From assembly GCA_024402715.1 (NCBI GenBank), contig JAKSTF010000001.1, positions 6,757 through 70,756 of the forward strand: a DNA stretch of 64,000 bases. The letters are read 5' to 3'. The position numbers and the translations under genes were made by a program. Position 1 is the first letter of the stretch. Each line of letters opens with the position of its first letter. This document shows positions 1 through 64,000 of this stretch, piece after piece. Below the pieces are notes generated by a model. That model had not been told where the DNA came from and did no database searches. It saw only the letters and a list, made by a program, of their open reading frames with translations. This DNA is from Alphaproteobacteria bacterium. GTDB lineage: Bacteria; Pseudomonadota; Alphaproteobacteria; Rs-D84.

Positions 1-84
1 AAATACTATTTTACGCATTTTATTTTCCCCATAACAAATACCAAAAGGTACATAATTTCAAATTAAAACTATGTACCTAATTTA

Positions 85-1299
85 TTAAAAATACAAGAAT
101 GCCTGAACACCAAACGATAATTCTGATTTATTTTCTATTTTATATTTACCTTCTTCGTGAACCAAATTAGCCGGACTATCATACCCATCCATAAAATAAT
201 CAAACTTTGAACCGTTTGCACTGTCATATACAGATGTTTTTGCGTATAAATTCAGGCCCAACCAATCATTTGGTTGCCATCCAATCGCCGCTTTTAATGA
301 CAACATATTGTGCCAATCATAATAACCATACAGTGCTTCGGCATTTAATGTCCAATCTTCATCCATTACGGTAAAGACGCCAATACCGCCTTCGGCATAA
401 ATTATACTGTCCGCATGTGTTCCCTGAACCAAAACCAACGATGACGGGCCATAATCATTTTCACCGGCCATATAATTGCCATAAAAATCACCATCATACG
501 AATAATACCAACCACGGCCAACACCATATACAGTTGATGACGCAACCTTGTACCCGGCACGAAAATCCAACGCAAATACGTCTGCCCTAAAATCACCGCG
601 AGCATAGTTATAATATCCAGATAATGTTGCAATACCACGATCTGTATCCAGAACACGCCATTGTGCACCAATGTTTATTGAATTCAAATCACTGCTGTCG
701 CTGGTTGCATTGTCCAAACCATCAAATTTCATTTTATACTTATTGGCACTGTATTGTCCACCAACCGCCAACGCGACAGTATCTGTTAAACCAACACTGA
801 CCGTTTCCTGAACAACAAATTGACTGGTTTTCCAATTTGAATCTTGATACATATTTGTCGAACCAACCGGCTGCATTTTAAAATCAAACGCATCGTTATA
901 GTATGAAACGTCTGTGGCAGATGCAAATTTACCCTTTAACGGTTGAAAAAACGGATGTGCTAAAAAATACTTACGTTTTAATTCCGTCCGATATGTTTCC
1001 GCACGCGATGTACGGACAGTCTGCATTCCACTGCGATTTGCTGTATACTGTTTATATAACTGACTGCGATCAGATGGTTTTGTGTAATAAATATTGCGCG
1101 CATCTTGGGCATCATATGTTTTTGTCGATGTACGTGTTTCATACTTTTCATAATCAACGTTTACACGCGTACGAACCGATGGATTACCGGTAAAATCGGC
1201 CACAGATGCGCCATTCATTCCAGAATTTGTCGCAGCCCACACAGGCGCCATACCAAAAACTGCAACCGCCCAAATGAACAAAGACATTTGCTTTTGCAT
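85..1299 (-). CDS. Putative outer-membrane beta-barrel protein
   Basis: N-terminal signal peptide (..MAPVWA), aromatic-rich alternating beta-strand pattern, C-terminal ..GVQAFLYF (BAM-type terminal Phe). Confidence 0.6.
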   Translation of the reverse strand: MQKQMSLFIWAVAVFGMAPVWAATNSGMNGASVADFTGNPSVRTRVNVDYEKYETRTSTKTYDAQDARNIYYTKPSDRSQLYKQYTANRSGMQTVRTSRAETYRTELKRKYFLAHPFFQPLKGKFASATDVSYYNDAFDFKMQPVGSTNMYQDSNWKTSQFVVQETVSVGLTDTVALAVGGQYSANKYKMKFDGLDNATSDSSDLNSINIGAQWRVLDTDRGIATLSGYYNYARGDFRADVFALDFRAGYKVASSTVYGVGRGWYYSYDGDFYGNYMAGENDYGPSSLVLVQGTHADSIIYAEGGIGVFTVMDEDWTLNAEALYGYYDWHNMLSLKAAIGWQPNDWLGLNLYAKTSVYDSANGSKFDYFMDGYDSPANLVHEEGKYKIENKSELSFGVQAFLYF

Positions 1300-1409
1300 G
1301 TTAAAAAACTCCTTTTGTTGGGGTGATTATACCACAAAAAACGAATCGAAAAAAGCACAAAATATATTCAAACACCCCAATAAAACCGGTATTATGACAT
1401 AATTTTTTA

Positions 1410-3701
1410 TTACAAAATATGACGTTTATTATTGGCATCTGGGGAACTAACAACGCCTTCCTGTTCCATGCGTTCAATAAAACCAGCCGCCTTATTATAT
1501 CCAATACTTAAACGACGTTGAATATATGAAATTGTTGGTTTTTTATCGCGTAAAACAATTTCTTTGGCCTGTTCATATAAATCACCATCTTTATTATTAG
1601 CCTTGGTTCCGGTTGTCCCACCACCAGATGCAATATCTGTATCTCCAATCTCACCATCTGTAACACCACTGGCATATTCCGGCGTACCTTGAGTACGTAA
1701 AAAATTACCAATTTTTGTTAATTCTGTATCCGAAATAAATGCCCCATGTATACGTACGGGCTGTAAACCACCTTCGCTGAATAACATATCACCACATGCC
1801 AATAATTGTTCCGCCCCCTTATCCCCCAGTGTTGTCATACTATCAATATAACTACGTGCCTGAAATGAAACACGCGTTGGAAAATTAGCCTTTATCACAC
1901 CAGTAATAGTGGTGGCATCTGGACGCTGGGTTGCCATCACCAAATGAATTCCACAAGCACGTGCCTTTTGTGCAATGCGTTGAATACATGCCTCGACTTC
2001 TTTACGGGCCAATGACATTAAATCTGCAACCTCGTCAATAACAATTACGATATATGCCCACGGTGACATGTCAATTTCTTTGGTTTCAAACAATATTTCA
2101 CCCGTTTCTTCATCCGTTCCAACTGCAACCTGTTGGGTTAAAACCTCGCCATTTGCACGTTTCTGGGCCATAATCTCATTATATGTGGTAAAATCACGTG
2201 CATTAACAAACGCCATACGCTTATATCGATCATCCATTTCGCGCACAGCCCATTTCAATGCATTCACAGCCGCAACTGGATCCAATTTTACAATCGGTGT
2301 TATTAAATGTGGAATATCGTCCCAAAATCCAAAATCAACCCCCTTTGGATCAATAATCATCAATTTACATTTATCGGGGGTAAAATGGTAAACAATTGAT
2401 GTTATAATTGACTGTACAAATACAGATTTACCCGATCCTGTACGCCCTGCAATCAACATATGGGGCATTTTTGCTAAATCATAATACATCGGATTTCCAC
2501 CAATATTTACCCCCAACGCCAATGGAATTTTATATTTAGAATTAATAAACATCGGATCTTCAATCAAAGAACGATACTTTACCGTTTGACGGTTCAAATT
2601 CACCATTTCAACACCAATTAATGTTGTTCCAGGAATGTGTGCGATACGAATATTATGCGTCGCCATTTCACGTATCATATCTTCGACAGTATCTTTAACC
2701 TTAGACATACGTGTCCCAGATTCCAATTCAAATTCATACAATGTAACAATTGGTCCTGGTCTTATTCCAACAACAGATCCCTTTACTCCAAATTCTGCGA
2801 AATGAATTTCCATTGCTTTGGCGTTTTGTTTTAATTCCGGTGTAACAATGTTTTTACCAAAATTTGAACGTTCCAAAAATGCGGGGTCTGGTAATTTATA
2901 TTCTGCAATATCTGTGACCATAACATCTTTGTTTTCATTGCGTGCAATCGCCGTACGTTCAACACGTTTTTTTGAACCTGTACGCTGTCCTCCCCCCTTT
3001 TTTTGTACACGTTCCACTGCATCTATCACAGAATTGGTATTTTCTTCATCCGCATCATCATATGTATCGTCAACCATATTGTTTATTGTATTAATTTTTG
3101 GACGTTGTGAATATGGCATTAAATGAAACACAGACAATATCCAACGTAACGTTTGCAATATAACACGCGATAATGCAATAACATGAACCCATTTTATATG
3201 CAACAAAACTGATGCTAAGAATAAAAATATCGTTAAACACAAAATACCTATTATGCTGCTAAACGCCCCAAATATATTATTAATATCCATTGCAACAATA
3301 CTGCCAACCAATCCCCCCAATGGAACAGACGGTAAAATCAAACCAAAACCGGCGCCCCCAAAACATATCGCAACAAAAAAACGCAATACATTATATTCAG
3401 GCGCAGAATTTTCACTTACACCGAACAACCACGATATCCCCCAACGAATTAAACATAGATACATAAATGCCGATGGAACAAATCCGATACAATAACGTAT
3501 AAAACCAATAAATTGCCCACCTAATGTCTGACTACCAAACGTACTGGCAGTAGAAAATCCGTCCAAATACTGATTGTATGAAAATAATACGAACAATAAC
3601 CATATACCCAACACACACAAAAAACCACCAAATATCTGGCGTGTTATACTTTTTAATGCCCCAGAAATACTATCTGGCAATAATTTAGATCCATTTTCCA
3701 T
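1410..3701 (-). CDS. ftsK: DNA translocase FtsK
   Basis: N-terminal TM domain; PHMLIAGRTGSGKS Walker A, IVIDEVADLM Walker B, ATQRP, C-terminal gamma domain (SYIQRRLSIGYNKAA). Confidence 0.97.
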   Translation of the reverse strand: MENGSKLLPDSISGALKSITRQIFGGFLCVLGIWLLFVLFSYNQYLDGFSTASTFGSQTLGGQFIGFIRYCIGFVPSAFMYLCLIRWGISWLFGVSENSAPEYNVLRFFVAICFGGAGFGLILPSVPLGGLVGSIVAMDINNIFGAFSSIIGILCLTIFLFLASVLLHIKWVHVIALSRVILQTLRWILSVFHLMPYSQRPKINTINNMVDDTYDDADEENTNSVIDAVERVQKKGGGQRTGSKKRVERTAIARNENKDVMVTDIAEYKLPDPAFLERSNFGKNIVTPELKQNAKAMEIHFAEFGVKGSVVGIRPGPIVTLYEFELESGTRMSKVKDTVEDMIREMATHNIRIAHIPGTTLIGVEMVNLNRQTVKYRSLIEDPMFINSKYKIPLALGVNIGGNPMYYDLAKMPHMLIAGRTGSGKSVFVQSIITSIVYHFTPDKCKLMIIDPKGVDFGFWDDIPHLITPIVKLDPVAAVNALKWAVREMDDRYKRMAFVNARDFTTYNEIMAQKRANGEVLTQQVAVGTDEETGEILFETKEIDMSPWAYIVIVIDEVADLMSLARKEVEACIQRIAQKARACGIHLVMATQRPDATTITGVIKANFPTRVSFQARSYIDSMTTLGDKGAEQLLACGDMLFSEGGLQPVRIHGAFISDTELTKIGNFLRTQGTPEYASGVTDGEIGDTDIASGGGTTGTKANNKDGDLYEQAKEIVLRDKKPTISYIQRRLSIGYNKAAGFIERMEQEGVVSSPDANNKRHIL

Positions 3702-3764
3702 GTCGTGTATTTTATCATAAAAAAATCAAAAAAGCGAAAATAAACACATAAATAATGTGTAATT

Positions 3765-4457
3765 TTATTTTTTATGTTCAAAATGTTTTAAATACGCCAT
3801 TACAAAATCTGCACATATCATACCAATAAATGCCCCAAACAAAACATCCGTTGGCCAATGTGCCCCAACAGCCACCCGCGACACTGCAACAACAATTGCC
3901 ACCGTCCATGTTACAGGTTTCAATTTTGGTACCAATAACCCTAACATAACTAACCCAGCAAAAGATGCCGCCGCATGCCCAGACGGCATTGAATTATACG
4001 CCCATTCTGTCGACATCGGATAAAAACCAATCATATCCAGGGCCTCAAAAAACACGGGGCGTGCACGCCCAATAACGGCCTTTAACACAACGGTTATAAT
4101 ACTGGCCATAAAGACCGAACAAAATATAAAAAATGCATAACTACGCTTTGTTTTTTCTATAAAATCAATAAAAATTGATTTTATTTTGAATTCTTTTACA
4201 AAATTTAAAACATTATTAAATGATTTTACTGTTTTTTTTGCATAAATCACAAAAATCAATATTCCAGTTATAAGTAACCATATTTTTGCATCAAAAATGT
4301 ATCCAAAATATTCCCATAAAATACAATTTAAATTACGCACAAATAAAAATACAGGATAATCAAACCAACACACTCCAGCAATAATTGTTAGCATCCCCCC
4401 CATTGCCGAAAATCCAATTAAATTCCATTTAATCTTGTTATCAGATGTTAAAAACAT
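3765..4457 (-). CDS. PAP2-family membrane phosphatase (LpxE/PgpB-like)
   Basis: KAVIGRARP, PSGH and SRVAVGAHWPTDV motifs. Confidence 0.9.
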   Translation of the reverse strand: MFLTSDNKIKWNLIGFSAMGGMLTIIAGVCWFDYPVFLFVRNLNCILWEYFGYIFDAKIWLLITGILIFVIYAKKTVKSFNNVLNFVKEFKIKSIFIDFIEKTKRSYAFFIFCSVFMASIITVVLKAVIGRARPVFFEALDMIGFYPMSTEWAYNSMPSGHAAASFAGLVMLGLLVPKLKPVTWTVAIVVAVSRVAVGAHWPTDVLFGAFIGMICADFVMAYLKHFEHKK

Positions 4458-4478
4458 ACTTGCCCCCACAATAAAAAA

Positions 4479-5996
4479 CTATTCGGCAATCAATCTGCTG
4501 TAAACAACTTTGTCTGTTAATATCTTCATCGCCACCGCTGCCGAAACAAAATCTTCATCTGCCCCACTGGTAATTGTTGGACACCCACGCCTAATCGCCG
4601 ATACATCAACATCCTTATCACGATTATAATCGTGTGCCTGAAAATCATTATTCACAACATTCAAAAAAAACGCATTTTGTTGTGAATTTGTCCGTATATT
4701 CGATAAACATACAATCGGGAACACCCCCACTCCATCTATTTTGCGTCCATTGCCAGTTTTTAACGATTTATTTAGTAATTCCAACGCACCGCCATCATTT
4801 AAATTGATACGTGTTGCTATACGGGCACTGCCTGCGGTTGGTGTACCAATTAATACGCCACGTTTATTTTCATAAAATGCGGACACAACCGCCTCGGCCG
4901 TTCCACGTGTTTGGTCCGACATCAAAACAATAACATTTGCATGTGTTACCGCATCACCGCCTGGGACAACCTCAACCTCAGCACGGGCGGTTTCAACAAT
5001 TCGCATGATTGGATGTGCCCCGATAAATAATCCTGCAAATTTTGCAGCGGCACGTTCATCATCGCCCGATGCAGCACGCAAATCCAAAACGATACCGGAC
5101 AGATTTGGATATGTAGCCAGAGCTTCGTTCACAATAGAAACCGCATTGTCAGAAATTCTGTGAACAAATATTTCTAAAATTTCCCCTTCATTTCCATTTG
5201 AACGATGAACAATATCTGCGTCAGCTAATACAATTGTTGCACGTCGTAATACAACGTCACGATTTCCGGTTGGTGTCAACAAATGTAACTTTGACGTTCC
5301 AGAATTAAATCCAGTTAATACAGATTCCATATCCGCATCAGTCATATCATGGACAGAACGACCATTTATTTCAGATATCAAATCCCCAGAACGAACCCCA
5401 GCAATATCTGCTGGTGCCCCTTTAAAAACCCCATGAACACGCCAATTACCACGTTCGTCACGAGATCCTGTCAATCCAACACTGGTTAATATACGTCCAT
5501 CTTCATTAACTTCGGCTGCCCGAGAATAAATATAGCGTCCATTTTCATCAATTCCCCGTGTTAAACACGATACAACACGTTGATATATTTCATTGGGGCT
5601 GGCTTGGTGTAAATCAGTATCATTGGCCCGTAATTTTAATATTAACGCCGTGGTAATTTCCCCAAACCCCTTCCAATCTCTGGATGCGGGACGCGGATAA
5701 TTTGCAATTATAGAATCCCGCCAAACCAATACGACCCGTTCATCTGTTGCTGCAATATGTGCATTCGGATTCAATTTTTCCAAACTTTCAATTGCTACAT
5801 TAATATTTTTTCCAGCCCAGCTGACGCTATCTAATTTTTCAAAAATTTCTGCAAATGTTGCCGACATATCAAAAACCGGCAAGTTATCTTGAATTGGTTC
5901 ATCCTCAAAAAATAAACCATCACCATATGCGGGCACAATTGCCAAAAATAAAGTTCCTAATAAAAACAAATTACGCAATTTCATTTTCATCCCCAT
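4479..5996 (-). CDS. S41/CtpA-like PDZ-containing protease homolog, probably catalytically inactive
   Basis: Signal peptide, PDZ (APADIAGVRSGDLISEING), IVLDLR and GxKIDGVGVFP motifs; catalytic Ser/Lys positions substituted; start codon uncertain. Confidence 0.75.
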   Translation of the reverse strand: MGMKMKLRNLFLLGTLFLAIVPAYGDGLFFEDEPIQDNLPVFDMSATFAEIFEKLDSVSWAGKNINVAIESLEKLNPNAHIAATDERVVLVWRDSIIANYPRPASRDWKGFGEITTALILKLRANDTDLHQASPNEIYQRVVSCLTRGIDENGRYIYSRAAEVNEDGRILTSVGLTGSRDERGNWRVHGVFKGAPADIAGVRSGDLISEINGRSVHDMTDADMESVLTGFNSGTSKLHLLTPTGNRDVVLRRATIVLADADIVHRSNGNEGEILEIFVHRISDNAVSIVNEALATYPNLSGIVLDLRAASGDDERAAAKFAGLFIGAHPIMRIVETARAEVEVVPGGDAVTHANVIVLMSDQTRGTAEAVVSAFYENKRGVLIGTPTAGSARIATRINLNDGGALELLNKSLKTGNGRKIDGVGVFPIVCLSNIRTNSQQNAFFLNVVNNDFQAHDYNRDKDVDVSAIRRGCPTITSGADEDFVSAAVAMKILTDKVVYSRLIAE

Positions 5997-6020
5997 ATTT
6001 TGGACTGCGCCCAGATACAT

Positions 6021-6884
6021 TTAATATTGCGTATCACGTAAATTAAAATGATACAAAACAACATTTGAAATATAAATACTGGTTAAAGTTCCCATTATAA
6101 TTGAAAATGTCATTGCTATTGCAAAATCATGTAACATTAATCCACCAAATGAATACAAACCAATCATTGCCAAAATTGTTGAAACACTGGTCATAACGGT
6201 ACGACGCAACATTTCATTAACAGACAAATCAATCAAATCATTCATCGGCATTTTGTGGTATTTTTTAATATTTTCATCAATTCTGTCATAATTTACAACT
6301 TTGTCATTAATAGAATAACCTATCCCCATTAAAATAACCGCAATCGCTGTTTGATTGAATTCCAAGCCTGCAATGGAAAAGAAACCAAACATCAATATAA
6401 AATCCAAAATCAATGAAACAAACGACCCAACCGCATAACCACCGCGATATCTAATCCAAATATAAATACTCATTAATACAAAAGACACCAATATCGCCAA
6501 AATGCCACCACGAACCAATTCCCCACCTATTTTTGGTCCAACAATTTGAACCTGGGCGTATTCAACCTGATTACCCAAAATCTGTTTTATTTCACCAACA
6601 CGGGTATTTTGTTCGGCATCCGTTGCCCCTTTTGGTAACCCAACGCGTATTAAAATTGAATTACCATCAACAGATTGCAATTCTGGGCTAAATGCCGCCA
6701 AATCATGACGCATTTTATCAACCGTCATATCAGTTGATACCGGGGTTACCTCCATCGATATACCACCAGAAAAATCGATTCCGTAATTCAATCCACGTGT
6801 AAACAACGACACAATTGATAACGCAACCAATATTCCTGAAACCCAATACGACAATTTACGATATTTCATAAAACGGAATTTCAT
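6021..6884 (-). CDS. secF: Protein translocase subunit SecF
   Basis: GLNYGIDFSGG, VGPKIG, GYSINDKVVNYDRIDE; follows secD. Confidence 0.95.
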   Translation of the reverse strand: MKFRFMKYRKLSYWVSGILVALSIVSLFTRGLNYGIDFSGGISMEVTPVSTDMTVDKMRHDLAAFSPELQSVDGNSILIRVGLPKGATDAEQNTRVGEIKQILGNQVEYAQVQIVGPKIGGELVRGGILAILVSFVLMSIYIWIRYRGGYAVGSFVSLILDFILMFGFFSIAGLEFNQTAIAVILMGIGYSINDKVVNYDRIDENIKKYHKMPMNDLIDLSVNEMLRRTVMTSVSTILAMIGLYSFGGLMLHDFAIAMTFSIIMGTLTSIYISNVVLYHFNLRDTQY

Positions 6885-6895
6885 TACTGTCCCCT

Positions 6896-8461
6896 TTATT
6901 TATTCTTTATAAAACCAATTTTCTTATTTTTACCATTCATATAAAAATCAATCAGTACACGTGATAACATCATACACGTAAACAACGTTGTTAATACACC
7001 AATTGATAATGTTACGGCAAAACCACGTATCGGCCCAGCACCAAATTGGAACAAAATCAGTGCACAAATCAAATTAGTTAAATTACCATCCATAACAGTC
7101 TTAATCGAACGGTTAAAACCTAAATCAACGGCACGTAATGTTGGGACACCCGAACGAACTTCATCTCGAATACGTTCGAACGGCAATATATTCGCGTCAA
7201 CCGCCATCCCCAATGTCAAAACGATCCCCGCAATACCAGGCAACGTCAATGTTGCACCAAACAACGCAGAAATACCGACAATCATTGCCAAATTAACCAA
7301 TAAAACAATATCTGCGACCAACCCGAATGTACTGTATGCTAATAACATAAATAATATAATAAACAGAACACCAATTGCCGAACCAATTTTACCCGCAGCA
7401 ATTGTATCGGCCCCCAAACCGGCCCCAACTGTACGTTCTTCAATTACCTGTAATGGTGCAGGTAACGCCCCAGATCGTAATAACACCGCTAAATCTTTGG
7501 CCCCCTGCAACGTAAATCCACCTGAAATTTGCCCACGACCGCCTGGAATCGGTTCACGAATTGTTGGAGCGGACAAAACTTTGCCATCCAAAACAATCGC
7601 AAAACGTTCACCAACATGTTCCGTGGTCAAACGCGCAAAACGACGCGCCCCCGTAGCATCAAATACGGTTGTAACAACTGCATCATTATGCTGACCAAAA
7701 TCAGCCTGAGAATCGGTCAATGATTCACCAGAAATTTCAATTCTAGAGTATACTGCAACCATCTGCCCTGGTGCGTTCATATATGGCAAAAACCGCGTTC
7801 CTGCGGGTGCATGCCCCGACATAATTTGTGCATCCGTAACATTTTCATTTACCAAATGGAATGTCATTTTTGCAGTTTGCCCTATCAAATCTTTTATATG
7901 TTCTGGATTATCAACACCGGGCAATTGGATTAAAATATATTTTCCCCCCTGTGTTTGAATTGACGGTTCTTTGGTTCCCAATGCATCAATACGACGACGA
8001 ACGATTTCAATACTGCGCGTTAACGCATCGTTAATCATTTCCTGCTTTTGTTTTTCTGTATATAAAACCGTTATTTGATTTCCATCAGAAGCAACTTCAA
8101 CTCCATTACCCAAAGCAGAGCGCAAACGCCCCTTGGCACGCGAAACGTCATCGGATTCACGTACATTGAACGATATCGCATCACCCGTACTGTGCAAATT
8201 TGCAAATTTAATAACACCTTTGTCACGATTTACTAAAGCAGAACGCACTTCATCATGCAACTGCACAGATTTTTCACGAAACATTGTTTGAGTATCAACC
8301 TCTAACAATAATTGCGCCCCCCCTTTTAAATCCAACCCTAATGGGATTGGTTGAATCCAAGACGGAAAATAAGGCGCCAATTCTGGTTTTATTGTCGGAA
8401 CAACCAACAAAACCCCAAAAATAGCTGTAAAAACTATGGCCAATTTCTTAAACATTTTCAT
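6896..8461 (-). CDS. secD: Protein translocase subunit SecD
   Basis: LGLDLKGG, RRRIDALGTKEP, GMAVDANILPFERIRDE. Confidence 0.97.
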   Translation of the reverse strand: MKMFKKLAIVFTAIFGVLLVVPTIKPELAPYFPSWIQPIPLGLDLKGGAQLLLEVDTQTMFREKSVQLHDEVRSALVNRDKGVIKFANLHSTGDAISFNVRESDDVSRAKGRLRSALGNGVEVASDGNQITVLYTEKQKQEMINDALTRSIEIVRRRIDALGTKEPSIQTQGGKYILIQLPGVDNPEHIKDLIGQTAKMTFHLVNENVTDAQIMSGHAPAGTRFLPYMNAPGQMVAVYSRIEISGESLTDSQADFGQHNDAVVTTVFDATGARRFARLTTEHVGERFAIVLDGKVLSAPTIREPIPGGRGQISGGFTLQGAKDLAVLLRSGALPAPLQVIEERTVGAGLGADTIAAGKIGSAIGVLFIILFMLLAYSTFGLVADIVLLVNLAMIVGISALFGATLTLPGIAGIVLTLGMAVDANILPFERIRDEVRSGVPTLRAVDLGFNRSIKTVMDGNLTNLICALILFQFGAGPIRGFAVTLSIGVLTTLFTCMMLSRVLIDFYMNGKNKKIGFIKNK

Positions 8462-8470
8462 TCCTTATGA

Positions 8471-8779
8471 TTATTCAACCGAAACAACGGTGTTTTTATT
8501 CATTTCAACAACAACACCCTTTGCAATTTCTAAATCTATTGTCTTTTCATTAACTTTCTTAATAACACCATAAATACCTGCTGCTTGAACACGATTACCA
8601 ACCTGCAAAGCATCCAACATTTTTTGATATTCGGCCATACGGCGCTTATTTGGACGAACCATAAACAGATAAATTATTGCAAAAATAACCCCACAATACA
8701 AAACCATTCCAATCCAATCCCCCGCTGGTGTATTTGGTATCGCCTGTGCAACATTATCAACAACTGCTGTTTCTTGCAT
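8471..8779 (-). CDS. yajC: Preprotein translocase subunit YajC
   Basis: Single TM followed by YLFMVRPNKRR..LQVGNRV..GIYG; directly upstream of secD. Confidence 0.92.
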   Translation of the reverse strand: MQETAVVDNVAQAIPNTPAGDWIGMVLYCGVIFAIIYLFMVRPNKRRMAEYQKMLDALQVGNRVQAAGIYGVIKKVNEKTIDLEIAKGVVVEMNKNTVVSVE

Positions 8780-8862
8780 ACTATTTCTCCTTGTTTATTG
8801 TGTCAGAATAGTAAAAAAAGCCGCTGCTGTAAAGTGTAAAAAAATAAAAAATACCTGGAATC

Positions 8863-10632
8863 TTATATACGTTCAAACCAGGAATCCATTTCTGCCAATG
8901 GAATAAATTTATACACAGGGCGCCCATGATTACATTGCCCCCCACGCGTTGTTCGTTCAATATCACGCAACAATGCGTCCATTTGATTAACATCCAATCG
9001 TTGTCCAGCACGAACACTGTGATGACATGCATAATTTGCCAATTTTAAATGCAGGCGCTCACCCAATTGTGATGAATGTCCGTATTCACGAACCTCGGCC
9101 GCAATAGAACCAAACAAATCGGACCAATTTAAATCCCAATCAGCTGGTTTTTCAAAAATAGCAATCGCATCATCACCAAACGCTTCGATATGTAATCCAG
9201 CCATACGCATTTCATCGGCCACAGATAAAACAGCCATAACATCTTCTGCCCGCATGGAAATAACAATAGGTGTTAATAACGGTTGTCCTTTAATCGTGCG
9301 GTTCCTTAAACGTTCATATGTAATGCGTTCGTGTGCCGCATGTTGATCAACAACCACCAAACAATCGGCGGTTGCTGCCAATATGTATTTATTACCAATT
9401 TGTCCAATAATACGTCCCAATGGAAATTCATTGTATACGGCATTTTCTGCCGTATCGGATATTTTTTGTGATATCGTATCTGCAAAAAAAACTGCGTTCA
9501 AATTTTCTTTACAATCATCATTTTTTATTGATTCATTTATTGGTTCACAAATATGTAATACCGGTTCAAATATAAATGCATTTTTCGGCAGAGAATTATT
9601 TTTAAATTCTTTAATTTGTGGTGTAAAAAATATATTTGTTTTATTTTCAACATTATCAACCATTGTACGCGCAAGTGCATCACGTAATGATTTTATAATA
9701 AACGAACGAACATGCGTTGGCTCTAAAAAATGAACATCTGTTTTCGCAGGTGAAACATTTACATCAACACTGCGTGATGGAACGGTTAAATACAATGCAC
9801 ATAATGGGAATTCACGCGCATGCATTACATCCATATAGGCGGCACGTAATGCACCAATTAAAACCTTATCACGAACGGGGCGACCATTAACAAATAAATA
9901 TTGATCTATGCTGGACGCACGTCTTAAGGTCGGCACAGATATGAATCCACTTAACCGCATTCCGTCAACAGTTGAAGAATCTGTATTTATCTCTAACATT
10001 TTTCCACGAACATCTTCCCCCATTACCGTTGTAATACGTTCTATGATGTCCTGATTTTTTGGAAAACGCCATTTATTATTTAATGTAAATCCAACATCTG
10101 ATCGTGCCATTGCCAAACGTTTTACAACATCCAAAACCCCCATCATTTCGGCACGATCGCCACGCAAAAATTTTAACCGCGCAGGTGTTCGGCCAAATAA
10201 ATTTTTTACCCGGATTCTGGTCCCACATTCCCAATCAGATGGTCGTATATCGCCGGTATTTGCATCCAATTGCCACCCATTTTCTGCCCCAACACAGGCA
10301 GTATCAATTGTCATATCCGAAACAGATGCAATTGATGGTAATGCTTCGCCACGAAACCCCATAAAATTTATATTCAATAAATCATCATCGGGTAATTTTG
10401 ATGTTGCATGTCGCAAAATACAATGTTTTAAATCATCACATTGCATTCCAGAACCGTTATCAATAACCGATATCATCGTGCGACCACCATCTGCTACATC
10501 TATCATTATTTGATCTGCACCAGCATCTAATGCATTTTCAACTAGTTCTTTGACTACGCTGGCTGGACGTTCAACAACTTCGCCGGCGGCGATTTGATTT
10601 ATCAAAAAATCTGGCAAAACGCGAACCGGCAC
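8863..10632 (-). CDS. mutL: DNA mismatch repair endonuclease MutL
   Basis: NQIAAGEVVERPASVVKELVEN, GFRGEAL, DQHAAHER, CNHGRP. Confidence 0.98.
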   Translation of the reverse strand: MPVRVLPDFLINQIAAGEVVERPASVVKELVENALDAGADQIMIDVADGGRTMISVIDNGSGMQCDDLKHCILRHATSKLPDDDLLNINFMGFRGEALPSIASVSDMTIDTACVGAENGWQLDANTGDIRPSDWECGTRIRVKNLFGRTPARLKFLRGDRAEMMGVLDVVKRLAMARSDVGFTLNNKWRFPKNQDIIERITTVMGEDVRGKMLEINTDSSTVDGMRLSGFISVPTLRRASSIDQYLFVNGRPVRDKVLIGALRAAYMDVMHAREFPLCALYLTVPSRSVDVNVSPAKTDVHFLEPTHVRSFIIKSLRDALARTMVDNVENKTNIFFTPQIKEFKNNSLPKNAFIFEPVLHICEPINESIKNDDCKENLNAVFFADTISQKISDTAENAVYNEFPLGRIIGQIGNKYILAATADCLVVVDQHAAHERITYERLRNRTIKGQPLLTPIVISMRAEDVMAVLSVADEMRMAGLHIEAFGDDAIAIFEKPADWDLNWSDLFGSIAAEVREYGHSSQLGERLHLKLANYACHHSVRAGQRLDVNQMDALLRDIERTTRGGQCNHGRPVYKFIPLAEMDSWFERI

Positions 10633-10641
10633 TATGCGCCC

Positions 10642-11112
10642 CTATTCTTTAAATTTTACTTCCAAGATTTCATATTCTTTTTCACCGCCAGGCAAACGAA
10701 CAATACATGTATCACCAACACAACGTCCAATCATTGCCCGCCCAACCGGCGATGTGCAAGAAATAACAGTCCGGCCATCGGATTCAATATCTGACAAAAT
10801 ACGACATTGCATACGATTGCCATCTTCGTCTTCGGCAACAACTTTAGCCCCAAAAACAACACGATCACCAGATAGACTGTCTACATCAATTACATTTGCA
10901 TGTTCAATAACATCTTCGATAAATTGGATACGTTTATCAATTTGACGTTGTTTTTCTTTGGCAGCGCTGTAATCCGCATTTTCGGACAAATCCCCCAAAC
11001 TACGGGCCCATTGCACTGTTTTCAAAATCTCTGGCCGTTGAACTTCCTTTAAATCTTTTAATTCTTTGACCAGTTCGTCAAAACCGGCACGTGAAATTGG
11101 TCTTTTTTCCAT
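10642..11112 (-). CDS. greA: Transcription elongation factor GreA
   Basis: GDLSENADY and SPVGRAMIG motifs. Confidence 0.95.
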   Translation of the reverse strand: MEKRPISRAGFDELVKELKDLKEVQRPEILKTVQWARSLGDLSENADYSAAKEKQRQIDKRIQFIEDVIEHANVIDVDSLSGDRVVFGAKVVAEDEDGNRMQCRILSDIESDGRTVISCTSPVGRAMIGRCVGDTCIVRLPGGEKEYEILEVKFKE

Positions 11113-11197
11113 TTTTATATCCTTAAATTTTTATCGATTATACGCATTCAATTTTAATTTTGCAATTATCAATTATATTCGCTATACTTTTCCGGAA

Positions 11198-12259
11198 ATG
11201 TTCAGAATTAGTATTTTAAACAAATTTTTATTACGCCGTTTTTTATCTGGTGTCGGATTGGTAATATTTGTTGTTGGTGGTATTATATTGGCCGTAACGT
11301 TTGTTGAACGATTGCCATCAAATCCAACTGCACTTGACGCATTGCTTGAATCATGGATGCGTTTATTGGAATATATACCGATGTTTTTACCACCGGCAAT
11401 ATTTATGGGCACGCTATTGGCGTCATATAATATGATAAAATCTAGTGAAAGCGTCATTATTTCAAGTGCTGGGCGTTCACCGTATCAAATAGCACGTCCA
11501 TTTTTTGTTGGTGCGGCATTAATTGGTATATTTACAACAACAGTACTGAATCCATATGCTGTTAGCATGAACGCCAAAAAGATAACATCTTCACACTTAA
11601 AATTGGTTGATAATTCAATATGGTTGCGCGAAACTGGTGATAAAAATTATATAACAATGAACGCAAGTGGTGGATTAAGTCATATTGGGGATGCATTAGT
11701 ATTTAATGATGTAACCATTTATATTCAAGATGAAAATTTTAAAATTACAGAACGTGTTAATGCTGCAAATGTATCGTTAACACAATCCGGCTTACAGACG
11801 TCAAACGCAAGCGTATGGGGGACAGATGGTATTATACACAGACGTAATTGGCAATTTAAAACGCATTTAACCCCACAAACCGTATTGGACAGATATCTGC
11901 AGCCAGACCAAATATCGTTTTGGAAATTACCGGGGTTTATACACAAAATGCAATCTGTTGGTGTCATTGTCCGGGGGCATCAGGTTCAATTTTGGACCCT
12001 GCTGTTTTTGCCACTAACGATGATTGCAATGACCGTTTTGGGCGTTGCGTTTTCTCAAACACGGCAACGCAGAAATTATAATTTTGGTGCAAAATTTGCA
12101 CTGGGGGTATTAACATGTTTTGCATTGTATTTTATTGTAAATATGTTTAATGCATTGGGTGCAACGGGGGCTTTACCACCAATATTGGCAATTGTAGCAC
12201 CATCATTAATAATTATTGCCGCGTCTGGTATATATATTGCAAGTTTTGATACAGTATAA
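11198..12259 (+). CDS. LptF/LptG family LPS export permease
   Basis: 3+3 TM layout, SESVIISSAGRS motif, periplasmic beta-jellyroll region; start moved to ATG 11198. Confidence 0.85.
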   Translation: MFRISILNKFLLRRFLSGVGLVIFVVGGIILAVTFVERLPSNPTALDALLESWMRLLEYIPMFLPPAIFMGTLLASYNMIKSSESVIISSAGRSPYQIARPFFVGAALIGIFTTTVLNPYAVSMNAKKITSSHLKLVDNSIWLRETGDKNYITMNASGGLSHIGDALVFNDVTIYIQDENFKITERVNAANVSLTQSGLQTSNASVWGTDGIIHRRNWQFKTHLTPQTVLDRYLQPDQISFWKLPGFIHKMQSVGVIVRGHQVQFWTLLFLPLTMIAMTVLGVAFSQTRQRRNYNFGAKFALGVLTCFALYFIVNMFNALGATGALPPILAIVAPSLIIIAASGIYIASFDTV

Positions 12260-12415
12260 ATAAAATATGGGGGAATAAATTATGCCATTACGTAACAGAA
12301 AAAAAGAATCCATACGGAATAATATAATTATTTGGTCTGTTATTGCCATATTAGTTATATTGATGATTATATCATTTCCAGTGACACAAAATGTAACAGA
12401 AATCGTTTTATACCC

Positions 12416-13285
12416 ATGAATTATATAGACATTTTTTTAGAGGCATTATCTGCAGAACGCGGCCGTAGTAAAAAAACATTGGAATGTTATGCGGCCGATT
12501 TAAATGCGGCCAACCTGGCCTTATCAGGTGGATTAATGAATGCATCTGATTCAGATATACAATCATATTTATCTGATTTAAACGAGGCCCCGACATCAAT
12601 CGCACGTAAGGCCAGTACACTGCGCGGATTTTATAAATTTTTGATGTTGGAAAAAATTATTACACGAAATCCTGCGGCAAATTTAGAATTACCAAAGCAT
12701 GGGCGTAATTTACCAAAATACCTGTCACCAAAGGAAATCGAAGATTTAATATCTGCAGCTGGTGATACAAAAAACAGTACGCGACTGCGTGCAATGTTAG
12801 AATTAACATACGCATCAGGCTTACGTGTGTCAGAGCTGTGCGAATTGCAATGTTCTGCGATTTTGGGTAACAAATTATTAATTCATGGCAAAGGGGCCAA
12901 AGAACGTTTTGTTCCAATGCACGATGGTGCACAAACCGCATTAGAAAAATGGATGCGATGCCGTGGGGAAACAGATTCAAAATTTGTTTTTCCATCAAAT
13001 AGCCAAAGTGGCCATATAACACGCGATGGGTTCTTTAAAATTTTAAAAAAATGTGCTGTATTATCTGGCATTTCCCCTGATCGGGTCAGTCCACACGTAT
13101 TACGTCATTCGTTTGCATCACATTTATTGGCCGGGGGGGCCAATCTGCGTGCCATCCAAACAATGTTAGGACACGAAGATATTTCGACTACACAAATTTA
13201 TACACACGTTTTGCCTGAACAATTACGTGAGACAATGCAGAACCATCACCCATTGGGAAATAAATCAAAGGCAGATAATAAATGA
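12416..13285 (+). CDS. xerD: Tyrosine recombinase XerD-like
   Basis: YASGLRVSEL, HGKGAKER, SPHVLRHSFASHLL, LGHEDISTTQIYTHV; start moved to ATG 12416. Confidence 0.85.
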   Translation: MNYIDIFLEALSAERGRSKKTLECYAADLNAANLALSGGLMNASDSDIQSYLSDLNEAPTSIARKASTLRGFYKFLMLEKIITRNPAANLELPKHGRNLPKYLSPKEIEDLISAAGDTKNSTRLRAMLELTYASGLRVSELCELQCSAILGNKLLIHGKGAKERFVPMHDGAQTALEKWMRCRGETDSKFVFPSNSQSGHITRDGFFKILKKCAVLSGISPDRVSPHVLRHSFASHLLAGGANLRAIQTMLGHEDISTTQIYTHVLPEQLRETMQNHHPLGNKSKADNK

Positions 13286-13785
13286 TACGGAAATGTGATC
13301 ACCCGGGTTGTACTAAGGCCGGCACATGTCGTGCCCCAAAATCACGTGATTTACGTGAATATTGGATGTTTTGTAAAGAACACGCGGCCGAATATAATAA
13401 AAATTGGAATTATTATGCAGATATGAGTCCCGAAGAAATCGAAGCAGATTGGGAACGTCAAACATTTGGTGCTGCATTAAAGGATAAAGAACAGGCCAAT
13501 AAAGAGCAAACCGATTACGTAAATTTTTTAAATGATTTTATTACTGGCCGCGATACATTTGATAAAATGCCCGCCAAACGTAGTTTACCCGGCCCTGTAT
13601 CCAGCGCATTTCGTTTGTTTGGCCTGTCAATTACTGCAACATGGCGTGAAATATCGGCTAAATATAGAGTATTAGCCAAACAATATCATCCAGATACGGC
13701 AATAAATAAAGAATCAGCAACAACAGAATTTGCAAAAATTACCGCGGCATATGAAACATTAAAAAAACATTTTGGTAAAAAATAA
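13282..13785 (+). CDS. J-domain protein with N-terminal Cys/His motif (alphaproteobacterial type)
   Basis: CDHPGC..RAPKSR..FCKEHAAEYNKNWNYY; C-terminal HPD J-domain. Confidence 0.88.
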   Translation: MIRKCDHPGCTKAGTCRAPKSRDLREYWMFCKEHAAEYNKNWNYYADMSPEEIEADWERQTFGAALKDKEQANKEQTDYVNFLNDFITGRDTFDKMPAKRSLPGPVSSAFRLFGLSITATWREISAKYRVLAKQYHPDTAINKESATTEFAKITAAYETLKKHFGKK

Positions 13786-13791
13786 TCTGTT

Positions 13792-15000
13792 TTACCTTTC
13801 GTGATTTTGTTTTGCCGTTATATCAGCATGACAATCATGACACAACATTAAACAATTATCTATGGTTGTTTCACCGCCATCTGAAAAAGCGACTTTATGA
13901 TGTGCCTCTAATTCTTTGATATCAAATTCACGTCCACACCTGCCCCCACATTTTTTGTTTTGGTTTTGATATGCCGCACGTTGTTGTTTTTCTGTAAACA
14001 CACGATGCCAAATTAGTGTTCTGTCACCAGATAAAACGTATTCATAGAATCCTGCTTTTTTTAAGCCATCAGGATCAATATCATACAATTCAAATAACCT
14101 TAACAATTCTTTTTCCAGTGCATCTGTATCGTAATTTTTATTATGATATTTATTATACAAAATTCCCCACGATAGACCTCGCATTTCTTTTCTGTACACT
14201 GGGAACGTTTGTTTTACCCATGATATAACCGATTTATAATAATTTATCAATTCATCGGCATTATCATCCGCCCTGTGTTTTGCCATATAATATTTTATTT
14301 CTGGGTATTCGGTTTTATCTGTATCAATTATCCACTGTAATACCAATTCCAACAAAGCCTGTCGATTGGCATCTTCACCATTTATTGATAATAAACTATG
14401 TTTGATATCATTATCATAAAAGGCAAAATTGATAGCCGGATTATTTGTTTTTTTAGAAAAATAACCTTTCGCATCTGTTAACCATACCCCAGTATAATCG
14501 GCATTTAATAATTCCTGTTCCTCCATTATTTTTCCCGCAATATTTATTGTGTGAAACCAATCAAGTTTTTCATCATCCGTACCATCACAAACATATATTT
14601 GCAATTTATAATCATCCAAAATCTGTTTTTGTTTTTCCGGCGATAAATTTTCAAATGTTTGTGTGCGTTTTCCATCAAAATTGATAGCAATCGGATTACC
14701 ATACCCATCATTATTCGTTATAAACTGACACATTGATATCGTGCGTTGTTGGCCATCAATTATTTCAAATGTTCCATCTGGATTTTTTGCCCAATACATA
14801 ACATTCAATGGTAAATTATCATATACAGACCGCATTACCCTGTCCCGATCGGTTGGTTCATAAACAAACGCCCGTTGATAAGCCGGCCGCACATTTAATT
14901 TTCCCCCAAACGCAACAACGCCATTTTCGCCATTATCACAATATCCATTTACCAAATCACGCAAAGTTAAATTATTTAACAAAGTTGCCTTCATAACCAT
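13792..15000 (-). CDS. DUF262 (GmrS/ParB-like) plus C-terminal HNH endonuclease
   Basis: PAYQRAFVY, EIIDGQQRT, FHTIN motifs; C-terminal CxxxC..EAHH..GGET..NCLMLCHDCH; RBS AAGGA before ATG 15000. Confidence 0.88.
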   Translation of the reverse strand: MVMKATLLNNLTLRDLVNGYCDNGENGVVAFGGKLNVRPAYQRAFVYEPTDRDRVMRSVYDNLPLNVMYWAKNPDGTFEIIDGQQRTISMCQFITNNDGYGNPIAINFDGKRTQTFENLSPEKQKQILDDYKLQIYVCDGTDDEKLDWFHTINIAGKIMEEQELLNADYTGVWLTDAKGYFSKKTNNPAINFAFYDNDIKHSLLSINGEDANRQALLELVLQWIIDTDKTEYPEIKYYMAKHRADDNADELINYYKSVISWVKQTFPVYRKEMRGLSWGILYNKYHNKNYDTDALEKELLRLFELYDIDPDGLKKAGFYEYVLSGDRTLIWHRVFTEKQQRAAYQNQNKKCGGRCGREFDIKELEAHHKVAFSDGGETTIDNCLMLCHDCHADITAKQNHER

Positions 15001-15020
15001 TTTTGTTTCCTTTTTATTTA

Positions 15021-15086
15021 TATCACTGTACACAGTGATAGCCATTTCACTGTATTTAATCTTTATTATCACTGTGGGGTTCACTG
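15021..15086. repeat. Cluster of five TCACTG hexamers including a perfect 9-bp inverted repeat
   Basis: TCACTG at 15023, 15047, 15069 and 15081; CAGTGA at 15033; TATCACTGT-ac-ACAGTGATA at 15021-15040. Confidence 0.85.
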
Positions 15087-16045
15087 CTAGAATTCTTTTT
15101 TCTACGAATTAGAATTCTATTATACGGGCAACTACTAATACCATTTACCGTAATAGATAAATCTGTTCTGCCACGATAATTTTTTATTATTCCTAATTCT
15201 TTAGCTGTATCTCCTGTTCCCATGCCAACAATTTCAAATTGTTCTGGATTATGCCTATCCAAAAATGTAATTGGCACCCCCATAACACCATAATAATCCA
15301 TTGGTACATCAGATGTTTTTGAAACATTTATTGCATCATAATTATCATATTTTGGATATTGATCTTCAAAACCATAATACTTTTTACCGGTCTCTATAAA
15401 TTCACTTCTCTTTGTTGTTGATAAATTTGTAAACCATCGTGTCAAACCATTAACCTTTTTTGTGATTTCATTATTATAAATAAAATTACATGGGGAATTA
15501 TACCCAAGCCAAATTTTATTATTTTTTATAAGTGGAAAAACTTCTTTATACGCAATAGCATTTTTATTACCAATAATTAAAAAATCCTTATCATATTCAA
15601 TTAACTGTGCAACATATTCACGAAATAATGAAAATGGCGGATTTGTTATTACAATATCGGCACTTTTTAATAATTCAATACATTCGGGGCTGCGAAAATC
15701 ACCGTTGCCACGCAATGGTTGTTCCATGATATCTTCACTGCATATAATTCCATCACCGGTATTGTCTTTGTCCAAAACATACATTGTTGATTTACCATCA
15801 CGCTCATAATGTGTGGCAATTACACGTTTTATACCAAACGATTCAAAATTATCGGCAAAATATTTTATAAAATTTGACTTTGGTGTCCCCATACCAATAC
15901 CAAAATGATCATCACAGTTGCAATAAATAACCTTACCTCGAAAATATTTTGCATAGTGATTTAATTCTTTTTCTATTTCATCATAACACGTGTAGAATTC
16001 ATCATCTTTCGCTTCTTTTGCGTGAAGCATAGTATGCTTTGCCAT
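15056..16045 (-). CDS. Adenine-specific DNA methyltransferase, EcoRI-methylase family
   Basis: AKDDEFYT, KVIYCNCDD, GDFRSPEC, DIVITNPPFSLFREY, MGVPITFLD. Confidence 0.92.
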   Translation of the reverse strand: MAKHTMLHAKEAKDDEFYTCYDEIEKELNHYAKYFRGKVIYCNCDDHFGIGMGTPKSNFIKYFADNFESFGIKRVIATHYERDGKSTMYVLDKDNTGDGIICSEDIMEQPLRGNGDFRSPECIELLKSADIVITNPPFSLFREYVAQLIEYDKDFLIIGNKNAIAYKEVFPLIKNNKIWLGYNSPCNFIYNNEITKKVNGLTRWFTNLSTTKRSEFIETGKKYYGFEDQYPKYDNYDAINVSKTSDVPMDYYGVMGVPITFLDRHNPEQFEIVGMGTGDTAKELGIIKNYRGRTDLSITVNGISSCPYNRILIRRKKNSSSEPHSDNKD

Positions 16046-16064
16046 TACATAAATCCTGATTTAT

Positions 16065-16292
16065 AAAAAAAATTAACCGCCAATCAGGAATGGCGGTCGG
16101 GGTGTTAGAAAAATCAGTTTATCAATGACCCCATTGGTCTTTGGGTAAACCCTGAACATACACCAACGGCACCCCGACCATATAATCGGGATTATAACGG
16201 TGCGAAAATACACCGAATTTTCGGATTACGATGCTTTCGCACCAGATAAACAGGACTTTTCTAAGGTCCCGAACCCAATTCCCATTGGATTC
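16065..16292 (-). ncRNA. Structured 5' leader RNA, copy 1 (C4/CI-like antisense attenuator candidate) ending in an intrinsic terminator
   Basis: Homologous to 51284-51502 with covarying stems; GGGA-tetraloop hairpin at the 5' end; terminator ACCGCCA..TGGCGGT followed by a U-tract just before the MTase RBS. Confidence 0.8.
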
Positions 16293-16299
16293 AATGTTT

Positions 16300-16308
16300 A
16301 GTATACCA
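16300..16308 (-). promoter_or_regulatory. Extended -10 promoter element (TGGTATACT) for leader copy 1
   Basis: TGnTATACT lies 7 nt upstream of the conserved GAATCC start; same spacing as in copy 2. Confidence 0.5.
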
Positions 16309-16329
16309 TAAAAATGCAGATTATAAATC

Positions 16330-16360
16330 AAAAAAATCCCCCTGTATTATTGGGGGATTT
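16330..16360 (-). terminator. Intrinsic terminator after trxB
   Basis: AAATCCCC..GGGGATTT stem followed by a U-tract on the minus strand. Confidence 0.7.
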
Positions 16361-16375
16361 ATTATGCATTTTTTA

Positions 16376-17284
16376 TTATGATCGTGAATTTAAATATGCA
16401 ATTGCATCCATTGCCGCCGTACATCCCGTTCCAACCGCGGTTGCAATTTGCATTTTTATGTCACTGTGAACATCGCCCGCAACAAACATGCCCTTTGGCA
16501 TTACAGATGGCGCCAAACGTCCCATATTATCACGTACAACATCTTCGGTTAAATAATCGGTGTTCGCTTCGTGTCCAATTGCAACAAATATTCCATCTGC
16601 AATAATTTTTTGTTCGTCCAATGTTGTGGCAACCAATCTGTCGTCATCTGTTTTTTCAACAGATTTTAAATCGGTATTAAACAAACATTCGATATTTTCA
16701 CGTTCAGCAACCCGTTGACGTAATACAGCCTCGGCACGGGTAAACGATCCTTTGCGGTAAACAATTTTTACATTTTTCGCAACATCTGCTAAATATAACG
16801 CATCATTTAACGCAGAATTTCCCCCACCCATAACAATTACATCTTTGCCATAGTAAAAGAAACCATCACACGTTGCACAATATGAAACGCCATGTCCCAC
16901 TAATTCACGGGCACCTGTAATGTCCAATTTACGCGGTGACGCCCCTGTTGCAATAATAACCGTATTACCAACATATCGATTACCATCATCACACATAACA
17001 CTAAAGCCACCATCGGCATCACCGCTGATTGATTTAGCGGAAACAAATTTAATTTCAGCCCCAAACGATTCCGCCTGAGATTTCATAAACTCTGCCAATT
17101 CAGAACCGCTGCCACGGAAACCAGGATAATTTTCCAATTTTGCAATTCCTGCCATTTGACCGCCAAGAACGGTTCCACCTAAAACAATCGTACTTTTACC
17201 ACCACGTGCACAATACAATGCCGCTGTTAAGCCTGCAGGGCCACTGCCCAAAATTATGACATCGTATATATTAACGTCGCTCAT
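16376..17284 (-). CDS. trxB: Thioredoxin-disulfide reductase
   Basis: GSGPAGLTAALY, GVSYCATCDG, GGGNSA, FVAGDV. Confidence 0.93.
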   Translation of the reverse strand: MSDVNIYDVIILGSGPAGLTAALYCARGGKSTIVLGGTVLGGQMAGIAKLENYPGFRGSGSELAEFMKSQAESFGAEIKFVSAKSISGDADGGFSVMCDDGNRYVGNTVIIATGASPRKLDITGARELVGHGVSYCATCDGFFYYGKDVIVMGGGNSALNDALYLADVAKNVKIVYRKGSFTRAEAVLRQRVAERENIECLFNTDLKSVEKTDDDRLVATTLDEQKIIADGIFVAIGHEANTDYLTEDVVRDNMGRLAPSVMPKGMFVAGDVHSDIKMQIATAVGTGCTAAMDAIAYLNSRS

Positions 17285-17536
17285 ATTAAATCCTTTGTTG
17301 TTCAAATTAACACACAATTACCATAGCATAGTAACCCCACAATCGCAAACAATTTCGTATATTGACGAATATAGTACCTGTAACAATATTTTGGACACTT
17401 CAAATCATTTTTTATAAATTGTAAAAAAAATACATATCCACATTTTTTTTATTTTTATAATTGCAGTTTATAAACCAAGATATTAAACTATTAGAAAATA
17501 AATTTATTCACATAAAAATACAAACAGGATAATAAA

Positions 17537-18814
17537 ATGTTAGACATTAAGTTTATTCGTGAAAACCCAGATGTTGTAAAAAATGCATGCAAATTAAAAC
17601 ATTTTGATGATCACACCGATGAAATATTGGCATTGGATGCACGCGTACGTGAATTAAAAACAATTACACAGAATATGACGGCTGAAAAAAATAAAATTTC
17701 ACGTGAAATCGCAACTGCCATAGACAAAGCCCCATTAATCGCACGCAGCAAACAAATTGGCGAAGAAATTGCAGCAGACATGGCAGAATTAGCAGAAAAA
17801 GAATCCTTACTGAGTGATTTATTATTACGCACGCCACAAATACCAGACGCATCTGCACCGATTGGCGATGATGACAGTGCCAACGTTGAAATTCGCCGTA
17901 TTGGCACACCACGCACATTTGATTTCACCCCACGTCCACAATGGGATTTATTGGATATGAACAACTGGTGGATGCCGGAAAAAATTGGACGCATTTGTGG
18001 TGCACGTACATACGCATTAATGGGCGAAGCGGCAGAATTACAATTGGCAATCGAAACATATGTAATTCAAAAATTAATCAGCAAAGGATTTTGTTTTGTT
18101 GAATGTCCATCAATAACTAAACCCGAAACAATTTTTGCTGCTGGCCATTTTATGGGTTCTGATATGTCTGTTATGGATGGAGATGTATTCATGTTATCTG
18201 GCACCGACAGATGTTTGGCGGGGACGGCTGAAATAATTTTAAATTCCCTGCACAGTGGTGAAGTTCTGAATGAGAAAGATTTGCCTATTAAATATGCCGG
18301 ATTTTCCCCATGTTTCCGTAAAGAGGCCGGTGCCGCAGGTCGCGACACACGTGGTTTAATGCGCATTCATCAATTTAATAAGGTAGAACAATACATTTAT
18401 TGCACCCCGGAACAAAGTAATGATATGCACGAACATTTATTGAATAATTTGTGTGAAATTATGGAAGATTTGGAATTACCATATCGAGTATTAGCGAATT
18501 CAACGGGGGACATGGGATTTAATAAAGTAAAAATGAATGATGTTGAGGCATGGGTCCCCAGCGAAAACACATATCGTGAATTGGGTTCATGTTCATCCAT
18601 TGGACAATTTCAGGCCCGTCGCACAAACACAAGATATCGTGATGCAAATGGCAATATGCAATTCTGTGCAACGTTAAATAATACGGGTATTGCAATGCCA
18701 CGTGCATTAATCCCAGTTATTGAGAACCATCAAAATGCAGACGGTTCTGTTAATATTCCAAAAAAATTGCAACCACTGATGGGGGGACGCACGAAAATTG
18801 GTGGAAAACATTAA
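17537..18814 (+). CDS. serS: Serine--tRNA ligase
   Basis: MLDIKFIREN, coiled-coil arm, FRKEAGAAGRDTRGLMRIHQFNKVE, TLNNTG. Confidence 0.97.
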   Translation: MLDIKFIRENPDVVKNACKLKHFDDHTDEILALDARVRELKTITQNMTAEKNKISREIATAIDKAPLIARSKQIGEEIAADMAELAEKESLLSDLLLRTPQIPDASAPIGDDDSANVEIRRIGTPRTFDFTPRPQWDLLDMNNWWMPEKIGRICGARTYALMGEAAELQLAIETYVIQKLISKGFCFVECPSITKPETIFAAGHFMGSDMSVMDGDVFMLSGTDRCLAGTAEIILNSLHSGEVLNEKDLPIKYAGFSPCFRKEAGAAGRDTRGLMRIHQFNKVEQYIYCTPEQSNDMHEHLLNNLCEIMEDLELPYRVLANSTGDMGFNKVKMNDVEAWVPSENTYRELGSCSSIGQFQARRTNTRYRDANGNMQFCATLNNTGIAMPRALIPVIENHQNADGSVNIPKKLQPLMGGRTKIGGKH

Positions 18815-18837
18815 AAACGCCCAAATGGGCGTTTTTT
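18813..18837. terminator. Bidirectional terminator (C-AAAT-G loop family)
   Basis: AAAAACGCCC-AAAT-GGGCGTTTTT between convergent genes. Confidence 0.8.
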
Positions 18838-18862
18838 ATGTTACAAAAATCATGTGAAACAC

Positions 18863-19390
18863 TTATCGTAATTTTGCGGTCAATTTTTGGAACCAATTAT
18901 ATTTTTTAGCCTCTATAATATCAGCTAATTCTTTGATTTTATCTGCATCGCGATCGACGGCATAGGAAGACCTATCTGATTTTGATGTTATATTATAATT
19001 ATAATCAACAATCGCTTCACACAGTTTGCTGTATACTGGATAAAAATCTGGTGTTAATGTTAATGCATTTTCACAACAATTAACAACAATATTATCTGGA
19101 CCTTGAACAATCATATAAACACATTTCATATCTGAACGTTCTATGCCGTGCTTTTGTGCAAATTTTTCCGCCCGGTTACGCCATTGTTGTTCGGTTGCCC
19201 GACGTGAAAAATATGCATCCGGATGTGCAGCAACATCATGCATATAAACCAACGCACGACATACAGAAACATGTCTGTGCTCGTTTTTTAAATTTTTCCA
19301 ATTTTCTTTTGTTTGCTGTCGTGCAACAAGATACGAATTTTGTAAAGCTTGTTTAATTATATTCTCGACATTTTTAGTGCTATATATCAT
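18863..19390 (-). CDS. Hypothetical protein, orphan paralog family member 1
   Basis: Clear similarity to 20036-20584 (NWKNLK..HVSVCRALVYMHDVA). Confidence 0.75.
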   Translation of the reverse strand: MIYSTKNVENIIKQALQNSYLVARQQTKENWKNLKNEHRHVSVCRALVYMHDVAAHPDAYFSRRATEQQWRNRAEKFAQKHGIERSDMKCVYMIVQGPDNIVVNCCENALTLTPDFYPVYSKLCEAIVDYNYNITSKSDRSSYAVDRDADKIKELADIIEAKKYNWFQKLTAKLR

Positions 19391-19415
19391 TGTTATACAC
19401 CCCATGTTATTATTT

Positions 19416-19946
19416 TTATCGCTTTGGCATCTGTATCGCAAAAGAATAATCATGTATTATTTTTTTAAATATTTTTACAAATTCATCCTCATCCAGTAAT
19501 GACACCATTTTATTAATTTTCAGAATTTTATCCGCCCAAATATCACGATTATTTGTATCGTATATCCATACGTTGTTTTCAATATGTTTTGAAACATGCG
19601 TTAGTGCATCACTTAATTCATACAACATATTTGTACCATTATCAAATTTTTTTCCCATAACACCACGCAATAACCAACCAACAGTTTTACCGTTATGCGC
19701 AACCGTATTATCAATATTATTTTGGGTATACAAATATTTTTTCGGTTCTTTGATAATTCTTAATAAAAAATTATACGATATCATAGCCTGGTTATGATCA
19801 TATATATCATACAAAAAATCCTGATGTGATGTGTATCTTGATGCCTTTATACACATACTTTCCATTTTCAATACACGTTCACAATGCATCGCGTACTTTT
19901 TCAATAACTGTACAACCGTTGCATCCATATTTATTGATCTACCCAT
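19416..19946 (-). CDS. Hypothetical protein, possible divergent family member 2
   Basis: 176-aa ORF with weak matches to both neighbours (EPKKY; YELSDAL; ADKI). Confidence 0.65.
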   Translation of the reverse strand: MGRSINMDATVVQLLKKYAMHCERVLKMESMCIKASRYTSHQDFLYDIYDHNQAMISYNFLLRIIKEPKKYLYTQNNIDNTVAHNGKTVGWLLRGVMGKKFDNGTNMLYELSDALTHVSKHIENNVWIYDTNNRDIWADKILKINKMVSLLDEDEFVKIFKKIIHDYSFAIQMPKR

Positions 19947-20035
19947 TGTAAAATACCATTTTTATCGCCCTGAAAGTATAATACAATTTATTCAACTGTC
20001 AACTTCATAATAAAAGTAAATATTTTCCCACAAGT

Positions 20036-20584
20036 TTACCAATTTTTTGTACGATGCACATCAACAAGCATAGCAAATATATTTTTTTGTTTCATGTTAT
20101 GAATATGGCGTGAAATTTCTTTGATTTTTTTTGCCGTTGAAATCATATTTCGGTCTTCAAATTTTTCCACATGCCGCCAATCAACAATCGCATCCCATAA
20201 TTTTTCATATGCGAATACAAACAAGACACCACTATTTTTTACAGCACTTGATGCATAATTTGAAATAACCAGTCGCCCTGCTGGGAACAGACGACACAGG
20301 TTTTCAATATCTTTAACCCCACAATGAATTGCACATTCCAGAATCTTTTCTTGTTGTATTTTCATGCCGGCTAAATAGTATTTTTCTGGGGCTTTGGCCA
20401 TATCATGCATATTTACCAAACCACGACATACATTGACATGTTGTTTTATTGCCTTTAAATGCCGCCAATTCTTTTTTGCGTATTCACGTGTCAAAAAATA
20501 CGAATCCAACAACGCATGGCTAATATTATTTTCTGTTGTTTTTTTTAATTGTTTTATGTATTCACATGTTATTTCTTCTGACAT
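20036..20584 (-). CDS. Hypothetical protein, orphan paralog family member 3
   Basis: NWRHLK..HVNVCRGLVNMHDMA..PEKY..YEKLWDAIVD..AKKIKE. Confidence 0.75.
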   Translation of the reverse strand: MSEEITCEYIKQLKKTTENNISHALLDSYFLTREYAKKNWRHLKAIKQHVNVCRGLVNMHDMAKAPEKYYLAGMKIQQEKILECAIHCGVKDIENLCRLFPAGRLVISNYASSAVKNSGVLFVFAYEKLWDAIVDWRHVEKFEDRNMISTAKKIKEISRHIHNMKQKNIFAMLVDVHRTKNW

Positions 20585-20767
20585 ACTTATTTCCAATTTT
20601 TTTGCTTTGTCCCATAATTATAAATAATAAACTTTACACGTCAATACGATAATATGCACATTTATTTATATACAAAACGGAATCTTTTTCATATAAATTG
20701 TTGAAAATTGTATTTTTTAGTATATCCTGTGCATGATAAATTTGGCACAATCACCAAAGGAAAAAAT

Positions 20768-22603
20768 ATGAAAATTCGTAATATTGCAATTATTGCACAC
20801 GTTGACCATGGAAAAACAACATTGGTTGACAACATGTTAAAACAGGCCGGTACGTTCCGTGCCAATGAAAAGGTCGAAGACCGTGTTATGGACAGTGGTG
20901 ATATCGAACGTGAACGCGGTATTACAATTTCTGCAAAACCGACATCCATTCAATGGGGCGAATATAAAATTAATATTGTTGATACCCCAGGCCACGCAGA
21001 TTTTGGTGGCGAAGTTGAACGTATTTTATCAATGGTTGACGGCGTTGTATTATTGGTTGATTCTGCCGAAGGACCATTACCACAAACAAAATTTGTATTG
21101 TCCAAAGCGTTAAAATTAGGTCTGCGGCCAATCGTTTGTATTAATAAGGTTGATCGTGCAGATGCACGCCCAGATGAAGTTTTATCTGAAACATTTGATT
21201 TGTTTGATAAATTGGGTGCAACAGATTCACAGTTGGATTTTCCATATTTATACTCGGTTGGTCGTGATGGTTGGGCGGTTCGTGATCTAAATGATGAACA
21301 TAAAGATTTAACCCCTTTATTCCAATTAATTGTTGATCATGTCCCTGCCCCGGATTGCAATGGCGACCGTTGTCAATTAGATGCCCCATTCCGCATGTTA
21401 GCAACAACATTAGAGGCAGATCCATACGTTGGCCGTATTTTGACGGGTAAAATTGAATCTGGAACGGTAAAGGTTGGTCAATCAGTCAAAGCCATCAATA
21501 TGCAAGGCGAATTTATTGAAAATGCCAAGGTTACAAAAATTATTGAGCATCGCGGTGTTGAAAAAATATCACGTGACAGTGCATCCGCCGGTGATATTAT
21601 TGTTATTGCTGGTTTTTCAAAGGCAACCGTGGCAGATACACTGTGTGCCCCAGAGGTCACAGAACCAATTCCTGCAATGCCAATTGATCCACCGACCCTG
21701 ACAATGACATTTTTTGTTAATACATCGCCATTGGCTGGTAAGTCTGGTAAAAAATTAACATCCCGTATGATTGGTGAACGTTTGTTCAAAGAAGCCGAAA
21801 CAAACATTGCATTACGCGTTACACAAAGTTCAAACAACGAAGCGTTTGAGGTTTCGGGCCGCGGTGAATTACAGTTGGGTATTTTGATTGAAACAATGCG
21901 TCGCGAAGGATTTGAATTATCGGTGTCCAGACCACGCGTTGTTATGAAAGACGGTGAAAATGGTGAAAAGTTAGAACCAATTGAAGAAGTCGTTGTTGAC
22001 GTTGACGATGAATTCAGTGGCGTCGTTATTGAAAAAATGACCAAACGTAAGGCAACTATTACAGAAATGAAGGCATCTGGTGCCGGTAAAACACGTATCG
22101 TATTTTCTGCCCCGTCTCGTGGTTTGATTGGATACTTATCAGAATTCCGCACAGATACACGTGGCACTGGCATCATGAACCGCGTATTTGATAAATATGA
22201 TGAATACCGTGGTCCAATTATGCAATACCGTCCGGGCGTATTGGTATCAATGGAAAAAGGTGCAACTGCAACATACGCTTTGTTTAATTTGCAACCACGT
22301 GGAACATTATTTGTTGGTCCACAGGTAGAAGTTTATTCCGGTATGATTATCGGTGAACACAGCAAAGAAAACGATTTAGAGGTTAATCCAGTTAAGGGTA
22401 AAGAATTAACAAATATGCGTTCTGTTACCGCTGATGAAAAATTGTTCCTGGCACCACCACGCAGAATTACATTGGAAGAAGCCTTGTCGTATATATTGGA
22501 TGACGAATTGGTTGAGGTTACACCAGAAACCATCCGTTTACGCAAAAAAGAATTAGACAGCGGTAAACGTAAAAAAGCATACCGTTTTGCAGAAAGCGAT
22601 TAA
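20768..22603 (+). CDS. typA: Translational GTPase TypA/BipA
   Basis: IRNIAIIAHVDHGKTTLVD, DTPGHADFGGEVER, GRGELQL, ELVEVTPETIRLRK. Confidence 0.98.
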   Translation: MKIRNIAIIAHVDHGKTTLVDNMLKQAGTFRANEKVEDRVMDSGDIERERGITISAKPTSIQWGEYKINIVDTPGHADFGGEVERILSMVDGVVLLVDSAEGPLPQTKFVLSKALKLGLRPIVCINKVDRADARPDEVLSETFDLFDKLGATDSQLDFPYLYSVGRDGWAVRDLNDEHKDLTPLFQLIVDHVPAPDCNGDRCQLDAPFRMLATTLEADPYVGRILTGKIESGTVKVGQSVKAINMQGEFIENAKVTKIIEHRGVEKISRDSASAGDIIVIAGFSKATVADTLCAPEVTEPIPAMPIDPPTLTMTFFVNTSPLAGKSGKKLTSRMIGERLFKEAETNIALRVTQSSNNEAFEVSGRGELQLGILIETMRREGFELSVSRPRVVMKDGENGEKLEPIEEVVVDVDDEFSGVVIEKMTKRKATITEMKASGAGKTRIVFSAPSRGLIGYLSEFRTDTRGTGIMNRVFDKYDEYRGPIMQYRPGVLVSMEKGATATYALFNLQPRGTLFVGPQVEVYSGMIIGEHSKENDLEVNPVKGKELTNMRSVTADEKLFLAPPRRITLEEALSYILDDELVEVTPETIRLRKKELDSGKRKKAYRFAESD

Positions 22604-22608
22604 AAAAT

Positions 22609-22632
22609 AAAAACCACTTAAAAGTGGTTTTT
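22609..22632. terminator. Bidirectional terminator after typA
   Basis: AAAAACCACTT..AAGTGGTTTTT. Confidence 0.7.
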
Positions 22633-22684
22633 ATTTTATATTATATAACGTTATTCTATATCTCTATACATGGTAATATTTTCT

Positions 22685-23440
22685 TCATTTTTTTCTGGGG
22701 CTACAATCAGAAATTCCTTTCAAATACAATTTTGAATATTCACACAACACATCAATTCCAAGATATCTATAACCACGTTTTTCCCACGTTCTTGTTGCAA
22801 CATGCAAACCAGGAACAAAGCTCTGGAATTTAGTATCTTCCCAATCTATAAAGTACGTTATATCAAAAGTTTTTGTATTTAACATAAAATTTTGCCAAAT
22901 ATCCCCATGAAACCATCCATAAAGAAATCCAGGTTGTTCATTTTTATCTGCCTTCAAATCCTGTATCTCTACTGGATCACAAACACCAATAGAATACATA
23001 AATGCAGCTATTTGTTTTGCAATATGTTCACGGTGCGCACAAACAATTTCAGGTTTAACATCAGATAGCAGCTCCCCATTTGCATACTCATATTTCCTAA
23101 CATATATATCACCAAAATGAATTATTTCCATTTTTGGTATTTTTATTGGGCTAATCTTACTAAATGTATCAATTATACGCATTTCACGTAATGATACATC
23201 TTTACCATTATCAAAAAGTGGAAACTTAAACACATATTTTGAATTTAATATTACAACAAAATTTCTGCATCCTCGTCCAACATGGACCGATATTTTACGT
23301 TTTTTTATATTGCACGGATATTGATAAACAAATCTTATATACTTCAACGTACGCGGATAACGTATCATTACACGAATTTTATCACGTAATGTCTTCTTCC
23401 AAATAACAAATACAATAACATTAGAAATAAAATGTAACAT
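22685..23440 (-). CDS. APH/choline-kinase-like phosphotransferase
   Basis: YVFKFP, Brenner-type HGDIWQN and IDWED motifs. Confidence 0.8.
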   Translation of the reverse strand: MLHFISNVIVFVIWKKTLRDKIRVMIRYPRTLKYIRFVYQYPCNIKKRKISVHVGRGCRNFVVILNSKYVFKFPLFDNGKDVSLREMRIIDTFSKISPIKIPKMEIIHFGDIYVRKYEYANGELLSDVKPEIVCAHREHIAKQIAAFMYSIGVCDPVEIQDLKADKNEQPGFLYGWFHGDIWQNFMLNTKTFDITYFIDWEDTKFQSFVPGLHVATRTWEKRGYRYLGIDVLCEYSKLYLKGISDCSPRKK

Positions 23441-23473
23441 AAAACAACCTATATAATATTAATTTATTCTTTA

Positions 23474-24400
23474 CTATTCATTAAACAAACCTGTTTTGTT
23501 TGCAACATCCCACCAATATTTAGAATACACAGGACGTTTTTTTGGAACAAACCACGGTTTCATATAATCAGAATAATGTAAAACAACTAAATTATGTTTC
23601 AAATCATCTAACTGACTATTTGGATATATTTTAAAAATACGCGAACCATGCGACAATTGAAAATTATATCGCAATGGCAAAAATGCGATACGCCCTTTTA
23701 ATGTAAAATTCAAAACGTCTTGATCAGGATTCTTAAAATCTTCTTTTTGGGAAATTTTTATCCATTCATCATACAGTTTTTCTTTACGAATTTTATCAAG
23801 ATCCATTAATAAAAAACCAGAGTTTATATAATTATCCAAACGTGTTGGAACGGCAGCAATTACATTATCGCCCAAATCATATTCATATATATCAATTAAA
23901 TCACGAAAAAATATTACATCCATATCCGCATAAATTATTCTTTTTACATCTGGCAACAATTTTGGCAACATTAATCTATACCACATGGCCACAGGCCACC
24001 CCCTGCGATTTGATTTATCAAAATCATTATTTCCATATACAAAATGTACCATTGAAGAACTTTCATTAACTATTTTACGTATAACTTCGCATTGTGTTTC
24101 ATCTACATCCTGTCCAATAACACAATAAATATCATAATCACATCGATTTTGTGACGAATCCAACAACGATTTAATTGTAACCGCCGTCATTTTTACAGCA
24201 CGTGCATCAAAACAAAATGCCACAGGAATTTTTGTTTTATATTTTACCCTTGGTAACATGGTTTCACCGACAGTTGAAATCAATCCCCAATACCGTATCA
24301 CATCACGTTTAAAACGTCGTTCTGCACGTGTTCTGCCAATTGCTCCCGCTAATATAGAACAAATTTGACGAATTTTTCCATACTTATACATATCAAACAC
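23474..24400 (-). CDS. Glycosyltransferase family 8
   Basis: YRLMLPKLL, IIYADMD (DxD), INSGFLLMDL, DQDVLN, LHY..KPW. Confidence 0.92.
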   Translation of the reverse strand: MFDMYKYGKIRQICSILAGAIGRTRAERRFKRDVIRYWGLISTVGETMLPRVKYKTKIPVAFCFDARAVKMTAVTIKSLLDSSQNRCDYDIYCVIGQDVDETQCEVIRKIVNESSSMVHFVYGNNDFDKSNRRGWPVAMWYRLMLPKLLPDVKRIIYADMDVIFFRDLIDIYEYDLGDNVIAAVPTRLDNYINSGFLLMDLDKIRKEKLYDEWIKISQKEDFKNPDQDVLNFTLKGRIAFLPLRYNFQLSHGSRIFKIYPNSQLDDLKHNLVVLHYSDYMKPWFVPKKRPVYSKYWWDVANKTGLFNE

Positions 24401-24492
24401 CTCTTAATAAATCACATACAGAATACTAACATACGTATACAAAAAAAACAATTAAAATACTATAAACCAAACCATCCCCACAATATAAAATA

Positions 24493-25206
24493 TTACGAAT
24501 GTTTATACTTTTGCCACAGCTGTTCAAAACTTTTATATTCTAAACTTTTATCATTAACAATATGCAAAGAATCCCAATCAAGTATGCTAATCACATTAAA
24601 ATGCTTATCCAACATCAAATTACTTGCATTTAAATCAGAATGTGCCAACACAAAATCACCATTTATTTTATGCATTTCACATGTATGCGTATTCATTTGT
24701 AACGCATTACAATATAACATATAATTTGGTATTGATTTTACGTCAATATTCTGCAATGCAGCTACCACAGATAACATTTGTGACTTTATCCTTTCTTCAT
24801 GTAACAAAACCTGTTTTTTATTCATTTTAACCAAATCAATTCCTGGCAATCTATCTGCAACATACATTGGAACAGATGTATCAACAAACACATCTGGTAT
24901 TTTCACTTTTAAATACGGCCTAATAAAATTCAATAAATCCCTGTACGCATTAAGTTGTTGAACAGAAACATTACGAAAAATTTTTACATAATACCTGTCA
25001 TTTACTACGCAAGTCATACGATTTGTACTAACCTGACGAACAAAACGAATTGTTTTTACATGTTCCCCATATACACGTCGTATAAACAATTTAATCCGAA
25101 CATAAAAAAACAAAACATTTATATTTCCGCGTACTATCCGCCTGTTATAACGTCCTGGGACAAACCATGAAAAAAAAGTTCCAATAAAAAAAGGTATCTT
25201 ATACAT
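24493..25206 (-). CDS. APH/choline-kinase-like phosphotransferase
   Basis: YYVKIF, HSDLNASNLML, ILDWD. Confidence 0.8.
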   Translation of the reverse strand: MYKIPFFIGTFFSWFVPGRYNRRIVRGNINVLFFYVRIKLFIRRVYGEHVKTIRFVRQVSTNRMTCVVNDRYYVKIFRNVSVQQLNAYRDLLNFIRPYLKVKIPDVFVDTSVPMYVADRLPGIDLVKMNKKQVLLHEERIKSQMLSVVAALQNIDVKSIPNYMLYCNALQMNTHTCEMHKINGDFVLAHSDLNASNLMLDKHFNVISILDWDSLHIVNDKSLEYKSFEQLWQKYKHS

Positions 25207-25383
25207 AAATTTTATCCTTTATACAGACAAAACTATATAAATATTTTCCCTTTTTTACAAGTGCAAACCACATACATTTCATCATATATTTACTTATATC
25301 TTGTTGCTTACCATACACAAAATATATTAATTGTTGCAAACACATAAATATATCTCTACACTGTCAAAAAAAAGGTTTTTTGT

Positions 25384-26139
25384 ATGAAACACAACAGAAT
25401 AAAAAAATTGTTCATTAACATTATCTGTGCATTTGTAAGTGACAAATTTAAACGTCGTAAATTACGTGTAATATTAAATGCAAATATAATCGGTTGTCTG
25501 TATTTTATACGCAAAGATATAAAAGAACCAATTAAAAATGTTAAAACATTTATTGGATATCAAGCACGCAGTCTAATTATTGGTGTAAACAATAAATTTA
25601 TTTATAAAATCCCTGTCCAACGCACGGATGCAAATTTTCTGGCTTTACGCGAAGAACGCATTGTTAAAGCATTACGTAATTTTTCAACCATATACGTTCC
25701 CACCGTTGAAACATTCAATTTTGGGGATAAAATTATCCGTAAATACGAATATGTACATGGGAAAAACCGCTGGGGTGTTGATAGAAAAAAACTTTTGGAT
25801 AATTATGAAAAATACGGTCATCAACTGGGCGAATTCATTTATAAAATGGGTATTGTTGACCCACTTGAAATACAAGATTTAAAAGGTGATTATCGCAATA
25901 CCACACCTGGCTTTATGCTGGGCTGGTGCCAAGGTGACATTGGCGACAATTATATGATTGACCCAAACACAATGGAAATTATCGCTATGATTGATTGGGA
26001 AGACGCACGTTTCATGGACTTTTCTGTATTGTTTAATTCACATAAACCGGGGGCGCTATCATACGATTTAATGAATTATGCGCGTGATGAATATATACGA
26101 TTATGGAACATTGATCATCCCAATGATATAAAATCATAA
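25384..26139 (+). CDS. APH/choline-kinase-like phosphotransferase
   Basis: FIYKIP, GWCQGDIGDNYMID, MIDWED; close paralog of 22685-23440. Confidence 0.8.
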   Translation: MKHNRIKKLFINIICAFVSDKFKRRKLRVILNANIIGCLYFIRKDIKEPIKNVKTFIGYQARSLIIGVNNKFIYKIPVQRTDANFLALREERIVKALRNFSTIYVPTVETFNFGDKIIRKYEYVHGKNRWGVDRKKLLDNYEKYGHQLGEFIYKMGIVDPLEIQDLKGDYRNTTPGFMLGWCQGDIGDNYMIDPNTMEIIAMIDWEDARFMDFSVLFNSHKPGALSYDLMNYARDEYIRLWNIDHPNDIKS

Positions 26140-26391
26140 TCATTCACAACTATCGTATATTTATTAAACATAAGATTAATTAAATATTAAAAATACAAGC
26201 AAACACATCACATTTGCAAACAATGGCACATGATAATAAATTCTTTCCATCACGTTTTATGAATTCTAATATTCAAATTTATCGTTGGCCTTTCAAACAA
26301 AATAATATTTTTCACAACATTCATAAAAATCTTTTCAAAAACAAACAGATTTATCTAAAGCAATATATATAAACAACAACTTTTTCTTTCG

Positions 26392-27109
26392 TTATATACT
26401 TTCTATTTTATTGTATTCTTGTTCTATTTTTTTTGAAAAACTTAATTTCTTTAATTTTTTCGAAAACCTATCAGTATTATCTATTTCTGTTTTTAATGTT
26501 CCCCAACCCGCATATTCCCAATCTATCAACCCAATAATTTTTTTTGTTTTTTTATCAACAATCATATTATTACAAAAATCGTTATGATTCCATCCATCAC
26601 CTTCACAATTTATCAAATCATCAATATCTTTCGGACGTGTATTATGAATTGTATAAATTATTTTTGCAACAATTTTGGCCCAATCATCAACATGTTTTTT
26701 CATTGTTTTAAATGAACACGTATTTAAATTAACACCACGTATATAATTATATCTGAAAAAAGTATATTTATTATATTTAATATATTTCTATATTCGGAAT
26801 ATCTAATTGCAAAACATTTTTAAAAGCATCTGTTATCCGTTTTTCTCGCAAAACACGTGTCACATCAATATCTTTATCCAAAAATTTACGTATTTTAAAT
26901 ACATATTTACGTTTTACAATAAATCCTATATTCCATCCGCCCTTTATCATACGAACATTATAAAATCTGGCTTCTGGACATATTTTTTTCAAGACATCGT
27001 ATTTCTTACGCCAATCAAATAATTTATCGTGTCTAACACGTGCACGTATCTCTGAATTCGGTATCAAACCGCACAACATATCGCATATTGCAAAAAATAT
27101 ATTCCACAT
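26392..27109 (-). pseudogene. Frameshifted APH-like phosphotransferase (one extra base near 26782)
   Basis: ORFs 26777-27109 (YVFKIR) and 26392-26703 (HNDFCNN, LIDWEY) join into one paralog (..EIIKYNKYTFFRYNYIRG..) if one T is removed from GAAATATATTAAA. Confidence 0.8.
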
Positions 27110-27239
27110 ATAAAAAACCTAAACTACATATACATTAATAATGGTTTACCTTTGTAAATAATAATATACTTCGTATAATATTGCAAATCAAAATAACATT
27201 TTGACTTATATACTTTGTTATATTACCATACAGCATGTT

Positions 27240-28076
27240 ATGAAAAAATTAAAAAAAATTGCTGCAATTACAATGGCACGAAACGACAATTTTTTCTTGT
27301 CGCGTTGGATTGCATATTATGGTAAAAATTTTGAAACAAAAAATTTATACATTTTACTTGATGGCTTGGACCAAGATGTTCCAACCAATATTGGCGATGC
27401 AACTGTTATAAAAATTCCACACGAAGATTTATCACGATTACATGGTGATAAAAAAAGAATCAACATTATATCCGAATATGCAAAAAAATTATTAAAACAA
27501 TATGATATTGTTATCGGTTGTGATTGTGATGAATTTTTAATTGTTGAACCAAAATTACATAAAACTTTGGCTGAATATTTATCAACAAAAAATATAAACA
27601 CAACCATGTCTGGACTGGGATTGGACATTGGTCAAAATCTGAATACAGAGGCTATTCTTGACAGGGAAGCGCCATTTTTGGAACAACGCGAATATGCCCT
27701 GCTTTCCACCCGTTATACAAAACCTGTTGTTATCAACAAACCAATCACCTGGGGCAGTGGTTTCCACAGCATAAAAGGACACAATTTCCATATTGATAAA
27801 AATTTATACCTTTTGCATTTTGGTGCAGTTGATTTGGAAATGTTAAAGGCAAAGACACACGCCCGTGGAACCGATTGGTTAAATCATTTAAAACGTCGTG
27901 GGAATGGAACGATTAACGCAATTACTTATAAAAAAATAAAATCTGAAAAATGGTTAAAGATTGCTCGCATTTTACAAACATTTATTCGACCGATCTATTC
28001 ATGGCGCAAACCCGCAATGTTTGGTATAAAAATTATTATAAAAATACCAAAACGATTTATAGAAACGGGAATTTAA
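27240..28076 (+). CDS. Glycosyltransferase, GT2-like fold
   Basis: AAITMARND..WIAYY, LLDG, GCDCDEFL, GFH, LLHFG. Confidence 0.8.
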   Translation: MKKLKKIAAITMARNDNFFLSRWIAYYGKNFETKNLYILLDGLDQDVPTNIGDATVIKIPHEDLSRLHGDKKRINIISEYAKKLLKQYDIVIGCDCDEFLIVEPKLHKTLAEYLSTKNINTTMSGLGLDIGQNLNTEAILDREAPFLEQREYALLSTRYTKPVVINKPITWGSGFHSIKGHNFHIDKNLYLLHFGAVDLEMLKAKTHARGTDWLNHLKRRGNGTINAITYKKIKSEKWLKIARILQTFIRPIYSWRKPAMFGIKIIIKIPKRFIETGI

Positions 28077-28092
28077 AAAAGTGTGATATTTA

Positions 28093-29112
28093 TCACACTT
28101 TTTTATTTATAAATTTATAAATATTTTCACGTAATTCACGCCATTGAACAGGCACATTATTAAATACACCAATTTTATCCATTTCGATAAAACATTCTTT
28201 TGCCATGACAAATTCATCGACGGTTTTCAAATATTTTAATTTACGAAATGCCCAATTTACAAAATACCACATAAAACTGGATTGCCATTTTTCCATTTGA
28301 TAATTGGATGCATTGTTTTTATATCGTGTGTATGCGTCTGAAATCCCTGTGCACAAACTTTGCATTATACGTAATTGTTTTGCAGATAAAACAATTCCAC
28401 CAAAATTTGGTACATAAAAATACAATGGTAATGGTGCAATTGTTACACGCGGATTTTTTAACATCACAGCCGACCACCATGGAAAATCTTCGAATAAAAT
28501 TCCCTTTATAAAGGAAATATCGGCAATCAGATCACGACGGTACATATTTTTCCAAACCTGACAATGTTTTATTAACCAACGGCGTTGTGGATTAAATTTG
28601 TTATGTGTCCGTTCAGTTGCATATTCAAATACACCATTGGTTGTACGTGTTGCAATTTTTTGCAAATTGTACTTTCGGTTTATCCGCCGTGGAATTACAT
28701 TATCCGTATTCAATCCCAAAATGTGACGCACCATTAATTGAGGGCGATATATACGATCATATGTAAACGATACGATATCGGCCCCATCACGTTCGGCCAA
28801 ATAATATGCAATTTCCATTGTTTGTGGATGTATAAAATCATCACTGTCCAAATACATTATATATTTACCAGTGGCATAGGGAAAACCCGCATTACGTGCA
28901 TCAGACAATCCACCATTTTCTTTGTTTACAATAACAAACCGGTTATCACGTGCAGCATATTCGGACAATATTTTATCACAATTATCGGGACTGCCATCGT
29001 TTACACAAATGGCCTGCCAATCGGTAAATGTTTGATTTAAAACACTGTCCAGACAACGCCGTAAATATTTTTCAACATTATATATTGGTATAATTATTGA
29101 TATTGCCGGCAT
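28093..29112 (-). CDS. Glycosyltransferase family 2
   Basis: ISIIIPIYNVEKYL, VNDGSPD, NGGLSDARNAG, YLDSDD, FED. Confidence 0.95.
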   Translation of the reverse strand: MPAISIIIPIYNVEKYLRRCLDSVLNQTFTDWQAICVNDGSPDNCDKILSEYAARDNRFVIVNKENGGLSDARNAGFPYATGKYIMYLDSDDFIHPQTMEIAYYLAERDGADIVSFTYDRIYRPQLMVRHILGLNTDNVIPRRINRKYNLQKIATRTTNGVFEYATERTHNKFNPQRRWLIKHCQVWKNMYRRDLIADISFIKGILFEDFPWWSAVMLKNPRVTIAPLPLYFYVPNFGGIVLSAKQLRIMQSLCTGISDAYTRYKNNASNYQMEKWQSSFMWYFVNWAFRKLKYLKTVDEFVMAKECFIEMDKIGVFNNVPVQWRELRENIYKFINKKV

Positions 29113-29124
29113 CTATGTTCCCTT

Positions 29125-30036
29125 TTATTTATACATTTTATTAATCATAACATCAGCAACACTATCTGGGATTTGTTTGGTTGCCCATGGACTGTTATAT
29201 GTTGTTTTTTGAAAAAAAGCCCCCGATGTATATTTATCAAATAATTCTTGGGTAAACGGTTCATTTGCAATTGACCACCATAATGCATGGGTTGGATCCT
29301 GGTCAATGTGTGGCATTTTTTCAAAATATCGTTTTGCACATTCGTTATTTTGAACCATCGTTTTAAACAATAACTGATGCATAAAATAATCAAAACTGTG
29401 ATTTTCATGTATCCAATAATTCAAAATCATTGCACGCCATGCCGCCAACAAGTATGCCCCACGACGCGCACGGATGAAACAATTTTGCATAAATGAATAT
29501 GGGCTGCCCACGGTATTTCCCGCCATATAGACAAAAAAATCCTGTTCAATAATCCAATCAGGAATCGGGGCAGTTACAAATGCGGTAGAATCCAACCATA
29601 TACCCCCATGTTCATATAATAATTCAACACGACAAATATCTGCAAAATGTGCACGACCAATTTTACCGGCACGATATTTTTTTACAATTTCGGCCGGTAA
29701 TGTTATGTAATCAAAAATATTTGTATCATCCAAAACAACTAATTCTTGTTTACAATTTTTACGAATACTACGAAAACAGGCCTGAACTAATGGGGGTGCG
29801 TTACGCTCCCCCTGTTGCCAGATCGTAAATATTTTTTCGTTTGAATCGTTATTTACAACATCCGTTTCTGCAACATTGGACAACGCAGGCAAATAACGCA
29901 TAAAATATTTTGGTATGGCACGCGATGCAATATTACAACGTCGTTCACGTCGACGTTCACGTGACCACCATAACGGATTCAAAACATGTGCCTGAATCGC
30001 AATATTTGTTAATGCAAAAAATCTGCCAAGTCCCAT
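29125..30036 (-). CDS. Capsular polysaccharide synthesis protein (DxD glycosyltransferase)
   Basis: KIFTIWQQG..APPLVQACF, HFADICRVELLYEHGGIWLDST, DYFMHQ. Confidence 0.85.
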   Translation of the reverse strand: MGLGRFFALTNIAIQAHVLNPLWWSRERRRERRCNIASRAIPKYFMRYLPALSNVAETDVVNNDSNEKIFTIWQQGERNAPPLVQACFRSIRKNCKQELVVLDDTNIFDYITLPAEIVKKYRAGKIGRAHFADICRVELLYEHGGIWLDSTAFVTAPIPDWIIEQDFFVYMAGNTVGSPYSFMQNCFIRARRGAYLLAAWRAMILNYWIHENHSFDYFMHQLLFKTMVQNNECAKRYFEKMPHIDQDPTHALWWSIANEPFTQELFDKYTSGAFFQKTTYNSPWATKQIPDSVADVMINKMYK

Positions 30037-30059
30037 AATACACCGCCACTTAATATTTA

Positions 30060-31139
30060 TTATTCTTCAATCATAGTATGATCATCGTCGTCATCCATCG
30101 GGCCAGTTGTCATCTCTTCGGCAATACCAGATGAACGCGCCATAATTTTATCTAATAATTCTTTCTGGGCATCCGTATGATCTTTTAACCATTGACGAGC
30201 GTTTGCTTCGCCCTGGCCTATGCGTTCGTTATTGTACGAATAAAAACTGCCCGCTTTGTCAATTAAATCGTATTTAACACCCATGTCTAAAATTTCACTG
30301 ACACGCGAAATACCTTCGCCATACATAATTTTGAAATCGACTGTACGGAACGGTGGCGCAACTTTGTTTTTTACAATTTTTACACGCGTTTCATTTCCAA
30401 CGATATTTTCTTTATCTTTAATCTGACCAGTGCGGCGAATATCAAGACGCACAGACGCATAAAACTTCAACGCATTACCACCAGAGGTTGTTTCTGGATT
30501 ACCAAACATAACCCCGATTTTCATACGAATTTGATTAATAAAAATCAATAACGTATTACTGCGTGAAACAGAACCCGCTAATTTTTTCAGTGATTGACTC
30601 ATTAAACGAGCAGTCGTCCCAACAAACGAATCACCGATATTGCCTTCCAATTCGGCCTTTGGTACCAAGGCCGCAACAGAATCAATTACAACAACATCAA
30701 CCGCACCAGATTTTATTAATGTATCGGCAATTTCCAATGCTTGTTCACCAGAATCCGGTTGCGAAATAATTAAATTCGCAACATCAACCCCCAGTTTTTT
30801 GGCATACGATGGATCCAGCGCATTTTCCGCGTCAATATATGCACATGTACCACCAGTTTTTTGCGCTTCGGCCACGGCATGTAATGCCAATGTTGTTTTA
30901 CCAGAACTTTCCGGTCCATAAATTTCAACAATGCGACCGCGTGGATATCCACCAATTCCCAACGCAATATCCAAACCCAATGATCCAGATGATATAGCCT
31001 CTATATTCTGTTGAGTACCATCACCCATTTTCATTATGGCCTCTTTACCAAATTGCTTTTGAATTTGGGCCAATGCAGATTCCAACGCAGGATTCTTTGC
31101 AGTTGCTGTATTTTCTTTGACTGCTTCTTTCTTTGCCAT
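30060..31139 (-). CDS. recA: Recombinase RecA
   Basis: [44 protein letters not shown]. Confidence 0.99.
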
Positions 31140-31242
31140 TAAAATTCCCCTTTGTGTTAATGATGAAAATCATACAAAGAAATCGCGTTTTTTGCAATTA
31201 AAATAATATTCACATCAATTACAAAATTGTATCGTTTTTGAT

Positions 31243-32427
31243 TTATTTATGTCCGGCCAAAATCAATACAGATACCCCACCAATAAATGCGGTTACCCAC
31301 CACACAGCCGATGTTGCACCAAATATTGCAATGCACCCCGCCCCCAAAATCGGTGCAATTACGTTTGGTAAATTCGCACTGGTTCGGAAAATACCATAAA
31401 AACGTGATTGCTGGGATGGATGCGTTGCATCAAAAAATAATAAATCGTGCACAGATTCCATTAATGCCCCAGAAACCTGCCATACAACAAATATCATTAA
31501 CAATGGGAACCCGACAGAAAACGTTGCCAGTAATGATAATATTGCAAACGATAAAAATCCGGTAACCAACCATATTTTTTTACCCAATGCCCCAACCATA
31601 CGCCCCATTAATTCAGATAATAACAAATATGGTATTATCCCCAACGACAACACCCAACCCAGGGTGTCTTTGGAAAAACCATTTTCAATAACAACGATTG
31701 GAACATACAAATAACGCATTGCACGCAATGAATAATATCCAAAATTTACCGCATACGCACGGGACATACCGGGGAATCTGAAAAATGCCAATGTGTTACG
31801 CCACAATGCCCGAAATGTTCGACGTGGATTAACACGTCTGATACGTTTATCCGGTTGGATAATATTAAAATACGCAAAAACCATACAGCATGCAAAATAT
31901 ATTATTGATGATGCAAAAAATGCCGCACGGTTATTAAAATATGTTGCAATTGTTACCGCAATCATTGGGGCAAACAATGCCCCAACATTAACCCATAAAT
32001 GATATCTGGAATTTAATTTTGCCATGCCGATTCCATGTGAAAAATCAGACATAAATAATGGTATTAAAACACCGACCAACGTTGCCGCAATGCCAGAAGT
32101 AAAATCCAATGTTATAAACGTAGATGGTCGGATTGAAAACCCCATCATGGCATAACATAATGCCAACATTAAAACAGAAAAATAAAATATACGTGTTTTT
32201 GAAAACAAACGGAAAATTTCATTTGCAAACAGGCCCACAATCATACAAAACGCAGCGTATATTGCAACATAAACACCAACAAATGCACTGGAACGGAATA
32301 TTTCCAACAAAACCAATGAATATACCGCATTATAAATACCATCCGCAAACCCGGTAAATAACCCCAGATTGGCAAATGAAAAACCACTGATATTGTCACG
32401 AACGTAAATATATTTGTCTTTGGCCAT
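31243..32427 (-). CDS. MFS transporter
   Basis: About 12 hydrophobic segments in 394 aa arranged 6+6. Confidence 0.75.
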   Translation of the reverse strand: MAKDKYIYVRDNISGFSFANLGLFTGFADGIYNAVYSLVLLEIFRSSAFVGVYVAIYAAFCMIVGLFANEIFRLFSKTRIFYFSVLMLALCYAMMGFSIRPSTFITLDFTSGIAATLVGVLIPLFMSDFSHGIGMAKLNSRYHLWVNVGALFAPMIAVTIATYFNNRAAFFASSIIYFACCMVFAYFNIIQPDKRIRRVNPRRTFRALWRNTLAFFRFPGMSRAYAVNFGYYSLRAMRYLYVPIVVIENGFSKDTLGWVLSLGIIPYLLLSELMGRMVGALGKKIWLVTGFLSFAILSLLATFSVGFPLLMIFVVWQVSGALMESVHDLLFFDATHPSQQSRFYGIFRTSANLPNVIAPILGAGCIAIFGATSAVWWVTAFIGGVSVLILAGHK

Positions 32428-32471
32428 GGTGATGCTGATTCTACCATATTTTATTTAAAATACAAAATATG

Positions 32472-32497
32472 AAAAAATCCGCCAAATGGCGGATTTT
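32472..32497 (-). terminator. Terminator after secB (C-AAAT-G loop family)
   Basis: AAAATCCGCC-AAAT-GGCGGATTTT. Confidence 0.75.
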
Positions 32498-32516
32498 AAT
32501 TGCACAAATGTTTAAT

Positions 32517-32966
32517 TTATGCATTTGCCGGCTGTTGGGTCTGAGCCTTTTTTTGTTCATACATCTGTTCAAAATCAATTGGCTGCATTGTAAACATTGG
32601 GAAACCTGATTCAGATGTCATACGCGAAACCAATGCCCGAACAGATGGGAATAACAATGTCGGAACATCAATCATCAATGTACGTTTTTTCTTTTCTTCA
32701 TCTTTTTCTTCACCCATTTGAACCAATCCAGAATATGTACAATCAATCATGAATATAGTTTTATCACCATTTTCCAATTTTGAATGAACACGTGCGATCA
32801 AATCAACCATAAACAAATTGTTATCCGCACCCTTAATCTGAAGATCAATACCAATTTCTATCTTTGCCTGGCCATTATCTTTGTTATTAAAAAACAATTC
32901 TGGAACATTTGGGCTTTCAAATGAAAAATCCTTTAAGAATTGAGATATTATATTAAAATTTATCAT
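32517..32966 (-). CDS. secB: Protein-export chaperone SecB
   Basis: QFLKDFSFESPN, PTLLFP, GFP..PIDF. Confidence 0.93.
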   Translation of the reverse strand: MINFNIISQFLKDFSFESPNVPELFFNNKDNGQAKIEIGIDLQIKGADNNLFMVDLIARVHSKLENGDKTIFMIDCTYSGLVQMGEEKDEEKKKRTLMIDVPTLLFPSVRALVSRMTSESGFPMFTMQPIDFEQMYEQKKAQTQQPANA

Positions 32967-33077
32967 TATTTTTACTCCTTACCTTAAATAATCGGAAAAT
33001 GTGGTCTGGACTTGTTTCCGCATTTTATGATAATATAACATCAGAGACGTATTTTTACAAGTGGGGGTTTATAAATT

Positions 33078-34178
33078 ATGAAACATTTTTTTGAATTCGT
33101 TAGTTTTCGTTCCATATTGGCCACATTTGCCATTGTCGCTATGTCTGCATGTGATTTATCGATATCAACTAAAACAGGTGATGATTCTGTAATTCCATCA
33201 AACATGCGTGAAGTTTCATATTCAGATATTCCTGGTTGGCATGATGATGATGTTAGATATGCATTACAAGCCTTCAGAAATTCATGCAAAGCCAAAATAC
33301 AATATTCTGGCCGGGTGATACCAGATAAAGAATTATTCCAAGAAAAATGTCGTATGTTACCATCTGCATCGGCAGATGTTGCAACTGTACGTGCATGGTT
33401 TGAAACAAATTTTCAACCATATTTGATAACTGATTCTGGTTCTAAAAAAGGTACATTTACCGGTTATTATTCTCCAATTATTCCAGCATGTCGAACAAAA
33501 ACAGCACAATGTAATGAACCATTAATGGATGTTCCAATCGATGGTCGTGAATACAAAGGTGTTTCAAAAAAAGAAATTGTTGAAAAACGTATCGGTCGTG
33601 TTTTGTATTGGGCCAACATTGTTGATGTTCAAAACATCCAAATCCAAGGCAGTGGTATGTTAAAGTTAGAAGATGGAACAAACGTTAAATTGAACTTTGC
33701 ATCTACAAACGATTTAACCTTTAAATCCATTGGGGATGAATTACGCAGTCGTGGCATTCGCCCAGATGGAGGGTATACATCTGATGCGGTATGGACATAT
33801 TTAAAGAAAAACCCAAGTTTAGCCCGTGATGTGATTTATAAAAATCCACGATATGTATATTTCCACCAGGCCAGTTCATCTGATGTTATTGGCAAAATGG
33901 GGACACCATTATCGAAAATCCGTTCCATCGCATTGGACACCGACATATATACATTGGGAATGCCAGCATTTGTTGACACAACCTTATCCGATGGTCGTAA
34001 ATTCCGTCGTTTAATGATTGCCCAAGATACAGGTAACGCCATCAAGGGATGGATTCGCGGTGATATATTCTTTGGCACAGGCGATGCTGCATATAAATTT
34101 GCACACAGCCAACACAGCCAGGGGGCATTGTATATCTTGATGCCAAAGGTATATAAGTATGTCAAACCAAACCGTTAA
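33078..34178 (+). CDS. mltA: Membrane-bound lytic transglycosylase MltA (lipoprotein)
   Basis: Lipobox MSAC; FTGYYSP, QIQGSG, NPRYVYF, AQDTGNAIKG..RGDIFFG. Confidence 0.92.
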   Translation: MKHFFEFVSFRSILATFAIVAMSACDLSISTKTGDDSVIPSNMREVSYSDIPGWHDDDVRYALQAFRNSCKAKIQYSGRVIPDKELFQEKCRMLPSASADVATVRAWFETNFQPYLITDSGSKKGTFTGYYSPIIPACRTKTAQCNEPLMDVPIDGREYKGVSKKEIVEKRIGRVLYWANIVDVQNIQIQGSGMLKLEDGTNVKLNFASTNDLTFKSIGDELRSRGIRPDGGYTSDAVWTYLKKNPSLARDVIYKNPRYVYFHQASSSDVIGKMGTPLSKIRSIALDTDIYTLGMPAFVDTTLSDGRKFRRLMIAQDTGNAIKGWIRGDIFFGTGDAAYKFAHSQHSQGALYILMPKVYKYVKPNR

Positions 34179-34491
34179 AAAGATTTATCAACGTACAGCG
34201 CGGCCCCAAACCATTGCAGGTGCCATGGGTGGTTTAATGCGAATGTTCGGTATCCGGGCATCCGATTCTGATTTGGTAAACCGGTGGGCAGATATTATGG
34301 GACCTGATATTGCCCAAACCGCTGTACCGGTTGCAATAAAAAAAATGCGCGATGGGCGTTTTTCCATAGTATTACGTCCAACAAATCCCGCATTCACATT
34401 GGCATTATCTTATCGCGTTGGTGAAATAACTGACAAAATTAATAAATATTTTGGGCGTGATGCGGTTGGAAAAATTAGTTTTAGAAAATAA
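34159..34491 (+). CDS. DciA/DUF721-family protein
   Basis: LVNRWADIMGPDIA..P..KINKYFGRDAV pattern. Confidence 0.75.
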   Translation: MSNQTVKKIYQRTARPQTIAGAMGGLMRMFGIRASDSDLVNRWADIMGPDIAQTAVPVAIKKMRDGRFSIVLRPTNPAFTLALSYRVGEITDKINKYFGRDAVGKISFRK

Positions 34492-34501
34492 TTTTATATA
34501 T

Positions 34502-34529
34502 AAAAACACCGGCAAACGCCGGTATTTTT
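34502..34529. terminator. Bidirectional terminator, near-identical to the 40039 and 48494 elements
   Basis: AAAAACACCGGC-AAAC-GCCGGTATTTTT. Confidence 0.8.
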
Positions 34530-34534
34530 ATAAT

Positions 34535-34813
34535 TTATTTAAATAATACTCTGCGTTCGCACCACAGAGATATTGCAGGAACCAAAAACATAATAATTCC
34601 CAACATTTGCCATAACGCAATCCCCGCAATCATTGCACAATACATTGTTATTGGTGATATACCACTGATTATTACGGCCATATATACGAATGACGGAATA
34701 AACGTTAAACACCAAACAATCAATCCCAATATCAAATTAATAAAAAATGCACGAAACAACACACGTTGCTTTGATAACATGTGCACTTGCATATCTGTAC
34801 TGTCGTTTTTCAT
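34535..34813 (-). CDS. Small hypothetical membrane protein
   Basis: 92 aa, 2-3 hydrophobic segments, AAGGA RBS. Confidence 0.6.
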   Translation of the reverse strand: MKNDSTDMQVHMLSKQRVLFRAFFINLILGLIVWCLTFIPSFVYMAVIISGISPITMYCAMIAGIALWQMLGIIMFLVPAISLWCERRVLFK

Positions 34814-34862
34814 TTTTCATCCTTTATCTTACAATACATATTATATCATAAATAAATAATTC

Positions 34863-35339
34863 CTAAAATTTGAATTTTTTCATATTAGCGTGTGCCAGTG
34901 CAATTGCAATTGCATCGCTTTCATCCGGTGTTTTAGGTTTTGCCGCAGGTAATAACATACGGACCATTTTATACACCTGATCTTTATCCGCATGACCAGC
35001 CGATGTTAATGTCTTTTTTATTTTATTTGGCTCATATTCATTAACAGGTATATCATGATTAGCAATTGCAACCATCGCAGCCGCACGCGCATGTCCCAAT
35101 GCTAATGTTGTTGTTGGATTTTTATTTACAAATGTAATCTCTATACTGCATTCATCTGGTTTAAATGTTTCACACAATTCATTTACCCCACGAAATATTG
35201 TCGCCAGACGCACTGCAAATTCATCACGTGGCTTTGGTAATATAACCCCACTGGCCACATAATGATATTCAGACCCATTTGTATCAATTACAGCCCACCC
35301 CGTATGTAATAATCCTGGATCAATTCCGATAATTCTCAC
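34863..35339 (-). CDS. ruvC: Holliday junction resolvase RuvC
   Basis: IIGIDPGL..TGW, LGHAR, DESDAIAIA. Confidence 0.95.
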   Translation of the reverse strand: MRIIGIDPGLLHTGWAVIDTNGSEYHYVASGVILPKPRDEFAVRLATIFRGVNELCETFKPDECSIEITFVNKNPTTTLALGHARAAAMVAIANHDIPVNEYEPNKIKKTLTSAGHADKDQVYKMVRMLLPAAKPKTPDESDAIAIALAHANMKKFKF

Positions 35340-35370
35340 ATTTTCTTCCTTATGTTATAATATTATAAAT

Positions 35371-35398
35371 AAAAAATGCCGCATTTGCGACATTTTTT
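35371..35398 (-). terminator. Terminator-like hairpin between yebC and ruvC
   Basis: AAAAAATGCCGC-ATTT-GCGACATTTTTT. Confidence 0.6.
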
Positions 35399-35424
35399 AT
35401 TTTTCAATTTTTGCATAAATATTA

Positions 35425-36141
35425 TTATGCAGCGGCTGTAAACACTTTTTGAACGTCATCATTATCGTCCAATGCTTCAACCAATTTTTCAATTTTTGCA
35501 TATGTTTCATCGTCCAAATCCATTGGCATATTTGGCAACCATGTTAATTCTGCATTTTCTGGTTCACCCAATTTATCGGCCAATGCCTTTTGAACCGTAA
35601 TGAAATCATCAGGTTTTGTTGTAATAATAAAACCTTCTTCGGACGTTTCCAAATTATCCGCATTTGCATCCATAATGATTTCCATCATTTCATCTTCTGT
35701 TTTACCAATGCTGGCCGGATACATGATTTGACCGGCACGTGTGAACATGAATACAACACTGCCCTCTTCACCCATATTACCGCCATTTTTAGCAAAAATA
35801 TTACGAATTTCTGGAACTGTGCGACGTGGATTATCGGTTAATGCCTCTACAATAACAGGAACCGCCCCAGGTCCATAACCTTCATAGCGAACGCCTACAT
35901 AATTTTCTGTATTACTGCCTGATGCCTTATCAATTGCACGTTTAATATTATCGTTTGGCATAGAATTTTTACGTGCCTGCAAAATCGCTAAACGCAAACG
36001 CGGGTTATTGTCTGGACTTTTATCACCCAATTTTGCAGCCATTGTTATTTCACGTGCCAATTTTGTGAACAAACCACTGCGTGCGGCGTCCACTGCACCC
36101 TTTTTATGTTGGATGTTATGCCATTTACTGTGACCACTCAT
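35425..36141 (-). CDS. yebC: YebC/PmpR family protein
   Basis: MSGHSKWHNIQHKK, YEGYGPG, TDNPRRT, DDVQKV. Confidence 0.95.
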   Translation of the reverse strand: MSGHSKWHNIQHKKGAVDAARSGLFTKLAREITMAAKLGDKSPDNNPRLRLAILQARKNSMPNDNIKRAIDKASGSNTENYVGVRYEGYGPGAVPVIVEALTDNPRRTVPEIRNIFAKNGGNMGEEGSVVFMFTRAGQIMYPASIGKTEDEMMEIIMDANADNLETSEEGFIITTKPDDFITVQKALADKLGEPENAELTWLPNMPMDLDDETYAKIEKLVEALDDNDDVQKVFTAAA

Positions 36142-36191
36142 ATTTGACCTTTTATTTTATTTAGATTAAAATTACACCAAAAGGATAACAA

Positions 36192-36770
36192 ATGATTGGA
36201 AAATTGCAAGGCACAATTGATTATATTGGTGATGGTTTCGTTATTTTAATGGCCGGCTCCGTTGGATACAAGGTTTTTACGCCAGAATATTTAAAACCTA
36301 AAGATACAGTTAGTTTATGGATTGAAACGGTTGTACGCGAAGATTCTATCCGTTTGTTCGGTTTTTCCAGCATTGCTGCACAAAATTTATTTAATCAATT
36401 AACCGGCGTTTCTGGCGTTGGTCCAAAAGTTGCAATGGCAATATTGGGAACAATTAAAACGGATACACTGTTGTCAGCAATTGCAACGGGTGATGCAAAA
36501 ACAATTGCCACCGCACCGGGGGTTGGGAAAAAGGTTGCAGAAAAAATAATCGTTGAATTAAAATCAAAAATTACATCTGGGACGTCAATGGAATTTGCAC
36601 AAGATGCATCAACGGGTGCCATGCCGGATTTATTGGCTGCGTTAGAATCACTTGGGTACAGACGATTGGATATAATTGATATGGCACAAAAATTGGTATC
36701 TGAAAATCCAGGGGCGGATGTAACCAAATTAGTCCCAATGGCATTAAAATTGATTAGCGGAAATAAATGA
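36192..36770 (+). CDS. ruvA: Holliday junction branch migration protein RuvA
   Basis: MIGKLQG, VVREDS..LFGF, HhH motifs VSGVGPKVA and PGVGKKVAEKI. Confidence 0.96.
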   Translation: MIGKLQGTIDYIGDGFVILMAGSVGYKVFTPEYLKPKDTVSLWIETVVREDSIRLFGFSSIAAQNLFNQLTGVSGVGPKVAMAILGTIKTDTLLSAIATGDAKTIATAPGVGKKVAEKIIVELKSKITSGTSMEFAQDASTGAMPDLLAALESLGYRRLDIIDMAQKLVSENPGADVTKLVPMALKLISGNK

Positions 36771-36771
36771 A

Positions 36772-38070
36772 ATGAATAACGATATTATTTTTGCCCTGTC
36801 ATCTGGGCATGGAAAATCTGGTGTGGCAGTAATTCGCGTATCTGGTGATAGTTTACACGATATGTTTATTCGTATGTCTGGACGTTCTGATTTTTTGCCA
36901 CGTATGACATATTTTACAAATCTGCGCGATGAATCCGGTGATTTAATTGATCAGGTTATTTTGATTTATTTTGCAGCCCCCGCATCATTTACCGGTACAG
37001 ATGTTATTGAAATTCATTCGCATGGTGCCCCAGCAGTAATAGAAAAAATATTTACATATCTATCTGAAACATTTGGTGCCCGTATGGCGGAACGTGGTGA
37101 ATTTTCTAAACGTGCGTTTTATAATAATAAAATGGATTTGACCGATGTTGATGGATTGGCGGCTTTATTAGATGCAACAACCGACCAACAAAGGCGATGT
37201 GCATTGCGTTCTTTGACCGGTGGGGACAGCAAAATATACAACACATGGCGAAATCAGATGATTGAAATATCTGGGTATGCCGCAGCAATATTGGATTACG
37301 AAGCGAACGATTTACCAAAGAATATTGGTGATACAGTGCGTAATAAAACACAAAAATTATATGATGAAATATCCGTATCATTATCACGGAATGCCGCTGC
37401 ACGTGCCGTACGCGGCGGATTTAATATTGTTTTTGCCGGTGAACCCAATGTTGGTAAATCATCGCTGTTTAATTATTTGGCTGGTGCCAATCGTGCAATT
37501 GTTTCTGATATTCCAGGAACAACGCGTGATGTCGTATCTGTTAATTTAGATATTGATGGATATTTAGTAAATTTATCAGACACGGCCGGCCTGCGTGATG
37601 GTGGGGACATAATTGAACAAATTGGGATTAAAAAAACACATCAAGAAATAGAAAACGCAAATTTAATTATCCGGGTATATTGTTCTGACAATAATATACA
37701 ACCAAATACGAATGAAATTATTGTAATAAATAAATCTGATTTATTAACAACACGTGAAAATAAAAATGCAATTTATGTATCTGCCAAAAGGGGTGATGGC
37801 ATTACAGATTTTATGAACGCAATACGAAAAAAAATACATGCATTGATGGATAATACAGAAAATGATTTGATATTAAACGCACGTACATTTACATTATTAA
37901 CCGATGCGAAAAATGAATTACAAAATGCATTGAATTTGTCCGATGATAATTATGATATATTTTCCGAACATGTTCATCGGGCCGCAAACAGCATTGGTAA
38001 AATATTGGGCCAAATTACAGCCGCCGATGTTATGGATGCAACATTTGGCCAATTATGTCTGGGGAAATGA
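36772..38070 (+). CDS. mnmE: tRNA modification GTPase MnmE/TrmE
   Basis: SFTGTDVIEIHSHG, GEPNVGKSSL, PGTTRD, DTAG, C-terminal CLGK. Confidence 0.96.
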   Translation: MNNDIIFALSSGHGKSGVAVIRVSGDSLHDMFIRMSGRSDFLPRMTYFTNLRDESGDLIDQVILIYFAAPASFTGTDVIEIHSHGAPAVIEKIFTYLSETFGARMAERGEFSKRAFYNNKMDLTDVDGLAALLDATTDQQRRCALRSLTGGDSKIYNTWRNQMIEISGYAAAILDYEANDLPKNIGDTVRNKTQKLYDEISVSLSRNAAARAVRGGFNIVFAGEPNVGKSSLFNYLAGANRAIVSDIPGTTRDVVSVNLDIDGYLVNLSDTAGLRDGGDIIEQIGIKKTHQEIENANLIIRVYCSDNNIQPNTNEIIVINKSDLLTTRENKNAIYVSAKRGDGITDFMNAIRKKIHALMDNTENDLILNARTFTLLTDAKNELQNALNLSDDNYDIFSEHVHRAANSIGKILGQITAADVMDATFGQLCLGK

Positions 38071-38100
38071 TAATTTATATGCCCCAATTCTGGGGCATTT

Positions 38101-39987
38101 TTATTTTTTTGTATTATCATTAGATTTGTCACGGTTTATTATCATATCACCAACCGCACCGCCAACAACACCGGTTGCGGTTAAACCAATTCCAATATTA
38201 CGTTTCGTTTTTGTATCTGATTTTTGTTCATCTAATTTTTCCGCATCCGCACCATCTGGATTGGTTAATGCACGATAAATGGATGTAAACGCCCCTTCGG
38301 CCGGTGCAACCGATACGTCATCGTATAAGCCTGTTTGCGATGCATCCAATACAACCTCTGATTCAATACCAGGCTTCATCCCCAATGCCTGTTTCCGTAT
38401 CTTTAAATCATTGGCCAATCGCATATATTCACCATAATATTCAATCAATGCATTACCACCCGGTAATTGTATTTCGGTTTCGCCCCCCTTATACGATTTA
38501 CCACCACCATAATCACAACGAAATGTTTCCAGATATGCACGCATGTCAGCCTCGGCCTGTTCATCTGATTTGGCCTCTGATATGGCGGATGCCAACTGCA
38601 TTCCACCAATACCCGCCGCCGCCATCGATGCCGCCCCCAATGCCTTGTTCGCAGTACTGGTTTCTTTGGCGCGTGCTGCGTCGTATGCCTGTTGCAGTTG
38701 TTCAATACGTTCTTTCTTTTCTTGATATTCGGCCATTTTATCAATAAATTTTAATAATTGTTGATTCGACATATTTGGAATATCAGACATCGCATTTGTT
38801 AACTCATCCCCCAAATTTTGGACATCCATTTTATAACTTAGTTTCTGCGTTTTCCTATCTGAATTTTCCGTTTTTGAAATACCGTCGTATAAATCTGTCG
38901 GTATTTCAGCCAAATTTTCTTCATTGGCATTTTTCACATCATATTTCTTGATAAGTTCTTTGATTCTTTCATCAAATTGTTTTGCCGAAACCATATAATC
39001 TGTATTGTCAGAATCCGTCAATCCATCTGCCCCATAAGAACAAGTCCCATATAAAAAATTTCCGTCATCGGATATATATCCACCACCCGAATTTCCCTGC
39101 CAAGAATCACATGTTGTTGCCAAAATATCAGGATAATATGTTGAATGTCTTAAATTCCCCTGCTTGTTACATATATTAATAAATTTTTCATACTCTTCTT
39201 TTATAATTTCTTCTGGTCTTTGATTTTTCTTCATAAAAGAATATTTACTATATATTTTCCTGCAATCTTCAAATACTATTTTACATTTACTTGCCTTCAA
39301 TTTATTATCGCTTAATTTCGTTCCCAATTGGACTGATATTTCTTGTTCTAAATCAGCTATGTCCACAATATTTTTTCTATCATTTATATCTTTTTCATTA
39401 TTTTTTATTACCAATTCATTATAAATTGTTCGAATCCTGTTTAATTCATCATCTGAAAATATTTTCGCCCAACCATACCCGACATTTATTACATCCGTTG
39501 TTGATTCTGGAATTTTAATATCAAAATAATTTTCATTATATCCAAATCCATCTAAGTCTGGGATTAACCAAACAGCCCAATCCCCCAATTCATCTATCCC
39601 ATTTCCACGATAACCTGTATCAATCAAAAATACCTTTACGTTGTTTCCATCATAAGTTTTAATCATATAACTTATTACATGTTGATCTTTATTAAATTCC
39701 ACTTCATCTTCTTGCAAATATTCTTTCACTTCTTTTTCTGTTAAAACACAATGACCCGCCGATAAAATTAAGTTTTGTGAAATATATTGTGCAGTACAGT
39801 GACTCACCGGAACAAAACGGTCTGTCTCTATAAAAACAATACCTGAACTTAATTTTACAAACCTGTTATACGGGGACTTTTCCTGCATTTCACGTGTTAC
39901 ATAATATCTGTTATCTGCGTCCCCAACACCCGCATAAACCGCGTTCAAAACCATTACAAAAAAACAGAAAAATGATAATAATTTCAC
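38101..39987 (-). CDS. Secreted trypsin-like (S1) serine protease with coiled-coil and Gly/Ala-rich C-terminal region
   Basis: Signal peptide; CTAQ..SAGHCV (His), GDWAV (Asp), GNSGG (Ser); GTG start at 39987 or 39993. Confidence 0.8.
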   Translation of the reverse strand: MKLLSFFCFFVMVLNAVYAGVGDADNRYYVTREMQEKSPYNRFVKLSSGIVFIETDRFVPVSHCTAQYISQNLILSAGHCVLTEKEVKEYLQEDEVEFNKDQHVISYMIKTYDGNNVKVFLIDTGYRGNGIDELGDWAVWLIPDLDGFGYNENYFDIKIPESTTDVINVGYGWAKIFSDDELNRIRTIYNELVIKNNEKDINDRKNIVDIADLEQEISVQLGTKLSDNKLKASKCKIVFEDCRKIYSKYSFMKKNQRPEEIIKEEYEKFINICNKQGNLRHSTYYPDILATTCDSWQGNSGGGYISDDGNFLYGTCSYGADGLTDSDNTDYMVSAKQFDERIKELIKKYDVKNANEENLAEIPTDLYDGISKTENSDRKTQKLSYKMDVQNLGDELTNAMSDIPNMSNQQLLKFIDKMAEYQEKKERIEQLQQAYDAARAKETSTANKALGAASMAAAGIGGMQLASAISEAKSDEQAEADMRAYLETFRCDYGGGKSYKGGETEIQLPGGNALIEYYGEYMRLANDLKIRKQALGMKPGIESEVVLDASQTGLYDDVSVAPAEGAFTSIYRALTNPDGADAEKLDEQKSDTKTKRNIGIGLTATGVVGGAVGDMIINRDKSNDNTKK

Positions 39988-39994
39988 GCACACG

Positions 39995-40024
39995 ATTGTA
40001 TCAAAAAAAAAAAAAAAACGTCAA
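39995..40024 (-). promoter_or_regulatory. Sigma70-type promoter with a T16 homopolymer spacer
   Basis: Minus strand reads TTGACG-(T16 GA)-TACAAT, 18-bp spacer. Confidence 0.7.
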
Positions 40025-40038
40025 CATTATTTTCATAA

Positions 40039-40066
40039 AAAAATACCGGCAAATGCCGGTATTTTT
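40039..40066. terminator. Terminator, 28 bp identical to 48494-48521
   Basis: AAAAATACCGGC-AAAT-GCCGGTATTTTT. Confidence 0.85.
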
Positions 40067-41646
40067 TATTCTTTACGTATTGGATATTTTCCATCAATTA
40101 GGTTTTGACGAACCACATGATGTTTTATCTTTTGTGTACTGGTCATTGGCAATTCTTCGGTTGTCATTGCAAAATGGGTTACCCATTTATATGATGCAAC
40201 ACGTTTATTTGCCGCTGCAACCGCTGCAGATAATTTTTCAATTGTCATATCTTCATCAACACTGAAAACACCATACGTAACGGTTTTATCTTTGACAACA
40301 TGTTCAAATACCGCGACATTTTTTACCCCCGGGATTGTGATAAACAGACCCTCCAATTCATCTGGGTATACGTTTTTACCAGAATCCAAAACAATAACCT
40401 GTTTTTTACGTCCAGCAAAATGCAATTCGCCGTTTTTATCCATACGAACCATATCGCCTGTATTGAAAAAACCACGTTCATCAAACGCATTTTCATTTGC
40501 ACCCGGGTTATTTAAATATCCCCCAAAAACCTGGTGACCACGTAACCACAGAACACCGACACCTTCTTCATTTTTATCACGAATTTCACATTCGTTGTTC
40601 AGCGTTGGTGCACCAAATGCGAATGGAAAACGTTTTTTTACAGGTTTTGATATACAAATTGGTCCCACAGTCTCTGTTAAACCATATCCCTGAATAAAAC
40701 GCATTCCCAAACGTTCATAAAACGTTTCAACCTCTGGCTTGGTGGCGGCACCACCGGCAATCATAACCGTTACACGTCCACCAAAGATTGCACGGACTGG
40801 ATCTTGAACTTTTTTAACCAAGAAGCCCAAACCAATTTTGTTCAACGTGTCGCCATATTTCAATACCAAAGATGCCAACCACCATTTATGCTGTGATTTA
40901 ATTTGATCGATAATCCGATTACGGATAACTTCGAACAAACGTGGAACCGCCGGTATAATCTGTGGACGATATTTTACAAAATCGGCCATTATTTCTTTTG
41001 GGTTAACGGTTGGTTGTAATAACATACCGGCCCCAAAATGCAATGTTGCCAATATCTCTACGGCAAAGCCGAATATATGATACATCGGCAAAAATCCATA
41101 CATGATATCACCGGCATGAATATAAGAATTCATTTCTTCTAACGAATTTGAACATTCAATCAAATTAAAGTGTGTTAATGGCACAACCTTTGGCTTGCCA
41201 GTGGAACCAGATGTAAATGACAGCGTTGCAACATCCAATGTTTCCAATGGGGCAGCAGACAATTCTGGATTAACATCACCGTCTGTTGACGTAATATCAA
41301 AAAACGTAAATTTATCCGTTTTGTAAAAAAACGATTTTTCTGCACATATAGTATGACAATCTGTGGTTGATGTCATATTGTCGTATTCAAACGGTGTTAA
41401 GTTTGTATCCAACAATAATACAGTTCCACCCAAATACCATATTGCAAATAATGTTACAGGGAATTGTGGAATATTATGTGATAAAACACCAACAATATCA
41501 CCACGTTTTACCCCCGCGGCATGCAACGATGCTGCACGGCGTTTTACTAAATTTAAAAATTGCGAAAAAGTAATCTCTTCACGAACCAGAAACAAATTAT
41601 CTGGCCATGTTGCAACTGCTTTCTCCAATAATTGATACATATTCAT
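40066..41646 (-). CDS. AMP-dependent acyl-CoA/acyl-ACP synthetase (long-chain fatty acid ligase-like)
   Basis: FTSGSTGKPK, QGYGLTET, FNTGD, GRKK..SGKNVYPDELE, TSTQKI; start moved to 41646. Confidence 0.9.
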   Translation of the reverse strand: MNMYQLLEKAVATWPDNLFLVREEITFSQFLNLVKRRAASLHAAGVKRGDIVGVLSHNIPQFPVTLFAIWYLGGTVLLLDTNLTPFEYDNMTSTTDCHTICAEKSFFYKTDKFTFFDITSTDGDVNPELSAAPLETLDVATLSFTSGSTGKPKVVPLTHFNLIECSNSLEEMNSYIHAGDIMYGFLPMYHIFGFAVEILATLHFGAGMLLQPTVNPKEIMADFVKYRPQIIPAVPRLFEVIRNRIIDQIKSQHKWWLASLVLKYGDTLNKIGLGFLVKKVQDPVRAIFGGRVTVMIAGGAATKPEVETFYERLGMRFIQGYGLTETVGPICISKPVKKRFPFAFGAPTLNNECEIRDKNEEGVGVLWLRGHQVFGGYLNNPGANENAFDERGFFNTGDMVRMDKNGELHFAGRKKQVIVLDSGKNVYPDELEGLFITIPGVKNVAVFEHVVKDKTVTYGVFSVDEDMTIEKLSAAVAAANKRVASYKWVTHFAMTTEELPMTSTQKIKHHVVRQNLIDGKYPIRKE

Positions 41647-41716
41647 TTTAACAATTTCCTTGTTGTTTTTATATTGGACAATCGTTATTATAATCCTAAG
41701 AAAAAAGATTGCAAAT

Positions 41717-42487
41717 ATGAAAATACTGACTTTGAATATAAATTCTATACGGGCACATGCGGAAAGTTTCATTGAAATCCTGCGTAAGGCCGAATATGAC
41801 ACAATAATGGTCCAAGAATTAAAAGTGGAAACAGCCGCATTTCCACATAATCTGTTTGATGAATATGGGTATAACATAAAGGTTTTTGGCCAAAAAAGCT
41901 GGAATGGTGTTGCAACATTTTCAAAACATTCTATTGAAGATATAACGTTCGGAATGCCGAATTATACAGATGTTAATTCACGTTTTTTAGAATGTGTAAT
42001 TGATGGACGGGTGCGTTTTATTAATACGTATATGCCAAATGGGGATACGATTGATTCACCAAAGTTTCCATATAAAATGCAATGGATGCAGGCATTTGGT
42101 CAATATATTACCCAATACGCAAAGTCCGAAGAACCTGTTATAATCGGCGGTGATTTTAATGTTGCATTAACCGATGCGGATGTTTGGAAACCCGCAAATT
42201 ATATTGGTATCGCAATTGCAGCCCCCCAGGCCCGTAATGAAATGCAGCAATGGCTGAATGTCGGGTGGACAGACGTATGGCGTTATTTACATCCAACAGA
42301 CATTGATTATACATGGTACGGTTATCGTGGTGGGGACACCGTTGGTAAAAAAATGGGATTACGATTAGATTATTTTTTGGCAAATGCGGCCGCAATGAAA
42401 TTAATAAAAAATTGTGAAATTGATATAGCCCCGCGTTTAGCAACAAAACCAACAGATCATTGCGGTTTAATGTTGGAAATCAAATAA
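41717..42487 (+). CDS. xth: Exodeoxyribonuclease III
   Basis: MKILTLNINSIRA, QELK, GQKSWNGVA, YMPNG, GDFN, RLDY, TDH. Confidence 0.93.
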   Translation: MKILTLNINSIRAHAESFIEILRKAEYDTIMVQELKVETAAFPHNLFDEYGYNIKVFGQKSWNGVATFSKHSIEDITFGMPNYTDVNSRFLECVIDGRVRFINTYMPNGDTIDSPKFPYKMQWMQAFGQYITQYAKSEEPVIIGGDFNVALTDADVWKPANYIGIAIAAPQARNEMQQWLNVGWTDVWRYLHPTDIDYTWYGYRGGDTVGKKMGLRLDYFLANAAAMKLIKNCEIDIAPRLATKPTDHCGLMLEIK

Positions 42488-42499
42488 TTTTATTAATAT

Positions 42500-42538
42500 A
42501 AAAACATACCGCTCCTTCAATTTGGCGGTATGTTTTTT
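42500..42538. terminator. Bidirectional terminator
   Basis: AAAAACATACCGC..GCGGTATGTTTTTT between convergent genes. Confidence 0.75.
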
Positions 42539-42551
42539 CATTCGTTTTAAT

Positions 42552-42944
42552 TTATTGTCTTATTGATTGTAAATACGCAGATACACGTTTCAAATCGTTT
42601 TCTACATTTATCTTTTTTTCATCACGTTTTATAATATCCATCCGTTCAATAAGTAAACGTTCAATAGTATCAGTACTTCTTTTGGGTAATCTTATAAAAC
42701 CTTTACCATCTTGTAAATCTAAAACAAATACAGATTCTGAACTGTAGTAACGAATAGAGAACGCAGGTTTTTCGCCTATAACATCAATTTTATATTCATC
42801 TACATAATTATCTGAATATTTTTCTGTCTTTTTACTGATTTGCTTGGCATGCTCCAATAATCGTTCAACCATTGGCATCATTTCTTTATCCAACAAGTCT
42901 TCAACAGCATCAACACCGGCCCCGAATTTTTCTTTTTGATTCAT
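42552..42944 (-). CDS. Hypothetical protein
   Basis: 130-aa ORF with AGGGG RBS and upstream TTGACA..TAGAAT. Confidence 0.65.
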   Translation of the reverse strand: MNQKEKFGAGVDAVEDLLDKEMMPMVERLLEHAKQISKKTEKYSDNYVDEYKIDVIGEKPAFSIRYYSSESVFVLDLQDGKGFIRLPKRSTDTIERLLIERMDIIKRDEKKINVENDLKRVSAYLQSIRQ

Positions 42945-43014
42945 AATTTCCCCTTTGTTAAATTATATGTCACATATTCTATCAAAAAAAATTATTTGTC
43001 AATATTATTATACA

Positions 43015-45525
43015 CTAATCATTAACTCGGGCAAAATCATCATATCTTTTATATTTTTGGTCTGTATTTTTACGATATTCATATGGGGCGGTTCCTGCAG
43101 AATACATATTTATTAATTCTGTTGTTTTGTTAACCGCAGCATTAATCATCTGGGCTGTAGTTTCTGCATCATATTCAATTACACGAACATCTTTGTTTTT
43201 TAATTGTAAAATTTTCATAATCGGGGTTAACGAATGTGATGTTGACTTTATTTTAAATCCACCGTTTTGCATCATATATGCCTCTAATGGTAATTGTGGC
43301 ATATTTCCCAGCAACAACTGTTTTTCGGTTGGTGCAGCACCCGTTTTAATATCTAACACTACACCGTCCCAAATTCTGTCTGCACGGGCCCGAACACAAC
43401 GTCCAGCAATATTTACCGCCCCAGCAATTTCCGGATATCCACCATTGGCAGATAAAATTTTTGATACAACGGGGGCCATTTCAACAAATCGTTTATGCCA
43501 AAAATGAAAAACAATATTATCGCCCCCCAACAATTGTTTTGCCCGTTTATCCATTTCAGAAACCAGCGCAGTTGGTGAAAAATCACGTGCATGTTCAATA
43601 ACATCATGAACTAAATTTCCAAAATGACGCGCATCCGGTACTGTCCAATAATCATCCAACTGCCTCAAACGCAATATATGTTGAACATAAAAAACATACG
43701 GATTATGTATCAAATTCTCTAATTCCGTTACATAAACATCTGACCAATCAGCAGGTGGCGTTGGTGCGGAATAATCTAATAAATTTTGAGGGACATCGTC
43801 ACAGGCGCGCACCGTGTTCAATATATCATTTCCTGCACCTGTATCAAACGTTCCACCACGAACAATAACACGTGATAAAAAACGTGACTGTGTCGTTTGT
43901 ACACCACCCGACACACAACTGCGCAACCAATAAACCTGCGGTCCGCATGATAAATTTATAAAATCTAACGATTGTAATGAAACCTTACGATCGGGTAAAG
44001 GCAATCCTATTTGCATTGCTAGATTACGCGGTAACCACGAATTTTCATAACCCCGTGCAGGAAACATCCCTTCGTTTAACCCGGTCAAAATTACAACATC
44101 GGCCGTTTGCATACGTGATTCAATTGTCCCCAAGACAACAACAGATGCATTAGGATTCATGGCTGTACGCACACAAACACCACCAATTGCATCACATAAA
44201 AACGCCCGTGCATCGACCAATGTTAAATTTATCTTGGCACGATTAATGTATTCAGACATATCACGAATTGCACGCCAAATCTGAATTGATATATCATCGG
44301 CAACATCAAATGCAGGTGTAAATATTTCGTACATTGTTGATACCATATTAACAATCATTTTGAATAAATCATTTCCTGCATTCGAATATAATTTTTCAAA
44401 AACATCTGTTTTATTTTCATCAATCCAATTATCAAAAACATTTAATATCGCACGACCAGCCAGTGTCGCTGTTCCAGATATTCCACCAGAAAAATCTGCG
44501 CTAATATTTCGTGCCGCCAAAGCGGTGGCAATACGCTGATTACCGGCGGCATCTGGTGTTATTACTAAAACCCGTTTCCCGTTATTTATTGCACGTTGCG
44601 AAATTTCTGCAACGACGGCGGCTTCTTCTGATTCGCGTGCGCATTCAATTAAATGACAATGTGATACATCATGACCATTATCGGGGTGATTTGTGTTATT
44701 TCCAAATGTATACGTTAAAAAATCAACTGCCGACGGCCCAACATCAATCAATCTAACCTCATCTGGACTTACACCAATAGATGTTAAAAATTTATATTCT
44801 GAATTATACGGATTTGTATCACGCAAAAAATCATTTGTATCGCCAGCAATATGTCCAGGCAAAATTATACGTCCATGTTGGCATGCAGCAATTGCACGCA
44901 TCAAATCTGCTGTGGCAGGAACACTGGCCGTTGACGCACAAACAACAACTAATCCAAAATCGTTTAATCGCGGTATCCATTCACGAATTCCTTTGTTTCT
45001 GGCCATAGATGTTGTTATACGATTTGCAGAATATGCCGGTAATACCCGGGTTAAAATATTTAATAAACTTGCTTTGTGATGAAAATGCGCTGCATAACGT
45101 TCATCTATCAATGCCCCCCAATCAATCGTTGATGCATCAATCCCTTCGTTTTCTAAATAATCTGTCATACGAACCAAATCACGTGCCAACGGTAACGCCC
45201 CAGCCAAATTTCCAACCGATGCATCCGCTGCTAACAAATGCGACAAAATAACGCAACGTTCTGTATTTGATATTATTTCATTTGTTGAAATATCTGTCTG
45301 CTCTTCATCATCAACACCTTCGCCAAGTGCATATAAGTGTGGTAATATTAATGCCCCACCAAATTTTTCAACCAACATTTGTTCGACGGTACGTACGGCA
45401 CGACGTGACGGTAAAAATATCAACATATCTGATATGTTCACATCACTGGTCGAAATTATTTGCCATAACGCCGATGCCATGCGTGCAGGATTTGATACAC
45501 AAAAAATATTATTATTTGATGCCAA
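43015..45525 (-). CDS. addB: AddB-like double-strand break repair protein (PD-(D/E)xK nuclease)
   Basis: IFLPSRRAVR, GTIESRMQ..GLNEG, NPY..LRL, ARADRI..DIKTG..PQLPLEA. Confidence 0.88.
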   Translation of the reverse strand: MASNNNIFCVSNPARMASALWQIISTSDVNISDMLIFLPSRRAVRTVEQMLVEKFGGALILPHLYALGEGVDDEEQTDISTNEIISNTERCVILSHLLAADASVGNLAGALPLARDLVRMTDYLENEGIDASTIDWGALIDERYAAHFHHKASLLNILTRVLPAYSANRITTSMARNKGIREWIPRLNDFGLVVVCASTASVPATADLMRAIAACQHGRIILPGHIAGDTNDFLRDTNPYNSEYKFLTSIGVSPDEVRLIDVGPSAVDFLTYTFGNNTNHPDNGHDVSHCHLIECARESEEAAVVAEISQRAINNGKRVLVITPDAAGNQRIATALAARNISADFSGGISGTATLAGRAILNVFDNWIDENKTDVFEKLYSNAGNDLFKMIVNMVSTMYEIFTPAFDVADDISIQIWRAIRDMSEYINRAKINLTLVDARAFLCDAIGGVCVRTAMNPNASVVVLGTIESRMQTADVVILTGLNEGMFPARGYENSWLPRNLAMQIGLPLPDRKVSLQSLDFINLSCGPQVYWLRSCVSGGVQTTQSRFLSRVIVRGGTFDTGAGNDILNTVRACDDVPQNLLDYSAPTPPADWSDVYVTELENLIHNPYVFYVQHILRLRQLDDYWTVPDARHFGNLVHDVIEHARDFSPTALVSEMDKRAKQLLGGDNIVFHFWHKRFVEMAPVVSKILSANGGYPEIAGAVNIAGRCVRARADRIWDGVVLDIKTGAAPTEKQLLLGNMPQLPLEAYMMQNGGFKIKSTSHSLTPIMKILQLKNKDVRVIEYDAETTAQMINAAVNKTTELINMYSAGTAPYEYRKNTDQKYKRYDDFARVND

Positions 45526-46069
45526 GTGTTTTCCTTATACTGTCAAGACCAGTCTTTTTTTCTGCAGATGTTTCCAAAATTTCTGGAATCATCGCACCAT
45601 GATTTTCATGCGACAAGACTGTTTGCTCTTGTTCGCGAATGCGTTTATCTTTCTTGGTATAAACAATTTGGTATGGAATCGCACGTATATCACAAAAATC
45701 CATCAAATCTAAATCCGCATCACGTGGCCCTATACGTGAATCAATTAAAATAAATAATCTGCGCAATTGACGACGTGTTGTTAAATATTCTTCCAGTCTA
45801 GCCAACCACCGCATTGCATTTGTCCGCGATACCCTAGCATAGCCGTATCCCGGCAAATCAACAATCATTACACGATCATCAATATTAAATAAATTCAGTG
45901 TCTGTGTCCGCCCAGGTGTATTTGATGTGCGTGCAATCGGTACTGCTACAATCGCATTTATCAACGAAGATTTTCCAACATTACTACGCCCAATAAATGC
46001 ATATTCTGCAAATTGCGTATTTGGTAAATCAAGAACTTTATCAAACCCACCAACAAATTTAATCATCAT
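45512..46069 (-). CDS. engB: Ribosome biogenesis GTPase YihA/EngB
   Basis: GRSNVGKSSLIN, TPGRTQ, DLPGYGYA, TKKDK. Confidence 0.93.
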   Translation of the reverse strand: MMIKFVGGFDKVLDLPNTQFAEYAFIGRSNVGKSSLINAIVAVPIARTSNTPGRTQTLNLFNIDDRVMIVDLPGYGYARVSRTNAMRWLARLEEYLTTRRQLRRLFILIDSRIGPRDADLDLMDFCDIRAIPYQIVYTKKDKRIREQEQTVLSHENHGAMIPEILETSAEKKTGLDSIRKTLGIK

Positions 46070-46859
46070 TCCCCCCACGCTTCAACATTCGCTTGTACGC
46101 TTCCTTTTTTGATATACCGGTACGTATTGCTAAATCTGCAGCTGCGGCCTTGGTCGAACTATTTACAATATCATTAACAATTCCGGCAATTTCACTGTCT
46201 GACATTTTATGTTCTGGGGCCGGTGCAACAACAATCACAATTTCACCACGCGGTGGTTCAATCTGCAACAAATCCGCCGGATAGCCAACAATTGTCTGTT
46301 CGTGAATTTTTGTTATTTCACGAACAATTGCAATCTGACGTTCCGGCATTATACGTGCCATCGCTGCAATTGTTGACATAATCCGATTTGGACTTTCATA
46401 ATAAATAATCGTATGCCTAATTCTGTTGTCTTCGCGTAATTTTTTTTCATCAAAAAAACCACAAAACGTAAAACGATCTGTTGGAAAGCCAGATAAAACC
46501 AATGCAGAAATTGCAGCCACTGGACCTGGCACAACAAAAACATGGATATCATTTTCACGTGCAGCACGAACCAAGCGAAAACCTGGATCACTGACCCCAG
46601 GCATTCCCGCATCAGATACCACAGCAACCGACTTTCCGGATTGTAATTTTTCAATTAATTCTGGAACGACATCCCGCTCATTATGTTCATGACATGAAAT
46701 GCGTGGGGTTTTGATATCAAAATGTGATGCCAATTTTCCAAAAACACGCGTATCTTCTGCGGCAATTAAATCTACACTACGTAATATCTCTATCGCACGT
46801 GAAGACATATCAGATAAATTTCCAATTGGTGTTCCAACAATATAAAGCCCTGATTGCAT
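46059..46859 (-). CDS. rsmI: 16S rRNA C1402 2'-O-methyltransferase RsmI
   Basis: LYIVGTPIGNL, AEDTR, SDAGMPGVSDPG, YESPNR, REITKIHE. Confidence 0.96.
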   Translation of the reverse strand: MQSGLYIVGTPIGNLSDMSSRAIEILRSVDLIAAEDTRVFGKLASHFDIKTPRISCHEHNERDVVPELIEKLQSGKSVAVVSDAGMPGVSDPGFRLVRAARENDIHVFVVPGPVAAISALVLSGFPTDRFTFCGFFDEKKLREDNRIRHTIIYYESPNRIMSTIAAMARIMPERQIAIVREITKIHEQTIVGYPADLLQIEPPRGEIVIVVAPAPEHKMSDSEIAGIVNDIVNSSTKAAAADLAIRTGISKKEAYKRMLKRGGNDD

Positions 46860-46896
46860 TTATTATCCTTTTGTAGTAAAATAATACAAAATAAGA

Positions 46897-48495
46897 ATGG
46901 ATTTTTCAATGTATATAAACAGATTTTTTGGTATTTGCATGGCTTTTGGATTGGTCGCATGCGGTGGACATAATAAAAATTGGACCGATCAATACGGAAA
47001 GTATGATCCTAACACGGCGACAGAGCCCAATGCCGCATTGTACGGAACGTATACGGCCGAAAAAAACTCAAATAAAACGCATAAAATAGCGGCAATTTTA
47101 CCATTAAGTGGCAAAAATGCATCCGTAGGTAAAATAATACGTACCTCTATAGAAACTGCAGCACTACAAAGTGCCCCAAATAATCTGAATATCAAATTTT
47201 ATGACAGCACATCTGATGAATCAATGCAAACAGCCATAATGGATAAACCAGAAATAATAATTGGACCGGTTTTTGCCGGTAATGTCCGTTTATTGCATGA
47301 AATTAAATTGCCAGATACACCGGTATTGTCGTTTACATCAGATGCAACCGCCATTGGTGATGGCGTTATGACAATGGCATTAATGCCCACCAACAGTATT
47401 GAAGCAATTGTCAAAGAAATGCAAACAGATAAAATAGATAACTTTATTGTTTTGGCACCAGATACAGAATCCGGCCGGTTGATGGCGGGTGCCGCAAAAA
47501 AATTAGCTGCGGATAAAAATATGGTTTTATCTGGTATATTTTATTACAAAGAAAATAATTCAGAATCTATTAAAAATGTAACATTTAATGCAACTATAAA
47601 TGAAGCACGCACGGCGGCCAATACACGCGCATTGGAAATATTATCTGATATATTAACCAAGGAAGATTTAAGTGTAGCTGAAAAGTTATCTTTAACAGAC
47701 CAATTGGACAAACTGTCAAAATCTGACACCCTTGGGAAATTACCATTCAATGCCATTTTGTTTTTAGGTAATGCATCCGACACAAAATCACTGGCATCAT
47801 TTTTACGATATTATGGAATCAACATGCATGACGCAAAATTTTATGGCACTGCAATGTGGGATGGAACGGATATAGCCAATGATATAACAATGTCTGGTGC
47901 AAAATATGCAGCATTACCGGAAATATCAACATGGTTTACCGAACAATATCAATTAATATCTGGAGACACACCAAATCACCTGTCGGCATTTGGTTATGAT
48001 GCAACAAATATGGCGATTGGTATGTTGTATTCTAAAAAAAATAACGCAGAATATTTGTTAAACCCCAGTGGGTATTTAACATCTGCCGGATTGGTACGTT
48101 TGCGTCCAAACGGTGACAGCGAACGTGGGTTACGAATAATGGAATTAAATGGTACAGGAACACCGCACGTAGTCCGTAGTGCTGCAAAAAATTTCATAAA
48201 ACCAATGTATACCATTGATTCACGTCATATAACCCCAGCACTTTCTATGCCATTGCAAACAAATGGTATTAATCCGATGGATTATATCCGCATTCCAGAC
48301 CGTTTTAAGGCACTCTATAAATCAAAAACATTTGGAACCAATATGAAGTCGGGTGTTATTCAACCACCAATCCAAGAAAACATAGTAATATTACCTGAAG
48401 ATGACAGTGACACAATCATGTCACCAGATTTTCAACCAGTATCCACCGAAAAGATTAATAAAACCTATATTGATTCTGTTGAAATTTCTGAATAA
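46897..48495 (+). CDS. LpoA/LppC-like penicillin-binding protein activator lipoprotein
   Basis: Lipobox LVAC; IAAILPLSG, IIGPVF, AFGYDA; divergent from rsmI as in the conserved rsmI/lpoA arrangement. Confidence 0.75.
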   Translation: MDFSMYINRFFGICMAFGLVACGGHNKNWTDQYGKYDPNTATEPNAALYGTYTAEKNSNKTHKIAAILPLSGKNASVGKIIRTSIETAALQSAPNNLNIKFYDSTSDESMQTAIMDKPEIIIGPVFAGNVRLLHEIKLPDTPVLSFTSDATAIGDGVMTMALMPTNSIEAIVKEMQTDKIDNFIVLAPDTESGRLMAGAAKKLAADKNMVLSGIFYYKENNSESIKNVTFNATINEARTAANTRALEILSDILTKEDLSVAEKLSLTDQLDKLSKSDTLGKLPFNAILFLGNASDTKSLASFLRYYGINMHDAKFYGTAMWDGTDIANDITMSGAKYAALPEISTWFTEQYQLISGDTPNHLSAFGYDATNMAIGMLYSKKNNAEYLLNPSGYLTSAGLVRLRPNGDSERGLRIMELNGTGTPHVVRSAAKNFIKPMYTIDSRHITPALSMPLQTNGINPMDYIRIPDRFKALYKSKTFGTNMKSGVIQPPIQENIVILPEDDSDTIMSPDFQPVSTEKINKTYIDSVEISE

Positions 48496-48521
48496 AAATA
48501 CCGGCAAATGCCGGTATTTTT
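48494..48521. terminator. Bidirectional terminator, identical to 40039-40066
   Basis: AAAAATACCGGC-AAAT-GCCGGTATTTTT. Confidence 0.85.
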
Positions 48522-48533
48522 ATTAAAAACATT

Positions 48534-49130
48534 TTATATTTCATATACAAATATTTGGTGCGGGTATTTTATTCCGCGATATTTTGTCCAACCGGACTTC
48601 AGTTTAATTACACGCACAGGTTGTAAATCCGGTATTTCAAAATCCATAGAAATTATCACATTTATTTTATTTTTATATTTTGCCAAACATTTGGTTATAT
48701 CTGGACCCAAATAAGCAACTGCAATGTCATATTTTTTATTTGTATGTTCTAAATATTTAAATACATCCCCCCAATGCGTTCGCACGGGCAATACAAAAAA
48801 TAAATGATCTAATACGGTTGAAACAAATGCTGTAAACGGCATATTTTCCACAGCATCAACGTTACAATTACAATGTCGTGCAATATAACGGGCCGCCCCC
48901 CCAAAACCAGAACCAGCTTCAATAATATTTTTTGTATTTGGATAATGCATTTTAATTTCTTTGACCAGGGTCCTGCGTAATTTAGAAACACTGGGAACAA
49001 ATGGCGGTTGATGACGCACATTGGCACAAATAAAATATTCCAAAAATTTCAATCCTAGATATAAATCTAAGAAAAAGAAACTGATTAATAAAATATATAT
49101 AAATGTTACCATATGGTATATTATTAACAT
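48534..49130 (-). CDS. Membrane-anchored class I SAM-dependent methyltransferase
   Basis: N-terminal TM, PPFVPS, IIEAGSGFG motif I, AVEN, AVAYL. Confidence 0.75.
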   Translation of the reverse strand: MLIIYHMVTFIYILLISFFFLDLYLGLKFLEYFICANVRHQPPFVPSVSKLRRTLVKEIKMHYPNTKNIIEAGSGFGGAARYIARHCNCNVDAVENMPFTAFVSTVLDHLFFVLPVRTHWGDVFKYLEHTNKKYDIAVAYLGPDITKCLAKYKNKINVIISMDFEIPDLQPVRVIKLKSGWTKYRGIKYPHQIFVYEI

Positions 49131-49202
49131 AATCCAATTAATAAATTCAAGAGATAAAACACCAATTTTTTCAATTCGAATTGATATAGCTAATACAAAC
49201 CA

Positions 49203-50267
49203 TTAACTATTTACCATATTTTTTATCATAAATTCTAATCCACAACCATTTACAAAATAATTATTGGGATATCTTTTCAAATTTTGTAATATATGCGAAT
49301 ATTGATGTTCGTGTTTGTTTTTAGTATTTCCTGTTGTAATATCAGAATCCATATAATCAGATATATCAATAGTATTAAATTCATTATCAATATTTGATAT
49401 ATTGTTATCTGCTGCTAATGCTTTAATAAAATTCCCCTGTAAGCACGAAACATAGTGTATATTTGGCTGTTCTTCTGTTTGATTTATAAAATTTATAATC
49501 TCATTTATCGCTTCATTTTGACTGCCCCCATCACCATTTGTCATTTTATGTTCAATAATAAAAAATTCATTGTTACATTTTAACAGTAAATCTGGATATT
49601 TATTATCACGAGCTGTGGCAAAAATAAATTTAATATTTTTATATTTTATAAAAGATTTAAATAATTGCTTACCATCCTTATCAGGCAAAATATAACACCT
49701 GGGAGCTGATAATAAATTTTCAAGCGTTTCTGTTTTTTTAAATCCCAATGAGGATATAACTGTTTCAACTTTTTGAATACCAGTTTTTCCATTCCGCCTT
49801 GCCGACGCTACATCCGACATAACCTGTAATATTTGGTCAGAATATCCATAAGATAAATACATATCGTGTCTATTTGTTAAATACATATCTAGTATCTGTG
49901 TTAACAAATCTATCTTGTCATCAAGCGTCATTTGTTTTTGTTCAGTTTGATATGCCGAATACGAGTATTTTAATACCTGAAAATATACGCAGAATGCTGA
50001 ATAATTTATCAATTTAACATTATCAAGTATTTCAATAATTTCTAATATTATTTTTCGTATTGAATTATCGTGTTTATAATCATTTTGAGAGCATAATACT
50101 TTATATGCGGTTATCAATTCAACCAGTCTATTATTGGCAATTTGTAATTCTTTCGGTTGCAATTCGCTGTTTTTTGAAACGACCTCTACACCCGCAGGAT
50201 TAGAAAAATCTATAATTTTATCAGCATTATATAAACTATACTTAAAATATTCTATATTAGGTCGCAT
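49203..50267 (-). CDS. Putative Type II restriction endonuclease (PD-(D/E)xK)
   Basis: YPDLLLK..IIEHK catalytic-like motif; overlaps the upstream MTase by 16 bp; very AT-rich. Confidence 0.7.
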   Translation of the reverse strand: MRPNIEYFKYSLYNADKIIDFSNPAGVEVVSKNSELQPKELQIANNRLVELITAYKVLCSQNDYKHDNSIRKIILEIIEILDNVKLINYSAFCVYFQVLKYSYSAYQTEQKQMTLDDKIDLLTQILDMYLTNRHDMYLSYGYSDQILQVMSDVASARRNGKTGIQKVETVISSLGFKKTETLENLLSAPRCYILPDKDGKQLFKSFIKYKNIKFIFATARDNKYPDLLLKCNNEFFIIEHKMTNGDGGSQNEAINEIINFINQTEEQPNIHYVSCLQGNFIKALAADNNISNIDNEFNTIDISDYMDSDITTGNTKNKHEHQYSHILQNLKRYPNNYFVNGCGLEFMIKNMVNS

Positions 50268-51268
50268 ATTTCAGTCCCTTCTTTTTGCATTAAATCGTCA
50301 TATACATTTTCCAAAATTGCTCGAACCAATCTAAAATCTATCCTTCGACGCCGAATACCACTTTTTGTATTCCCTTTAAATGCTGTTAATGCTAAATCTG
50401 CCGATTTTTCACGAATTTCTTGAATTTTATTATTTAAATTCTTTATAAATTTACATTTTAAATTTTCTGGAACATCCATATTTATTAAAGTGATATGTCT
50501 AGAAGATACTTTTATATTGTTTTCCCAGTCATAGTTCATATCATCTTTTAAAGCGAAACATATTTTATTTTTATCATTGCTGCTATCAACAGCACGCAAT
50601 CCCAACCATCCATTTAAATCATTAAATGTGATTTTGATATTATTTTTCGGCTCTAAACGAGAATTATAAACATCATCCAAAGTAGATATTAATGTATCAT
50701 TTTTATAAATCTTTATTTCTTTTTGACTTTTAGGGTTTCCATCAAAACACACAACACAAACCGGTGTTTCTGTATCTATGAATGGATTTTCTTCTAACAC
50801 TGTTATGGAATGTAATAAGTTCTTATGTAAAAAACTCGAATTGATAAAACTTTCTGGGATTATTGCTATCACGTATTTTTGTGCTTTCAGCATATTTTCC
50901 AAAGCCAACAAATAAACATCGTCGTAAATCGTATTTTGAAAATATTTTGATAAATCTATTTTTTTTCTAGAAGCAGATTGTTTTGCAAGATATGGTGGAT
51001 TTGTTATTATTATAGCATTTTTTATGTATGGTATTTTTTCAAGGCTATCGTTATGTTGCCATCCAAATTGGTCATCTATATCTAGACCTGTCATTGTAAA
51101 ATTAATTGGATTCAAAGCACTAACGGTTTTCAATAATTCACCAGTTCCCGCAAAGGGGTCATATATCACATTGCATTTACTTTCATATATAAAATTTTCA
51201 ATGTGTTTTTTTAACCACAAAGGATTAACTGTAAAAAATTGTCCTAATTCTGTCTTTTTATTCGCCAT
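50252..51268 (-). CDS. Amino (N6-adenine type) DNA methyltransferase
   Basis: LGQFFT (motif X), YDPFAGTG (motif I), IITNPPY (motif IV). Confidence 0.88.
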   Translation of the reverse strand: MANKKTELGQFFTVNPLWLKKHIENFIYESKCNVIYDPFAGTGELLKTVSALNPINFTMTGLDIDDQFGWQHNDSLEKIPYIKNAIIITNPPYLAKQSASRKKIDLSKYFQNTIYDDVYLLALENMLKAQKYVIAIIPESFINSSFLHKNLLHSITVLEENPFIDTETPVCVVCFDGNPKSQKEIKIYKNDTLISTLDDVYNSRLEPKNNIKITFNDLNGWLGLRAVDSSNDKNKICFALKDDMNYDWENNIKVSSRHITLINMDVPENLKCKFIKNLNNKIQEIREKSADLALTAFKGNTKSGIRRRRIDFRLVRAILENVYDDLMQKEGTEICDLI

Positions 51269-51283
51269 GACTAAAATCTTTGT

Positions 51284-51502
51284 AAAAAAACCGCCCCAAT
51301 AGAGAGCGGTCGGGTATCTTCAAGGTCATATAGCGAATGACTTCCGTTGCCTTCGGACAAAATCCTATTGTATAACAACAGATAACCCGACCATTAGTCA
51401 GGCATTAACGATGCGAATGCATCATTTACGAAATAGATTACGATGCAATTCGCACCGCGCTATATGGGTCTTGAAAACCCGAAACCAATTCCCATTGGAT
51501 TC
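51284..51502 (-). ncRNA. Structured 5' leader RNA, copy 2 (C4/CI-like antisense attenuator candidate) ending in an intrinsic terminator
   Basis: Homologous to 16065-16292; same stems built from different sequence; terminator CCGCTC..GGGCGG followed by U7, 15 nt before the MTase ATG. Confidence 0.8.
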
Positions 51503-51509
51503 AGTAATT

Positions 51510-51537
51510 ATTTTACATCAAACAGTTATAAAATCAA
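51510..51537 (-). promoter_or_regulatory. Promoter for leader copy 2
   Basis: TTGATT-16 bp-TAAAAT, 7 nt before the conserved GAATCC. Confidence 0.5.
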
Positions 51538-51645
51538 GTCACTTAAATGAATCAACAAAAACTTGATTGCCCGAATATTTATAAAACTAGACCGTTTTGA
51601 AAAATATATTTGTCGAACAACAACCCAAAGAGTAATAAATTCAAA

Positions 51646-51671
51646 CAAAAACCGCACTTAAAAAGTGCGGT
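51646..51671 (-). terminator. Terminator after the tRNA pair
   Basis: ACCGCACTT..AAGTGCGGT followed by a U-tract on the minus strand. Confidence 0.75.
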
Positions 51672-51679
51672 GTATCTTT

Positions 51680-51765
51680 TGGTGGGAGTGGTAGGAGTCG
51701 AACCTACTCAAGCATAGCTAACAGATTTACAGTCTGCCCCGGCTCTCCGACTCCGGCGCACGCCC
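51680..51765 (-). tRNA. tRNA-Tyr (GTA)
   Basis: GCAGA-CTGTAAA-TCTGT anticodon arm, long variable arm, GGTTCGACTCC T-arm, encoded ACCA; one C-U mismatch in the acceptor stem. Confidence 0.95.
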
Positions 51766-51797
51766 AATCTTCCAGAATTTGAATTCAAACAAATTCT

Positions 51798-51872
51798 TGG
51801 TGCGGGCAGCGGGAATCGAACCCGCATTTCAAGCTTGGAAGGCTTGCATACTAGCCTTTGTACTATGCCCGC
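51798..51872 (-). tRNA. tRNA-Gly (TCC)
   Basis: GCGGGCA/TGCCCGC acceptor stem, CTTCCAA anticodon loop, GGTTCGATTCC T-arm, encoded CCA. Confidence 0.96.
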
Positions 51873-51933
51873 AACAAATTCAAAGCACATTGATTATATA
51901 ACATTTTTACCAAAACGCAAGCCTTTCTTTATT

Positions 51934-52704
51934 TTAAAATTTATTTAATGAATTATGGCAATGTTCACCATCGGATTCGGTTTTACAACAACCAAACTGG
52001 CCATTTCCCAAATCTTTGAATTTTTCACCATCACAACATCCAAATTTATTTGGTTTTACCCCGTCTTCACATAATCCGGCGGCCAAATTAGCTGCTGTCT
52101 TGGCTTTGATGTCATCATCAGATTCAACAATATTACCATCCACATTTTCCGATGCATTATCTTGATTAGGTTTCAATAAAAATTCATATAACTTTAAAGT
52201 TTCTTCGGGGGCAACCTGTTTATCAATACAATACTTTTTATGATTATCTGTTAATGTTTGTTTATTTTCTTCATCGGTTTCCGAATTCATTGCCTCAGCC
52301 AATAATACACATACCCTTTCTTGACGTGCATACAATTCAGGTGAATAAACCGCTTCCGTTTTTATCGAATCCGTATCTTTTTTTTCTTTGATAACATTAT
52401 GATTACTGCGATTTAATGCCGCACGATTGGCCGCACGGGCGGTGCAATTTTTTCTATGCCGTGCTTGCATATCGGTTAAACGCGCACTTTCTTCAGAAGA
52501 AGGTTCATCCATTGCACGCAGACGTGCGATTTCTGAATTTATTTCATCACATGTCATACGAACAGAAACATTTTGATCTGTTGCGGATGCCGTATTTTCT
52601 GCATCTGTAACAATTTCTGTATCCACCGTATCATCGGCAATTACCGGTGAAATAACAGATAACGCAAATACGCTGGATAAAATTATTTTTGTTATGTTAT
52701 TCAT
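51934..52704 (-). CDS. Hypothetical secreted Cys-rich protein
   Basis: Signal peptide (..SPVIA); paired Cys and a C-terminal C..GCC..GCC..C module. Confidence 0.7.
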   Translation of the reverse strand: MNNITKIILSSVFALSVISPVIADDTVDTEIVTDAENTASATDQNVSVRMTCDEINSEIARLRAMDEPSSEESARLTDMQARHRKNCTARAANRAALNRSNHNVIKEKKDTDSIKTEAVYSPELYARQERVCVLLAEAMNSETDEENKQTLTDNHKKYCIDKQVAPEETLKLYEFLLKPNQDNASENVDGNIVESDDDIKAKTAANLAAGLCEDGVKPNKFGCCDGEKFKDLGNGQFGCCKTESDGEHCHNSLNKF

Positions 52705-53542
52705 TTATAACCTTTTCCATTGTTAAAATAAAATCAATTGCAGGCTCTGTTAATTTCTGCATTTTATTCAATACTTCACGGGCCGCATCACGCATTTGTA
52801 ATTTTTTATATGTATCTATTATTAATTCAACATTGTGTTCTGATGAAATTTCATGTTTATCCATTAACGCAGACGCTATTTCCAATTGATTCAATGCATT
52901 TAACTTGTATTTTTCTGCATTTTCTGGACAACCACGTTCGGCCATCGTACTGTAAACATCAGCATTATTTAAATAGTCACGTGCATTGTTTGGATTATAT
53001 AAGCGGTACGATAAATTACGTTCTATTTCCGCACATGGACGAACATTTGTTTTATATTCCGGATTTTCATTTCTCAACGCAGCGGCAATTTCTTTTTCTG
53101 TTTCTGCCAATTCCCGATATTTACCGGTATTTTCTGGACATCCATATTCTGCTAAATTCGCATATATATCACTGTTTATAATGTGTGGTTCTGTATTTTC
53201 ATCGTTAGATGAATTCAATTTTCCTAATTGAATTACTTCTATTTGGGCACATGCACGTGTATCAGATTTTTCAGTTAAATTTGCCGTATCTTTTGATAAA
53301 ATATGACCATGACAATTTCGTTCATATATTAATTGCCATTTTTCTAAACTATCAAATTCGGAAAAGTCAACAGCTTTACTAATTTTATTTGCGATTACAT
53401 CACACTCATTTTGAGTCATACGCATGCGCTTTACCTCTGGCGAATGGAATGACATTCCAAGCATCAAACCACTGGCAAACAATCCACCAAGTGCAATAAA
53501 TGCAAAAATTTTTTGTTTTGTATTGTTGTTTTTTATCATCAT
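52697..53542 (-). CDS. Hypothetical membrane-anchored protein with two internal GCPEN repeats
   Basis: N-terminal TM; CAQIE..GCPEN..EIAAAL and CAEIE..GCPEN..EIASAL. Confidence 0.75.
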   Translation of the reverse strand: MMIKNNNTKQKIFAFIALGGLFASGLMLGMSFHSPEVKRMRMTQNECDVIANKISKAVDFSEFDSLEKWQLIYERNCHGHILSKDTANLTEKSDTRACAQIEVIQLGKLNSSNDENTEPHIINSDIYANLAEYGCPENTGKYRELAETEKEIAAALRNENPEYKTNVRPCAEIERNLSYRLYNPNNARDYLNNADVYSTMAERGCPENAEKYKLNALNQLEIASALMDKHEISSEHNVELIIDTYKKLQMRDAAREVLNKMQKLTEPAIDFILTMEKVINE

Positions 53543-53564
53543 TCTCCCTCTGGTTTGATTATGA

Positions 53565-54275
53565 TTATACCACAAAACCATCTTTGATTGTAATTTTTCT
53601 GTCTGCACGTTCCGCCAATGTCATATCGTGCGTAACAAATAACATAGCCATTTTATTTTTACGCACCATTTCCAGCAACATATCAAATACAGCAACTGCA
53701 TGTGCCGGATCTAAACTTCCTGTTGGTTCATCAGCCAACAAAATTTCTGGATCATTTGCCAACGCACGCGCAACTGCGGTGCGTTGTTGTTCACCACCAG
53801 ACATTTGTCCCGGTAAATGTGATATACGATGTACAACCCCGGTTGCCCGCATTAAGCGCATTGCACGTGCTGTTGCTGCATCTGCACCGATATTATTAGC
53901 CAACATTGGCAACATAACATTTTCCAACGCAGTAAAATCTGATAATAAATTATGTCGTTGATATACAAAACCTATTTTTTTACGCCGGACCATTGTGCGC
54001 ATTTCATCATCCATTTTATGAACGGGCGTTCCATCTAATAAAATGCTGCCACTGGTTGGTTTATCTAATAATCCTACACACTGTAACAATGTAGATTTAC
54101 CACTGCCCGATTGTCCAACCAATGCAACAATCTCTCCACGATGCAAATCAAAACCACCACCACGTAAAATTTGCAACGGCTGTCCACCTTCGACAAAAGT
54201 TTTATTTATGTCACGTACAGACAAAATTGCTGTATCATTTCGTACCTGTGATAAAGAATTTAATATATTCGCCAT
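53565..54275 (-). CDS. lolD: Lipoprotein-releasing ABC transporter ATPase LolD
   Basis: GQSGSGKST, MSGGEQQR, LLADEPTGSLD; follows the lolC/E gene. Confidence 0.9.
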   Translation of the reverse strand: MANILNSLSQVRNDTAILSVRDINKTFVEGGQPLQILRGGGFDLHRGEIVALVGQSGSGKSTLLQCVGLLDKPTSGSILLDGTPVHKMDDEMRTMVRRKKIGFVYQRHNLLSDFTALENVMLPMLANNIGADAATARAMRLMRATGVVHRISHLPGQMSGGEQQRTAVARALANDPEILLADEPTGSLDPAHAVAVFDMLLEMVRKNKMAMLFVTHDMTLAERADRKITIKDGFVV

Positions 54276-54290
54276 AATCTTTACCCTTAT

Positions 54291-55544
54291 TTATTCATTT
54301 CGTAAAACATCAACTGGGTCTGTATTAGATGCCTTCCATGCAGGATATAATGTTGCCAAAAATGCCAAACCTATTGCCAATAATGCAATTCCAACAACCT
54401 GCGATAGCACCAACTTTGACGGTAATTCAGATAAATAATATAAATCCGCAGGAAACAAATCCCGCCCCGTCAACCATTGAAAGAAATGACGAATTGGCTC
54501 AATATAAATTGCAATAATAACACCAAATACGATTCCAAACAAAGTCCCAACCAAACCTATGCTTGTTCCCGATAAAATAAATATTTTCATCATCGAACGT
54601 CTGGACACGCCAAATGTACGCAAAACAGCAATATCACGTGATTTATCTTTAACCAACATAACTAAACTGGAAACGATATTAAATGCAGCAACAATAACTA
54701 TTAACAGTAGTATCAAAAACATTACATTTGATTCAACCTGTAATGCACCAACAAATCCACGATTTAAATCACGCCAATCACGGATAATAAAACCATCTGG
54801 TAATAAACGTGATAAACTATCAACCACTGTGCGGGTATCTTCTGGATTTTTCAAAAACAAATCAATATGTGTAACAGCATCTGAGATATTCAAATATTTT
54901 TGTGCGGTTTCAAGTGGCATAAAAATATATCCGGAATCGTATTCGTACATTCCCATAAAAAACGATGACATAACTGGGTACGCCATAATACGAGGCATTG
55001 CACCAAATGGTGTTGGCGTCGCACCGTTTGCAGATATCAATGAAATTTTATCCCCCATTGTAACCCCCAAATTACGCGTTAATGAGGCCCCAGCAATTAA
55101 TTGTCCATCCGTTATTTTATCTAATGGCTGGCCATAAATCTTAGCCGTTGTTGCAACGTTGTTTAATAAGTCAGATATACGAATTCCACGAATCATTGCC
55201 CCTGTATTATTTCCACGTGCCGATGCCATAACCTGCCCTTCGGCAATCGGAACTATTGCCACCGCATTTGCGGTCACAATTTTATTTTGCCGCATTTTAT
55301 CAATTAAAAAATCATAATCCTTTATCGCACCATTTTGATGATAAACAACAACATGTCCATTCATCCCAACAATACGTGCCAGCAATGTTTCATGAAACCC
55401 ACCCATTACAGACATCACAACGATCAATGTCGTCACACCAAGCGTTATACCAATCAAAGATACCCACGAAATAACAGAGCCAAACCCACGTTTTTTTGCA
55501 GATAAATATCTAAAAGCAACCTTGCGTTCTAATTTCGAAAACAT
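54291..55544 (-). CDS. lolC: Lipoprotein-releasing ABC transporter permease LolC/E
   Basis: SLIGITLGV..IVVMSVMGGF, VAAFNIVSSLVMLVKDK..DIAVLRTFG, YPAWKA. Confidence 0.88.
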   Translation of the reverse strand: MFSKLERKVAFRYLSAKKRGFGSVISWVSLIGITLGVTTLIVVMSVMGGFHETLLARIVGMNGHVVVYHQNGAIKDYDFLIDKMRQNKIVTANAVAIVPIAEGQVMASARGNNTGAMIRGIRISDLLNNVATTAKIYGQPLDKITDGQLIAGASLTRNLGVTMGDKISLISANGATPTPFGAMPRIMAYPVMSSFFMGMYEYDSGYIFMPLETAQKYLNISDAVTHIDLFLKNPEDTRTVVDSLSRLLPDGFIIRDWRDLNRGFVGALQVESNVMFLILLLIVIVAAFNIVSSLVMLVKDKSRDIAVLRTFGVSRRSMMKIFILSGTSIGLVGTLFGIVFGVIIAIYIEPIRHFFQWLTGRDLFPADLYYLSELPSKLVLSQVVGIALLAIGLAFLATLYPAWKASNTDPVDVLRNE

Positions 55545-55556
55545 AATTCAATCACC

Positions 55557-56894
55557 CTATTCACTTAAAAATGCACGTAAAGCATCCCCAACCAATGGTG
55601 TTTTGGCATCAGTACTTTGTTGTTTTGCATCAACAATAGATATCACACGTGGCGACATAAATACAACCAATTCTGCAAATGGATTTATTAACGTTTCCGG
55701 TGTTGTTACAAATGAGTGTGTTGGAATACCAACAATAACGTAATTATCCCCGACACTGGTTGGAACATTAAATGACGCCAATTCCCCATTACTGGTACGC
55801 AACACAATTTTCGCATCAATTTTTTTACGTGTACCGAAATCACCGTATTTTGCCGTGGCACCAATAATTAAATCTGTTTCCAATCTATCTTCTTTGCTGC
55901 ATTGACCAATATCAAAACGAGATTGCCATCCATTTGGTATAACAAATTGCCCCTGAGAAATTAAAACAACATTTGCCTGTTGCGACATAAATTCTTGCAA
56001 TGTTTTGGTATTAATTTCTGGTCCCACAACCAATGTTCTGCCAACGACACCCGGGATAGACATTTTAATATTTTTATCACCAAACGCTGGCAATAAATTC
56101 ATCCACACAATCGGATTATCAGTACGTGGATATACACGATACACATCAATATCCCATGCAATCATATACTTTTTAGCTGCAACATCAGATATAATTCTAG
56201 AAACTTCCCGTTCTGTTTGATAATTTCCTTCGAATACAACGGTTTTATCATGCCAATCAACCAACAAATTACGCAAATCAGCACCATGCATCGCATCTAA
56301 TAATGCCATTATTATATTTTCATTTTGTGGCATTTTTATCATCCATTTTGCACGGTGCATCAAATTAATTTCAGCCATTTCTGCATCATAAGAGTAATAT
56401 ACATGTCCCATTTTTGTCATCAATTCAACTGCGTCAGACAACATTCCTGCCGAAATAGAACCAGATATTTTTTCAATCATTTCTCCATTTTCTGAAACAC
56501 TTATATCTGTACCATCTAACAACTTTTCCAGCGCACGTTTTACAGTCAAATCACGAAATTCATAATCCGAAACCTGCAAATCTGGTAATTTATCACCGGC
56601 ATCCAAACGGATGATTTCTATTTTTTCGGCAGGCACAACAGAAACGACCGCCTGATTATCCCAATTAACATCACAACGTTTTGGCAAATCAATTGCAAAC
56701 CTACGTGCCGTATCTGTTGTTAATGCGGCCTTTTTCGGAAAAATTGGAACAGAATTTTCATCTATCACCAAATTTTCAACAACCGTAACCGTATCGTACA
56801 AAGGCTCTGCATTACGATTGTTATTACATGCAGCACAACAAAAAACGACCATCAACACTGCAAACACCCCACAAAATTTATTAAAATTTTTCAT
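55557..56894 (-). CDS. Hypothetical lipoprotein, possibly a degenerate secretin-like (PilN/BfpB-type) protein
   Basis: Lipobox-like CAAC; STN/N0-like segment (FRDLTVKRALEKLL); C-terminal ELVVFMSPRVI resembles the secretin ELxxxITPxI motif. Confidence 0.45.
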   Translation of the reverse strand: MKNFNKFCGVFAVLMVVFCCAACNNNRNAEPLYDTVTVVENLVIDENSVPIFPKKAALTTDTARRFAIDLPKRCDVNWDNQAVVSVVPAEKIEIIRLDAGDKLPDLQVSDYEFRDLTVKRALEKLLDGTDISVSENGEMIEKISGSISAGMLSDAVELMTKMGHVYYSYDAEMAEINLMHRAKWMIKMPQNENIIMALLDAMHGADLRNLLVDWHDKTVVFEGNYQTEREVSRIISDVAAKKYMIAWDIDVYRVYPRTDNPIVWMNLLPAFGDKNIKMSIPGVVGRTLVVGPEINTKTLQEFMSQQANVVLISQGQFVIPNGWQSRFDIGQCSKEDRLETDLIIGATAKYGDFGTRKKIDAKIVLRTSNGELASFNVPTSVGDNYVIVGIPTHSFVTTPETLINPFAELVVFMSPRVISIVDAKQQSTDAKTPLVGDALRAFLSE

Positions 56895-56923
56895 GATTTT
56901 ACCTTTGGTTTTATCAAATATTA

Positions 56924-57250
56924 CTAAATATTCATCAATCTTTCAAATTCTTCCAATGTCATTTCATGAATTGGCCGTTGTGTTGGGGTTGTTAAAGATT
57001 TTATACGTTCATAATTTTGCACAAAACGCTCTATCACACTGGCAATATCTGAACCTATTTGTTCTTGTTTATTTTGCATCAAACGGCGTCCATATTCTGC
57101 AGTATACTCTAAAACGTCGGCCGCAAAAAAACGTCCAACATAATTTTCCATTGAAATTCCACCTTTTTCCACACAAATTGCAGACATAACCATTGTCATT
57201 TGGTTATAAAAATTTGCCAATTTTATAAAATTTTGCGCGGTTATTGCCAT
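56924..57250 (-). CDS. Hypothetical protein
   Basis: 108-aa ORF with a GGGG RBS. Confidence 0.6.
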   Translation of the reverse strand: MAITAQNFIKLANFYNQMTMVMSAICVEKGGISMENYVGRFFAADVLEYTAEYGRRLMQNKQEQIGSDIASVIERFVQNYERIKSLTTPTQRPIHEMTLEEFERLMNI

Positions 57251-57324
57251 TCTATGCCCCCATACTGTTTTTTGCATTATAAAAACTATTGCCCCACTAA
57301 GGCAATTAAATTATAATATGCAAC

Positions 57325-57705
57325 ATGAAATTAAAACACATAGCACTTGTATTATCATTATCGGCATGCGCATCCGTTAATCAAGGCAGCATTGATGATG
57401 CAACTATATTAAATTGGGAAAATGAATCTGTTACGACAGAACAGTTTGTTCGTGATCATAAATCTTGTTTAGGTATAAATAAACCAGCATACCAACCACG
57501 ATCGCGTATTGCAAAATTAATTGCCCCAAACCAAAGTGCAATTATGCCAGATTGGGACGGCTTGTGGGTAACATTTCAATCTAATGAATATCGTGATACC
57601 AGTCAACGCAGTCTGTTAAGCGTTCCCAGAAACACAACATCCAAATCAGTTGGTGCATATCGTAAATGTATGTTTAGACGTGGATATTTATTGCGTGGCA
57701 GTTAA
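57325..57705 (+). CDS. Hypothetical lipoprotein
   Basis: Lipobox LSAC; FVRDHKSC..YRKCMFRRGY. Confidence 0.75.
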   Translation: MKLKHIALVLSLSACASVNQGSIDDATILNWENESVTTEQFVRDHKSCLGINKPAYQPRSRIAKLIAPNQSAIMPDWDGLWVTFQSNEYRDTSQRSLLSVPRNTTSKSVGAYRKCMFRRGYLLRGS

Positions 57706-57764
57706 TAACTTTTTTATTGGTCTGCCCTTGTTTTATACTATATTTTTGTGATATAATCCAAGAT

Positions 57765-58445
57765 ATGAAAAGAACAATCCATTTTTGGGGGTATTTTGTG
57801 TTGTCAATTGTTTTGGCAACATATTTTTCAACCAAAATTATCATCACCAGTCGTGGTCAATCAGGCATGTCCCAAGTCCACAAAATATACGTCAATGCAG
57901 ATACTGCCAACGCAGATTTAACTGCGGTTGCATCCGCCGCAGCTGTTACACCAGGAACAAATTCTTATGCACTTGATTTACAACAGGTTAATGCACGCGT
58001 TGCGTTGATTCCAGGCGTAAAAAATTCTGCAGTTCATCGCCGTCCAGATGGAAATTTAGATGTAATAGTATCTTTTTATAAAACAATTGCCGTATGGACA
58101 GATGGTGAAAAATTTTATCCACTGTCAGCAGATGGGACAATTGTGAAAGAACCAAGTAATATGCACACACCGGAATCCGTCTTATTTCGTGGCAAATTAC
58201 CAAATGATATATCTGGTATAACGGCTGCGGCACGTGGAATTGTACGACATTTAGATTATTTAGAATGGATTGAAGGCCGGCGATGGAATTTGATAACAAC
58301 TGGTGGTACGACTATTATGTTACCAGAAAAAAATCCTGAAACGGCAATTGCAAGTTTGATAGTTTTACACCAAAACAACAACATATTGAATAAAGACATA
58401 CAAATGATAGATATGCGTGATGATATGCGAATATTGGTGAAATAA
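57765..58445 (+). CDS. ftsQ: Cell division protein FtsQ
   Basis: TM, POTRA (PGVKNSAVHRRPDG), RRWNL..LPE, IDMRDD; upstream of the ftsA-like gene. Confidence 0.85.
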   Translation: MKRTIHFWGYFVLSIVLATYFSTKIIITSRGQSGMSQVHKIYVNADTANADLTAVASAAAVTPGTNSYALDLQQVNARVALIPGVKNSAVHRRPDGNLDVIVSFYKTIAVWTDGEKFYPLSADGTIVKEPSNMHTPESVLFRGKLPNDISGITAAARGIVRHLDYLEWIEGRRWNLITTGGTTIMLPEKNPETAIASLIVLHQNNNILNKDIQMIDMRDDMRILVK

Positions 58446-58448
58446 TAC

Positions 58449-60239
58449 ATGAATTTTGCGAATTCTTCTTTTTTATGTTTGGATATCGGCAGCAGTTGTG
58501 TTCGCGGCATTGCCCAACATATACGTTCGGGTACAATTAATCGTATTGCTATGCACGAAGTCATTAGTGGTGATACTGTTTATGCAATAAAATCAGTTGT
58601 CGATGAATTAGAAAATGAACTTAATACACATTTTGATTCTGCATATATCACAGGGAATTTTGGCCAATCAATATTTAAAATAATTCCGCAAAACATAACA
58701 TGGAATCATGAACATAAAATTATCCATGATGATGTTTTAAATCAAATTTTACAAATCCATGTACCTGATGATTTTTTTTGTATGCACCTATTTCCTTTAC
58801 GATACGATACATCAAAAAAATCTGACTTACCAATTCCAGTTGGGTATACAGATACAAAATTAGATTCTCTGTTCAGTGCGATATTTTATCCTAACAAAGA
58901 AATGAAACAATTATCTGATGTGCTGCGCAAGTCGCATATTCAGCCAAAGTTTTTTTACGATCCGCAATTTTTGCAAAATTCGGTCTATTGTCCTATAAAA
59001 CAACGTGTACTGTATATAGATTTTGGTGCCCAATTTACATCTGTATCAATTTGGACCGCACGTGGACCACTTTGTCATCAAAAAATAAAACGCGGTGGGG
59101 CGGATTTAACAAATATAATTTCACAAAAATTGAACCTGAGTTGGGATGAAGCAGAACGTATAAAATGTAATACTGCCCGTTTGTTACCCAACAACACGGA
59201 TCGTTTTACACCCGCTGATACGCAGTATGATTTTTCACGTGCAGATATAAATGATATTATTGTCCCATATATGACAGATTTGTGTGCCGAAATAAAATCT
59301 TTAATTGGTAATGATATAAAAAAATATCAACCACAAAAGATTATTTTAACCGGCGGAGGTGCAAAAGCAGACGGGGCAGCGATTTTTATCGAAAATATGT
59401 TTTGTATTCCAATTCAAAATATTGATATAAATTCATATACATACGCATCCGTCCAGGCATTAGCAAAACATGTGTGGAATAATGAAACGCCACAATATAA
59501 AAATTATATTACAAAACGTAAAAAATTACAGACATTTGGTATAAAAATATTATCTTTATTAATGCCTAAACGCCGTATTCACAAACGTAAACATATAATT
59601 CCTGTTATGCCCAGCACCATATGCTTTGACATGAAAAATCCTGTAACCTATTCTATGTTTATGTCTGCAGGAATTGGGGCATTACACATTGATATTATGG
59701 ACGGGTTGTATGTTCCAAAAATGGCAGGCAGTATCAAAGAATTAAATTTTATCCGAACACATACAAACATGCATCTGCATGTACATCTAATGACAGAATG
59801 TCCTGCTGTATGGGCACATAATGTTATTAATGCAGGTGCAGATACAGTAATTGTATCAACGAAGACATCTGGTTTGCGTCAAGCAATTCAAACTGTCCAT
59901 AAAATGGGTAAACGCGTAGGAATCGCATTGAATCCAGATTCTTCACCAAAAATTTTAAAATCAATATTACGCGAATTGGATGAAGTTATGGTCATGACAG
60001 TTATTCCCGGTGCATCTGGCCAATTATTTCAACACAAATGCCTAAAAAAGATTTCTATGTTGGCCGCGACAAGAAAAAAATACGGATTAAAATATACGAT
60101 CTCGGTTGATGGTGGAATAAATGCGGACACAGCAAAAATGTGCTGGGCCGCTGGGGCCGATTTATTGGTTAGCGGTTCTTATTTAGCCACGGCATCAGAT
60201 TTTCCATTGGCGGTTCAAAGTTTATTAAAACGGGCATAA
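58449..60239 (+). CDS. FtsA-like actin-fold protein fused to ribulose-phosphate 3-epimerase
   Basis: N part: LDIGSS, IDFGA, AERIK, ILTGGGA; C part: LHIDIMDG, HVHLM, GIALNP, VMTVIPG.SGQ, VDGGIN, GADLLVSGS. Confidence 0.85.
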   Translation: MNFANSSFLCLDIGSSCVRGIAQHIRSGTINRIAMHEVISGDTVYAIKSVVDELENELNTHFDSAYITGNFGQSIFKIIPQNITWNHEHKIIHDDVLNQILQIHVPDDFFCMHLFPLRYDTSKKSDLPIPVGYTDTKLDSLFSAIFYPNKEMKQLSDVLRKSHIQPKFFYDPQFLQNSVYCPIKQRVLYIDFGAQFTSVSIWTARGPLCHQKIKRGGADLTNIISQKLNLSWDEAERIKCNTARLLPNNTDRFTPADTQYDFSRADINDIIVPYMTDLCAEIKSLIGNDIKKYQPQKIILTGGGAKADGAAIFIENMFCIPIQNIDINSYTYASVQALAKHVWNNETPQYKNYITKRKKLQTFGIKILSLLMPKRRIHKRKHIIPVMPSTICFDMKNPVTYSMFMSAGIGALHIDIMDGLYVPKMAGSIKELNFIRTHTNMHLHVHLMTECPAVWAHNVINAGADTVIVSTKTSGLRQAIQTVHKMGKRVGIALNPDSSPKILKSILRELDEVMVMTVIPGASGQLFQHKCLKKISMLAATRKKYGLKYTISVDGGINADTAKMCWAAGADLLVSGSYLATASDFPLAVQSLLKRA

Positions 60240-60243
60240 AATA

Positions 60244-60654
60244 TTACGCCTGTTTTATAAAAATTTTCCGACCATCGCCACATTCATTTAAATATAAATG
60301 TATCGTATTATAGGGCAAAATATCATTAGCAACTTCTGGCCATTCAATCAATGTAATATCATTTTCAATGGCGTGCTGCAAACCTATTTCTGTTAATTCT
60401 GATACATCTTCTATTCTGTATAAATCAAAGTGAGAAATTCCATCATACGACTGAACAATTGTAAATGTTGGGCTGGGGACAATGGTATCCGTTCCACGCA
60501 GTGTTTGAATAATTATACGTGATATTTCACTTTTACCAACCCCCAAATCACCATGTAATGCAACTGTTACCGGCGCATGCAAGTTGTGGGCAAAATCACG
60601 TGCAAAAGCATGTGTTTCATTAATATTTTTCGTAATGATTGTTTGTTCTACCAT
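60244..60654 (-). CDS. tsaE: tRNA threonylcarbamoyladenosine biosynthesis ATPase TsaE
   Basis: LHGDLGVGKS, VPSPTFTIVQSY, HFDLYR, LIEWPE. Confidence 0.95.
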   Translation of the reverse strand: MVEQTIITKNINETHAFARDFAHNLHAPVTVALHGDLGVGKSEISRIIIQTLRGTDTIVPSPTFTIVQSYDGISHFDLYRIEDVSELTEIGLQHAIENDITLIEWPEVANDILPYNTIHLYLNECGDGRKIFIKQA

Positions 60655-60659
60655 AATTT

Positions 60660-62651
60660 TTACTCCAACAATAATAAATCATCTTCTAATTTATGTATAG
60701 CATCACGTAAATCTGCCGCTGTTTCAAATTCTAAATCTTCCGCCGCCCGGTGCATTTTCTTGGTTAATTCTTTTATTTGTTTACGCAATGATTCCGCATC
60801 CATTACACCGCCAGATTTATCGTATACAAATTTACGTTTTTTATCCGTTTTATCCATCTGATCACCAACGGTATTAAATATTGCCTTGGTTACAGTTGTC
60901 GGCGTAATACCATGTTTTGTATTATATGCCATTTGTTTTTCGCGTCGCCGTGCGGTTTCAGACAATGCCGCATTCATTGAATCAGTCATTTTATCCGCAT
61001 ATAATATTACACACCCGTTCGCATTACGCGCTGCACGTCCAATTGTTTGGATTAACGAACGAGTTGATCGTAAAAAACCCTCTTTGTCCGCATCCATAAT
61101 CGCAACTAATTCGCATTCTGGAACATCCAAACCTTCACGTAACAGGTTAATTCCAACTAATACATCATATTTTCCTAAACGTAAATCACGTAATAATTCG
61201 ATTCTTTCCAATGTTTCAATATCACTATGTAAATACCGTGCCCGAACGCCATTTTCAACAAAATAATCTGTTAGCTGTTCGGCCATTTTTTTTGTTAGTG
61301 TTGTAACCAATACACGTCCCGTTATCCCTTTTACCGTTTCTAATAAATCATCTACCTGATGTTCTGTTGGACGAACTGTGCACACAGGATCCAATAAACC
61401 TGTGGGACGAATAACCTGTTCAGATACAATTCCTCCAGATTGTTCCAATTCCCATTGTGCAGGCGTTGCAGAAACAAATATAGTCTGGGGACGTAATGCA
61501 TCCCATTCATCAAATGTCAACGGGCGATTATCAACACATGCCGGCAAACGGAAACCATATTGAGACAACGTTTCTTTGCGAGCCCTGTCACCACGTGACA
61601 TAGCCCCAATTTGCGGAACAGTTACATGACTTTCATCGATGAATAAAATCGCATCTTTGGGTAAGTATTCAAACAATGTCGGAGGCGGCATTCCAGGTGC
61701 CCGCCCCGATAAATATCTGGAATAATTTTCAATACCACGACATGATCCTGTCGTTTCCATCATTTCTATGTCAAAGTTCACCCGTTCCCGTAAGCGCTGT
61801 TCTTCGATGTATTTCATATTTTCATGAAAATATTTTAACCGTTGTTCTAAATCGTTTTTTATATTTCCAATCGCCTGTAAAATACTGGGCATTGGTGTTG
61901 CATAATGTGTATTTGGATAAATCACAATCCTGTCTAATTTATGTAATTTTGCCCCAGTCAGTGTATCAAATTCCCATATATCTTCAATTTCATCGCCAAA
62001 AAAAGATAATTTCCATGCCCTGTCTTGTGAATGCGATGGAAATATATCCAATGTATCGCCACGCATACGAAAATCACCACGTTCAAAAGCAACATCATTA
62101 CGTTTATATTGAATATCAACCAATGATCGCATAACATCTGCCATACCAATCATATCCCCAGCATTTATAACCAATTTCATCCCTGCATACTGCTCAGGCG
62201 AACCCATACCATAAATTGACGACACACTGGATACAACGATAACATCTTTTTCTTCCAACATGGCACGTGTTGCACTGTGTCGCATCCGGTCCAATTGTTC
62301 ATTAATTGACGCATCTTTATCAATATATGTATCTGTTGTTGGCATATATGCTTCTGGTTGATAATAATCATAATATGAAACAAAATATTCAACGTGATTA
62401 TTAGGGAAAAAAGATTTCATTTCTGTATATAATTGTGCCGCCAAAATTTTGTTTGGTGCCATAATTAGTGCTGGGCGTCCTAATTCAGCAATAATATTCG
62501 CCATCGTAAACGTTTTACCAGATCCGGTAACACCCAACAAAACCTGCGAACGACGCCCATCACAAATCCCTGAAACTAATTCAGAAATTGCCACAGGTTG
62601 ATCCCCCATAGGGCTGTAAGTACTATTAAGATCAAATATTTTTTTATTCAC
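60660..62651 (-). CDS. uvrB: Excinuclease ABC subunit B
   Basis: [31 protein letters not shown]-terminal UVR domain. Confidence 0.98.
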
Positions 62652-62697
62652 AATATTTAATATAATCCATTATAATGAAAATACAAGGAAAGAGAGA

Positions 62698-64000
62698 ATG
62701 GCATTAAAACCCAGATATAAACGCAGAATTATATGGACAACGTTAACTATATTGTCGGCAGGTGTCTTGGCATTGGTAATCGTTCCACCAATGACAAACC
62801 TTAATAAGTTTAAACCAAATATAGAACATGCAATTACAGAACAAACAGGTGTCAATGTTCAAATAACTGGCGATGTAAATTTCAGTTTATTGGGCCACGC
62901 AACAATTGTTGCACATAATGTTATAATACCAATGGGCAGTATTGATTCATTGATGATACGTATTCCTATTTCTAGTTTGGTAAATCTTGGTCGTGTACCA
63001 TTAAACGGTAGTGTAATTGTAAATGGTGCAAACATTAAAATAAATTCTTTTGACGGCTCAGTTACCAATAAACCGATTGAAATAAAAAATTCAGTTGCAC
63101 ATTTTAAAGGCAAAGAATATGAAATTATTCGTGGCACATTAAACAATGGGCAATTAAATGGAATTGTTCGAACAAATCAACACAAATATGAAATTACATT
63201 TCATGATGATGTTTTTAACATTAAAAATAATAACGACCATGTGGATATTACCGGACGGCTATTTACAAATGGAACAGCATCTGGAAATATGTCATTTAAT
63301 CAAGTTAATGTAAATAAATGGTTTGAATTTGATAATCCAACAATTGGTAAAAAAAATTTAGATATGGATTTTGATTGGGATGGTGAATACGGTTTTTCAT
63401 TCAATAATATAAAAATGGAAAACATAACTGGTAATATTACGTTATCATCAAATGGTGCACGTGAAATAAATTTACATGGTAAAAATGTAAAATACGACAT
63501 GTCGTTTTTATTACAACCAACACATTTATTTTACAACACAAAATTCGATTTAGATTTATATGGTAATTTATCATTTGGTCCATATGATTTTGAACATATT
63601 TTGATTCAGGCCCATGGCACAGAAGACAGTTTGAATATTATAAATATTTTGGCAGATAATGTAAAAATTTCTGGGGGATATATTAATGCAAATGGGGCCC
63701 ATGATATAAAAATATCCACCCCATTTAATGGTCATACTGCAACGTGTATATTTAATGGCACCCCAAACAAATGGACGTGTTCAGAGTTTACATTTGATAA
63801 AATGTACGGCACAATAAATGTAGACAATGGTATTTTTAACGTATCATTAAAATCGAATCAACCAATGCCACAACTGGAAAAAATTTCACAGTTTTTAAAC
63901 AAAATTGGAAATCGTGGGCATTTGGATTTTGATTTTTCAGATGCCGGCGGTTGGATTGATATAAATCCTGATAACAAAGATATTTTACAATATAGATTTG
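62698..64000 (+). CDS. AsmA-like protein (truncated by window end)
   Basis: Frame from ATG 62698: MALKPRYKRRIIW..TM..PPMTNLNKFKPNIEHAITEQTGVNVQITGDVNFSLL, a typical AsmA N-terminus followed by beta-rich sequence; absent from the ORF track because it has no stop in the window. Confidence 0.7.
   Translation, partial: MALKPRYKRRIIWTTLTILSAGVLALVIVPPMTNLNKFKPNIEHAITEQTGVNVQITGDVNFSLLGHATIVAHNVIIPMGSIDSLMIRIPISSLVNLGRVPLNGSVIVNGANIKINSFDGSVTNKPIEIKNSVAHFKGKEYEIIRGTLNNGQLNGIVRTNQHKYEITFHDDVFNIKNNNDHVDITGRLFTNGTASGNMSFNQVNVNKWFEFDNPTIGKKNLDMDFDWDGEYGFSFNNIKMENITGNITLSSNGAREINLHGKNVKYDMSFLLQPTHLFYNTKFDLDLYGNLSFGPYDFEHILIQAHGTEDSLNIINILADNVKISGGYINANGAHDIKISTPFNGHTATCIFNGTPNKWTCSEFTFDKMYGTINVDNGIFNVSLKSNQPMPQLEKISQFLNKIGNRGHLDFDFSDAGGWIDINPDNKDILQYRF

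What the first reader, a model, noticed from the sequence alone, without database searches (positions are those of the whole stretch)
16065..16292. Same ~225-nt structured RNA leader precedes two unrelated restriction-modification operons (copy 1; copy 2 at 51284-51502)
Seen in sequence (minus strand): both leaders start GAATCCAAT-GGGA-ATTGGkTTC (GNRA hairpin) and share the blocks TCGGG, GGTGCGAA..GCATCGTAATC..TTCGCAyCGTTA, ATGGTCGGG, CCrAAG, GTCATT and CCCGACCGC, followed by a terminator. Between these blocks the sequence differs but pairing is kept. The long-range stem is TTAGAAAA..GTTTATC / GATAAAC..TTTTCTAA in copy 1 and TTCAAG..CATATAGCG / CGCTATATG..CTTGAA in copy 2. An inner stem is CCGTTGGT/ACCAATGG in copy 1 and TCTGTTGT/GCAACGGA in copy 2. 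In both copies a -10 box lies 7 nt before the first G, and the terminator lies under 20 nt before the MTase ATG. The downstream genes are from different families (EcoRI-family MTase + DUF262-HNH; NPPY MTase + PD-(D/E)xK nuclease), and no controller (C) protein is encoded at either locus. Inference: a portable cis-regulatory RNA module dedicated to R-M expression, which I do not recognise as described.
Basis: partly seen in the sequence, partly recalled or inferred. Interest (0 to 1): 0.93.

Follow-up and report, generated by a model that had tools for sequence, protein, structure and literature searches.

The report
C4-like switch RNA leading accessory genes
The two look-alike leaders are real members of a large, uncatalogued family of two-state regulatory RNAs built like phage P1's c4 antisense RNA locus, and the family controls many kinds of accessory genes, not only restriction-modification systems.

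Summary
Both ~220-nt minus-strand elements (16065-16292 and 51284-51502) are homologous and strongly structured. Each starts 7 nt after a -10 box and ends in a terminator 13-16 nt before a methyltransferase ATG.

- The 1-Mb genome holds 6 copies. Five precede DNA methyltransferase-led operons, but about eight other methyltransferase loci lack the leader.
- Congeners hold up to 44 copies per ~1 Mb, mostly before XRE regulators, outer-membrane, lipoprotein or secreted proteins and glycosyltransferases.
- The family also occurs sparsely in other Alphaproteobacteria and Acidobacteria, on 184 plasmid records (148 conjugative) and on a few viral contigs.
- No Rfam family reaches threshold.

The anatomy matches the phage P1 c4 locus: a 5' hairpin, two address segments (a1/b1-like), then a C4/sRNA-Xcc1-like 3' domain carrying the complements.

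Covariation supports two mutually exclusive folds.
- In the closed fold, a pseudoknot, P2 and P4 form, which leaves the terminator or the Shine-Dalgarno-sequestering helix intact (OFF).
- In the C4-like fold, the closing stem consumes the terminator base or the anti-Shine-Dalgarno strand (ON).

What flips the switch is unknown. My verdict is a new variant of a known kind.

The parts
16300..16307 (-). Copy 1 promoter: extended -10 (TG-n-TATACT). The hexamer lies at 16305-16300, 7 nt before +1 G at 16292.
   Evidence: Sequence. The same -10 position holds in 35 aligned copies.
16271..16292 (-). Copy 1 P0: 5'-terminal hairpin with a GGGA loop.
   Evidence: MFE fold. All 9 pairs show compensatory changes in the 67-sequence alignment.
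16257..16264 (-). Copy 1 a1-like address (TTAGAAAA). It is the loop of the P1' hairpin and the 5' strand of the pseudoknot.
   Evidence: It pairs with 16105-16112. The three variable pseudoknot pairs show 31-37 double changes each, and the pseudoknot was not part of the model used for alignment.
16245..16251 (-). Copy 1 b1-like address (GTTTATC), the P2 5' arm.
   Evidence: It pairs with 16117-16123. All 7 pairs covary among the six own copies and in the larger sets.
16198..16244 (-). Copy 1 P3/P3a hairpin (GGTGCGAA...GCATCGTAATC...TTCGCACC).
   Evidence: This hairpin is dispensable in short variants of other genera.
16186..16192 (-). Copy 1 P4 5' arm. It acts as an anti-antiterminator by competing for the closing-stem 5' strand.
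   Evidence: P4 is 91.6% paired, and 7 of its 10 pairs show double changes. A U-G wobble is frequent at 223:243.
16170..16179 (-). Copy 1 GGTCGGGGTG. This is the P4 3' arm in the closed fold and the 5' strand of the C4-like closing stem in the open fold.
   Evidence: It aligns to the closing stem of Rfam sRNA-Xcc1 and C4 in a relative.
16131..16169 (-). Copy 1 P5, which corresponds to hairpin 1 of the C4-like domain.
   Evidence: All 8 pairs covary.
16105..16129 (-). Copy 1 hairpin 2 region with b' (GATAAAC, 16117-16123) and a' (TTTTCTAA, 16105-16112).
   Evidence: The complements of b1 and a1 lie here. The hairpin-2 stem covaries in the wider family: 4 of 5 pairs.
16095..16104 (-). Copy 1 switch strand CACCCCGACC, the 3' strand of the closing stem. 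Its last 4 nt form the base of the terminator stem.
   Evidence: The closing helix is 94.9% paired, and 8 of its 10 pairs show double changes.
16065..16098 (-). Copy 1 intrinsic terminator (GACCGCCA...TGGCGGTT plus a T-run).
   Evidence: The MTase ATG lies 16 nt further on, at 16045.
13792..16045 (-). Copy 1 controlled operon: an EcoRI-family methyltransferase (15056-16045) and a GmrSD_N/HNH nuclease (13792-15084).
   Evidence: Pfam E-values of 1.7e-106, 3.7e-17 and 7.9e-11.
51510..51537 (-). Copy 2 promoter: -35 TTGATT (51537-51532) and -10 TAAAAT (51515-51510). +1 G is at 51502.
51284..51502 (-). Copy 2 leader. Its parts are: P0 51481-51502; a1-like 51470-51475; b1-like 51458-51466; closing 5' strand 51382-51391; b' 51327-51335; a' 51319-51324; switch strand 51308-51317; terminator 51284-51309.
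   Evidence: 174.4 bits.
48534..51268 (-). Copy 2 controlled operon: an N6 methyltransferase with an NPPY motif (50252-51268), a 354-aa ORF with a PD...EHK motif (49203-50267) and a 198-aa ORF (48534-49130).
   Evidence: The two downstream ORFs have no Pfam family.

Best explanation
Each element is the 5' leader of its operon. It belongs to a large family of two-state RNA switches organised like the c4 locus of phage P1.

The order of parts, from the transcription start, is:
- a 5' hairpin (P0);
- a short hairpin whose loop is address a1;
- address b1;
- a variable hairpin (P3);
- a decoy strand (the P4 5' arm);
- a ~90-nt C4/sRNA-Xcc1-like domain, made of a closing stem, hairpin 1, hairpin 2 with b' in its loop, and single-stranded a'.

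In the closed fold, a1 pairs with a' (a pseudoknot), b1 pairs with b' (P2) and the decoy holds the closing-stem 5' strand (P4). The closing-stem 3' strand is then free to complete the terminator, as in this genome. In most other hosts it instead pairs with the Shine-Dalgarno sequence. Either way the gene is OFF.

In the C4-like fold, the closing stem forms and removes the four base pairs next to the U-tract, or frees the Shine-Dalgarno sequence. The gene is ON.

What is shown: the two folds, their mutual exclusivity, the promoter and the terminator.

What is inferred: that the closed fold is the default, and that the switch is flipped by RNA-RNA competition. In that scheme a free or processed C4-like domain of the same address occupies a1/b1, as short IsrK does on its own long transcript. 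A ligand or a protein could do the flipping instead.
For: Family and structure:
- There are six copies in the 1.0-Mb genome.
- Matches occur in 83 of 101 related genomes and in 59 of 60 congeners, with up to 44 copies per ~1 Mb.
- On 67 sequences, 94.4% of cells are paired against 72.3% in shuffles, 62 of 68 pairs show double changes, and 0 of 500 shuffles reach this. An independent 59-sequence set from other taxa gives similar figures.

Two folds:
- The pseudoknot and the closing helix were not in the model used for alignment, yet both covary.
- The closing helix (94.9% paired) and P4 (91.6% paired) use the same nucleotides.
- The hairpin-2 stem, which exists only in the C4-like fold, covaries in 4 of 5 pairs.

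Strand: G-U cells outnumber A-C cells 478 to 84 and 286 to 56. The folding strand is therefore the sense-strand RNA.

Two kinds of output on one core:
- terminators in the small-genome group;
- elsewhere, complements of AACTCCCC of 6 nt or more downstream in 24 of 81 elements, against 12% in shuffles.

C4 link:
- Rfam sRNA-Xcc1 scores 22.7 bits and C4 18.8 bits on a relative, aligning the closing stem, both hairpins and the CACC tail.
- The sRNA-Xcc1 model picks one of my elements in each of 5 genomes, at 23.6-27.8 bits. One of these is the own-genome type I leader.
- Phage P1's annotation and sequence show the same nested order a1, b1, b' (hairpin-2 loop), a'. They also show a 5'-terminal hairpin, and the C4 domain starts about 113 nt from the start site, as it does here.
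- An NCCA tail follows the closing stem in 40 of 59 and in 18 of 56 copies.

IsrK is an experimental precedent for promoter, sRNA, leaky terminator and ORF, with inactive and active folds and activation in trans by self-competition (PMC4825925, passages read).
Against: - No Rfam family reaches its gathering score on any copy.
- The two window copies show no C4 or sRNA-Xcc1 match even at E < 10.
- Only 1 of the 6 own-genome copies is picked by the sRNA-Xcc1 model.
- My model of the 3' domain scores phage P1 c4 at only 3.7 bits (E 1.5), below a spurious hit. Homology with P1 therefore rests on architecture, not on score.
- No a2/b2-type repeat of the address lies downstream. The longest word that b1 shares with its own downstream region averages 4.55 nt, against 4.59 nt for non-cognate regions.
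- Nearest-neighbour energies put the closed fold 9-14 kcal/mol below the forced open fold. Something must drive opening, and it is unidentified.
- The terminated transcript carries both the addresses and their complements, so a trans-acting species would need processing. That processing is not shown.
- The enrichment of Shine-Dalgarno complementarity may partly reflect ordinary Shine-Dalgarno content.
- There are no transcript data.
Confidence: 0.6

Rival explanations
1. It is a classical metabolite- or ion-sensing riboswitch. On this view the closed fold (a four-way junction plus a pseudoknot) is an aptamer. Ligand binding locks P4, so that the terminator or the Shine-Dalgarno sequestor forms.
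For: - The architecture is aptamer-like, with highly conserved junction nucleotides.
- Two kinds of expression platform sit on one conserved core, which is typical of riboswitches.
- The competition between terminator and antiterminator is clear.
Against: - The downstream genes share no metabolic theme. They are XRE regulators, outer-membrane proteins, lipoproteins, glycosyltransferases, methyltransferases and recombinases, and most have no Pfam family.
- Up to 44 copies per ~1 Mb is far beyond known riboswitch regulons.
- The occurrence is patchy and linked to mobile elements.
- c-di-GMP is unlikely here, because no GGDEF domain was found in the 96.6%-complete genome.
- The parts that look like an aptamer coincide one-to-one with the a1/b1/a'/b' pairings of a C4-type locus.
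Confidence: 0.17
2. It is the binding site of a host or element-encoded protein, such as an antiterminator, a translational repressor, or RNase P or another RNase. That protein would set the fold, and the RNA itself would sense nothing.
For: - The closed fold is predicted to be much more stable than the open fold, so a factor is needed to open it.
- An NCCA tail after an acceptor-like closing stem suggests recognition by RNase P. That P1 C4 is matured by RNase P is recalled, not checked in a call.
- A conserved GCGGGGGCGYACCGC hairpin in the 3' extension of the wider family could be a protein site.
Against: - No candidate protein co-occurs in the neighbourhoods I looked at.
- The family works in phyla as far apart as Alphaproteobacteria and Acidobacteria, and on plasmids. 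A dedicated partner would have to travel with it, or be universal.
Confidence: 0.15
3. It is a repeated mobile DNA element (MITE-like) or a single-stranded-DNA promoter of plasmid leading regions (Frpo-like). On this view its RNA structure is incidental.
For: - The copy number is high.
- It is present on 148 conjugative plasmids, next to ParB, antirestriction, toprim and ArdC-like genes.
Against: - Compensatory changes occur at nearly every stem position while the loops stay conserved.
- G-U exceeds A-C 478 to 84, so the sense strand folds. On my recalled premise that the transferred strand is the template of leading-region genes, a leading-region ssDNA promoter would fold the other strand.
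- A canonical double-stranded sigma-70 promoter sits at a fixed distance.
- Orientation and distance to the downstream start codon are fixed.
Confidence: 0.04

Closest known systems
c4 antisense RNA locus of phages P1/P7 (immI; Rfam C4, RF01695)
   Same: - Promoter, then a 5'-terminal hairpin, a1, b1, a hairpin, and a ~77-95-nt domain.
- That domain has a long closing stem, hairpin 1, hairpin 2 carrying b' in its loop, single-stranded a' and an ACC(A) tail.
- The pairing is nested, with a1:a' outside b1:b'.
- The domain starts about 113 nt after the start site.

   Different: - There is no a2/b2 target downstream.
- The output runs through the closing-stem 3' strand, which doubles as the terminator base or as an anti-Shine-Dalgarno sequence.
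- The cis pairing is predicted to dominate here, whereas in P1 the C4 fold is the MFE.
- The context is not icd/ant immunity.
- The Rfam score is below threshold: best 28.4 bits against 45.
IsrK of the Salmonella Gifsy-1 prophage
   Same: - A promoter drives a structured sRNA that ends in a leaky intrinsic terminator directly upstream of an ORF.
- The long transcript has an inactive fold A and an active fold B.
(PMC4825925, passages read.)
   Different: - In IsrK the cis partner of the sRNA lies downstream, in orf45. Here it lies upstream (a1/b1).
- Trans activation is shown for IsrK and only inferred here.
- No Rfam IsrK match was seen in the scans.
sRNA-Xcc1 (Rfam RF02221), integron-, transposon- and plasmid-borne sRNA
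   Same: - It is the best-scoring Rfam family on the 3' domain, at 22.7-27.8 bits, aligning the closing stem, two hairpins, the GGUUU..AAC stretch and the CACC tail.
- It is carried by mobile elements. This point is recalled.
   Different: - The score is below the gathering score of 53.
- The family as modelled lacks the ~110-nt 5' half and the terminator or Shine-Dalgarno output.
Transcription attenuators and riboswitch expression platforms
   Same: A four-strand chain (1:2, 2:3, 3:4) decides between a terminator or sequestor and an antiterminator.
   Different: - There is no leader peptide and no known ligand.
- The gene content is not metabolic.

Membership tests
Rfam C4 antisense RNA (RF01695) | Covariance-model score at or above the gathering score (45 bits). 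| tested here: not met
   No match on the window copies at E < 10. A relative scores 18.8 bits. The best score in 5 genomes is 28.4 bits, and the own genome gives 0 matches.
Rfam C4 antisense RNA (RF01695) | The fold: a closing stem, two internal hairpins, a single-stranded stretch before the 3' strand, and an ACC(A) tail. | tested here: met
   - The closing stem is 94.9-99.8% paired, with compensatory changes.
- Hairpin 1 covaries at 8 of 8 pairs and hairpin 2 at 4 of 5 pairs.
- An NCCA tail is present in 40 of 59 and in 18 of 56 copies.
P1-type c4 locus (immI) | Upstream a1 and b1 are complementary to a' and b' of the C4 domain, in nested order. | tested here: met
   The pseudoknot (a1:a') and P2 (b1:b') covary strongly. 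The order matches the P1 annotation.
P1-type c4 locus (immI) | Downstream a2/b2 target sites at the ribosome binding site of the next gene. | tested here: not met
   The longest word that b1 shares with its own downstream region averages 4.55 nt, against 4.59 nt for non-cognate regions. a1 is too short to test.
P1-type c4 locus (immI) | Maturation of the domain by RNase P, and action as an antisense RNA in trans. | not testable with these tools
   No RNA-seq holder was listed. The RNase P processing of P1 C4 is recalled, not checked in a call.
Rfam sRNA-Xcc1 (RF02221) | Covariance-model score at or above the gathering score (53 bits). | tested here: not met
   The five elements it picks score 22.7-27.8 bits. 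One of them is own-genome C19:2726-2817.
IsrK-type dual sRNA/mRNA leader | A promoter, then an sRNA, an intrinsic terminator and an ORF on one transcript, with alternative inactive and active folds. | tested here: met
   Promoter, terminator, alternative folds and the ATG 13-16 nt after the T-run.
IsrK-type dual sRNA/mRNA leader | The short form activates the long form in trans. | not testable with these tools
   This needs reporter assays.
Riboswitch | A conserved aptamer joined to an expression platform, upstream of genes tied to one ligand's metabolism or signalling. | tested here: inconclusive
   A conserved core with two kinds of platform is present. There is no coherent gene theme.
R-M controller (C-protein) system | A small helix-turn-helix C protein gene within or beside the R-M operon. 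| tested here: not met
   No helix-turn-helix domain among the ORFs scanned at either locus.

The most novel reading that the evidence does not exclude
Each leader is a self-addressed, RNA-only bistable switch. Occasional read-through or processing would release a C4-like domain whose a'/b' loops bind a1/b1 on sibling transcripts of the same locus only. That would push them into the open fold and lock the locus ON.

Dozens of such orthogonal switches per ~1-Mb genome would then give independent phase variation, with no DNA change, to surface proteins, glycosyltransferases, regulators and R-M systems. On plasmids the same device would time establishment genes after transfer.
Probability: 0.15. 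Interest if true: 0.92.

Novelty: new variant of a known kind. Interest (0 to 1): 0.74.

Why it matters
If the reading holds, it has four consequences.
- C4-type RNAs would no longer be only phage immunity antisense RNAs. They would be a general, portable gene-control cassette that mobile elements and reduced-genome gut Alphaproteobacteria place in front of almost any accessory gene. Here that includes five restriction-modification operons.
- The a1/b1 sites of phage P1, which are annotated only as putative targets, would gain a function: cis-locking of the C4 domain.
- One conserved core would be shown driving either transcription termination or Shine-Dalgarno sequestration.
- The family sits on about 180 sequenced plasmids of Rhizobium, Agrobacterium, Methylobacterium, Paracoccus and others, so it can be tested directly in culturable hosts.

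For R-M biology, it offers an RNA route to delay or gate expression of the methyltransferase and nuclease without a C protein.

Tried and rejected
Rfam:
- At gathering thresholds, the window, 12 relatives and 16 named genomes gave only tRNAs.
- E-value scans of both window copies gave only noise.

c-di-GMP: no GGDEF domain was found in the own genome.

Transcript evidence: no RNA holder was listed for window 14900-16420. Read laying was therefore not used, and nothing is concluded about expression.

Phage P1:
- My 3' domain model found nothing in the whole P1 record.
- With filters off it gave only 3.7 bits at c4.

Downstream a2/b2 repeats: none beyond chance.

Paralogue comparison (C1 against C45): differences are concentrated in all variable stems (11/33 in the address segments, 7/16 in P5, 21/181 elsewhere), not in the address alone. 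It therefore does not discriminate between trans and cis action.

Literature:
- Searches for an RNA leader of R-M systems, for alphaproteobacterial or acidobacterial motifs, for the Candidatus Enterousia genus and for Frpo found no description of this family.
- The Breaker-lab surveys contain no matching passage (passages read).
- The 2010 survey lists a 'c4-a1b1' motif without an Rfam number, and the 2017 survey lists 'c4-2'.

Not used: the search of earlier findings (closed) and the structure and complex predictors.

One same-class genome, G129, is unpublished. The class tally of 19 of 151 includes its single weak match. Without it the tally is 18 of 150.
Full report
**1.

On the minus strand, window 16292-16065 and 51502-51284 carry two homologous elements. 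Each element folds much better than dinucleotide shuffles (z = -7.47 and -7.60, 0 of 200 shuffles).

A -10 hexamer ends 7 nt before the first G: TATACT with an upstream TG in copy 1, and TAAAAT with a TTGATT -35 in copy 2. The same geometry recurs in the 35 copies I aligned.

An intrinsic terminator ends 16 nt before the ATG in copy 1 and 13-15 nt before it in copy 2. The ATGs belong to an EcoRI-family methyltransferase followed by a GmrSD_N/HNH nuclease, and to an NPPY N6-methyltransferase followed by an ORF with a PD...EHK motif. None of the operon ORFs I scanned at either locus is a helix-turn-helix protein.

**2. It is a family, and the family is large**

The window's genome is 1.0 Mb in 63 contigs, 37% GC and 96.6% complete. 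It holds six copies. Their downstream genes are:
- two EcoRI-type methyltransferase plus GmrSD/HNH operons;
- the NPPY operon;
- a type I HsdM-HsdS operon;
- an Eco57I-type methyltransferase with a ResIII helicase;
- one operon starting with a GIY-YIG protein.

So five of the six copies precede R-M-like operons. However, Pfam searches of the genome find other methyltransferase-domain loci: 7 N6_Mtase places and 4 N6_N4_Mtase places, about eight of which are not behind a leader. My model has no match near them.

A covariance model of the six copies matched 83 of 101 related genomes, including 59 of 60 of the same genus. With laxer filters, three near-complete congeners hold 17, 33 and 44 copies per ~1 Mb.

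The record titles name:
- Candidatus Enterousia MAGs;
- many other Alphaproteobacteria (Sphingobium, Novosphingobium, Rhizobium, Shimia, Asticcacaulis, Xanthobacter, Tisiphia, Micavibrio);
- Acidobacteriaceae (Granulicella);
- two Bacteroidota MAGs.

All 80 listed loci were confirmed by the full model (83 matches).

In an even sample of the class, 19 of 151 genomes match. This count includes the own genome and one unpublished genome, G129, with a weak match.

The element also lies on 184 plasmid records, 148 of them predicted conjugative, with 57 from Rhizobium and 51 from Agrobacterium (a second query found 159 records). It lies on one phage record and on 8 IMG/VR contigs.

**3. It is not dedicated to R-M**

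I took the first ORF after each element.

In the related small genomes I examined 103 elements. I dropped 22 because the ORF was shorter than 50 aa or started more than 60 nt away. Among the 81 proteins scanned, the commonest families are XRE-type helix-turn-helix (HTH_31 in 9, HTH_3 in 4). Next come OMP beta-barrel and Opacity, GT2, LicD, RgpF and ankyrin. Only 2 are DNA methyltransferases, and most have no Pfam family. Many start with lipoprotein or signal peptides.

In the wider family 66 of 82 proteins were scanned. The families are DUF5818 in 4, HTH_3 in 3, GT2 in 2, BamE in 2, a serine recombinase, and 3 methyltransferase-related proteins.

On plasmids the element sits beside ParB, antirestriction, toprim, ArdC-like and type IV secretion genes. 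There it precedes small hypothetical or XRE proteins.

**4. Structure**

Sixty-seven sequences were aligned to the model. On this alignment:
- 94.4% of cells are paired against 72.3% in shuffles;
- 62 of 68 pairs show changes on both sides;
- no shuffle, and no shift of the pairing register, comes close.

A second set of 59 sequences from other taxa behaves the same way (92.9% against 70.6%). In that set GGTCGGGGWG and the switch strand were fixed by my search pattern, so it says nothing about the covariation of those two strands.

Two features that were not in the alignment model also covary.
- The first is a pseudoknot between the loop of a small 5' hairpin and a stretch just before the 3' conserved block. 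Its three variable pairs show 31-37 double changes each.
- The second is a 10-bp helix between GGTCGGGGAG and CTCCCCGACC. It is 94.9% paired, and 8 of its pairs show double changes.

GGTCGGGGAG is also the 3' arm of hairpin P4, which is 91.6% paired and frequently carries a U-G wobble. The last four nucleotides of CTCCCCGACC are also the base of the terminator stem, next to the U-tract. The two arrangements therefore exclude each other.

G-U cells outnumber A-C cells 478 to 84 and 286 to 56. The strand that folds is thus the sense strand, as RNA.

**5. One core, two outputs**

Outside the small-genome group most copies have no terminator. There the strand AACTCCCC faces a downstream GGGGAG(TT)-type Shine-Dalgarno sequence, separated by two hairpins. 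One of these hairpins is a conserved GCGGGGGCGYACCGC. Complements of 6 nt or more occur downstream in 24 of 81 elements, against 12% in shuffled tails. This enrichment is modest and may partly be ordinary Shine-Dalgarno content.

**6. What it resembles**

No Rfam family reaches threshold on any copy.

An E-value scan of a Novosphingopyxis copy gave sRNA-Xcc1 at 22.7 bits (gathering score 53) and C4 at 18.8 bits (gathering score 45). Both align my 10-bp helix as the closing stem, P5 as hairpin 1, a second hairpin whose loop is the P2 3' strand, the GGUUU..AAC stretch and the CACC tail.

Run over five genomes, the sRNA-Xcc1 model picked one of my elements in each, at 23.6-27.8 bits. One of these is the own-genome type I leader. 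The C4 model picked fewer.

The stem of the second hairpin, which can form only in this alternative fold, covaries at 4 of 5 pairs.

The annotated phage P1 record shows promoter P1c4, then a1, b1, the 77-nt C4 RNA, a2, b2 and icd. Reading the sequence, b' lies in the loop of C4's second hairpin and a' lies in the single strand before the closing 3' strand. The pairs a1:a' and b1:b' are therefore nested exactly as my pseudoknot and P2 are. P1's leader also begins with a terminal hairpin, and its C4 domain starts about 113 nt from the start site, as it does here.

An NCCA tail follows the closing stem in 40 of 59 wider-family copies and in 18 of 56 small-genome copies.

Against homology:
- my 3' domain model scores P1 c4 at only 3.7 bits;
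- there is no a2/b2-like repeat downstream.

**7. Mechanism**

Shown:
- a promoter;
- two mutually exclusive folds, each supported by covariation;
- a terminator or a Shine-Dalgarno partner that only the closed fold permits.

Inferred:
- The closed fold is the default. It is 9-14 kcal/mol more stable than the forced open fold in all six own-genome copies. This is a nearest-neighbour estimate with the pseudoknot treated as nested.
- Opening turns the operon on.
- The trigger is unknown.

The nearest experimental precedent is IsrK. Its long transcript sits in an inactive fold, and the short terminated form activates it in trans by competing with its own sequence (PMC4825925, passages read). By analogy, a free 3' domain of the same address could occupy a1/b1 and release the cis domain. 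A ligand or a protein remains possible.

For the two window operons, the leader would gate transcription of the methyltransferase and the nuclease together.

**8. Novelty**

I found no description of this family in six literature searches or in the two survey papers I searched.

I file the element as a new variant of a known kind: a C4/IsrK-like leader with a built-in attenuator or Shine-Dalgarno output, massively expanded in one lineage.

Noticed in passing
window 51683-51765 and 51801-51872 (minus strand): Two tRNA genes lie directly upstream of copy 2. One has a long variable arm and scores 38.4 bits. In a congener (locus L036) an element sits about 58 nt after a tRNA, and several other family loci carry a tRNA gene within 1-3 kb of the element. 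This suggests that leader-plus-gene units sit in island-type insertion spots.
   Followed up: partly
G056 loci L111, L117, L118, L122, L123, L125-L127, L129: One congener carries at least nine near-identical 75-78-aa XRE-like genes (MAKLLIDANYYG...). Each sits behind a short, low-scoring variant of the leader (160-175 nt, 30-50 bits). This paralogous regulator family seems to have spread together with the leader.
   Followed up: no
loci L168, L141, L157, L176, L190, L212 and many others, 30-60 nt after the switch strand: The wider family carries an extra, strongly conserved hairpin, GCGGGGGCGYACCGC, between the ACCA tail and the Shine-Dalgarno sequence. It is found in both Alphaproteobacteria and Acidobacteria. 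Its role is unknown.
   Followed up: no
G107 (C6:58907-58992, C36:105522-105609) and G226 (C11:35004-35093, C6:111814-111902): The Rfam sRNA-Xcc1 model gives further sub-threshold matches (30-36 bits) that are not among my model's listed hits. They may be intermediates between sRNA-Xcc1 and this family.
   Followed up: no
own genome C34:36855-39756; loci L030, L035, L047, L049: A ~225-aa protein with no Pfam family (MD/N-V/I-I-x-G-I-K...FFVSEADFQ) recurs directly behind leaders in four congeners. In the own genome it is the third gene of the GIY-YIG operon. It may be an uncharacterised defence or nuclease-associated module.
   Followed up: no
window 16338-16365 (minus strand): A separate strong terminator (AAATCCCCC...GGGGGATTTTTTT) ends the upstream thioredoxin-reductase-like gene, just before the copy 1 promoter. 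The leader is therefore insulated from upstream read-through.
   Followed up: partly
own genome C12:7928-8034 (+): A weak seventh match to the leader model (22.9 bits, E 3.4e-4), much shorter than the others. It may be a degenerate copy.
   Followed up: no
window 12332-13285 (+) and 13282-13785 (+): A XerC/D-type tyrosine recombinase and a DnaJ-domain protein lie convergent to the end of the copy 1 R-M operon. I did not examine whether the recombinase relates to acquisition of the operon.
   Followed up: no

What the first reader, a model, noticed from the sequence alone, without database searches (positions are those of the whole stretch)
51308..51392. 85-nt C4/CI-like core whose variable loop is antisense to an upstream site and to the MTase start region
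Seen: the stem GGTCGGG..CCCGACC encloses exactly 85 nt in both copies (16095-16179 and 51308-51392). Inside are one long arm, a small hairpin (GTCAT-TCGCTAT-ATGAC in copy 2; GTCA-TTGATAAAC-TGAT in copy 1) and a 3' unpaired segment (CTTGAA; TTTTCTAA). The loop and the unpaired segment are complementary to two sites upstream in the same leader. The hairpin region can also pair downstream: in copy 2, ATTCGCT-at-ATGAC with GTCATGGCGAAT (covering the ATG); in copy 1, GTCATTGATAAACTGATTT with AAATCAGGATTTATGTAATGGC (covering SD and ATG, with bulges). Established: phage P1/P7 C4 RNA and P4 CI RNA are ~80-nt RNAs processed from their own leader, with exposed antisense segments that bind upstream and downstream targets and shut the operon off after a delay. 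Inference: the same timer logic could allow an initial methyltransferase burst in a naive cell and then damp expression, replacing a C protein. Copy-specific antisense sequences would insulate the two R-M loci from each other.
Basis: partly seen in the sequence, partly recalled or inferred. Interest (0 to 1): 0.88.

Follow-up and report, generated by a model that had tools for sequence, protein, structure and literature searches.

The report
C4-like leader RNA before accessory genes
The 85-base element is the core of a roughly 220-base folded leader RNA, built like the phage C4 antisense RNA, that sits in front of many accessory genes in a group of small-genome gut bacteria and probably decides whether transcription runs on into the gene.

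Summary
Their pairing to two upstream sites is real: it co-varies across about 100 copies. The core is the 3' domain of a ~220-nt 5' leader that starts at the predicted transcription start and ends in an intrinsic terminator 17-30 nt before the start codon.

The leader is not methyltransferase-specific. This genome holds 6 copies and relatives hold 1-36. They precede methyltransferases, lipoproteins, glycosyltransferases and nucleases.

The core is related to Rfam sRNA-Xcc1, with sub-threshold matches in both directions. It has the layout of phage C4 RNA. Classical sRNA-Xcc1 loci carry C4-style downstream target copies around the ribosome-binding site, in 8-9 of 14 read.

In this lineage the pairing to the start region is at chance: 4 of 74 copies fall in the best 5%. 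The two window copies are top 1%.

Mutually exclusive helices A:B and B:C plus the terminator point to a cis switch. What sets the switch is unknown.

The parts
51510..51537 (-). Promoter-like site of copy 2 (TTGATT, 16-nt spacer, TAAAAT). It ends 6-7 nt before the conserved RNA.
   Evidence: The same position and TTGnnT / TGnTAnAAT pattern appear in 71 copies.
51283..51503 (-). Copy 2 leader RNA, a full-length match to covariance model R1.
   Evidence: 155 bits, E 3.5e-45. Fold z-score -5.65.
51481..51502 (-). P1 hairpin GAAUCCAAU-GGGA-AUUGGUUUC. It is nearly invariant among the copies collected by the pattern scan.
   Evidence: Covariation is seen in own-genome copies L126 and L127.
51466..51480 (-). 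P2 hairpin. Its loop UUCAAG (51470-51475) is upstream site a1, which pairs with the 3' unpaired segment.
51458..51465 (-). Segment AUAUAGCG just after P2. This is upstream site b1, which pairs with the small-hairpin loop.
   Evidence: 31-57 of 97 sequences changed on both sides per pair.
51397..51403 (-). Arm A (GCCUGAC), the alternative partner of arm B. Together they form a local hairpin.
   Evidence: 93.7% of cells paired; three-way covariation.
51308..51392 (-). It holds closing stem B:C (GGUCGGG 51386-51392 with CCCGACC 51308-51314), the long arm P5, the small hairpin P6 (51325-51341) and the unpaired segment a' (51319-51324).
   Evidence: B:C 95.6% paired. Related cores hit RF02221.
51289..51311 (-). 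Intrinsic terminator-like hairpin followed by a U tract. Its 5' arm overlaps arm C.
   Evidence: 96.2% paired; 7-18 sequences changed on both sides in 4 pairs.
50252..51268 (-). Downstream gene of copy 2: an N6 DNA methyltransferase of 338 aa. A 354-aa ORF with no family match (49203-50267) overlaps its end.
16300..16327 (-). Promoter-like site of copy 1 (TTTATA, 16-nt spacer, TATACT, preceded by TG).
16069..16293 (-). Copy 1 leader RNA, a full-length match to R1. The core is at 16095-16179.
   Evidence: 199.1 bits. Fold z-score -5.42.
16075..16098 (-). Intrinsic terminator-like hairpin with U tract of copy 1.
15056..16045 (-). Downstream gene of copy 1: an EcoRI-family adenine methyltransferase. 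A GmrSD_N+HNH protein follows at 13792-15084.

Best explanation
The 85-nt segment is the 3' core domain of a ~220-nt 5' leader RNA. The leader belongs to the same architectural class as phage C4 RNA and is related to Rfam sRNA-Xcc1.

Layout, 5' to 3', from the predicted transcription start:
- hairpin P1;
- hairpin P2, whose loop is site a1;
- site b1;
- a variable domain P3;
- arm A;
- the core, made of arm B, long arm P5, hairpin P6 whose loop is b', single strand a', and arm C;
- an intrinsic terminator whose 5' arm overlaps arm C;
- the ribosome-binding site and start codon.

Shown: a' pairs with a1 and b' pairs with b1, forming two pseudoknots. Arm B can pair with arm A or with arm C, but not both.

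Inferred: when the core is closed (B:C, held by the two pseudoknots) the base of the terminator is occupied and RNA polymerase reads on into the gene. When A:B forms, arm C is free, the terminator forms and the gene stays off. In GC-rich relatives arm C (CUCCCC) pairs with the ribosome-binding site instead of forming a terminator. In classical sRNA-Xcc1 loci a' and b' have second targets around the ribosome-binding site.

The element is therefore a cis-acting conformational switch placed in front of accessory genes; here all six copies precede restriction-modification-type genes. What sets the switch is open. It could be the accumulating core RNA itself, as in C4/CI, or a ligand, a protein, or folding kinetics.
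For: Structure:
- On 97 distinct sequences, 91.7% of cells are paired against 77.9% in shuffles, and 703 cells changed on both sides against 201.5; 0 of 500 shuffles reach the observed values.
- Sliding the 3' partners by 1-3 columns drops pairing to 35-47%.
- RNAalifold on its own picks the two long-range pairings.

Switch:
- B:C is 95.6% paired, A:B 93.7% and the terminator 96.2%.
- Three-way covariation occurs at shared B positions: C-G-C (70 sequences) becomes G-U-G (5) or G-U-A (3); C-G-C becomes U-A-U (2); G-C-G becomes A-U-A (2).
- Both window copies have A:B plus the terminator in their minimum-energy folds.

Position:
- The promoter-like site ends 6-7 nt before the element.
- The start codon follows 17-30 nt after the model's end in most copies.

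Different expression platforms on one core:
- A terminator in the Rs-D84 copies.
- In 6 of 6 GC-rich copies there is no terminator, and arm C plus the ribosome-binding site fold as a hairpin of -9.3 to -14.9 kcal/mol.
- Downstream a2/b2 copies around the ribosome-binding site in classical sRNA-Xcc1 loci.

Kinship:
- RF02221 hits over the whole model at 23.8 and 29.4 bits.
- R1 hits 8 of 24 true sRNA-Xcc1 loci at the same place, best 35.7 bits, E 1.8e-9.
- The layout matches a C4 locus.
Against: - There are no RNA data. No RNA run holds the region, so the transcript ends, termination and read-through are all predicted.
- The B:C overlap with the terminator is only 3-4 nt of a 7-9 bp stem. Antitermination by B:C is therefore plausible but not compelling.
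- The A5 alignment was fitted to a model that contains B:C, which favours that helix.
- Most A:B and B:C positions are invariant G-C pairs and say nothing either way. The three-way covariation rests on few sequences.
- The z-scores for the hairpins that sequester the ribosome-binding site are weak (-0.85 to -3.45).
- Matches to RF02221 are below its gathering score of 53 bits. The window copies give no RF02221 hit even at E<=10.
- No input signal has been identified.
Confidence: 0.6

Rival explanations
1. The 85-nt core is released as a stable small RNA. It pairs through its hairpin and unpaired segment with the start region of its own methyltransferase mRNA, shutting it off after a delay.
For: - The related sRNA-Xcc1 is seen as an ~88-100-nt RNA on Northern blots with mapped ends (PMC2996969, passages and section 8).
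- Classical sRNA-Xcc1 loci and a C4 locus carry a2/b2 copies at the ribosome-binding site and AUG.
- Both window copies show start-region pairing in the top 1%. In copy 2 I count 9 contiguous pairs over AUGGCGAAU.
Against: - 4 of 74 non-redundant copies fall in the best 5%, median rank 0.47.
- Four of the six own-genome copies are average.
- Of 9 methyltransferase-linked representatives, only the two window copies stand out.
- Pairing is not positionally conserved in L071, which precedes a related methyltransferase.
- Copy 2's core pairs better with the start region of the contig-45 locus.
- In copy 1 the duplex uses the P6 stem arms, not the loop.
- AUGGCGAAU encodes Met-Ala-Asn and also opens the contig-45 and L090 methyltransferase genes, whose own loops do not match it.
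Confidence: 0.12
2. C4/CI-type autoregulation through the upstream sites. Processed core RNA pairs in trans with a1/b1 on nascent leaders from the same locus. This prevents docking in cis and so favours A:B plus the terminator. The result is a burst in a naive cell followed by shut-off, with copy-specific addresses.
For: - The a/b pairings are highly copy-specific: 97% of cognate pairs fall in the best 5%.
- Up to 36 leaders share one cell, so crosstalk-free addresses would be useful.
- The architecture is shared with C4.
- P4 CI RNA is recalled to cause termination by pairing to the leader; this comes from memory, not from a call.
Against: - There is no evidence of processing.
- The terminated leader keeps its own a1/b1, which would occupy a'/b' within the same molecule.
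- Sequence diversity could come from drift with compensation alone.
Confidence: 0.15
3. A constitutive structured 5' UTR (stabiliser, processing site or translation enhancer), or a stand-alone small RNA that ends at the terminator and has targets elsewhere. The downstream gene would then be expressed by leaky read-through.
For: - The terminator is strong and conserved.
- sRNA-Xcc1 is described as a trans-acting sRNA in the title of Chen 2011, seen only as a citation.
- The minimum-energy fold is the terminated form.
Against: - The AUG sits at a fixed short distance after the terminator, with no room for a separate promoter.
- Alternative helices with three-way covariation exist.
- The expression platform is swapped for one that sequesters the ribosome-binding site in GC-rich relatives.
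- The loop and the single strand are occupied by intramolecular partners.
Confidence: 0.08
4. A leader that depends on a protein antiterminator, for example a NusG paralogue of the RfaH/LoaP type or another RNA-binding protein that recognises the nearly invariant P1 hairpin.
For: - P1 is almost invariant among the copies that were collected through the P1 pattern.
- The gene set (surface proteins, glycosyltransferases, mobile genes) resembles regulons of specialised antiterminators; this resemblance is recalled, not tested.
Against: - The own genome (96.6% complete) has only one NusG-domain gene.
- P1 sequence and loop are not conserved in GC-rich or sRNA-Xcc1 relatives.
- P1 invariance is partly a sampling artefact, because the loci were collected with a P1 pattern.
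Confidence: 0.05

Closest known systems
sRNA-Xcc1 (Rfam RF02221), first found as an 88-nt RNA in Xanthomonas campestris
   Same: - The core architecture and motifs are the same: closing stem GGYCGGGG..CCCCGRCC; long arm with UAUACAA..(hairpin)..GAAAG; a second hairpin; a 6-8-nt single strand.
- Detection works in both directions.
- Complementary upstream partners in a hairpin loop and the segment after it were found in 14 of 14 loci read.
- It lies directly upstream of a gene on mobile DNA (passages of bioRxiv 10.1101/2025.06.18.660453 and 10.1101/2020.03.17.996009).
   Different: - The window copies do not reach the Rfam model, with no hit at E<=10.
- The Rfam model covers only the 3' domain.
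- Copies in this lineage have a terminator and lack the downstream a2/b2 copies.
- They occur at 1-36 copies per ~1 Mb genome.
- sRNA-Xcc1 is described in print as a trans-acting sRNA. I saw that title only as a citation and could not read the paper.
Phage P1/P7 C4 antisense RNA with its a1/b1 targets (Rfam RF01695 and RF03163, clan CL00128)
   Same: - Both have a closing stem, two hairpins, a large second loop and a 7-nt single strand.
- a1 lies in an upstream hairpin loop and b1 just after it, both complementary to the core (one search compared).
   Different: - No match to either Rfam model.
- No conserved a2/b2 in this lineage.
- An intrinsic terminator follows the core.
- The first hairpin is a long arm with an internal loop rather than a short tetraloop hairpin.
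- The downstream genes are not icd/ant-type immunity genes.
- RNase P processing is unknown.
Phage P4 CI RNA (recalled, not examined here)
   Same: A leader-derived ~80-nt RNA whose pairing with sites in the same leader leads to premature termination. This is the closest analogue for a terminator-coupled version.
   Different: Nothing was tested here. No sequence or model comparison was made.
Transcription-terminating riboswitches
   Same: A conserved, pseudoknotted domain in which a switching helix shares nucleotides with a terminator or with a helix that sequesters the ribosome-binding site. Different expression platforms sit on one conserved domain.
   Different: No ligand is known. The downstream genes share no metabolic theme. 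The pseudoknot sequences are copy-specific rather than conserved.

Membership tests
C4 antisense RNA (RF01695 / clan CL00128) | Match to the Rfam covariance model at or above its gathering score (45 bits) | tested here: not met
   C4 is not listed even at E<=10 for either window copy. The own genome gives 0 matches.
C4 antisense RNA (RF01695 / clan CL00128) | Closing stem enclosing two hairpins, with the antisense determinants in the second hairpin loop and the following single strand | tested here: met
   Consensus, compared with the structure counted.
C4 antisense RNA (RF01695 / clan CL00128) | Complementary upstream sites a1/b1 in the same transcript | tested here: met
   The layout is as in C4 locus L174.
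C4 antisense RNA (RF01695 / clan CL00128) | Complementary downstream sites a2/b2 overlapping the ribosome-binding site or start of the next gene | tested here: not met
   Cognate pairing equals non-cognate: 4 of 74 in the best 5%. The two window copies alone are in the top 1%.
C4 antisense RNA (RF01695 / clan CL00128) | Processing from a longer precursor by RNase P into a stable ~77-85-nt RNA | not testable with these tools
   No RNA run was available. The predicted transcription start coincides with the 5' end of the leader.
sRNA-Xcc1 (RF02221) | Match to the Rfam covariance model at or above its gathering score (53 bits) | tested here: not met
   Window copies: no hit at E<=10. Own genome: 0 matches. 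Relatives L139 and L136: 23.8 and 29.4 bits over model positions 1-87.
sRNA-Xcc1 (RF02221) | Homology of the core shown by detection in both directions and by shared motifs | tested here: inconclusive
   R1, built from this lineage, hits 8 of 24 true loci at the RF02221 position (E from 1.8e-9 to 0.025). The UAUACAA..GAAAG arm is shared. Scores are modest and 16 of 24 loci are not hit.
Riboswitch-like cis-regulatory leader | Conserved structured domain supported by covariation, lying immediately 5' of coding genes | tested here: met
Riboswitch-like cis-regulatory leader | Mutually exclusive helices that link the domain to a terminator or to the ribosome-binding site | tested here: met
   This is a sequence-level inference with no functional data.
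Riboswitch-like cis-regulatory leader | Binding of a specific ligand | not testable with these tools
   No candidate ligand. The downstream genes are heterogeneous.

The most novel reading that the evidence does not exclude
These leaders, and sRNA-Xcc1 RNAs in general, would be self-addressed C4/CI-type immunity RNAs. The ~85-nt core is cut out and acts in trans only on nascent transcripts from its own locus, through copy-specific a/b address sequences. Each of up to ~36 accessory genes per cell (restriction-modification, surface proteins, toxins, anti-repressors) would then get its own burst on arrival followed by shut-off. In the Rs-D84 bacteria the output has been rewired from blocking the ribosome-binding site to an intrinsic terminator.
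Probability: 0.25. Interest if true: 0.85.

Novelty: new variant of a known kind. Interest (0 to 1): 0.7.

Why it matters
- It links three things that the Rfam copy searched here does not place together: C4 is in clan CL00128, while sRNA-Xcc1 is listed with no clan. The three are phage C4 RNA, the supposedly trans-acting sRNA-Xcc1 of plant pathogens and integron cassettes, and an unannotated leader that is among the most repeated non-coding elements in Rs-D84 gut Alphaproteobacteria.
- It suggests that the Rfam sRNA-Xcc1 model is only the 3' domain of a longer cis-encoded regulator, with upstream and often downstream target copies.
- In genomes of about 1 Mb, one leader type in front of methyltransferases, nucleases, lipoproteins and glycosyltransferases could be a main control point for defence and surface variation.
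- It gives a concrete, mutation-testable switch (a1/b1, A/B/C, terminator).
- My searches for a prior description of this layout found none. Chen 2011 and paper supplements could not be read and may bear on that.

Tried and rejected
- **Known Rfam family for the window copies.** None was found at gathering score or at E<=10.
- **Methyltransferase-specific controller.** Rejected. Only about 12 of 88 distinct downstream proteins are DNA methyltransferases.
- **Start-codon antisense as a family feature.** Rejected.
- **NusG-paralogue antitermination.** The own genome has one NusG gene only.
- **Carriage on sequenced phages.** blastn of copy 1 against the phage collection found no match.
- **GNRA tetraloop/receptor docking of P1.** I considered this from recalled motifs and dropped it, because GC-rich relatives lack the GNRA loop.
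- **Invertible promoter or mobile repeat.** I considered this because of the gene set. Nearly every copy had an ORF in the same orientation at a fixed distance, and the stems show RNA-type covariation.
- **Expression data.** No RNA holder was listed, and read laying was not used.
- **Chance pattern matches.** L064 (Mesorhizobium) and L103 matched the pattern but are not in the model hit list.
- **Census caveats.** The start of copy 2's gene was mis-called by my ORF script and was corrected by hand. The methyltransferase-linked subset was picked by N-terminal motifs, not by Pfam.
- **Reading of sRNA-Xcc1 loci.** Only 14 of the 24 fetched loci were read, and by eye, because the script machine was lost.
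- **Unavailable sources.** Chen 2011 (PMC3256417) is not held. Paper supplements were not available.
Full report
**What is at the coordinates.** Both loci are read on the minus strand. GGTCGGG..CCCGACC spans 51308-51392 and 16095-16179, 85 nt each. Downstream lie DNA methyltransferase genes: 50252-51268 (N6_Mtase/Eco57I) and 15056-16045 (EcoRI_methylase). These are followed by a 354-aa ORF with no family match and by a GmrSD_N+HNH protein. The two upstream regions align over about 250 nt at 75% mean column identity, so the conserved element is much longer than 85 nt. A third copy precedes another EcoRI-like methyltransferase on another contig of the same genome.

**Collecting the family.** A 20-base pattern from the first hairpin found 115 stretches among one genome per species. 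Nearly all are gut Alphaproteobacteria metagenome-assembled genomes, many named Ca. Enterousia. That genus belongs to the uncultured, genome-reduced order Rs-D84 (PMC12306168, passages). I aligned 43 diverse copies (A4) and built covariance model R1 (223 positions, 54 pairs). R1 finds the following:
- six full copies in the window's own 1.0-Mb genome (E 1e-62 to 5e-45), plus one weak hit;
- 105 matches in 100 sources;
- matches in 52 of 61 genomes of the family, 1-36 per genome, with at most 37 candidates scored per genome;
- matches in 53 of 61 genomes of the order;
- matches in 6 of 40 other Alphaproteobacteria families;
- among 40 further genomes sampled across the phylum, a match only in one other alphaproteobacterium.

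**Anatomy.**
- A sigma-70-like promoter (TTGnnT, about 17 nt, TGnTAnAAT) ends 6-7 nt before the conserved RNA in both window copies and across 71 copies. The RNA therefore begins at the predicted transcription start.
- The order of parts is: P1 hairpin; P2 hairpin; a short variable segment; a variable P3 domain; arm A; arm B; long arm P5 with a conserved internal loop; hairpin P6; a single strand; arm C.
- An intrinsic terminator-like hairpin with a U tract follows (51311-51289 and 16098-16075).
- The start codon lies 17-30 nt after the model's end in most copies.
- Both leaders fold far better than shuffled sequence (z -5.65 and -5.42).

**The upstream pairing is real.**
- The P6 loop is complementary to the segment just after P2, and the single strand after P6 is complementary to the P2 loop.
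- In 73 non-redundant copies, cognate duplexes average -6.6 and -5.19 kcal/mol against -0.59 and -0.79 for non-cognate pairs. 97% and 56% of cognates fall in the best 5%.
- On 97 distinct sequences, each of the seven loop/segment pairs has 31-57 sequences changed on both sides.
- The whole structure has 91.7% of cells paired against 77.9% in shuffles, and 703 cells changed on both sides against 201.5. None of 500 shuffles reaches these values, and slid controls drop to 35-47% paired.
- RNAalifold chose these long-range pairs unaided.
- The P2 and P6 stems co-vary themselves. I therefore read the contacts as two pseudoknots rather than one long helix.

**The downstream pairing is not a family feature.**
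- The P6 hairpin against the region -30..+20 around the start gives -6.15 kcal/mol for cognate and -5.94 for non-cognate pairs. Median rank is 0.47, and 4 of 74 fall in the best 5%.
- The core against the stretch from the U tract to +100 gives 8 of 74 in the best 5% (an earlier version is).
- The two window copies are exceptions, at -12.6 and -14.2 kcal/mol with rank 0.00-0.01. The other four copies of this genome rank 0.21-0.57.
- Copy 2's core pairs better with another locus's start region (-19.0 against -15.0).
- Among 9 methyltransferase-linked representatives, only the window's two stand out.
- In L071, which precedes a related EcoRI-like methyltransferase, the best duplex sits elsewhere.

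**Not methyltransferase-specific.** Pfam on 88 distinct downstream proteins gave these matches:

| Pfam family | Proteins |
|---|---|
| EcoRI_methylase | 5 |
| N6_N4_Mtase | 3 |
| N6_Mtase | 2 |
| Eco57I | 2 |
| C-5 DNA_methylase | 1 |
| HsdM_N | 1 |
| Flg_new | 3 |
| OMP_b-brl | 2 |
| Autotransporter | 1 |
| GIY-YIG | 2 |
| ResIII | 1 |

Several glycosyltransferase families and a hexapeptide transferase also matched. By inspection of the N-termini printed, many of the proteins carry signal-peptide or lipoprotein N-termini. In the window's own genome all six copies precede restriction-modification-type genes: five methyltransferases, and one protein with a GIY-YIG-type nuclease match that is below the family cut-off.

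**A switch.**
The terminator is 96.2% paired.
- At positions of B shared by both helices, A and C change together with B: C-G-C (70 sequences) becomes G-U-G (5) or G-U-A (3); C-G-C becomes U-A-U (2); G-C-G becomes A-U-A (2).
- Arm C overlaps the 5' base of the terminator.
- In six GC-rich relatives there is no terminator. Instead arm C (CUCCCC) is followed 8-15 nt later by the ribosome-binding site (GGGGAG-like) and the AUG, and this stretch folds as a hairpin of -9.3 to -14.9 kcal/mol in 6 of 6 copies. Its z-scores are modest.
- The pseudoknot complementarity is kept in these copies, with entirely different sequences.

**Kinship with sRNA-Xcc1 and C4.**
- A permissive Rfam scan of GC-rich copies hit sRNA-Xcc1 (RF02221) over its whole 87-position model, exactly on the core: 23.8 bits (E 0.047) and 29.4 bits (E 0.21), against a gathering score of 53.
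- The Rfam consensus shows the same closing stem, the same long arm with AUACAA..GAA around a small hairpin, the same second hairpin and the same single strand.
- In the other direction, R1 hits 8 of 24 true sRNA-Xcc1 loci at the RF02221 position. The best hits are 35.7 bits (E 1.8e-9, model positions 117-196) and one full-length match.
- RF02221 itself occurs in 32 of 121 sampled Pseudomonadota genomes and not in the window's genome.
- I read 14 of the 24 fetched loci by eye. All 14 have an upstream hairpin whose loop complements the single strand, and a further upstream segment, just after that hairpin in most loci, that complements the second hairpin loop.
- Of those 14, eight also carry clear second copies of both sequences downstream, flanking or overlapping the ribosome-binding site just before the AUG. 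One is moderate, three are ambiguous and two have none.
- The sequences differ between loci but match at all three sites.
- A genuine C4 locus shows the same layout. a1 lies in a hairpin loop (Rfam c4-a1b1, RF03163), b1 lies just after it, then the core, then a2 and b2 at the ribosome-binding site.

**What the literature says.**
- sRNA-Xcc1 is an 88-nt RNA with a Northern band of about 100 nt (PMC2996969, passages and section 8).
- It lies upstream of symE in the most widespread Xanthomonas integron cassette (bioRxiv 10.1101/2025.06.18.660453, passages).
- It is multi-copy in Xylella, and in the annotation table of a second Xylella strain an sRNA-Xcc1 copy is listed next to C4 and IsrK annotations (PMC12189769, passages).
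- It lies upstream of an ORF6N-domain gene in APSE phages (bioRxiv 10.1101/2020.03.17.996009, passages).
- None of the passages I saw describes the three-site layout, and searches for such a link returned only co-annotations.
- Chen 2011 could not be read.

**Reading.**
- Shown: the structure, the two pseudoknots, the mutually exclusive helices, the position between promoter and gene, the terminator-like hairpin, and the family's breadth and gene contexts.
- Inferred: that B:C closure prevents termination, that the leader therefore controls the downstream gene in cis, and that it descends from or converges on the C4/sRNA-Xcc1 design with the a2/b2 output replaced by a terminator.
- Unknown: the input. 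By analogy the input could be the accumulating core RNA itself. In this lineage it would have to act on a1/b1, not on the start codon.

**Verdict.** The specific claim of antisense control of the methyltransferase start, and of insulation between two restriction-modification loci, is not supported. What is there is a new, terminator-coupled, highly expanded branch of a known kind of RNA.

Noticed in passing
window 51683-51765 and 51801-51872 (minus strand): Two tRNA genes lie just upstream of copy 2's promoter. A bidirectional terminator-like hairpin sits at 51651-51671.
   Followed up: partly
window 13792-15084 (minus strand): The gene after the EcoRI-like methyltransferase encodes a GmrSD_N plus HNH protein, a type normally aimed at modified DNA. 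This is an unusual partner for a methyltransferase in one operon.
   Followed up: no
L157, L153, L158, L160 and L163, between b1 and the core: Classical sRNA-Xcc1 loci have a hairpin followed by a U run (for example CCGC..GCGG then UAUUUUUG) between the upstream sites and the core. It contains an arm-A-like CACCCG sequence. Its role is unexplained; it may be an internal terminator or an equivalent of P3/A.
   Followed up: no
L089:3027-3209 (+) and L089:5249-5432 (-): Two leader copies face each other about 2 kb apart, each followed by its own ORF.
   Followed up: no
L011, L086, L100, L015, L099, L043 and L096: Short-form leaders without the P3 domain, identical or nearly identical in sequence, recur across the metagenome-assembled genomes hit by the pattern. 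Some subsets are followed by the same small genes, which suggests a shared mobile element or phage.
   Followed up: no
L031, L068, L077, L079 and L066: Real copies of the leader lie on contigs binned as Muribaculaceae, Gastranaerophilales and Bacteroides fragilis. These are probably mis-binned contigs, or possibly transfers.
   Followed up: no
G163: One 2.1-Mb alphaproteobacterial genome has R1-type hits and weak RF02221-type hits at different loci, so both branches may coexist in one genome.
   Followed up: no
window 51481-51502 and 16272-16292; L126, L127, L128: P1 is almost invariant and has a GGGA or GAGA loop in the Rs-D84 copies that I collected through the P1 pattern, so the invariance is biased by that sampling. 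GC-rich relatives have a P1 of unrelated sequence.
   Followed up: partly

Follow-up and report, generated by a model that had tools for sequence, protein, structure and literature searches.

A covarying family of 5′ leader RNAs, probably two-state attenuators, upstream of accessory operons in Alphaproteobacteria

The main finding of this study is a family of cis-acting 5′ leader RNAs in Alphaproteobacteria that probably work as two-state attenuators. The evidence that carries this reading is that one segment of the RNA, c (consensus GGUCGGGGAG), is complementary both to an upstream segment b and to a downstream segment d (CUCCCCGACC), that d reaches into the 5′ arm of a terminator, and that the two competing helices, b:c and c:d, covary across the family. 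The kind of system is known, although the leader family itself appears to be undescribed, as judged from the lack of an Rfam match and of a description in the literature.

Results

The leader from which this work starts (copy 2) is a non-coding RNA of about 225 nt at 51283-51507 on the minus strand of the window, by which we mean the whole stretch of 64,000 nucleotides that was analysed. It runs from a sigma-70-like promoter to an intrinsic terminator, which ends 14-20 nt before the gene for an N6 DNA methyltransferase (Table 1). The first-pass annotation had described four short segments in the order a, b, c and d, with d overlapping the 5′ arm of the terminator, and this is what the minus strand holds: UCGGG (a) at 51478-51482, CCUGA (b) at 51398-51402, GGUCGGG (c) at 51386-51392 and CCCGACC (d) at 51308-51314, the last running into a hairpin (51311->51289) that is followed by a T-run. 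The same arrangement, terminator included, is present as described in a second copy in the window (copy 1; Table 1). The folds of both copies stand out from those of shuffled sequences (z = -6.7 for copy 2 and -6.9 for copy 1), with 0 of 200 shuffles equally good in either case. The 354-aa ORF that follows the methyltransferase gene of copy 2 is presumed to encode its partner nuclease. On its upstream side, the copy-2 promoter is adjoined by genes for tRNA-Tyr(GTA) and tRNA-Gly(TCC) (minus strand, 51680-51872), and the restriction-modification cassette of copy 2 may occupy a tRNA-linked insertion spot.

Table 1. Positions in the window of the two leader copies, their parts and the genes that follow them
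Feature	Position	Strand	Details
Sigma-70-like promoter of copy 2	51510..51537	-	-35 TTGATT (51532-51537), 16-nt spacer, -10 TAAAAT (51510-51515)
Whole leader RNA, copy 2	51283..51507	-	Covariance-model match of 187.2 bits, full model covered
P1 hairpin, GAAUCCAAU-GGGA-AUUGGUUUC, GNRA-type loop	51481..51503	-	Both-side changes at 10/10 pairs in the family
Segment a (UCGGG, 51478-51482) and local hairpin a:a′ (GGGU/ACCC)	51466..51482	-	Covariation
Loop of a:a′, UUUUCAAG, = P2b 5′ strand	51470-51477	-	
P2a 5′ strand, CAUAUAGCG	51458..51466	-	Heavy covariation at 7/7 P2a pairs
P3 arm, GGUGCGAA...UUCGCAUC, with conserved GCAUCGUAAUC	51409..51457	-	Fold and family alignment
P4 hairpin (b:c)	51383..51403	-	b = GCCUGACU (51396-51403); c = GGUCGGGU(UA) (51383-51392)
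P5 arm, CUGUUG...CAACGG, with inner hairpin	51344..51381	-	Both-side changes at 8/8 pairs
3′ strands of the long-range helices	51317..51335	-	P2a 51327-51335; P2b 51317-51324
Segment d, (A)UACCCGACC	51308..51317	-	Partner is c (8 bp in copy 2; putative antiterminator) or, via GACC, the terminator 3′ arm
Intrinsic-terminator-like hairpin, GACCGCUCU...GGGGCGGUU, and U-run	51283..51311	-	Hairpin 51311->51289, T-run after it
N6 DNA methyltransferase, downstream gene 1, 338 aa	50252..51268	-	Pfam N6_Mtase and Eco57I
Downstream gene 2, 354-aa ORF	49203..50267	-	No Pfam family
Leader RNA, copy 1	16069..16297	-	Covariance-model match of 226.4 bits; promoter-like site 16300-16327; terminator 16098->16075
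Operon after copy 1	13792..16045	-	EcoRI-family methylase (15056-16045) and GmrSD_N/HNH nuclease (13792-15084)

The source assembly (1.0 Mb in 63 contigs, 96.6% complete) contains six full-length leader copies with a mutual identity of 65-84%, and all six head restriction-modification or nuclease-type operons. These comprise two pairs of EcoRI_methylase and GmrSD_N/HNH genes, an N6_Mtase pair, HsdM with HsdS, an Eco57I-type methylase with a ResIII helicase, and a GIY-YIG protein with two unknown ORFs; in five of the six, the first gene encodes a DNA methyltransferase. The most similar leaders are those of the EcoRI-methylase operons, leader and downstream gene travelling together. A BLAST match on another contig of the source genome was considered as a further copy and rejected as a chance match lying inside a coding region. 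The combination of an EcoRI-family methylase with a GmrSD_N (DUF262)/HNH nuclease forms two paralogous operons, one in the window (13792-16045) and one on another contig of the source genome, and an EcoRI-methylase and DUF262 pairing also follows the leader in a distant genome.

A covariance model built from the six source-genome copies (R1) finds the leader in 137 of 151 sampled genomes of the order, with more than 1000 matches, a count (150 listed and 873 more) that is a lower bound because 14 candidates were scored per genome. Five genomes searched in full hold 5 to 25 copies each, the highest number occurring in a genome of 0.8 Mb. At class level, the model matches 17 of 151 sampled genomes, one of them weakly, and these include the source genome and one of the same genus, which leaves 15 of 149 others; at phylum level it matches 6 of 151, all from the same class. 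The hosts are Candidatus Enterousia and uncultured gut and rumen Alphaproteobacteria, and the leader also occurs in larger Alphaproteobacteria, some of which have complete single-contig genomes. Among IMG/VR predicted viral contigs with the c...d pattern, five of six also match the model; on one of these IMG/VR contigs, the leader precedes a gene for an 82-aa protein and two lipoprotein genes.

Comparison with known RNAs returned little. At the gathering score, Rfam finds no family in the whole window besides two tRNAs; at E values up to 10, the two window copies give only weak and inconsistent matches, and at E values up to 0.01, ten divergent loci give none. The T-box model likewise has no Rfam match in the window, in both copies or in the ten divergent loci. 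Full-text literature searches on structured RNAs of restriction-modification systems, orphan riboswitches, Enterousia and alphaproteobacterial noncoding RNA did not turn up such an RNA. The portions of a report on Enterousia available to us assign this genus, whose genomes they give as smaller than about 1 Mb, to the order Rs-D84, and make no mention of restriction, noncoding or repeat (PMC12306168).

Conservation of the fold is extensive. In an alignment of 95 distinct family sequences to the model (A5), 96.8% of the cells of the full fold are paired compared to 81.5 ± 0.3 in shuffles, and 768 cells carry changes on both sides of a pair compared to 196, although shuffle controls, here and below, overstate significance because the family members are related. 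Such both-side changes are found at 45 of 59 pairs, and sliding the partners by 1-3 columns brings pairing down to 36-51%. A GNRA-capped hairpin (P1), a long-range helix and a four-way junction are strongly backed by covariation. The P1 loop is usually GGGA or GAGA. Segment a forms with a′ a local hairpin, GGGnC/GnCC, which covaries (pair 31-42 is GC in 64 sequences and AU in 8, pair 32-41 CG in 64 and UA in 6), and the loop of this hairpin pairs with a strand 150 nt downstream to form P2b, so that a:a′ and P2b, if they coexist, would make an H-type pseudoknot, as the covariation of both suggests. Nearly every pair of P2a shows three or four Watson-Crick types. The junction carries P3, P4 (b:c) and P5, of which P3 is short or absent and P5 absent in some members (in the case of P3, in some divergent families), and is followed by the terminator. 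The family consensus has a terminator hairpin with a U-run, the stem covaries (pair 376-401, for instance, is GC in 82 sequences and AU in 11), and the U-run is present in most Rs-D84 copies.

Two smaller features of the fold can be added. Conserved UCA and UGA triplets flanking the 3′ strand of P2a (window 51336-51343 and 51324-51326; consensus 169-171 and 182-184) could pair with each other, an arrangement that would mirror that of a:a′ and P2b; both sides are changed in two sequences. In one genome (G395), eight paralogous leaders (L226-L232 and L222) precede paralogous genes for 137-aa XRE-HTH proteins, and these leaders are near-identical, promoter included, and differ only in P2a and P2b, with full compensation, in the manner of a per-copy “barcode”.

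The competition for segment c is where the case for a switch lies. The model behind the alignment includes b:c and the terminator, with the c:d helix left out; in the alignment, b:c is paired in 96.4% of cells (95 members) and c:d, with ten pairs, in 96.5%, the latter compared to 93.0 ± 0.3 in shuffles (0 of 500 as high). Both-side changes in c:d number 26 cells, compared to 6.8 ± 2.1 in shuffles. Much of the core of c:d shows no variation, 2 of its 10 pairs being the same throughout and another 3 changing on just one side, and it is the outer pairs, beyond the G-run/C-run part, that are informative: 127-194 is AU in 50 sequences, GU in 20, UA in 9 and GC in 7, and 126-195 is GC in 79, AU in 6, UA in 1 and CG in 1. 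The same positions of c covary with b (pair 107-126 is CG in 80 and UA in 5; pair 106-127 is UA in 46, UG in 25 and AU in 5), and b, c and d shift jointly at two positions, b/c/d being, for instance, U/A/U in five sequences, G/U/A in one and G/C/G in one. Divergent families extend this pattern: a c of GUGGGGAG goes with a d of CUCCCCGC and a b of CCCCAC, a c of GCGGGGAG with a d of CUCCCCGC, and a c of GGUCGGGAAG with a d of CUUCCCGACC, while in L232, a paralog from a GC-rich genome, the 3′ arm of the terminator is altered along with b, c and d. Duplexes of c with its own d are more stable than those with a d from another member (-18.41 versus -17.23 ± 0.12 kcal/mol, 0 of 20 swaps as low), and this also holds for the 28 divergent members (-16.46 versus -14.47 ± 0.38 kcal/mol, 0 of 200).

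Since c:d covers the GACC of the terminator stem, c:d would be the antiterminator and b:c the anti-antiterminator. The mean energies of the P4 hairpin (-13.0 kcal/mol), the terminator (-12.1 kcal/mol) and the c:d duplex (-18.4 kcal/mol) are near enough to one another to fit a switch. Nested minimum-free-energy folds of both copies give the terminator state only, c:d together with P2a/P2b being a pseudoknot outside the reach of those programs. The terminator is built differently in part of the family. About 8 of the 28 divergent copies miss its 3′ arm and have the U-run straight after d; six variants from three genomes are of this kind, and in variants without the 3′ arm c:d might itself serve as the terminator, so that the logic would be reversed. 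In GC-rich copies, the d:e hairpin (e being the terminator 3′ arm) is present but the U-run is not.

These results retain the core of the two-state attenuator put forward in the first-pass annotation, in which a:d and b:c would leave the terminator intact and c:d with a:b would invade its base. That c is common to b and d, and d to the terminator, stands, as does the strand swap in so far as c:d takes the base of the terminator and b:c is conserved. The pairings assigned to segment a, however, do not hold up equally. The a:b helix has little covariation (93.3% paired, 5 both-side cells compared to 1.9 in shuffles, 9 of 500) and is weak. The a:d helix has modest support (93.3% paired, 11 both-side cells compared to 2.8 in shuffles, 0 of 500), but this comes from one pair, 28-198 (GC 71, AU 7, GU 6), and position 31 of a covaries with a′, for which the support is better, and not with d. 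A further proposal, that the terminator loop of copy 1 pairs with the Shine-Dalgarno region of the methyltransferase gene, starts from a real 8-nt match to AATCAGGA upstream of the start codon, but matches of at least 8 nt recur in just 2 of the 95 members, so that complementarity over this length does not characterise the family; matches of at least 5 nt between the terminator loop and the ribosome-binding region are found in 51 of 95, compared to about 31 expected from shuffles.

Several features assign the RNA to the strand of the downstream gene and to the 5′ end of its transcript. Model scores are 100-238 bits for the gene strand and 18-24 bits for its complement, and G-U pairs are frequent in the family alignment. 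Of 93 distinct upstream regions, 88 contain two promoter-like hexamers that together agree with the consensus at 8 or more of 12 positions, and in 59 of the 93 the -10 box stops 5-6 nt short of the first pair of P1. Of 56 loci, 50 have an ORF of 70 aa or more on the same strand after the element (for two of the other six, the flank was too short), mostly at a distance of 10-25 nt, which leaves no space for a promoter of its own, so that the downstream gene probably depends on read-through. No conserved leader peptide was seen in the aligned copies, the 5′ ATG of some being TTG, CTG or AGA elsewhere.

What lies downstream is diverse. The first ORFs of 50 loci in relatives include six DNA methyltransferases (three EcoRI methylases and three N6_N4 methylases), one Mrr nuclease, two UvrD-type helicases, three glycosyltransferases, one outer-membrane beta-barrel, one ankyrin protein and three weak or marginal matches, with 33 that have no Pfam family. 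By a crude ad hoc rule, 50 of 112 distinct downstream N-termini resemble signal peptides, 13 of these with a lipobox. In larger Alphaproteobacteria, the leader precedes lipoproteins, the EcoRI-methylase and DUF262 pair, a chemoreceptor-like protein and an Fe-S protein, and one larger genome has paralogous XRE regulators behind all eight of its copies. What unites these genes is thus their accessory, surface, defence and mobile-element character and not a role in methylation. The ribosome-binding sites of these genes are unusually rich in G: 34% of 88 post-leader genes have GGGG in the 20 nt before the start, compared to 12% of 392 background ORFs, and 50% have GGG[AG] there, compared to 17%, the background being a crude set of long ORFs of the source genome. 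The complementarity of such sites to the CUCCCC of both d and b is a hint that translation may be controlled as well, as a second layer.

Discussion

We propose that the leader would act as follows. Transcription would start at the predicted promoter directly upstream of P1, and the emerging RNA would fold into P1, the a:a′ hairpin whose loop goes on to form P2b, the long-range P2a, and a junction bearing P3, P4 (b:c) and P5. Segment c could then pair with b or, over up to 10 bp, with d, in which case the GACC of the terminator 5′ arm would be occupied. In the presumed OFF state, P4 would hold, leaving d free to form the terminator with e; in the ON state, d would displace b from c, the terminator would not form and the polymerase would read into the operon. 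A putative effector, whether metabolite, ion or protein, might bind the folded junction, hold P4 and thereby favour termination. In GC-rich relatives without a U-run, d (CUCCCC) could instead mask a G-rich ribosome-binding site.

Other explanations have to be set against this. The element might be a constitutive structured leader with a single fold, acting as a stabiliser, a processing site or a processive antitermination signal, with the alternative pairing no more than a folding intermediate. This would suit its position at the extreme 5′ end of long accessory-operon transcripts, the members without a canonical terminator and the fact that no effector has been assigned. We nevertheless consider it unlikely, since the concerted changes that keep both b:c and c:d pairable would be needless for one fold, the terminator stem covaries and is followed by a U-run in most Rs-D84 copies, and neither EAR nor any other Rfam family matches. 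That each copy has its own promoter and terminator, that b and d resemble anti-Shine-Dalgarno sequences and that post-leader ribosome-binding sites are G-rich would also be expected of stand-alone small RNAs acting in trans, for example through CUCCCC on G-rich ribosome-binding sites, with read-through being incidental. Yet in most copies the next same-strand ORF begins 10-25 nt past the U-run with no space for a promoter, leader and downstream gene travel together, and the hypervariable P2a and P2b argue against a single common target, all of which makes this option rather improbable.

Two further explanations take their cue from where the copies lie and how many there are. A riboswitch sensing SAM or SAH and dedicated to DNA methyltransferase genes, the trigger that the first-pass annotation had floated, would account for the methyltransferase-first operons behind five of the six source-genome copies. 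The annotation had itself seen no SAM riboswitch motifs, which agrees with our searches: no SAM, SAH or SAM/SAH family of Rfam matches either copy, at the gathering score or at E values up to 10. In relatives, moreover, the downstream genes are varied, DNA methyltransferases making up 6 of 50 first ORFs, with about 50 of 112 N-termini secreted or lipoprotein-like by the crude rule and XRE regulators behind all eight copies in one genome. With this theme of accessory, surface, defence and mobile-element functions, not of methylation, and with no matching Rfam family, we think a SAM or SAH trigger very improbable. Hardly more credible is the view of the copies as DNA elements without an RNA function of their own, whether mobile repeats between genes of the MITE, REP or BOX kind or integron sites resembling attC. 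Such elements would fit the many copies, their link with accessory genes and their occurrence on predicted viral contigs, but the copies in the source genome are only 65-84% identical and keep all helices by compensatory changes, G-U pairs are frequent while the opposite strand is scored at about 20 bits, the leaders lie in one orientation and at a set distance from the next start codon, and the unit includes promoter and terminator. A two-state attenuator therefore remains our preferred reading of the family.

This reading has clear parallels among known regulators. Riboswitches and attenuators of the terminator/antiterminator type (SAM-I, T-box, PyrR, trp) likewise consist of a 5′ leader whose sensor domain is conserved and made of several helices, and in which one segment, equivalent to c, is common to a sensor helix and the antiterminator, and another, equivalent to d, to the antiterminator and the intrinsic terminator before the gene. 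T-box leaders, in addition, also occur in many copies per genome before different genes. The family described here differs from these in having no Rfam match, in lying upstream of accessory genes instead of those of one metabolic pathway, and in reaching 25 copies in 0.8 Mb. The HK022 put sites, the Bacillus EAR element and the leaders served by RfaH or LoaP resemble it as promoter-proximal signals that decide on read-through into long accessory operons, but put and EAR lack a competing helix that takes a terminator arm, and EAR, which is in Rfam, does not match. Pneumococcal BOX, Neisseria Correia and REP/BIME elements are similar in being foldable, intergenic, present in many copies in small genomes and able to affect their neighbours. 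These are, however, near-identical mobile DNA with terminal repeats, found in either orientation, whereas the leaders are diverged, covarying, strand-specific and fixed in orientation.

Some limits can be placed on the signal. No GGDEF, RelA_SpoT or DAC domain was found in the source genome (96.6% complete), which argues against c-di-GMP, (p)ppGpp and c-di-AMP as the effector. A protein partner of the RfaH/LoaP type was also considered, and is argued against by the single NusG-family protein of the source genome (one PF02357 match), with no specialised paralog.

Although these reduced-genome bacteria of the gut and rumen are poor in conventional regulators, this elaborate leader heads as many as 25 operons in a genome and is thus probably a main control point of their anti-phage and surface genes. 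A more ambitious idea, which we put forward tentatively and are inclined to doubt, is that these RNAs form a new global class of riboswitches or protein-responsive RNA switches wired specifically to the alphaproteobacterial accessory genome, from restriction-modification and further defence operons to surface lipoproteins, glycosyltransferases and the regulators of mobile elements and phages, with one signal switching defence and surface genes as a block, and with the P2a/P2b “barcodes” selected so that each of the 6-25 copies folds on itself only. Irrespective of this idea, a large and strongly covarying orphan switch with more than 1000 natural variants is a ready subject for the discovery of new effectors, the leader family lets one test how the expression of restriction-modification systems is restrained, and its occurrence in larger Alphaproteobacteria may permit bench tests in a cultured host. 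As a separate observation on the window, near-identical terminator-like palindromes (AAAAATACCGGCAAATGCCGGTATTTTT) are repeated in it at 34490-34531, 40027-40068 and 48482-48523.
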